A DNA stretch of 32,000 nucleotides from Candidatus Saccharimonadota bacterium. GTDB lineage: Bacteria > Patescibacteriota > Gracilibacteria > BD1-5 > UBA6164. The notes below the pieces were generated by a model, which ran no database searches, was not told the origin of the DNA, and saw only the letters and a list, made by a program, of their open reading frames with translations. The DNA is taken from positions 990,001-1,022,000 of the forward strand of contig OY782392.1 in the NCBI GenBank assembly GCA_963677765.1, given 5' to 3'. The translations under genes and the position numbers were made by a program. Below are positions 1-32,000 of the stretch, piece after piece. Position 1 is the stretch's first letter, and each line of letters begins with the position of its first letter.

Positions 1-234
1 ATTTGAAGACTTTATTATAATGCATGAAGATGTCCTGATACATGATGATATAATTATTGGAAATGAGAACTATCAAAGTCTTCAATAACAGAAGTTACTA
101 CACATTTTAACTGAGCTCTAGCTAGAGATTGCTTAGAGAAAACTTGAACAACTGATAAAACTATTTGTTTTAATAAAATGTTTTGTCCAACTTGATATAC
201 TTATATTCCAAGAACTGACTCTTGTAGTAAATAA
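1..234 (+). CDS. 3' end of a hypothetical Cys-rich (probably extracellular) protein; partial, start lies outside the window
   Basis: Frame 1 stays open for 77 codons with TGA=Gly in a very AT-rich background and ends at TAA 232-234. Translation ends ...NAGRCPDTGGYNYWKGELSK...DCLEKTGTTDKTICFNKMFCPTGYTYIPRTDSCSK. A hairpin terminator follows immediately. Confidence 0.5.
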
Positions 235-261
235 AAAAACACCTTTTATAGGTGTTTTTTT
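234..261 (+). terminator. Rho-independent terminator
   Basis: The arms aaaaaacacct and aggtgtttttt form a hairpin, followed by a T-run. Confidence 0.6.
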
Positions 262-268
262 GTAAAAT

Positions 269-297
269 AAAAAGCCACTTATTATAAGTGGCTTTTT
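269..297 (-). terminator. Rho-independent terminator for the minus-strand gene 316..507
   Basis: The arms aaaaagccactta and taagtggcttttt form a hairpin with A/T runs on both sides. Confidence 0.6.
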
Positions 298-315
298 AAG
301 ATCAACGGATAAAAC

Positions 316-507
316 TTATACTTTTATCCCTTGATCTCTTAGCTCTTGCTCATAGATTCTTTTTCTCTCTTCAGGATTTGGGATGTCTTGTTTGAAACTT
401 CTACCTGTAGCTTCTTGGTATTTTTTGTTGTGACGATCCTTCCAGTGAGAGAATTTATTCCAGTTGCTTTGCAGACCTAGGTCCTCTTTTGTTTGCGAGT
501 CGAGCAT
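316..507 (-). CDS. Small hypothetical protein (63 aa), basic and charged
   Basis: The ORF is intact in both the standard code and code 25 because it has no in-frame TGA. A strong SD lies upstream (reverse complement reads aaaaaggagaaatatcATG). The terminator at 269-297 lies downstream. It uses many G/C-ending codons, unlike its neighbours. Confidence 0.75.
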   Translation of the reverse strand: MLDSQTKEDLGLQSNWNKFSHWKDRHNKKYQEATGRSFKQDIPNPEERKRIYEQELRDQGIKV

Positions 508-661
508 GATATTTCTCCTTTTTGATTGATGTTTACCCTCATGTGGGTATTATCTATTATATATGAATTATCCTTGATTTGTCAATTTTTTATTAAAAAT
601 TACTTCTTTACTTTTGAGTATTAATTTTTATTATTATTGTAATATTTAATAATCTAAGTAG

Positions 662-1957
662 ATGAAAAAAATTTATTTAATAGATTGAAATAGTTTTATA
701 TATCGTATGTTTTTTGCTCTTCCAGAGTTTTCAACTACTGATTGAAAAATTGTTAATGCTTTATTTTGAATGGCTAAATTTTTTGTTTCAACATTGGTTA
801 AAGAGAATCCAGATTATGTTGTTTTTGTTAAAGATGCAAAATGAGAAAATTTTCGTCATAAATTATATAGTGATTACAAAGCTACTAGAGATAGAATGCC
901 AGATAACTTGAGATCTCAAATCATCGATATAGAGGAAATGATATCAAAAATGAATATTGATATTATTGAAATACCTTGATATGAAGCTGATGATGTTATA
1001 GGTACTCTTGCAACTGATCTTTGAAAAGATAAGGATAATGAAGTATATATATTATCAGGTGATAAAGATTTATATAGTTTAACAACTGATAATGTATTCA
1101 TTTATGATACAATGAAGAAGAAAACTTATAACTGAGAAAAAACTAGAGAAAAGTTTTGAATAGAATCAAAATTAATAATAGATTATTTAGCTATTGTTTG
1201 AGATAAGGCTGATAATATTCCAGGTATAGATTGATTTTGACCTAAAAAAGCTGTAGATTTAATCAATAATATTTGAACTGTAGAAAATATTTTAAAAGAG
1301 ATAGATTTAGTTGATTCATGAACTAAAACATTTAAAGATTATGATAAATCTATACAATCATGCTTTAAATGAAAAACATTTGAAAAATTAAATAATTCTA
1401 GGGAAGATGCTATATTAAGTAAAAAATTAGCAACTATTGAATTATGAGTTGAATTAGATAATTTTGAATTAGATAAATTTATTTTTAAATGAGATTCTAT
1501 ACTAAATACTGATGTAATTGAGTTTTTTAAAAAATATGAATTTAATTCTTTGTTATGAGATGACCATACAGAAAAATTACTTAACTTTGATGATTTAGGT
1601 CTAAAGGTTAATATAATTGATAACGATGATGAATTGAATAAATTATCAAGTTTAATACAAAAATATAATAGTATAACTCTAGATACTGAAACAACATCTT
1701 TGAATTATATAGAAGCTGAATTAGTATGAGTTTCTATATATCTAGATGATAATAATATTTATTATATAAATCGTTTACATGATTGAAAATCAGTTAGTGA
1801 TAATTCTTTATCTGATTTTTTAAAAAAACTATTAGAGTCTGATATATTGATTGTATGACATAATTTAAAATATGACTTACAAATATTGAATTTATATTTA
1901 GATTGAAACTATAAAAAATATAGTAATATTTCTTGACAAACTAGCTTAGATTTATAA
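662..1957 (+). CDS. polA: DNA polymerase I N-terminal fragment (431 aa): 5'-3' exonuclease/FEN domain plus only the first part of the 3'-5' exonuclease domain; no polymerase domain
   Basis: With TGA=Gly the translation begins MKKIYLIDGNSFIYRMFFALP. It continues through ...YEADDVIGTLA...LSGDKDL... and ...VGDKADNIPGIDGFGPKKA. It then shows DTETTSL (Exo I) and VGHNLKYDL (Exo II). TAA at 1955-1957 comes about 20 codons later and the next gene starts at 1997. Confidence 0.85.
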
Positions 1958-1996
1958 AATAAATATGATTTATTTAATATTAATTTATAGTAAAAT

Positions 1997-2911
1997 ATGA
2001 TAAAAAGAGTATTTTTGTTTTTAGTAACTAACTTAGCTGTTCTTATAGTACTTAGTTTAGTTATGTTATTGATTGAAAAATTTTTCTGAATAAATATTAG
2101 TTGATATGTAGGGAATTGATATATATCAGTTCTTATATTTGCATTGATATTTTGATTTTGAGGTGCTTTTATAAGTTTATTTATGTCTAAATGGATGGCA
2201 AAAAAGGCTTATTGAGTACAAGTTGTTTGAATTGATAGATACTATGATTTGAATGATAAGCAAAAGCTTGTTTTTGATGTTGTAAAAGAACTTTCTGAAA
2301 GAGAAAATATAGATATGCCTGAAGTTTGATTTTATAATTCAGCTGAACCTAATGCTTTTGCTACTTGAGCTTCAAAAAATAACTCATTAGTAGCTGTATC
2401 TAGTTGATTATTAGATTTAATGGATAAGGATGCTATAGAGTGAGTTATATGACATGAAATGGCTCATATTTTAAATTGAGATATGGTTACTATGACTCTT
2501 TTACAATGAGTATTAAATACTTTTGTTATATTTATTTCAAGAGTATTAGCATGAATAGTTGAATCATATTTAAATAAATGAGAACAATCTAATTGAGTTT
2601 CTTGGGCTTATATATTAATAAGTATGTTATTTGAAATTATTTTTTGAATTTTAGCATCACTTATTACAATGTGGTTTTCTAGATATAGAGAATATAGAGC
2701 TGATGAATGAAGTGCAAGATATGTCTGAAAACAAAAAATGATTGCTTGATTAGAAGCTTTGAAAAATATGAAAAATTTAGCATCAGAAGATTCTTCAAAA
2801 TTTGCAACTATGAAAATATCAACTAGATGAAAAACATGATTTATGAGCTTATTTTCTACACACCCAGATTTAGATGATAGAATTAATGCTTTAAAAAATT
2901 TAAATATATAA
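1997..2911 (+). CDS. htpX: Membrane zinc metalloprotease HtpX (M48 family), 304 aa
   Basis: The N-terminus has TM helices. Motifs are ...NAFATGASKNNSLVAVSSGLL..., the HEMAH motif in GVIGHEMAHILNGD, ...YREYRADEGSA... and ...STHPDLDDRINAL. Confidence 0.9.
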
Positions 2912-2922
2912 ATATTATTCAA

Positions 2923-2960
2923 ATAAAAACTAATTTTTATAAAAATTAGTTTTTATTTTT
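2923..2960 (+). terminator. Rho-independent terminator
   Basis: The arms ataaaaactaattttt and aaaaattagtttttat form a hairpin, followed by a T-run. Confidence 0.65.
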
Positions 2961-3006
2961 AAGATTTTTTATTAATATGGAGTTATTAAAATATAATTAT
3001 AAAAAT

Positions 3007-3636
3007 ATGAAAAAAATATTATCTTTAATTGTTTTTGTTTTTAGTATTTCTTCTGTAGCTGCATTATCTTTATCAGCTGATGTAGAATATGCTAATAAAT
3101 TAGCAGAAAAATGAATAATAAATGATCATAGTGAGAATCCATCAAATTATAATTTAAATGATAGTGTATTAAGACAAGAAATTGCAGCAGTTGCTAGATG
3201 AGTTTATGAATCAAGATTATGAAAAGAAATTTGAAGTTTAAAAAAAGATACTTGTGATAATATATTTTGAGATGTTAGTTCTACTAAACCAAATACTTGG
3301 GCTTGTTATAGTGTTGAAGCATTAGTTGATAATGATTTAATTGCAAAAAATACTAATTTTAGACCAGAGGATAAAATAACTAAAGCAGAATCTTTAGGTA
3401 TGCTTATAAAAGCTATAGGTTTTGAATATTCATATAATTCTGATTTAAATACTTCTTGGCAAGAACAAATAGTTGATTTTTCAGTTAAAAATTGAGTAAT
3501 AGCAAGTTTTAACGATTATGATGCTGAAGCTACAAGATGATGGATTTTTGAGGTTGCTAATCATGTTATAAGAGTTCATGAGACAAGACAAATAGAAAAG
3601 AAAAAACAAGAAACAATTAGTTGAGAGGTTTTATAA
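3007..3636 (+). CDS. Secreted protein with SLH (S-layer homology)-like repeats, 209 aa
   Basis: Signal-peptide-like N-terminus MKKILSLIVFVFSISSVAALSLSA. The SLH-like segment reads FGDVSSTKPNTWACYSVEALVDNDLIAKNTNFRPEDKITKAESLGMLIKAIG. An earlier half-repeat reads ANKLAEKGIINDHS... Confidence 0.7.
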
Positions 3637-3656
3637 TAACTACTTATTTATAATAA

Positions 3657-3926
3657 ATGGAAAATAAAGAATTACTTGAAAATTATAGAGAGCAAATTAA
3701 TACTCTTGATAAAGAACTTATATATTTGTTTTTTAGAAGATTTGAAATTGTTAAAGAAATTTGAAAAATAAAAAAAGAAGAATGAGTTAAACCTTTGGAT
3801 ACTAATAGATGGAATAAATTATTAGAAGATAATTTAGAGGTATCAAGAGAATTTGGGCTTGAAGATGAATTTATTATTGATATATGGAATAGAATTCATG
3901 AACAAAGTTTAAAATTAGAAAAATAA
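3657..3926 (+). CDS. AroQ-class chorismate mutase-like protein, 89 aa
   Basis: The translation LLENYREQINTLDKELIYLFFRRFEIVKEIGKIKKEEGVKPLDTNRWNKLLEDN... follows the AroQ helix pattern (R..Id.iD..l..Ll..R......ig..K). It starts 20 nt after the SLH gene, so the two are probably co-transcribed. Confidence 0.65.
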
Positions 3927-3957
3927 AAAAGAAATACTTTTATGTATTTCTTTTTTA
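3926..3957. terminator. Bidirectional rho-independent terminator between convergent genes
   Basis: The arms gaaatac and gtatttc form a hairpin flanked by an A-run and a T-run. It sits directly between the stops at 3924-3926 (+) and 3958-3960 (-). Confidence 0.65.
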
Positions 3958-5730
3958 TTATGATTTTAGTTCTATACTATATGCTTTTCAGTTAAATCAT
4001 GTTAATCTTGCATATTCAGCTGCTGATACATTCTCACTAGCTCTTGCACTTCATCAAGGGATATTTGACTTATAATAACTATAATAATTATTATCATTTC
4101 ATTTTATTTCTACATGTCAAAATTTTCTTCTTGCATTAGTAGCCCCAGATGATGAAGCATCTTCATTATATACTAATATTTCTCATGCTAGAGCATCTTT
4201 TGGATAATCTATATCTCTAGTTTTTATTTCTATATTTTCATGTATTATATTATCTATATCAATTCATGCATCTCTTAATTCATTTGAATTTTTTATTTCT
4301 CCAGTACTATTTCACCATTGTAATATAAATGGATTATTTGAGTTTATTTCTCAAGTTAATATAGAATCAAAATTAGCTCAATGTCTTTGGTAAGATATAT
4401 TTAATGTATTTCTTATAGATTTACTTCTCATGAAGGTATCTATAAGTCTATAAACTGCTAATCAACAACTATTTGGTCATGTTCTTCATAAATGTTTTTC
4501 TCATTCTCTTGATAACCATTCTCAAAACTCTTTTGATAAATTTCATTCAATATCTTCTCTAATTGTTTCAGTTTGTAGATTTTCAGGTCTAGGAGTAGGT
4601 CTTATATTTCATAAATTACTTTCTTCTGATGAATTTGTGTCTCATATATTTTCAGGTCTAGCTTTAGGTCTAGTTCATCATAGATTATTATCTTGACTTT
4701 CTCAATCTATAACTGAAGTTTCTTTTGAGTCATAATCTCATTCATTAGTTATGAATTCTTCAATTTTAAGAACTTGTCAATTAAATATACTTAATCTTCT
4801 TCATGATTCTGTTAAAAAATCTCAATCTCAATTATTTATATATGTTTCACCGTTTATTATTAACTTTTGATAATCTCAAAATAAATCAACTGCTCTCATT
4901 TCTCTATTAAGATTTGATTCAGGTAGTTTTATTTCAACTCAATTAGATGTTGTTTCAGTAAAAATTTTTCTTGCTTCTCTTTGGTAGTTATATTCAAATA
5001 TAATATTTCTTAGTTTATTAATATAGTTTATTCTATCATCCCTTCTTCATAGTAAATTTAATTGATTTAAAATTTTTGATAAATCTCTTTGTATAAATGA
5101 TTCATGTAATAATCATTCTACAGATGATGTTTCTGAAAAAACTAATGTATTATTGTTATTTCATTTATCCATTATAGTTATATTTCATTTTTCATCTATA
5201 AAAATAAAGCTATCAGGACTTATATCATTTGATAATATTATAGCAAGTAGTTCACTATCTACTCAATTTAATTTTGAAAAATTATCTATAAATCATTTTA
5301 CATCTTCTCATACTCTTCTACCACTTGAAATTTGTTTTGGTGTAAAGATATCACTAATTGGAGCATTTTTATATTTTATATATGTGTTTACTCAAAAAAG
5401 ACCATCAACATATGATCATGTAATATATTGAATATTTTTTACTTCTTGTCTTGTTAAAGACTTTATTTCATTTTCTATATTTTCAAAATCACTAGAATCT
5501 TGTATTATATTTTTTAGTTCTATTTCGTTTTTTATTTCTTGAATTTGAATAGATGTTTCTTCTTGAATACTTTCTTTTTCTAGATTATATTGAGATAAAT
5601 ATTCATTTATATCATCTTTTTCATTTTGATTTAAATTGTTATCTTCTAATGATTTTATAGCTAATTCTAAAAAATTATTATCTTGTGATAAATCATTTAT
5701 TTGTTCATTTCTTGATGGAATTTCGCTCAT
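3958..5730 (-). CDS. Large hypothetical protein (590 aa): acidic low-complexity N-terminus, Pro/Arg repeat linker, and a C-terminal putative Cys/His papain-fold (CHAP/NlpC-P60-like) domain
   Basis: The frame is continuous from ATG (5728-5730) to TAA (complement of 3958-3960) when TCA on the + strand is read as Gly. The N-terminus is MSEIPSRNEQINDLSQDNNFLELAIKSLEDNNLNQNEKDD... Repeats are RPKARPENIGD and RPTPRPENLQT. The C-terminus has ...GPNSCGLAVYRLI..., ...GEILVYNEDASSSG... and ...FGHVEIKGNDNNYY. No signal peptide or TM helix is evident. Confidence 0.8.
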
Positions 5731-5845
5731 AAACTTATTTGTTATACTTTATATAATAATTATATTTTATTATATTTTATAGATTATTACAAAATATTGT
5801 TTCTTTTTCTTGAAAAAATACGAAAAATAATTATAACTTATTTAA

Positions 5846-6002
5846 GTAAGAAAATATTTCTATATAAAAGTTGGGTTGGAATCCGTACTTGAAATGTTTT
5901 TTTGCAAAAGAAAAAACTTCCGGGTGGAACCGTCCTTTTTATCAAAAAGGACCCTGGAGACAATATTTTCAAAAGAAAAATGTCTCAATTAGGGTCTTTT
6001 TC
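5846..6002 (+). promoter_or_regulatory. T-box riboswitch leader (glycine) controlling glyQS by transcription attenuation
   Basis: The T-box core is ccGGGUGGAACCGUCC at 5920-5935. Antiterminator helix A1 pairs 5920-5924 with 5953-5957. The 7-nt bulge is UGGAACC (5925-5931). Helix A2 pairs 5932-5940 with 5944-5952. The competing terminator pairs 5950-5955 with 5991-5996 and 5957-5962 with 5981-5986, followed by UUUUUCUUUUU. An upstream long hairpin at 5846-5905 has the apical loop UUGGAAU. A possible promoter is TTGAAA (5810-5815), a 16-nt spacer, then TATAAC (5832-5837). Confidence 0.85.
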
Positions 6003-6041
6003 TTTTTGAATAAAAAATTTTTATTTTTTAATTATTGTCTT

Positions 6042-7457
6042 ATGAGTAATTTTACAATGAAGGATTTAGTTAATCTTTCTCAAACTAGAGGGTTTGTATA
6101 TCCATGATCAGAAATATATGGTTGATTAGCTAATTCTTGGGATTATGGACCTTATGGTTCTTTGATGAAAGAAAATATAAAGAATTTATGGATAAAGGAA
6201 TTTGTTCAAAAAAGAACAGATATGACTTTAATAGATTCATCAATATTATATAATCCACAAGTTTGGATAGCTTCATGACATGTAGGTGGTTTTAGTGATC
6301 CTCTAATCGATGATAAAAATACAAAACAAAGATTTAGAGCAGATAAATTATTAGAAGATTTGATAGAAAAATTAGATGATGCAGAAAATTATCTAAAAAC
6401 AAAATATTCAGTTAATAATCTTATTCCTGAATCTTGGCCTTTAGAAAAACAAACTGAGGTTATGAGATGAGAAAAAGTTTTAAATCCTGAAACATGAGAA
6501 CCATGAGATTGGACTGATGTAAAAACTTTTAATCTTATGTTTAAAACAAAGCAATGAGTTACAGATGATTCTTCTAATGAAATATATCTTAGACCAGAAA
6601 CTGCTCAATGAATTTTTATTGACTTTCCAAGTGTTCTTAGAACAAGTAGAAGAAAATTACCTTTCTGAGTTGCTCAAGTTGGTAAAGCTTTTAGAAATGA
6701 AATAACTCCAGGTAATTTTATTTTTAGAACTAGAGAATTTGAACAAATGGAAATAGAATATTTTTGTGAACCAGGTACTGATTTAGAAGTTCATGAAGAA
6801 TGGAAAAAAGCTTGTATGAGTTTTTTAAAAAATACTCTTTCTATAAAAGAAGATAATTTAAAACTTAGAGATCATGAAGATGATGAATTATCTCATTATT
6901 CAAATGCTACAACTGATATTGAATATAAATTCCCATTTGGTTGGTGAGAATTATGGTGAATAGCTGATAGAACAGATTTTGACCTGAAAGCACATATGTC
7001 TGAATCAAAAGCTGATATGAGTTATTTTGATCCAGTTAATAATAAAAAATATATTCCTTATGTAATTGAACCAAGTGTTTGATTAAATAGATTATTTTTA
7101 GCTTGTATGAGTGATGCTTATACTATAGATGAAGAAAATAATAGAACATATTTAAAACTTGATCCAAAAGTAGCTCCTATAAAAATTTGAGTTTTACCTG
7201 TTGTTAAAAAAATAGGAAACTTAGCAAAAGAAATTTATGCTCAGTTAAGTGAAGATTTTGTTTGTGAGTATGATGAAGTATGAAGTATAGGAAAAAGATA
7301 TGCAAGAATGGATGAAGTTTGAACACCTTTTTGTGTAACTGTAGATTCTAATAACTATGAAGCTTGAAAAGTTACTGTTAGATTTAGAGATACTATGGAA
7401 CAAGAAGAAGTTTTAATATCTGAATTAAATGATTTTATTAGATCTAAAATGAAATAA
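6042..7457 (+). CDS. glyQS: Glycine--tRNA ligase, homodimeric (alpha2) class II type, 471 aa
   Basis: The translation begins [50 protein letters not shown]. Later motifs are ...[14 protein letters not shown]... and ...[25 protein letters not shown]... Conserved Gly positions are encoded by TGA. Confidence 0.95.
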
Positions 7458-7491
7458 AAAAAATATCACTTTTTAAAGTGATATTTTTTTA
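7456..7491. terminator. Bidirectional rho-independent terminator
   Basis: The arms aaatatcacttt and aaagtgatattt form a hairpin flanked by an A-run and a T-run. It overlaps the stop of the convergent gene 7489..8055. Confidence 0.65.
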
Positions 7492-8055
7492 TAATTCATT
7501 ATTATTTTCAACTTCTTTATTTTCATTTGAAGTTTTATTTTCATTCATTTTGTATCATACTAAAGGGTACATTATGAAAGGAATTAGAATAAATCAAATA
7601 GTTGTTCATACTCATCTACCAGTTCTTACTGATATAGCATGTATAAGTTTAATCCACATTACAAGAGCATAAATATAAGCTATTATTAAACTTATTCCAA
7701 AAGTAAATATTGCTAAGAAAGCTCATACTACTATAGCTAAAATAGGAAAAACTAAATAGTGTAACCAAGATTTTTTTGAAGCACTAAAATAACTATATAT
7801 TTGAACTACTGGTATAAAAGAAACCCATGGATATTTTTCTCATAATTTTTTATTTATAAGATAAAGACCAATTGCTACAGTTAGATACATTATCAATGAC
7901 AATCCATTTACAGCCATTCATACTGCCGCTAGTGTATCCATCATAACTGGATCTATAGATTGTGCTTGAGTTTCAATTTGAGTATATTCTATATTTGCTC
8001 AACTAGTATTAGATTGTAACTCTTGCATCATTTGATTTATTTGTTCTTCGTTCAT
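7489..8055 (-). CDS. Integral membrane protein, hypothetical (188 aa)
   Basis: The minus-strand frame is open with TGA=Gly. Translation runs MNEEQINQMMQELQSNTSGANIEY...GLSLIMYLTVAIGLYLINKKLGEKYPWVSFIPVVQIYSYF...LVFPILAIVVGAFLAIFTFGISLIIAYIYALVMW... It has several hydrophobic helices. Confidence 0.7.
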
Positions 8056-8138
8056 AACATAATTTTTAGGGAATTAAATTTGTTTATTATAAACAATTAT
8101 ATATTATATAAAAGTATTTTATTTACAAATTTTTATTT

Positions 8139-9110
8139 ATGTCAGCTTTTGAAAATGCATTAGATAGAATAGAAAAAACTTTCTATTTATATAAAAAATG
8201 ATTTATAAATTTAAGTATTCCAATGCTTATTTATAATGTTTGATGATTAATTATATTACCTTATTTATTGGTTTTATTATTATTTCCATTTTTTTGAACT
8301 CTTTATTCTTTTTTTATAGGTAATTTTAATTGGTGATTTATTTTAACATTAATATTTCCAATTATTTTTATAATTTTGTTTTATATTTTCTTTTATATAG
8401 CAGTATTTATAACTACAATAAAATCTATAAATTACTATTATAATAATGAAAATAATTTAGAAAATTATTCTATACTTAATGAATTAAAACAATCAAAAAG
8501 TTATTTATGGTCTATAATGAAAACTTATTGGTATATATTTGCTTATGTTGCATTAATTCCTGCTTTGATATTTATCGCTTGATGAATATTATTTAACTTA
8601 GGTTATTTTCTTTGAAGGGTTGAACTACTTACTATTATAGGTGCTATATTTATGTGAATAGCTGCAATTATATTTATAGTATTTGCTATTTATAGATGAA
8701 TAAAAACAACTTTTGCATTATTCCATGCTATTTCAAATAATGATTATTCTAAAAATAATTTTTCAGAAGCAGTTAATTATTCTAATAATAATTGGTGGAA
8801 AATATTTTTAAATAGCTTGCTTATAGGTTTAATTGTAGGTCTTAGTTCAGGAATAATATTGAATTTTGTATATTTAATAGTTCCTGGTTCATCAGAAATA
8901 TTTTTAGAAGATGTTTTTGTTTGAAATTTTGATTTAATGGCTTGATTCTGATTTTTAATTAGTTCATTATTTGAATGATTTATCAATACAATATCATGAG
9001 TTTTTATGACAATATTTTTATTCATTCTTTATAAACAAATTCAGTGAGATAAATGAGAAATAAAAGAAGAAGTTATTAGTAAAGATTCAGAACTAAAAAA
9101 CGAATTATAA
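8139..9110 (+). CDS. Multi-pass integral membrane protein, hypothetical (323 aa)
   Basis: Translation runs MSAFENALDRIEKTFYLYKKGFINLSIPMLIYNVGGLIILPYLLVLLLFPFF... through ...IGLIVGLSSGIILNFVYLIVPG... The frame is the same as track ORF 8376..8582 and is joined to it through TGA codons. Confidence 0.75.
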
Positions 9111-9136
9111 ATTAATCTGGTTATTTTTTAAAAAAG

Positions 9137-9173
9137 AATTATAGTAGTATTACTTAGCTACTATAATTTTTTT
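9137..9173 (+). terminator. Rho-independent terminator
   Basis: The arms aattatagtag and ctactataatt form a hairpin with a 10-nt loop, followed by a T-run that ends just before the dprA ATG. Confidence 0.6.
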
Positions 9174-9174
9174 A

Positions 9175-10242
9175 ATGAATAAAAAATATTATTTAGCAGC
9201 TCTCCATAAAATATGATTTACACATAAAAATTTATTTGATATATTTTCAGATAATTATGATTATGATAAAGTTTATAATAATCTAGATTATAATTTACTT
9301 TCAAAATTTAATTTAACCGATACAAAAATATCTAAAATCTTGAAAAATAAACAAGAGTTAGATTTTTCAGGTTTAATAGAAAAAATAGACAATTTATGAG
9401 TTGAATTAATAGTCTTTGGTGATAATAAATATCCAGATGAATTAAAAAATATATTTAACTCTCCATATGTCTTATATATAAGATGAAATATTAAATTACC
9501 CTGAATTTCTTTTATAGGTTCTAGAATGATGACTTTTTATTGAAAAAAGATAATAGAAAAATTTATCCCAGAGATTTGAAATTATTTTACTATTATTTCA
9601 TGATGAGCTATCTGATGTGATACATACTCTCATAAGATAGCATTAAATAATAACATTCCTACAATAAGTGTTTTATGAACATGAATAGATATGAGTTATC
9701 CATCTTCTAATAAAAAAATGTATGAGGATATTATTATTAAATGATGAGCTTTAATTTCAATATTTCCTTTATGAGAAAAGGGTTTTTCATATAATTTTCC
9801 TATAAGAAATGAAATAGTTGCATGATTATCTAAATGAGTTTTTATTGTTGAAGCAAAGGAAAAATCATGAACTATGATTACTGCTAAGTTAGCTCTTGAT
9901 TTATGAAAAGATTTATTTTGTGTTGCTTGAGATATATTTAAAACTACATCTTGAGGTTGTAATAAATTAATCTCTAGTTGAGAGGCAAAATTTGTATTTA
10001 AAGTAGATGATATTTTAAATGAGTATAATATTTATTTACAAACAAAAGTTAGTAAAGTAATAAATATAACAGATAAAGATGAATTAAAAATATATAATTG
10101 TTTAGTTAATGAAAATATGACTATCGATGATTTAATGAATGAATTATCATTTGATATAGCTACTTTAAGCTTTAAATTATCAATGCTTGAAATATCATGA
10201 TATGTAAAAATAACTCCTGATTGAAAATATGAAATAAATTAG
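9175..10242 (+). CDS. dprA: DNA processing protein DprA/Smf, 355 aa
   Basis: Motifs are ...PYVLYIRGNIKLPGISFIGSRMMTFYGKK..., ...IISGGAIGCDTYSHKIAL... and ...TISVLGTGIDMSYPSSNKKMYEDI. They continue with ...GALISIFPLGEKGFSYNFPIRNEIVAGLSKGVFIVEAKEKSGTMITAKLALDLGKDLF. TAG stop at 10240-10242. Confidence 0.9.
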
Positions 10243-10309
10243 TTGATTTAGTTTTAAAAATATTTAAAATACATACTAAGAAATAACTAATTAATAATAT
10301 CTAGCCTTT

Positions 10310-11104
10310 ATGCAGAATTTAATTTTTTTAAAAATTGAAATACTTATACTTTTATTAAGCTTTTTTTATGTTTTGTATTATTTATGAGAAAAACTATACA
10401 AAGCTTTTTTCAAAGTAAAAAAAGTAATAAAAAAAGAAGAGATTTCAACAGTTAAAACTGCTTTAAATAAAGTAGATTTAAATACAAAAGAAAAAAGCTA
10501 TAAAAAAGAAGCTAGTGAAAAGAAGTTATCTGATATAGAAAAAACAAAGTTAGTTGAAATAGTTAGAAGAGTTAAAACTAATTCATTAAAATGATACTTT
10601 GATACAGCTAAATGACTTATTATAGAATGATTATCTATAGATAAATTTAATAAGGACTTAAATTTAGAGTTAGCTTCAATTTATCAAAGAGAAAAAAAAT
10701 ATGAAAATGCAGAAATAATTTATAATGATTTACTTGATGTTTATAAGTGAGATTATGAAATTATGAAAAAGTTAGCATATGTTTATGCTTTGCAATCAAA
10801 ATTAAATGAATCAAAAGATATGTATGAAAAAGTTCATAAAAAAAATACATGAGACGAGGAAGTTATAAATATGCTTTCTGAAATTACATATGATTTAAAA
10901 GATTATAAATTAGCATTGAAATATATAAATCAATATCTAAAATTTAAACCAAGAGATTTAGATAAATATAATATGAAGGCTGTTTGTTTTGAAGAATTAA
11001 GAGATTTTAAAGATTCTTTAGAAATGCATAAAAAAATATTGGAATTACAACCCTATAATACACACTCTAGAGATAAAGTTAGGGAATTACAACAATTTGT
11101 ATAG
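10310..11104 (+). CDS. Membrane-anchored TPR-repeat protein, 264 aa
   Basis: N-terminal TM helix in MQNLIFLKIEILILLLSFFYVLYYL. TPR-like helical repeats follow (...ASIYQREKKYENAEIIYNDLLDV...KLAYVYALQSKLNESKDMYEKV...YKLALKYINQYLKFKPRD...). TAG stop. Confidence 0.8.
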
Positions 11105-11132
11105 TTTTTGACAAAAAAAATTAACAATTATT

Positions 11133-11175
11133 AAACATAAAAGTAAATATATATATTTACTTTTATGTTTTTTTA
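11133..11175 (+). terminator. Rho-independent terminator
   Basis: The arms aaacataaaagtaaatat and atatttacttttatgttt form a long hairpin, followed by a T-run. Confidence 0.65.
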
Positions 11176-11216
11176 TATACTCTAGTGTTAATAATTTAAC
11201 TCCTAAATATGATTAA

Positions 11217-12557
11217 ATGTTAAAGGTTCCTCCTCATTCATTAGAAGCTGAACAATCAGTTTTATGAAGTATATTAATTGATAGAGATTGCTTCCTTACA
11301 ATATGAGATATGCTTAAAGAATCAGACTTTTATTCTGAGTATAATTCTATGATATTTTGAGTTATGTTTGATTTATATAAACAAAATAAGCCTATAGATC
11401 TTATTACAGTTAAGGAAAAATTAGATGATAAAAAAGTATTAGAAAAAATCTGATGAATAACTTATTTAACTGAATTAACAGAAATAGTACCAACAACTGC
11501 TAATGTTTTTGAATATGCTCAAATAGTTAAAAATAAATCAGTATTGAGAAATTTAGTTAGAGCATGAAATGAGATAATTTGATATTGATATGATGAAGAT
11601 AGACCTATAAATGAGTTACTAGAAAATACAGAAAAATCTGTTTTTAATGTTACTCAAGTTTTTATACAAAATAAACTTGTTCATATAAATGATATATTAG
11701 AACAAAGATTTGAAGAATTTGCTGAAATACATGAAAATCCAGAACTAATTAAAGATCATAGATTACAATTATGATTCAAAGATCTAGATCATAAATTCAA
11801 TTGACTGAAAGGATGAGATATGGTAATTTTAGCAGCAAGACCTTCTATGTGAAAAACTGCTTTTGCCTTAAATTTGGCTCAAAATGTTTGATATGCATGA
11901 AAAAATGTTGCTATATTTTCTCTGGAAATGTCTAAGGAACAATTAACAGATAGAATGATTGCTAGTGCTATGCAAATTGATTCATGGAAGTTAGCTAAAG
12001 GTGAGTTAGAAGATCATGAATTTGCAAAAATATGAGAAGCAATGGAAATGCTTAGTAAAGCAAATATATATATTGATGATACAGCTTGATGAAACCTAGT
12101 TGATTTAAAATCTAAATGTAGAAGATTAAAAATTGAATCTGGTTTAGATTTGATAGTTATAGATTATTTACAATTAATGAGTAATGGTAATTCAATGAAT
12201 AGGGTTCAGGAAATATCTGAAATATCTAGATGAATTAAAGCTCTTGCTAGAGAATTAAATGTTCCTATTATAGCTTTATCTCAATTATCAAGAACTGTTG
12301 AACAAAGACCTGATAAAAGACCTATAATGTCTGATTTGAGAGAATCATGATCTATTGAACAAGATGCTGATATTATTATGATGTTATATAGAGAAGAGTA
12401 TTATGATGAATTTACTGAAAAAAAATGAATTACTGATGTATTGGTTAGAAAAAATAGAAACTGACCTATATGAAATATAGAATTAATGTTTGAAAAAAAT
12501 AATCAAAAATTTGTTCCTGTTGAAAGATCAATGAGTTGAGAAATGATGGAAGACTAA
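11217..12557 (+). CDS. dnaB: Replicative DNA helicase DnaB, 446 aa
   Basis: The translation begins [24 protein letters not shown]. Walker A is [16 protein letters not shown], with its Gly encoded by TGA. Further motifs are ...[11 protein letters not shown]..., ...[10 protein letters not shown]..., ...[24 protein letters not shown] and ...[16 protein letters not shown]. Confidence 0.95.
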
Positions 12558-12592
12558 AAAGAAGAAGATTACTATTAATCTTCTTCTTTTTC
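12556..12592. terminator. Bidirectional rho-independent terminator between convergent dnaB and dus
   Basis: The arms aaaaagaagaagatt and aatcttcttcttttt form a hairpin. The dus stop (12575-12577) lies at the loop end next to the 3' arm. Confidence 0.7.
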
Positions 12593-13642
12593 TATTTCGT
12601 TAAGACTTGGTCTTTTTTCCAAATGTTCTTTGAAATCTCTTTTTATATCTTCAATTACATTTTTTGTATTTTCTATACTTTCAGTTGTTACTAGCCTTTT
12701 TCTATATACTTTAACTCATGGAAAATTTCTTAAATATTGAACTAAGTGTTTTCTTACTTCTAAATTTCATTTTTTTTCTCATTTTGTTTCAACTAATTTT
12801 TGTGCATGGAATTCCATAGCCTCAAGTATTTCATTTAATGTTGGGTGATATACTCAATCTATAAAATTATCGGGATTTACTCATGTTTTTTTTATAAAAT
12901 CTTTATCTTCTATTTGTTCTTTTCATATAAAGCACCAAGGATTTCAAAAACTAGCTCTACCAAGCATAATACCATCTAACTCATTTACCTTTTTCATACC
13001 ATCTGTATAGTTTTCTATATCTCAGTTACAAATAACAGGTATTTTTAAATGTTTTTTTAAATCATAGATATTTGTAAAATCAGCATTTCATGTATAGGCT
13101 TGTTTTGCAGTTCTACCATGAATAGTTAATAAACTAGCTCATGCTTCTTCTAGTCATTTTGCAAAATTTATAAGGTCTTGATTTCAATCAAAACTTAATC
13201 TAGTTTTTACACTTATAGGTAAATCAGTTGCTTCATTCATAGCTCTCACTATATCAAAAGCTGTTTCTTCATTTATAAGTAAACTTGATCAGTGTCAGCT
13301 TCTAACTACTTTTTTAGCTGGGCATCACATATTTATATCTATACCTGCTATGTTATACTTACTTTGACTTATTATTTTTGCAGCCTTAGCGAATACTTCT
13401 GGGTCTTTTCAAAATATTTGTATTATTAATGGATCTTCCATTGTTTCATGTGGTAATACACTATCTGCCAAAAATTTTGAATGTATTAATCAATCTGCAC
13501 TATAAAATTCACTTATACAAAAAATATGAGGGGAAACTCTTTTCATAGCTTGTCTATAAGCACTATCTCAGTATCAATCCATAGGAGCTAAAAAGACTAA
13601 TTTTTTATTTTTTTCTAATTGTTTTTTCCAGAAATCTTTCAT
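12575..13642 (-). CDS. tRNA-dihydrouridine synthase (Dus family), 355 aa
   Basis: Motifs are MKDFWKKQLEKNKKLVFLAPMDGYGDSAYRQ..., ...IIQIFGKDPE... and ...GIDINMGCPAKKVVRSGHGSSLL. Further motifs are ...VKTRLSFD..., ...LTIHGRTAKQAYTGNADF... and ...PVICNGDI...GIMLGRASFGNPW. Confidence 0.9.
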
Positions 13643-13820
13643 TATATTTTATAATTAATTAATGTTTTATTGCTTTTAGATAAGGATTTTAACTATATTT
13701 TTCAAAAAAGCAAAACTAGTATTTAAAAAATTTTTTATATTTTAGTCAAGTATTAAATTTTGCTTTTTTTCTATCAACTATGCTACAATAGATTTAGTTT
13801 TATAAATTTAACTTTTCCTT

Positions 13821-14330
13821 ATGGATTTAAATACTATTATAAAAGAAAAGAAGGAGAAAAATACTGAAATTAAAAAAAGACTTGGTTTAATACAAAAACA
13901 TAAAGCATTAGGTCTTGTAAAGATTAGTAATAAAACTCTTATAAAAGATTTAAGAGATTGATTTTTAGTTTTACCATCATCTTTTGTTATACAAGTTGAT
14001 TGAGTTGATATCGAAAAATTATGAAATAATATTGTAGCTACTTGAAATATAGATAAAAACGATTTTATAGGTTTTGATTTTATATTGTGTGATGAAGATA
14101 TTGAGAATATAAATATTTATTTAGAAAAATGAATTACTCCTATAATACATAGTGATACTCATATGACAGCTATATTAAAAGAATTTAATCCTATGAAAAA
14201 TGAATGAAATTCTTATCTTTTTTCTAGTAATGATAAATGGACTATTTTTTATTCAATAGTTAGATATCTAGAAAATCATAAATATGCTTTTGATAATAAA
14301 AACTTGGTTAAAAATGTTTTATCAATTTAA
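13821..14330 (+). CDS. Hypothetical protein, 169 aa; weak resemblance to the C-terminal half of GT-B (glycogen-synthase-like) glycosyltransferases
   Basis: The frame is open with TGA=Gly from ATG 13821 to TAA 14328-14330. The segment ...LEKGITPIIHSDTHMTAILKEFNPMKNEGNSYLFSSNDKWTIFYSIVRYLENHKYAFDNKNLVKNV recalls the ..G..PIv..tGGL.DtV....tGf.F......l..ai.ral pattern, but the catalytic residues are not evident. A possible extended -10 promoter is TGcTACAAT at 13781-13789. Confidence 0.6.
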
Positions 14331-14368
14331 AAAAAATAGATTGCTTAAGTTTTGCAATCTATTTTTTT
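14331..14368 (+). terminator. Rho-independent terminator
   Basis: The arms aaaatagattgc and gcaatctatttt form a hairpin, followed by a T-run. Confidence 0.65.
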
Positions 14369-14410
14369 ATATGTTAAAATTAACTAAATATTATAAATAA
14401 ATTATTAATT

Positions 14411-15043
14411 ATGGATCTTAATAAAAATTTTGATAATTCTGATATGACTAACTGGTCTTCAGAAGACTGGGAAAAGTATCTTGAATGAGAATGATTATGA
14501 GATATAGATAAGGAAATATGATTTGTATCTAGTTCTGTTTCTAATAAAATAGATAAAATTTTATCTCTTAAAGATTTATTTAGTTATATTGAGTCTGTAG
14601 AACTTGAAAAAAATGTAAGAATTGATATAGATGATATAGAGAAATCTATAACTATTTACGATAAAGATAATAATAATGTGATTTGAGAGATAAAACCATG
14701 AAACTATACTTATTATTGAATTTCTAATAACAATCATATGTTTCAAGTTGTAAATGATCCGTATAAATGAAAATGATTTTGAAAATTATTAATTCAAGCA
14801 TATTCAAAACTAGAAGAATTTTGATACAAATGATTTGAATTACCAAAAGAAGAATATACTCATACACCTAGTATGTTAAATTTATTATCATCAAATTGAT
14901 ATTATATAGTCTGAAGATATACAGCTTGAGAGTATGAAGAATTAACCGATGAAGATATATATCAAATTTATGAAGATATGGATTCATGAAAGTATGAAGA
15001 TGATGATTTTTGAATTACATATAAGCTAAAAATGAATAAATAG
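14411..15043 (+). CDS. GNAT-fold acetyltransferase-like protein with acidic termini, 210 aa
   Basis: The segment ...FQVVNDPYKGKGFGKLLIQAYSKLEEFGYKGFELP...PSMLNLLSSNGYYIVG matches the GNAT motif A (Q/R-x-x-G-x-G/A) region followed by the ..lY.k.GF.. region. TAG stop at 15041-15043. Confidence 0.6.
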
Positions 15044-15091
15044 TTTTCTTAGAAAAAAATATTTTCTTTTGACTTAGAAAAAAAATCAATT

Positions 15092-15124
15092 AAAAAGTTA
15101 AGCAGTATTTCTTAACTTTTTTTT
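15092..15124 (+). terminator. Rho-independent terminator, ending just before the topA ATG
   Basis: The arms aaaaagttaag and cttaacttttt form a hairpin, followed by a T-run. Confidence 0.55.
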
Positions 15125-15125
15125 G

Positions 15126-17420
15126 ATGGCAAAAAATTTGGTTATAGTCGAATCTCCCGCTAAATGAAAAACAATAGAGAAGTTTTTATGACCTGATTAT
15201 AGGGTTGTTGCTTCTATGGGGCATATAAGAGATTTACCATCTAGAACATTGTGAATTGATATAGATAATTGATTTACTCCAGAATATCAAATAAGTACAG
15301 AGAAGAAAAAAACTGTAGACTCTTTGAAAAAACTTGCAAAGGAAAGTGCTGAAGTATGGATAGCTACCGATGAAGATCGTGAATGAGAAGCTATATGATG
15401 GCATTTGTGTCATGCTTTAAAACTTGACCCTGCTACTACTAAGAGAATTGTGTTTCATGAAATTACTAAAAAAGCAATATTAGATGCAGTATGATCAGCA
15501 AGAACAATTGACTTAAATTTAGTAGATGCTCAACAAGCTAGACGTATATTAGATAGATTAGTTTGATATAAGATTAGTCCTGTATTATGGAAAAAAATTA
15601 GAAAATGATTGTCTGCAGGTAGGGTACAATCAGTTGCTGTCAAATTAATAGTTGAAAAAGAAAGAGAAATAATCAATTTTAAACCAGAAGAATCTTGGAA
15701 AATAAGTGTTGAATTAGAATATGCTTGAGTAAAGTTTAAAGCTACTCTAAATAAAATAAATTGAAAAGTTAAAAAAATAAAATCAAGAGAAGAAGCTGAA
15801 AAAATACTTTCTACTATATATGATGATATAAGTGATATAAAAGAATATAAAACTAAGAAAGATACTTTATGATTAAAAGTTTCTAAATCAATTGATTTTA
15901 AATTAGTTGATAGTATAAAAAAAGATAGTAAAAGAACCCCTTGAGCTCCATTTACAACATCAACTCTTCAACAAGAAGCATCAAGAAAATTTGGGTTTTG
16001 AGTAAAGCAAACAATGATGATTGCTCAAAAATTATACGAATGAATGGATTTATGAAACAATGAAAGACAAGGGCTTATTACTTATATGAGAACTGATAGT
16101 GTAAATCTTTCAGATCAAGCAAAAAATCAAGCTAAAGATTTGATTATTAAGAATTATTGAGATAAATATTTAAAAAATAGAAACTATAAAACTAAGTCAA
16201 GTTGAGCTCAAGAAGCACATGAAGCAATTAGACCAACTGATTTATCAAGAACTCCTGAAAGTCTTGTTAGTGTTTTAGATCAAAATCAATTAAAATTATA
16301 TACTCTTATTTGGAAAAGAACTATCGCTTCTCAAATGAGTGATGCTATAGTTGAAGTAACTACTTTTAATTTTTGTCCAGTATCTAATGATAAGCAAGAA
16401 TGGATAACAAAAGGTGAGGTTATAAAGTTTGATTGATTTATGACTCTTTATATAGAATCAAGTGATGATGAAAATGATGATAATGAAGGGGATAGTTGAG
16501 TTCTTCCAAATATAGAAATTTGAGAAAAATTAACATGAAACTGATTAGATTTATTACAATCATTTTCAAGACCACCTGCTAGATATACTGAAGCTTCTTT
16601 AGTTAAAAAATTAGAATCAGAATGAATAGGTAGACCATCTACTTATGCTCCAACTATATCTACTATTATAGATAGATGATATATAGAAAAAATAAATAAA
16701 AAACATCTTTCTCCTACTGAAATAGCATTTACAGTTAATGATTTCTTGGAAAAATACTTCAATGAAATGATGGACTATAAATTCACATCAAAAGTAGAAT
16801 GAGAATTTGATGAAATAGCTGGTTGAAAAGAAAACTATTCTACTATGTTGGATAGATTTTGGAATCAAACTCTAAAAAAAGATTTAGAAGAAGCTTGAGA
16901 AAAAGCTGAAAAAGTTATTGAAAAAGTTGGAAAAGCTTGTCCTAAGTGTTGAGAAGATCTTATATATAGGCATAGTAGAAATGGTAAATTTATAGGTTGT
17001 TCTGCTTATCCTGAATGTGATTTTGTTGATCAACCTAAAGAGGAAAAAGATGCTTTAGAAGCAATAAAAGCAAAATATGAATGAAAACCTTGTCCAGAAT
17101 GAGTTGAATGAACTATTGTTGTAAAAACATGAAGATATTGACCTTTTCTTGCTAGTAGTGAATATCCTAAAGTTAAATGGATTGGTCAAATTAAATCTGA
17201 TAAAGAAGAACTACTTGAAGAAATATTAAATAATAAATGATTATTGGTTGATGAAGAAACTTGAGAGGAATTAGTTGTTAAGAATTCAAAAAGATGACAA
17301 TTTTTAGCTGCTAAAAACTATCCAAAAGTAAAAATTGCTAAACCTATACCAAAAGATGTATGGGATGAATTAAATAAAAAATTATCAGAAAATTCTAATG
17401 AAGAAAAAGAAGAAGCTTAA
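15126..17420 (+). CDS. topA: DNA topoisomerase I, 764 aa
   Basis: The N-terminus [38 protein letters not shown] is the TOPRIM region. Further motifs are ...[17 protein letters not shown]... and ...[21 protein letters not shown]. The active-site region reads ...[14 protein letters not shown]... C-terminal zinc-ribbon-like motifs are [29 protein letters not shown]. Confidence 0.95.
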
Positions 17421-17437
17421 TTGCTTCTTCTTTTTTG
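17409..17437 (+). terminator. Rho-independent terminator overlapping the topA stop
   Basis: The arms gaagaagc and gcttcttc form a hairpin with loop ttaatt, followed by tttttt. Confidence 0.65.
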
Positions 17438-17496
17438 CATTATTTATAAAAGTATGATTTAATTATATAGTAATATAAATTAGTAATCATAATCTT

Positions 17497-17703
17497 ATGG
17501 AATATATTTTAAAAAATAAATTTTTAGCTGAATTAAATCTAGAAAAATATAATAGATGGTTCTTAGTTTTATCATTTTCTTTTGTTGTTTGATTAAAAAT
17601 TATAGAAATGACTTCAACAAAGTTATTTATTATGATTTATTCAAATCCTAGTTTAGTTGAGTTTACAAAAATGCATGAATCTGCTTTTTGGTTTTTTATC
17701 TAG
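17497..17703 (+). CDS. Small hypothetical membrane protein, 68 aa
   Basis: The frame is open for 68 codons with one TGA=Gly. Translation is MEYILKNKFLAELNLEKYNRWFLVLSFSFVVGLKIIEMTSTKLFIMIYSNPSLVEFTKMHESAFWFFI. TAG stop. There is no homology support. Confidence 0.4.
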
Positions 17704-17778
17704 GTTTAATCTTTTTTTTATTGACTTTTATTAAAATAATATTAGTATTTTATTACTTATATTAATAAAATATTTATT

Positions 17779-17832
17779 ATGAAAAGATATACTACTGCTA
17801 AAAAAACTGATTCTTTAAAAATGGTTTTTTAA
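17779..17832 (+). CDS. 17-codon micro-ORF (MKRYTTAKKTDSLKMVF) within a self-contained mini transcription unit; could instead be a small RNA
   Basis: A possible promoter is TTGACT (17721-17726), a 16-nt spacer, then TAGTAT (17743-17748). The ORF runs 17779-17832. A strong terminator hairpin at 17838-17867 lies 5 nt after the stop. Confidence 0.25.
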   Translation: MKRYTTAKKTDSLKMVF

Positions 17833-17837
17833 TTTTG

Positions 17838-17867
17838 AAAATGTCATATTTTAAATGACATTTTTTT
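17838..17867 (+). terminator. Rho-independent terminator
   Basis: The arms aaaatgtcat and atgacatttt form a hairpin with a 7-nt loop, followed by a T-run. Confidence 0.7.
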
Positions 17868-17886
17868 ATTTGTGTAAGAAATTAAT

Positions 17887-19215
17887 ATGATAAATAAAGA
17901 CCTTAGGTATAATTTATTTTGTCCATATATTGATTTATCTGAACCTAAAGATATTTCTCCTCTTCATTGTTATGGTGTAAATTATGTATTTCAAGAATTA
18001 TATAGATGAATAGAAATTCCTAGGATTCAAGCTGTAATTATGCCTTCTTTTAGATCTGAATTAATAAATTCATTAAATTTAAATTTTACATATAAAACTA
18101 TTGATGATCTGTTAAATTCTGATATTAATACTAAAGAATGGTTGTTATTAAAAGATTATGTTAATAATTTTTTATCTTATGATAATTTAAAAAAATCTAA
18201 AATTTTAAGATTATTAAATAAATTATGTTTATATGAAATAACTACCGAATTAACTGATTGAATAGAATTTAATAATATATGAACAGATGAAAATTTAGAT
18301 GAAATTTATTATCAAAGAATATTGTCTAGTTATATAAATTTTGTTGATACTTGAAACTATTGAAATTATAATCTAGATTTTTTTAAACAAATAGCTGTTT
18401 ATTGAGTTAAGTGATCACTAGTAAGAATAAACTCTGTATATCAAATGATAATTCAAAATGTAAAACATAATTATGATATAAATGAAGTTGAAAAATGGAG
18501 TAATATTTATGAGAAAGAGTTGCTTTTTATAAAATGATTAGTAGATGACTTTACTTATATTCAACTTAAATGCAGATATTATAGAGTTACAGCATTTATC
18601 CCACAAATGAAGTGAGATAAAAAATGAGTTGTAGAAATAATGGATTTATCTGAAAAATTTGCAAGAGAATTATTTGAGTTTAAAAGTAATGATTTATTTT
18701 TGAATAATTCTTATAAAATTTTAGCTAAAGAAATGCTTTATCCTGTTTTGGAAAGTAGAATACAAGAATGTTTATGGTTAAAAGACTTTGCTAGAGCAGA
18801 GAAGTATGCTAAGGAGTTAGTTTCAATTTCTCCTACAGATGCTAGATGACATTTACATTATTGAGAAATATTATTTACCTTAAACAAGTTTAAGGAAGCT
18901 TTACATGAATATCAAAAAGCTATTTTGTTTTCTCCTCCTTGAATAGAAGTTGCATATTATATGGCTTGATTATGTTCAAAGGAATTATGAGATATAGAAA
19001 CCTCAGATTTTTATTTTTCGTTATCATTTTTATCTGATTCTGAATGAATTTCTAGTGTTGAGCAGATATTAAATAGTGACTTAATTAATACTAATTGAAC
19101 TATATCTAATAGTTTATATGATTTTTTTAAAAATGTCAGTTTGGATTTATGAGTTCAAAATAATTTAGTAAAAAATTATCAAGTAGAGCAGTTGTGAGAA
19201 AAATCTAATAATTAA
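17887..19215 (+). CDS. Cytoplasmic all-helical protein with C-terminal TPR repeats, 442 aa, function unknown
   Basis: This frame joins track ORFs 18040..18261 and 18640..18849 through TGA codons. The C-terminus reads ...ECLWLKDFARAEKYAKELVSISPTDARGHLHYGEILFTLNKFKEALHEYQKAILFSPPGIEVAYYMAGLCSKELGD, which is TPR-like. No signal peptide or TM helix is evident. Confidence 0.8.
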
Positions 19216-19234
19216 AACAAAGTTTGATTTTTAG

Positions 19235-19271
19235 GCTTGCTTTCGTATAATACGAAGCAAGCTTATTTTTT
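19235..19271 (+). terminator. Rho-independent terminator
   Basis: The arms gcttgctttcgta and tacgaagcaagc form a GC-containing hairpin with one bulged T, followed by ttatttttt. Confidence 0.65.
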
Positions 19272-19379
19272 AATTATATAAGTAATATGACAACATATTA
19301 TTATATTATACGAGTCAGTTAAGATATTTTTAATTTATGACTTAATTACGATATTTTAACTACTAAAAATAATAAAACT

Positions 19380-22058
19380 ATGACAAATAATGAATTCCCG
19401 AAAAAATATAATCCAAAAGAGTTTGAAGAAAAATTATATACTAATTGGGAACAAACAGAAAAATTTAAACCTAGAGAATCTACTACGGGAGAACAATTTT
19501 ATATACCTATGCCTCCTCCAAATGTAACATCAAAACTTCATGTTGGTCATTCGTTATGATGTACTATACAAGATATAATGACTAGATATCATAGAATGAA
19601 ATGAGATTCTACTTTATTGTTACCAGGTACTGATCATGCAGGTATTTCTACTCAAGTAAAAGTAGAAGAAAAATTAGCAAAAGAATGAAAAAATAAACAT
19701 AATATTTCAAGAGAAGAGTTTTTAAAAGAATGTTGGGATTGGACGAATGAATATGGTGGAACTATTCAATGACAATTTAGAAAAATGTGAACTAGTTGTG
19801 ATTGGTCAAAAGAAAAATTCACAATGGATTCAGATATGAATGAAAACGTAAATAAAGCATTTGTTGACTTATATAATAAATGACTTATTTATAAATGAGA
19901 ATACATGGTTAATTATGACCCTGTATTAGATACTGTAGTTTCTGATCAAGAAGTTATATACAAAGAAGAAAAAACAAAACTTTATCACATAACTTATTTT
20001 GTATCTTGAAGTGATAATGAAGTTGTTATCGCTACTACTAGACCTGAAACTTTACTTTGAGATGTAGCTGTTGCCGTTCATCCAAAAGATAAAAGATATA
20101 AAAAATTATTAAAAGCTGGTAAAAAATTAATATTACCAATTGTAAATAAAGAAATTCCAATTATAGCTGATGAAATGGTTGATATGGAATTTGGTACTGG
20201 TGCTGTAAAAATTACCCCTGCTCATGATGCTAATGACTTTGAAGTAGCTAAAAGACATGATTTACCATTAAATAAAGTTGTTTTATGAAAAGATGGTAAT
20301 ATGACTAAAATAGCATGAATTTTTGCATGACAAGATTATAAAACTGCTAGAGAGAATATAGTTGAGTTGTTAAAAGCAAAATGAAATCTTATAAAAATAG
20401 AAGATCATGTTTCAAAAGTATGATATGGTGAAAGATCTCATGCGAAAATTGAAACTATTATATCTAAACAATGGTTTGTAAAAATTGAACCTATTGCTAA
20501 AAAAGTAATCAAATGATATAAAAATAAAGATTTTGAAATTGTACCAAAAAGATTTAATAAATCTTTTGAAGATTGGATTTTTAATCTTAGAGATTGGTGT
20601 ATATCTAGACAGCTTATATGGTGACATCAAATCCCTGTTTGGTATTGACCTGATGGAGAAATATTTTGTGCTGAATCAGAAGAGTTAGCTTTAGAATCAG
20701 CTAAGTCTCATTATGGAGAAGATACTAAACTTACAAGAGATTCAGACGCTTTAGATACTTGGTTTAGTTCTGCATTATGGCCATTTTCTACTTTGGGTTA
20801 TGAATTTAATAGTGATAATCAAAATAAACTTATAAAAGACTTTTATCCTTCTTCAGTTCTTGAAACTGCATATGATATAATATTCTTTTGGGTTATTAGA
20901 ATGCTTTTATTTTGATATGAATTCACATGAACTACTCCATTTAAAACAATATATTTCCATTGATTAGTAAGAGATAAAATTGGTAGAAAAATGAGTAAAT
21001 CATTATGAAATTGAACAGATCCAATTGATATGATAGAAAAATATTGAACTGATGCTTTAAGATTAACTTTATCAATAGGTAATACTCCTTGAAATGACTT
21101 AAAATTTGATGAAGAAAATGTAGAAAATAATATGTTCTTTATTAATAAATTATGGAATGCTTCTAGATTTGTTTCTACTAATTTAAGTTCAGTTGATAAT
21201 GATATTGCTTCAATTGAAAAAGATTTAAAAGAAAATTATAATAATCTTATGTTTCATGAAAAATGGATATTATCTAGAGTTAGATATTTATCAGATTTGG
21301 TTACTGAATCTATGGAAAACTATGATTTTTCAGAAGCATGACAAGAACTTCAAACATTTACTAGAAATGAATTTTGTGACTATTACATAGAAGAATTTAA
21401 ACTTACTAAGGATGAATCTAAATATTGAGAAAAAGTTATTACTTATGTTTTAAATATTTTATTAAAACTTTGGCATCCATATATTCCTTTTGTTACTGAA
21501 GAAATATATAACAGAGTTTGATTTTCTTGAGAATTGATAGTTTCAGATTGGTGAAATGTTTCTATTGATAGAGATTTAGATATAGAAAAAGACAATTCAT
21601 TAGTTTTAGATGTTATTAGAGAAATTAGAAGCTTAAGAGCTGATAATAATATAATGCCTAATAAAACTATTTGATTAAAAATTTATGCAAAAAATAAAAA
21701 TGCAGATGTTTTAAATCAAGTTTTACCAATGATAGCTTGAATAGTAAAAGCAGATGAATATGAATTAATTGATAAAAAAATTGATGATGATTGATATGCT
21801 TATGGTGTAATAAAATCTTGAGTTGAAGTTTATGTAGATACATCTAATGCATTAGATGTTAATAAAGAAATTGAAAGACTAGAATCTCAAATTATTGATA
21901 TGAAGGAATATATTGCTATTTTAGATAAAAAATTATTAAATGAATCTTTTGTTAATAAGGCTCCTGAAAAGTTAGTTAGAGCTGAAATGGAGAAAAAATC
22001 ACAAGCACAAGATAAATTACTTAAATTACAAGATAAATTATCTAAATTATCTAAATAA
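19380..22058 (+). CDS. valS: Valine--tRNA ligase, 892 aa
   Basis: The HIGH motif lies in [16 protein letters not shown]. Further motifs are ...[12 protein letters not shown]..., ...[17 protein letters not shown]... and ...[18 protein letters not shown]. They continue with ...[17 protein letters not shown]... and ...[15 protein letters not shown]... The KMSKS motif lies in [10 protein letters not shown]. The C-terminus is a coiled coil. Confidence 0.95.
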
Positions 22059-22060
22059 TA

Positions 22061-22086
22061 AAAAAGAGAGTTTTCTCTCTTTTTTA
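22061..22086 (+). terminator. Rho-independent terminator
   Basis: The arms aaaaagagag and ctctcttttt form a hairpin with loop tttt. Confidence 0.65.
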
Positions 22087-22147
22087 TTTGCTAATTTTTC
22101 TAAAAAGATTATATTTTAATTAGTTAGTTAACTTAATTTGTCGCCCC

Positions 22148-22438
22148 ATGAAAAGAGCTTTTTGATTTTTATTATTGTTTATGTTACTTTTTACTTGAGT
22201 TTCAGCTGAATTCAGTTCTACAAGTAAAGAATCTTTTATAAATTCTCCTAGTTTAGAAGATATAAAAAAAATAGATGATCCTTTAATTAAATATTGTGAA
22301 TTATCTTTTTTGAAAGCATATATGAGAAGAGATTTTACGGATATAGAAAATAAATATTGTTCTGATTATTTTGAACAAAAAATAGAAGCTCATATGAATT
22401 ATATGAGAGATTCATTGAATAATAGAGGGATTTATTAA
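22148..22438 (+). CDS. Small secreted hypothetical protein, 96 aa
   Basis: Signal-peptide-like N-terminus MKRAFGFLLLFMLLFTGVSAEF. The mature part has two Cys (…KYCELSF…NKYCSDYF…). A hairpin with a T-run lies at about 22424-22458. Confidence 0.6.
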
Positions 22439-22518
22439 TTAATAAATCTCTTTTTTTTGATTATATTTAGTTTTTTAATATAATTTGCCAAGTTTTTTAA
22501 ATATTAATATAAAAAAAT

Positions 22519-23604
22519 ATGAAAATAGGTATAGTTTGATTACCCAATGTATGAAAATCTACATTATTTAATGCTCTTACAAAAAATTATAGTGCAGATG
22601 CTCAAAACTTCCCATTTTGTACTATTGAACCAAATGTAGGTATTGTTAATGTAAATGATATTAGATTAGAACAAATTAGAGAAGCAGTAAATTGACAAGC
22701 TGTTATTCCAGCTACATGTGAATTTACAGATATTGCAGGTATAGTAAAGTGAGCAAGTGCTTGAGAAGGTTTATGAAATAAATTTCTTGCAAATATAAGA
22801 GAAGCTGATGCTATTTTACAAGTTGTAAGAATATTTGAAAACGATGACATTATACATGTTCATTGAAAAGTTGATCCTAAATCAGATATAGAAGTTATCA
22901 ATGCTGAATTAATAATGGCTGATATTGAAACTGTATGAAAAAGAATTATATCTGATGCAAAAAAAGCTAGAAGTGATAAAGATATAGCTTTTGCTATAGA
23001 AGTTTATAAAAAAGTTGAAGAAAAATTAAATGAAGGTATTCTTGTATCTAATATGTGATTAGACGAAGATGAATTAAAATCAATAAAAGATTTACATTTA
23101 TTAACTAATAAACAATTTGTTTATGCTTGTAATGTAAATGAAGATATGATGGATATGGAAGAAGAAGAACTTAAAAAGATTCTTGGTTTAGAAAATACAT
23201 CAAATAGAGTAGTTCCAATTTGTGCAAAACTAGAAGCAGATATGATTGAAATGTCTAGTGAAGAAAAAGTAGAATTTTTAGAAGAGATGTGATTAAAAAC
23301 TACTTGATTAGATGATCTAATTAAAACATCTTATGATGCTCTTGGTTTAATGTATTATTTTACTGCTTGAGAAAAAGAAGTTAGAGCTTGGACTATTCAT
23401 AAATGAGATACTGCACCACAAGCAGCATGAGTTATACATACTGATTTTGAAAAATGATTTATAAAAGCTGATGTTGTTAATTGGATTGATATAGTAGAAT
23501 ATAAATGATGGTCTTGAGCTAGAGAAAATGGTAAAGTTTCTCTACAATGAAAAGATTATGTAGTAAAAGATGGAGATGTAATATTATTTAAATTTAATAA
23601 TTAG
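22519..23604 (+). CDS. ychF: Ribosome-binding ATPase YchF (Obg-like), 361 aa
   Basis: The P-loop in [21 protein letters not shown] has its Gly residues encoded by TGA. Further motifs are ...[13 protein letters not shown]..., ...[37 protein letters not shown] and ...[14 protein letters not shown]...[16 protein letters not shown]... TAG stop. Confidence 0.95.
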
Positions 23605-23609
23605 TATAA

Positions 23610-24452
23610 ATGAAAAAATTAGTTTTAGAATCTATGCAAAAACTAGACTTTTTCGTTTGGTGATTAGCTTTAATTTTCTTTTTAGGTTCATCACTTATTA
23701 TGTGATGAAACTTAGTTGAATCATTCTTATGAGCATCATGAATTATTGTATTAATGTTCTTTGTGTGATTTAGTATAGAATTAATACTAGCTTCTTTAAG
23801 ATGAGTTAAGTGATTATGAAAAATTACATGATTTATAACTAATTGACCAGAGGCTTTAGTTTTAATTGTTTGATTGATTTGAGGTGATGTTTTATTTGCA
23901 GCAAGTACTCCATTAGGATCAAATCTAATGAACCCTGTACTTTTATTGGCTGCATTAATAATAACTTGATATATGATAAAACTTAATAAGTTTAGTCATA
24001 AAATGTTTTTTAGTATTTGATTTTTACTATCGGCATTATTTGCTATAGTGTTTTTTCTTATTCCAGAATCTTATTATATTTTATGGATTATATTAGCATT
24101 ATTAGTTAGTATTGTTTTATTTATGAAAAAAATAGAACAAACAGAAAATGATGAAGATGACGAAGAAAAAGTTTCTAAGTTTTATCTACCTTTATGAATA
24201 GTTATTTTACTTATTAGTTGATATTTTCTTGATCCTGTTGTAAGCTTTACTGCTGATGCTAGTCTTGCTCCAAAATGAATTATTTGATTTTTAGTTTTGG
24301 CTACATTAACTAGTTGGCCAGAATTTAAATCTGTTTTGTGATTATTAAAAAGATCAAAAATAACTGATGCATTTGAAAATATATTAATTTCAAATATTAC
24401 TAATTTATGGTTAGCTATAGCATGAGTTGTTGTATGGTTGATTATAAAATAA
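23610..24452 (+). CDS. CaCA-family (sodium/calcium exchanger-like) membrane transporter, 280 aa
   Basis: Two alpha-repeat-like segments are present. The first is ITGFITNGPEALVLIVGLIGGDVLFAASTPLGSNLMNPVLLL. The second is LATLTSWPEFKSVLGLLKR...ENILISNITNLWLAI. The gene starts 5 nt after the ychF stop. Confidence 0.7.
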
Positions 24453-24509
24453 TTTTTGACAAATTATTTATTTAAGTTATATATAATATATTATATATAA
24501 CTTTTTTTT

Positions 24510-25343
24510 ATGTTAAATTATTGAACTTATTTTTGAAATGATATTGTGTGAAGGATAGAAGCTGATCAATTTAAAATGCCATTTTCTCAAAGAGAGTTAA
24601 CTCAAGAATTATTAGATAATTATTCTAAAAAGATAAGTACAGCATTGGTAGCTATAGATTGAACAAAATTTAGTTCAAATGTTTTAACCATAGATTCTAC
24701 TACTTACGATATATGAGATATAGATTTTTTAGAACAATGAACTGATTGAGTTATAATGACTGGATTAAATGATATTGATAAAAGTAGATTCGAATGAAAA
24801 GTAGCTGTTTGAGTTATATTATGAGTTGGTGACTGTGCTCCTATTATATGAAGTAGTAATGATTGATCTGTTATGTTTAATATTCATGGTTGATATAAAT
24901 GAATATTATGAAATGGGGAAGAATGAAATCCAGGTATAATATATAACTTTATTTCTCAATTAGAATCAGAATGAGTTAATCCAAATCATATATGAAAAAT
25001 ACATTTATGACCTATGGCTGGTCCTGATTTTGAATTACCATTATCATATTATGAAAAATTAATTCAATATATTTCAAAGGAATATAAAATTATTGATTTT
25101 AAAGAGTATTTTATATTAAATTGAAAAACAAATGAGTCATGAGATAAATTATGATATTTAAATTTAAGGTGAATAGTTGATATATTATTACGCTATCATT
25201 GAGTATCTATGTATAATATAGAGGATTCATCAATTAATACTACTGATTTATCTAATTGATGGCCATCATATAGACTTTATAGTAATTGATTACAAAAAGA
25301 TAATAATAGATTATCAGCTACTATAGCAAAATTATTGATATAA
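24510..25343 (+). CDS. pgeF: YfiH/PgeF (DUF152, laccase-domain) family protein, 277 aa
   Basis: Motifs are ...GTDGVIMTG..., ...VGVILGVGDCAPIIGSS..., ...MFNIHGGYKGIL and ...NGWPSYRL, matching the family pattern ADC.P...HAGWrG...SYR. The start codon is uncertain; the internal ATG for the Met in ...DQFKMPFSQ... is also possible. Confidence 0.8.
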
Positions 25344-25344
25344 T

Positions 25345-25374
25345 AAAAGAAGATAGTTAATCTATCTTCTTTTT
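25345..25374. terminator. Bidirectional rho-independent terminator between convergent genes
   Basis: The arms aaaagaagatag and ctatcttctttt form a hairpin. The stop of the minus-strand gene (25357-25359) lies in the loop. Confidence 0.7.
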
Positions 25375-26319
25375 AAATTTTGCTATAAAAAATCATTCAG
25401 ATTCTTCACTTGGCAATATTCTTACTGATTTATTTAATTCTTTTTTGAAAAATTTATTTTCAAACTTTGTTAATCAATTTCTTTTGTATTTATAATTTAA
25501 TTCTATATCAACTAATTCCATATAAGGATAATTACATAGTATCATATGACATATATCTTCGTTTTCTTCTGGAGATATAGTACAGGTACTATATACTAGT
25601 TCTCATCATTTTTTTAATAAATCTATAGAGTTTTTTATAATTTGTTTTTGAAGTTTATAATTTTTTTTGACAACTTCCCCTGACCAATATGCAAAACTTT
25701 TTTCAATATTTGTATTAAATTTTCATTCAGCACTACATGGTAAATCAGCTATTATATAATCAAAATATTCAATGTATACAGGGTTATTATTAATAATATT
25801 TCTAGCATCATTTTTTATAATTTTTGCATTTTTTACTCATTGTCTATTAAGAGTAAATTTTAATTTATCGATTCTTATTGAATTATTGTCATTTGCAATT
25901 ATTTCCCCTGTATTATTAAGTTTTGCTGCTGCTTGAGATGTTTTTCATCAAGGTGCTGCTGTTAAATCTAATATTTTAGCTCAATCTTTTATATCTAATA
26001 TTTCTACTGGAATTTGACTTGAAATAGATTGTAAATAAATAAATCAATTTTTAAATAAATCTAATTTCCATAAGTCTGATTCATCTCAATTTAGTAATAT
26101 AAAAGTATTACTAAATGCTTCAATTTTTTTTACTTCTAAATTATTTTGTAGTAATTTATCTATAACTTCTTCATTCGAACTTTTTATAGTATTAACTCTA
26201 AAAGCTGTTTTTCTTTTTTTACAATTAAATCATTTATATATTATATCCAGATCATCTTTTGTATATATTTTATTTAATTTATCTAAGAATTTTTCATTTA
26301 GTTTATTTATATTTGACAT
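25357..26319 (-). CDS. RsmB/RsmF/NOP2-Sun family rRNA (cytosine-C5)-methyltransferase, 320 aa
   Basis: Motifs are ...GFIYLQSISSQIPVEIL..., ...ILDLTAAPGGKTSQAA..., ...IIADLPCSAEGKF... and ...GGELVYSTCTISPEENE... Confidence 0.85.
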
Positions 26320-26356
26320 TATTTTTTGTTATATATAATACACAATACACATTTAA

Positions 26357-26439
26357 CGGGGTATAAGTCTCAGTTGGTAGAGCTATCATATCTAGATAAG
26401 ATATGATGTGGGGTGGTTCGAGTCCATCTACCGCGACCA
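26357..26439 (+). tRNA. tRNA-like gene, 83 nt with encoded CCA and a non-canonical cloverleaf; best anticodon reading is GAU (Ile)
   Basis: The acceptor stem pairs CGGGGUA (26357-26363) with UACCGCG (26429-26435) and has a G3/G70 mismatch. The discriminator is A and CCA is at 26437-26439. The D region contains CAGUUGGUAGAGC. The T arm is GGUGG-UUCGAGU-CCAUC. The anticodon arm is a 7-8 bp stem, (A)UCAUAUC paired with GAUAUGA(U), with loop UAGAUAA. A TATAAT box lies at 26334-26339 and a terminator at 26446-26471. Confidence 0.7.
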
Positions 26440-26445
26440 ATTTAT

Positions 26446-26471
26446 AAGTCTAGCAATTAGCTAGACTTTTT
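26446..26471 (+). terminator. Rho-independent terminator after the tRNA-like gene
   Basis: The arms aagtctagc and gctagactt form a hairpin, followed by a T-run. Confidence 0.65.
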
Positions 26472-26512
26472 CTATATTAATTAATTATAACTTTAAGTAA
26501 ATAAATTATTTA

Positions 26513-26546
26513 AAAAAGTAATAAATTATAATTTATTACTTTTTTC
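26513..26546 (-). terminator. Palindromic hairpin/terminator at the 3' end of dedA
   Basis: The arms aaaaaagtaataaatt and aatttattactttttt form a near-perfect palindrome that overlaps the dedA stop (26536-26538). Confidence 0.5.
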
Positions 26547-27306
26547 ATAACTGTTCTAGTTCAGCATTTTTTTCTTTCATATAATTCATAAATTCAACTT
26601 TTTTATACTTATAAATATAAAATGCAACTAATCAAAATATTACTAACATAATTTTTCAAGCATGTTCTAATAGAATTTCATAATATTCAACAAATACTAC
26701 ACCTAATCATATTATAGTTATTGACCGAATTATTGATCAAACTATATTATATATCATAAAACTTATACTTTTCATTCACATACTTCCAGCTATAAATGGT
26801 AGAAATGCTCTGGTCATTGGATGAAATTTTCACAAAATTATTCACCAAGCTCACCATTTATCTATAGATTTTTTTAAATATTTTACTTCTGTTAATCATA
26901 TTCAAAACCAATTACCATATTTAGTAAAAAAACTATCTCAATAATATTTTCATAATATATATCATATATAATTTCATATAATAGCTCATAAAGAAGCTAT
27001 TAACATCAAATATATAAGGTTTAGATAGCTAATTGATCAAAAAAATCATCATACTATAAGTAGTATATTTTGTCATGGTATAACTACTCAAATAACAGGA
27101 AAAGCTTCTATTAGACTACTAGAAAATCATATAAAATAATTCCAGTATCATATTCATTCGACTACTATTTTCATCCATTCAATAAATGCTTCTATCCATT
27201 CTTTTTTAAATATAGCTATAAATGCTAGTGCTATAGTAAATATTATTAAAAGTATATTAATGGTATTTATTATTATTTTTACAAGGTTTTTTAACTTTTC
27301 TTTCAT
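26536..27306 (-). CDS. dedA: DedA/VTT-domain family membrane protein, 256 aa
   Basis: Motifs are ...GYWNYFIGFSSSLIEAFPVIGVVIPGQNILLIVGGFFGS..., ...GNYIGYILGKYYG... and ...GKFHPMTRAFLPFIAGSMGM... Confidence 0.85.
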
Positions 27307-27503
27307 TTTTATTTAAATTTTAAATCAATTATTTTTTATATATTACAAATATTGTAAAATAAAAATAATATATTTTTTAAAATCTATTGATTATTAATAT
27401 ATTTATTTTTTAATATTATTTTTATCCCTTATTCTTTGTTTTAAATTTGCTTTTTTATGATTTTAAATAAAATACTTGGAGTTATATTTTATTAAAAAAT
27501 CTT

Positions 27504-28523
27504 ATGGATATATTAAAAAACAGATTTATATATTTTTGAATATCAATATTTTTTATAGTTATATCAATTTTTATGCTTTTATTTTCAAAGCTTAATTTAT
27601 GAATTGATATGACAGGATGAATAAATATGGAATATTCATATTCTTCTCAATTGAATATAGATGATGTAAAAGAATCTCTTGAAGAAGTTAAAACTGAAAT
27701 ATTATATAAGGAAAATCAAGTTATAAATAATATTAATGCATATAAAGTTACTTGAGAAAATACTTTAGTAGTTGTTGCTTGATTTGATACAAGTATTGAT
27801 GATAAAAATCTAGATTTACTTAAATTAGATTTTAGAGAAAAAACATTATCTATACTTAGTGATAAAGACCCTGAAGTAAAAGAAACACTTTATACTAATA
27901 TTGGTAAAAGTTTTTGAGATTATATAAGAAATACAGCATTTTTAACTTTGGCAATTGCTATTGTAGCTATAACAATTTATGTTTCATTTGCTTTTTCATG
28001 AGTTGTTTCTTGAATCAGTGTATTTTCATTTTCTATTATAACATTATTAACACTTTTTCATGATGTAGTTATATCTACTTGATTATATATATTTGCTTGA
28101 ACATTTTTTAATCAATTTCAAATAGATACATTTTTTATTACTGCATTATTAACTATATTATGATATTCAATTAATGATACTATAGTTGTATTTGATAGAA
28201 TAAGATCAAATCTTAAAAAATATGCTTGAAAACCATGAAAAAATGGTAAAGATTTATATGAAATAATAAATTTATCTGTTACTCAATCATTAAAAAGAAG
28301 TATTTATACTAGTTTAACTTTGATATTTGTTCTAGTTACAATATTTATTTTTGGTCCAGAATGAGTTAGCTGATTTATACTTGCAATGATATTTGGTACT
28401 TTTGTAGGTACATATAGTTCTATATTTATAGCTTCACCGATATTATATCAAGTTAATAGAAATAAAAGTTTAAAAGTTTATAAAAAGGAAGTAATAAATC
28501 CTGAAGATAAAATAGTTGTATAA
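27504..28523 (+). CDS. secF: Protein translocase subunit SecF, 339 aa
   Basis: The N-terminus is MDILKNRFIYFGISIFFIVISIFMLLFSKLNLGIDMTGG. Further motifs are ...TLLTLFHDVVISTGLY..., ...ITALLTILGYSINDTIVVFDRIR and ...IFGTFVGTYSSIFIASP... Confidence 0.9.
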
Positions 28524-28538
28524 TAATTTAAAATAAAA

Positions 28539-30293
28539 ATGAAATTTTCAATATTAAAAAAAATTTTTAATACTTATATTGAAACAATAGGTAAGACAAA
28601 TGTAATATTTGTCTTACTTTTTGGTTTATTTGTATCTTTTATGGTTGTAATAGAACCATTATTTTTTTCAGAAATCATAAAAAAAATAGAAAGCTTTTAT
28701 AAAACATGAGAATTTAATTCAACAGAAATAATTTATACAATGTTATTTTGGTCTATATTTATATTTTTTACAATAATATTATTATATATTTATAGATATT
28801 ATATAACCGATGTGCTATCATTAAAAAATTATAGAAGAGTATTTTTAAAATACGTTTATAATGTTTTTGATATGCATTATTCAGAGTATCTTTGAAAAAA
28901 ATCTTGAAGTATATATAAAAACTTTGATAGGTGAGCTGAGGTTCATTTTATACTTATTTTTGAATTCTTTAATCAAATATATAAGTCAATAGTTTCAATA
29001 GTTATTATAGTTATTATACTATTTGTTATTGATTGGAGAATGGCTATAATTGCACTAAGTATGCTTCCATTTATGATATGATTTGGTATTTATTTCAACT
29101 TAATTACAAGTGATAGACAAAAGAAGTTAAATGAAAGATGGGATAATATTTATTGAGTAGTTTGAGATTCAATGAATAATTTCTTATTATTCAAAACATT
29201 ATGATTAGAAAAAACTTTTTATAATAAACTTAATTTAGAAATTGATAATGTTTATAATGATCAATTAAATGTATCAAAACAATGGTCTATTTCAGATATA
29301 TATACTGCTGTATTGATAATGATATCTAGACTTCTTGTTTTATGATTTTGAATATATTTTTTATTTAATGATATTATAGATTTTTACACTCTTTTTGTTG
29401 TTTTTTCTTATTTATGATGGATTTACTTTCCTCTAGGTGCAATATTTTGAATGCTTAAAAGAGTTCAAGAAAATGTATTAGCTGCCGAAAGATTTTATGA
29501 AGAATTTGAAAGCCCTAAGTTAGATTTATATATAGATAAATGAAAAAAACTTTGAAAAATAAATTGAGATATTTCTTTTAAAAATATTTCATTTTGATAT
29601 ACAAATAATAAAAAAGTTTTAAAGAATATTAGTTTCGATATAAAATCTTGATCTAAAATTGCATTTGTATGAAATACATGATCATGAAAATCTACAATTG
29701 TTAATTTACTTTTAAGATTTTGGGATACTGATTTTTGAGAAATTTCTATAGATTGAATTGATATAAAAAATATATCTAAAAGTTCATTACGTAGTCATAT
29801 ATGAATAGTTACTCAAGATAATTCATTATTTAATTTATCTATACTTGAAAATCTTAGATTTGCTAATCCTAAAGCAAGTATAAAAGATATTAAGCAAGCT
29901 CTTATTGATGCTCAAGCATGATTTGTTTTTGATTTAAAAGACTGACTTGATACAGTTATATGAGAAAGATGATTAAAGCTTAGCTGATGAGAAAAACAAA
30001 GAATATCTTTAGCTAGATTATTTCTAAAAAATCCTGAAGTTTTGATTTTGGATGAAGCGACTAGTGCTTTAGATAATAAAACTGAAAAATTAATTCAAAA
30101 AGCTTTAGATAAATTAATGAAGGGTAGAACTTCTATTGTAATAGCTCATAGATTATCTACAATACAAAATTCAGATAATATTTTTATGTTAGAAAATTGA
30201 AAGATAATTGAATCATGAACTTATGAGAATTTAATGAATAAAAAATCTAAATTTTATAGTTTATCAAATCCTGAACATATAATAATTAACTAG
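28539..30293 (+). CDS. ABC transporter, fused permease/ATP-binding protein (ABCB/MsbA-like exporter), 584 aa
   Basis: The N-terminal region has six predicted TM helices. Walker A is FVGNTGSGKST, with all three Gly encoded by TGA. The signature is [13 protein letters not shown], Walker B is [12 protein letters not shown] and the H-loop is [12 protein letters not shown] stop. The gene starts 15 nt after the secF stop. Confidence 0.9.
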
Positions 30294-30318
30294 AAACTAA
30301 AAGTTTCTAGTTTTTTTA
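30290..30318 (+). terminator. Rho-independent terminator
   Basis: The arms ctagaaac and gtttctag form a hairpin, followed by ttttttt. Confidence 0.7.
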
Positions 30319-30408
30319 TAGTAAAAAATAATTTGAAATATAAATAATATTCATATTATAAGTAGGTTAGAATCAATTATATCTTATATTTAAATATAAA
30401 ATTACTTA

Positions 30409-31086
30409 ATGCTAAATCATTTATGAATAATAATGGATTGAAACCGTAGATGGGCAAAATCTAAATTTTTACCTTCAATAGCATGACATAAAGCATGAGC
30501 TGATAATGTAAAAAAAATCACAAAGTTAGCTGAATCAAAATGAATAAAGTATTTAACTTTATGGGCACTTTCAACTGATAATTTATGGAAAAGATGAGAA
30601 GAAGAAATAAAATGAATCATAAAATTAATTAACAATATAGAATTTTTTCTTTGAGAGATGTTAGATGCAAATCTTAAATTTGAAACTATATGAGATATTT
30701 CAAAATTACCTATTGAATCTCAAGAGGTATTAAATAGAGTTAAAAATAAAACAAAAAATAATACATGAATTACTCTTACTATAGCACTTGTATATTGATG
30801 ACAGGATGATATAATAAGAGCAACTAAAAAAATTATTTCTTTATGATTAAATCCTGAAAAAATCACTAAGCAAGAATTTAAAAAATATCTAGATACTAAT
30901 TTTTTACCTTCTCCAGATGTAATTGTTAGAACAGGATGAGATATTAGACATAGTTGATTTCTTTTATTTGATAGTGAATATAGTGAGTACTATTTTACTA
31001 ATAAATCTTGGCCTGAATTCAATGAAGATGAATTAAATAATGTAATTGATTTTTTTAATAATACTAAAAGAAATTTTTGAAAATAA
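30409..31086 (+). CDS. uppS: Undecaprenyl-diphosphate synthase (cis-prenyltransferase), 225 aa
   Basis: The N-terminus is [30 protein letters not shown]. Further motifs are ...IKYLTLWALSTDNLWKR..., ...LTIALVYGGQDDI... and ...PDVIVRTGGDIRHSGFLLFDSEYSEYYF... Confidence 0.9.
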
Positions 31087-31104
31087 TATTTAAATAAAAT
31101 TATT

Positions 31105-32000
<896 letters not shown>

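Follow-up and report, generated by a model that had tools for sequence, protein, structure and literature searches.

A compact T-box leader ahead of glyQS with a predicted glycine specifier in Stem I's apical loop

Results

The glyQS locus and its leader

The window (the whole 32-kb stretch of DNA analyzed here, whose numbering we use throughout) carries on its forward strand a gene for a glyQS-type glycyl-tRNA synthetase, the product of which matches the NF003211 glycine--tRNA ligase model with 629.7 bits (cut-off 312). Its start codon is the ATG at position 6042, and its reading frame contains 16 in-frame UGA codons that are read as glycine: 12 of the 15-16 aligned positions are glycine in the non-recoded homologues L025 and L135. 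Throughout the window, UGA makes up 480 of 599 glycine codons (~80%). The gene upstream of the leader is divergent and starts at 5730, and the space between the two genes holds a predicted promoter and a structured leader (Table 1). An earlier note on this DNA had proposed a T-box on glyQS, and this proposal is borne out by the identity of the downstream protein and by the conservation of both antiterminator and terminator in relatives. As far as comparative sequence evidence reaches, we consider it confirmed that positions 5844-6007 form a glycine T-box transcription attenuator ahead of glyQS.

Table 1. Features of the glyQS leader region, in window coordinates
Feature	Position	Strand	Details
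Predicted sigma-70-type promoter	5810-5837	+	-35 TTGAAA 5810-5815; 16-nt spacer; -10 TATAAC 5832-5837
Stem I, single hairpin	5846-5905	+	Minimum-free-energy fold; window-type alignment
Stem I, lower helix	5846-5860/5891-5905	+
Stem I, 5' bulge UAUAUAA	5861-5867	+	K-turn position of relatives and canonical T-boxes; consensus lost in window
Stem I, upper helix	5868-5874/5883-5890	+	U5886 bulged
Specifier (apical) loop GUUGGAAU	5875-5882	+	Codon GGA 5878-5880 between invariant U5877 and invariant A5881
Purine-rich linker AAAAGAAAAAACU	5906-5918	+	Variant of family motif AAAAGU(A/G); alignments A1 and A2
Antiterminator (T-box sequence)	5919-5958	+	Helix A1 5919-5924/5953-5958; bulge 5925-5931; helix A2 5932-5940/5944-5952
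Intrinsic terminator	5950-6007	+	Hairpin 5950-5996, then U-run UUUUUCUUUUU 5997-6007
Dimeric (glyQS-type) glycyl-tRNA synthetase gene	6042-7457	+	Regulated gene; NF003211 match

The leader can be followed into relatives by the 10-mer GGTGGAACCG, which occurs once in the window; 43 of 72 related glyS loci have it at the corresponding place. In the window and in 43 related Gracilibacteria-type genomes, this element precedes glyQS or a small operon that ends in glyQS; together they form our species-level set of 44 leaders (the window plus 43 relatives). The promoter in the window has 10 of 12 consensus matches, and at least 9 of 12 are found in 38 of the 44 related leaders. From the end of the -10 hexamer to the UGG of the specifier loop, the distance is 39 nt in the window and a median of 38 nt in the related leaders, so that transcription is predicted to start at ~5844-5846. 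This conserved promoter adjoins the base of Stem I and the divergent gene starts only a short way upstream, which together rule out a canonical long Stem I further upstream, as the earlier note had also held.

Stem I ends in a specifier loop

The minimum-free-energy fold of 5845-6012 reproduces the previously proposed Stem I, with a 15-bp basal helix that includes three G-U pairs, the 5' bulge, and an upper helix. The fold is markedly more stable than expected from its composition (z = -4.84), and none of 200 shuffles is equally stable. Stem I is found in all 44 leaders, with a median of 22 bp. In the alignment of the window-type clade, the upper helix is 88% paired and displays compensatory changes at five of its seven pairs. 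The lower helix is 71% paired in the same alignment, and its covariation is weak because it is A/U-rich.

The consensus of the apical loop across the 44 leaders, N-W-U-G-G-N-A-N, spans 8-10 nt and is closed by a short covarying helix. Because the covariance model built from the window-type clade (R1, see below) aligned Stem I of the Stem III-bearing subtype poorly, we compared the loops in ungapped alignments sorted by loop size (A5 and A6). The three loop-closing pairs are 100% paired, with two to five pair types each and 37 distinct closing helices among the 44 leaders; in the window they are G5874-C5883, G5873-C5884, and U5872-G5885, followed by the bulged U5886. The 7-nt loop (5876-5882) that had been drawn from the window alone gives way to the 8-nt loop G5875-U5882, which the relatives favor.

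Within this loop, U-G-G-N-A is invariant in 44 of 44 leaders, and the third codon position alone varies, from GGA (38 leaders) to GGU (4), GGG (1), and GGC (1), each codon being followed by A. Together with the covariation of the closing helix, this pattern upholds the idea that GGA followed by A in the apical loop is the specifier. UGA does not occur as the specifier in any of the 44 leaders, and the UGA-A at 5890-5893 in the window, considered as an alternative specifier for tRNA-Gly(UCA), is not conserved in relatives. A distal platform (AG bulge and distal loop) is likewise absent, Stem I terminating in the specifier loop in every leader.

A related form precedes threonyl-tRNA synthetase (ThrRS) genes in six metagenome loci (L073, L102, L116, L128, L164, and L170). 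These thrS leaders share the T-box sequence GGGUGGAACCGUC, a terminator, and an apical-loop specifier with a 5' U, a 3' A, and a covarying closing helix, but their 7-nt loop C-U-A-C-C-A-A displays ACC, then A. They also differ in having two extra hairpins between the specifier hairpin and a AAGUGAAA motif, which may be the equivalent of Stem II. Their host lineages have no in-frame UGA in the downstream gene.

The K-turn position, the linker, and Stem III

The 5' bulge of Stem I occupies the place where canonical T-boxes have a K-turn. No K-turn was found in the window, where the 5' strand of the bulge has no GA; a GA persists on the 3' strand (5891-5892). A strict search for the K-turn consensus identified 2 of 44 relatives (L014 and L022; 0.04 sequences in shuffles), and a relaxed search added L032, L038, and L039, giving 5 of 44 (0.21 in shuffles). 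Some streptococcal glycyl T-boxes are likewise without a recognizable K-turn, according to one report (PMC11404447).

Between Stem I and helix A1, the window has only the 13-nt purine-rich linker, which is the counterpart of the conserved purines on the 5' side of Stem III in other leaders. Stem II and the IIA/B pseudoknot are therefore absent, and so is Stem III, since the linker allows at most 3 bp and these would overlap helix A1. A Stem III hairpin does occur in a subtype of the family, in which it is framed as AAAAGUGC-hairpin-AACUUG. The earlier reading of a leader that lacks a distal platform and a clear Stem III thus holds for this subtype, and Stem II is missing as well.

So many canonical features are missing from Stem I that the leader might be thought a T-box remnant, in which the antiterminator alone senses the tRNA 3' end while the hairpin acts in RNA stability, polymerase pausing, or GlyRS binding as a tRNA mimic. 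The failure of Rfam to recognize the window leader (see below) would fit such a remnant. We consider it quite improbable, however, because the loop varies exactly as a glycine codon does and is followed by an invariant purine, and because in the thrS leaders this frame holds ACC, which suits the gene that they precede. In leaders without Stem III, the spacing from the loop to the T-box (UGG to GGUGG) also stays within 41-50 nt. Mimicry in particular is excluded, since the loop displays a codon rather than an anticodon.

Antiterminator and terminator

The 3' half of the leader has the standard T-box organization. The T-box sequence GGGUGGAACCGUC lies at 5922-5934 and includes the 7-nt bulge UGGAACC, the sole TGGNACC in the 32-kb window, whose UGGA (5925-5928) is complementary to a tRNA 3' end UCCA. 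Helix A1 pairs CCGGG (5920-5924) with CCUGG (5953-5957), as previously described; covariation in relatives extends it by one pair, U5919-A5958. Helix A2, closed by the loop AUC, the bulge, and the terminator hairpin are all present as they had been placed. Over the 44 sequences, the antiterminator helices are 91.3% paired with compensatory changes at 8 of 12 pairs, a level of covariation that none of 500 shuffles matched; slid controls pair at no more than 62%.

The terminator hairpin takes up the 3' strands of A2 and A1, and the two structures therefore exclude each other. The antiterminator has a predicted folding energy of -16.1 kcal/mol, compared with -30.5 kcal/mol when 5906-6010 is folded in the terminator state. 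All 43 testable leaders (43 of 43) have a G+C-rich hairpin with a T-run behind it. Descriptions of short Stem I's to date come mainly from translational T-boxes, and control at translation initiation, as in the actinobacterial ileS T-boxes, could therefore be considered here as well. Against this stand the hairpin and U-run of every testable leader, and the fact that the hairpin in the window ends ~35 nt before the ATG, leaving the start region uncovered. Translational control thus seems scarcely probable at all, and the leader is better read as acting on transcription termination.

Search models and distribution

Searching the window with the Rfam T-box model RF00230, as the earlier note had suggested, gave no match at the gathering score, nor at E <= 10. 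The gathering score of 93 bits was reached by 0 of 20 relatives and 0 of 20 metagenome leaders, and the thrS leaders also fall below it. Relatives do match below threshold: the best is L014, with 42.5 bits and E = 4e-6 (E = 1.6e-8 when scanned alone), and L037 and L025 match as well. The alignment of L014 to the model keeps the K-turn base and a helix of 4-5 bp, placing the K-turn of L014 on that of the model, and deletes 75 distal Stem I positions and the whole of Stem II and IIA/B. Further downstream, AAGUG, Stem III, and AAUUU align with the Stem III region of the model, and the antiterminator is also matched.

A search of 503 kb with the covariance model R1 recovered each of the 44 leaders and no other credible match. 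A weak R1 match at 228-293 of the window consists of two terminator-like hairpins and is not a T-box. In a pattern scan of metagenomes, ~26 of 120 matches were leaders, the matches being mostly chance occurrences in high-G+C coding DNA. Our literature search found no T-box work on Gracilibacteria or the Candidate Phyla Radiation.

The predicted partner tRNA

Scans for tRNA genes found none in the window, a single tRNA-Gln in 48 related loci, and no tRNA-Gly in 11 metagenome loci. A pattern scan of viral contigs did identify tRNA(UCA) genes that have U73 and the identity elements for glycine, and the tRNA(UCA) genes of L193 and L199 carry U73. This base is the discriminator of bacterial and Gracilibacteria tRNA-Gly (PMC8629427). 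The UGGA of the bulge would fit U73, which is taken here from bacterial tRNA-Gly generally. Codon usage and general knowledge suggest that the partner is the GGN-reading tRNA-Gly, with anticodon UCC and U73.

Alternatively, the loop could be read one base earlier, as UGG, pairing by way of a U-G wobble with the UCA anticodon of the tRNA-Gly that decodes UGA, so that the leader would sense the major isoacceptor or both. The invariance of U-G-G in all leaders would be explained in this way, as would the prevalence of UGA among the glycine codons of the window, and U33-U34-C35-A36-A37 in the tRNA(UCA) of L193 and L199 is, but for one wobble, complementary to UUGGA. The same U-codon-A frame is, however, found in lineages where no UCA tRNA is expected (L025, whose glyQS has no in-frame UGA, L081, and L135), as well as in the thrS leaders as U-ACC-A, which indicates that the 5' U belongs to the architecture and not to the codon. 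In addition, a UGG codon would have a pyrimidine behind it in 5 of 44 leaders, but a purine after the specifier codon is essential in T-boxes (PMC7583486), and a perfect UGA specifier, although one mutation away, never appears. We therefore regard this register as improbable. The GGN register is in line with the earlier proposal that the GlyRS sensor is tuned to the GGA reader in spite of the many UGA glycine codons.

Discussion

Proposed mechanism

The features described above are probably those of a tRNA-Gly-sensing T-box riboswitch of reduced plan that controls glyQS by transcription attenuation, in which tRNA binding itself and the identity of the tRNA are inferred. Transcription from ~5844 would make Stem I first, as a plain hairpin of ~22 bp whose 8-nt apical loop would stack GGA between the invariant U and A, in the manner in which an anticodon loop holds its anticodon. 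This loop could then form a loop-loop kiss with the anticodon of the GGN-reading tRNA-Gly (presumably UCC in the source genome). An uncharged tRNA would pair its 3' end UCCA with UGGA in the 7-nt bulge and stabilize the weak antiterminator, and RNA polymerase would read through into glyQS. With a charged tRNA, or with none, the stronger terminator with its U-run would form and transcription would stop. Strong G-C pairs between codon and anticodon, together with the pre-stacked loop, may compensate for the missing contacts, and the long basal helix may serve as a spacer that carries the chain from the anticodon toward the acceptor end of the tRNA.

Such an economical arrangement raises the question of affinity. 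Transcriptional T-boxes generally require the elbow-binding platform, and truncated Stem I's without Stem II hardly bind tRNA (PMC7583486); a leader without platform and without Stem II might therefore need a helper or contact beyond those recognized. In that case, the RNA parts would be the same, and a trans-acting helper or an unrecognized tertiary contact would supply the affinity for tRNA, the helper being perhaps a protein bound at the A-rich bulge (the former K-turn site) or at the purine-rich linker. In its favor, the leaders preserve both parts in kind, an A-rich 5' bulge and an AAAAGU(A/G) linker. The sequence of the bulge is not conserved, however, and no candidate factor was found. 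Moreover, a strong G-C duplex of codon and anticodon is known to take the place of Stem II in one case, that of the glycyl T-boxes, which do without it because the GGC-GCC duplex is strong (PMC7583486). We consider help of either kind, protein or tertiary contact, unlikely, and favor a leader that works by the anticodon kiss and the contact with the tRNA 3' end.

Comparison with known T-boxes

Relative to canonical T-boxes, the window leader is about half the usual size, with Stem I cut exactly at the specifier loop. It is without the AG bulge, distal loop, elbow platform, Stem II, and IIA/B pseudoknot, and the window subtype is also without the K-turn consensus and Stem III. Lacking these last two, the leader combines the apical-loop Stem I known from actinobacterial ileS with a transcriptional design that dispenses with Stem II, as in the T-boxes of Bacillus glyQS.

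The Bacillus-type glyQS/glyQ T-boxes (Bacillus subtilis, G. kaustophilus, O. iheyensis; RF00230, class I in TBDB) share with the window leader a terminator/antiterminator switch on a glycyl-tRNA synthetase gene, a UGGA-ACC bulge of 7 nt that would fit U73 of tRNA-Gly, and a glycine codon as specifier with an essential A after it. They, too, have no Stem II and no IIA/B pseudoknot. Their Stem I, in contrast, is roughly 90 nt long and presents the specifier, GGC rather than GGA, in an internal loop with an S-turn rather than in an 8-nt apical loop. It also bears the AG bulge and distal loop platform, reported to be essential, and a K-turn, and the leader includes a Stem III.

The earlier note had likened the leader to the ultrashort Stem I of the actinobacterial ileS T-boxes (M. 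tuberculosis, M. smegmatis, N. farcinica; TBDB class II). The likeness stands for Stem I: in both, it is a short hairpin with a K-turn position at its base, an apical-loop specifier, and no elbow-binding platform, the ileS Stem I bearing a K-turn and presenting the specifier in its apical loop (PMC10651847). It does not extend to Stem II, the IIA/B pseudoknot, or the translational mode of action. In the ileS T-boxes, the codon-anticodon pairs gain support from an S-turn-containing Stem II and from the IIA/B pseudoknot, both reported to be essential when Stem I is short, whereas the window has 13 nt in place of this domain. The ileS leaders sequester the ribosome-binding site, whereas the window leader has an intrinsic terminator with a U-run; amino acid and phylum also differ. 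The translational operator of Escherichia coli thrS also places an anticodon-loop-like hairpin in the leader of a synthetase gene. We rejected it as a parallel, since it displays an anticodon and binds ThrRS, whereas the window leader displays a codon, has a T-box antiterminator, and would be expected to bind tRNA.

A possible third architecture

The leaders could represent a third architectural class of T-box, in which the specifier sits in an apical loop, the elbow platform and Stem II are missing, and often the K-turn or Stem III as well. Such leaders would be widespread in Gracilibacteria and in further lineages of the candidate phyla, with a related threonine form. We advance this classification tentatively and place it a little short of even. 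Current accounts hold that the platform is needed in transcriptional T-boxes, and that Stem II and the pseudoknot are essential where the platform is missing, as in actinobacterial ileS. The present family is conserved and covarying, includes at least 44 species-level leaders, and has neither platform nor Stem II, yet retains the terminator. If the classification is right, then an anticodon-loop-like kiss and an NCCA contact, in an RNA of ~115 nt, would suffice for the co-transcriptional sensing of tRNA charging. The family would then define the smallest natural T-box and offer a simple system for asking what suffices in tRNA recognition, how a pre-stacked hairpin loop replaces the S-turn specifier loop, and whether the basal helix is a spacer.

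At its gathering score, the Rfam model would miss such a class, and so, probably, would TBDB, which was built with this model. T-boxes would be extended to candidate-phyla bacteria, and since the standard covariance model fails there, tRNA-sensing regulation in these organisms is probably under-annotated. In the UGA-recoded genomes, GlyRS would stay coupled to the minor isoacceptor, the one that reads GGN, perhaps because a duplex of UGA with UCA would be too weak for a sensor as bare as this. The family would in this respect amount to a natural experiment on a codon-reading RNA sensor after a change in the genetic code: the GGN specifier is kept in 42 UGA-recoded lineages, in which a single base change would retarget it to the dominant UGA reader.

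Architecture of the glyQS leader

With a G+C content of 23%, the window carries genes that stay open only when UGA is read as sense, and UGA accounts for about 80% of the glycine codons in 25 window ORFs (480 of 599, against 89 GGU, 19 GGA, 11 GGG and no GGC). The glyQS gene itself contains 16 UGA codons in frame; where these could be aligned with L025 and L135, homologues without the recoding, 12 of 15-16 positions match glycine. Because the upstream neighbour is divergent, the leader sits in a 311-nt intergenic region. Across the 32 kb, the T-box motif TGGNACC appears a single time, and no T-box-like leader is present at the ValRS gene (valS, ~19380-22058) or at other window genes. A weak covariance-model match at 228-293 was rejected as spurious; this region holds two neighbouring terminator-like hairpins, AAAAAAACACCU..AGGUGUUUUUUU and AAAAAGCCACUUAUUAUAAGUGGCUUUUU, 5' of the gene at 662-1957.

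Features of the glyQS leader region, in window positions
Feature	Position	Strand	Remarks
Upstream neighbour gene	starts 5730	-	divergent from glyQS
Predicted promoter	TTGAAA 5810-5815, TATAAC 5832-5837	+	-10 hexamer ends 39 nt 5' of UGG
Helix A1	5920-5924/5953-5957	+	present
Bulge UGGAACC	5925-5931	+	present
Helix A2	5932-5940/5944-5952	+	present
Terminator	5950-5996, then UUUUUCUUUUU 5997-6007	+	present
Dimeric-type glycine--tRNA ligase gene	6042-7457	+	NF003211, 629.7 bits (cut-off 312)

All the helices listed in the earlier note are found in the sequence at these positions. At -16.1 kcal/mol, the antiterminator is the less stable of the two structures: the terminator-state fold of 5906-6010 reaches -30.5 kcal/mol, as T-box logic demands. 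The covariance-model check proposed in that note failed, as RF00230, the Rfam T-box model, gives no match in the window: no Rfam family reaches its gathering score there, and no T-box appears on 5650-6100 even at E <= 10. The T-box reading therefore had to be challenged with comparative data. A GlyRS protein scan with one genome per species yielded 72 loci, mainly from Gracilibacteria-type assemblies, 43 of which contain the exact 10-mer GGTGGAACCG, in most cases 90-190 nt 5' of glyQS and in some 5' of a short operon ending in glyQS and encoding a small membrane protein and a RidA-like protein. In several relatives (L018-L023, L025, L027, L029 and L045), the T-box is 0.5-1.8 kb 5' of glyQS; the intervening genes specify a conserved ~95-aa membrane protein (..KRNKKVEAEKAWETS..) and, in many cases, a RidA/YjgF-like protein of 131 aa; hence, the leader may control a small operon in such relatives.

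Across the 44 leaders (window and 43 relatives), the antiterminator helices are 91.3% paired, with compensatory changes at 8 of 12 pairs, including swaps from U-A to C-G at three A1 positions in 12-15 sequences. This covariation is reached in 0 of 500 shuffles, and slid controls are at most 62% paired. Every one of the 43 testable leaders carries a hairpin with a T-run after it.

For 5845-6012, minimum-free-energy folding gives a 15-bp basal helix, a 7-nt 5' bulge and an upper helix (z = -4.84; none of 200 shuffles folds equally well). In all 44 leaders, a small helix 41-75 nt 5' of the T-box sequence closes an apical loop of 8-10 nt with the consensus N-W-U-G-G-N-A-N(-N), in which U, G, G and A are invariant (44/44) and the sole variable position within U-G-G-N-A is the third base of a glycine codon (GGA 38, GGU 4, GGG 1, GGC 1). 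In all, 37 sequence versions of the closing helix are represented. In ungapped alignments by loop size (8-nt group, n=21; 9-nt group, n=13), every sequence forms all three loop-closing pairs (100%), with 2-5 pair types at each, and covariation scores of 0.58 and 0.85, respectively, compare with 0.22 and 0.25 for shuffles, 0 of 500 of which reach the observed values. The upper helix is 88% paired in the window-type clade, with 5 of 7 pairs compensatory; the A/U-rich lower helix covaries weakly and is 71% paired. The loop pattern with its covarying closing helix is the signature of a specifier codon displayed in a terminal loop. The apical GGA specifier of the earlier note holds, but its 7-nt register (5876-5882) is disfavoured, since the register of the relatives gives an 8-nt loop, G5875-U5882, closed by G5874-C5883. 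Another candidate specifier, UGA-A at 5890-5893, is unconserved in the relatives and was discarded.

A promoter with at least 9 of 12 consensus matches occurs in 38 of the 44 leaders, its -10 hexamer ending a median of 38 nt 5' of UGG, at the base of Stem I; the transcript start is hence predicted near 5844. This conserved promoter leaves no place for a canonical Stem I hidden upstream, in line with the earlier note. On the 3' side, the linker between Stem I and A1 measures only 13 nt in the window (5906-5918), so that there is no space for Stem II, a IIA/B pseudoknot or a Stem III hairpin. Two leader forms exist: one with Stem III (AAAAGUGC-hairpin-AACUUG), and a hairpin-deleted form, including the window, which retains only the purine-rich linker AAAAGU(A/G)AAAA.

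Relationship to canonical T-boxes

At relaxed thresholds (the gathering score is 93), RF00230 matches the relatives L014 (42.5 bits, E = 4e-6, falling to 1.6e-8 in a scan of this locus by itself), L037 (29.2 bits) and L025 (24.4 bits). In L014, the basal helix, K-turn and next 4-bp helix match the model (AAUAUUUC-UGA-GA-G-AAAGU ... ACUUU-G-GA-GAAAUAUU). The 9-nt loop stands in for the next 75 model positions, which cover the specifier internal loop and distal Stem I. Stem II and IIA/B are missing altogether, and AAGUG, Stem III, the spacer and GGGUGGAACCGUCC align to the model Stem III and antiterminator. By this alignment, the leader family is a T-box with Stem I cut off at the specifier loop. 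The K-turn consensus is found in two relatives by strict search and five by relaxed search, against 0.04 and 0.21 sequences, respectively, in shuffles; in the window it is gone, with the bulge UAUAUAA in its place.

Judged by the curated-model threshold and a number of classical Stem I features, the window leader is an atypical T-box; sharing the defining switch and specifier, it would nevertheless work like one. It joins an apical-loop Stem I of the kind seen in the translational actinobacterial ileS class to the terminator-based layout of Bacillus glyQS, which dispenses with Stem II; the K-turn consensus and Stem III are additionally lost in its subtype. The searchable literature yielded no description of the two together, which does not in itself prove novelty; to our knowledge, the leader combines two known reductions not previously described together.

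The identified parts fit the established T-box switch. The glycine codon in the apical loop would pair with the tRNA anticodon and the bulge UGGA with the 3' end UCCA of uncharged tRNA, and the latter pairing would stabilise the antiterminator against the stronger terminator. Transcriptional T-boxes generally need an elbow-binding platform, glycyl T-boxes manage without Stem II because their G-C-rich codon-anticodon duplex is strong, and a purine after the codon is essential (PMC7583486). In the window leader, the missing contacts may be made up for by the G-G pairs together with two invariant bases, the 3' A and the 5' U. The U, in a position like that of U33 in the anticodon loop, would pre-stack the codon, and the outcome would be a kiss resembling an anticodon-anticodon complex. 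Classic tRNA work has established that such complexes greatly exceed free trinucleotide duplexes in stability. The median length of Stem I is 22 bp, and the distance from UGG to GGUGG is kept at 41-50 nt in leaders without the Stem III hairpin; the long basal helix and the conserved loop-to-T-box spacing suggest a spacer that would lead the RNA strand from the anticodon in the direction of the acceptor end.

Predicted tRNA recognition and UGA recoding

Because GGA codons are present and anticodon UCA is unable to read them, we infer that a tRNA-Gly with a U34 NCC-type anticodon must exist in the genome. No tRNA-Gly gene was found in the window, 48 related loci or 11 metagenome loci scanned. 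Glycine identity has been assigned to published Gracilibacteria tRNA(UCA) genes from the pairs G1:C72, C2:G71 and G3:C70 together with U73 (PMC8629427). Two IMG/VR contigs classed as viral (28-29% G+C) carry tRNA genes with anticodon UCA, discriminator U73, G1-C2-G3 and C70-G71-C72 (L193 480-552; L199 7794-7867, minus strand). By these features they are glycine-type UGA readers, and their source could be phages of UGA-recoded hosts or misbinned host DNA.

Both tRNA-Gly isoacceptors should fit the bulge, so that discrimination would rest on the specifier, which is UGA neither in the window nor in any of the 42 relatives with in-frame UGA in glyQS. Alternatively, the loop could be read as UGG by wobble with anticodon UCA. 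This is unlikely: the U-codon-A frame is also found in non-recoded lineages and recurs as U-ACC-A in thrS leaders, and the UGG register would place a pyrimidine after the codon in 5 of 44 leaders. L025 (CP060226.1, 38% G+C; T-box at 2529, glyQS 3001-4380) has the same compact leader, with loop UAUGGUAAC and specifier GGU, but its glyQS is free of in-frame UGA. Hence, the architecture is not tied to UGA-to-glycine recoding; the design is older than recoding or wider than it, and has not been retargeted.

Compact leaders in metagenomes

A metagenome scan with the pattern GGGTGGAACCGTC...GACCC gave mainly chance matches and ~26 real leaders; none of 20 loci, thrS type included, reaches the gathering score of the Rfam T-box model. 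Some of the real ones are further compact glycyl leaders 5' of GlyRS, with 7-8 nt loops (UUGGCAC, CUGGCAA, AUUGGCAC, GUGGCGU), and two of them (L081 and L135) precede genes free of in-frame UGA.

A second group lies 5' of ThrRS genes (L073, L102, L116, L128, L164, L170; also L161, L177, L151). Its 7-nt apical loop, C-U-A-C-C-A-A, has the Thr codon ACC between U and A and a covarying closing helix; two more hairpins separate the specifier hairpin from the AAGUGAAA motif, and the 3' part reads AAGUGAAAYUUC-GGGUGGAACCGUC, followed by a terminator. The UGGA of this group implies a match to tRNA-Thr with U73. One example is on the minus strand of L116, ~100 nt 5' of the T-box sequence (reverse-complement position 4549).

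The T-box-like leaders of L085, L091 and L139 have a loop region ..AUAUGGUACCAC.. readable as GGU or ACC. Downstream of the leader, L085 and L091 have a GNAT-like ORF of ~184-203 aa (MRTIKLKGQRLALIPE..) in place of a synthetase gene; the L139 contig stops shortly after the leader. The L094 contig ends before the regulated gene of its compact leader (2100-2230), whose apical loop GAUACUAA would present the Thr codon ACU in the glycyl-family frame.
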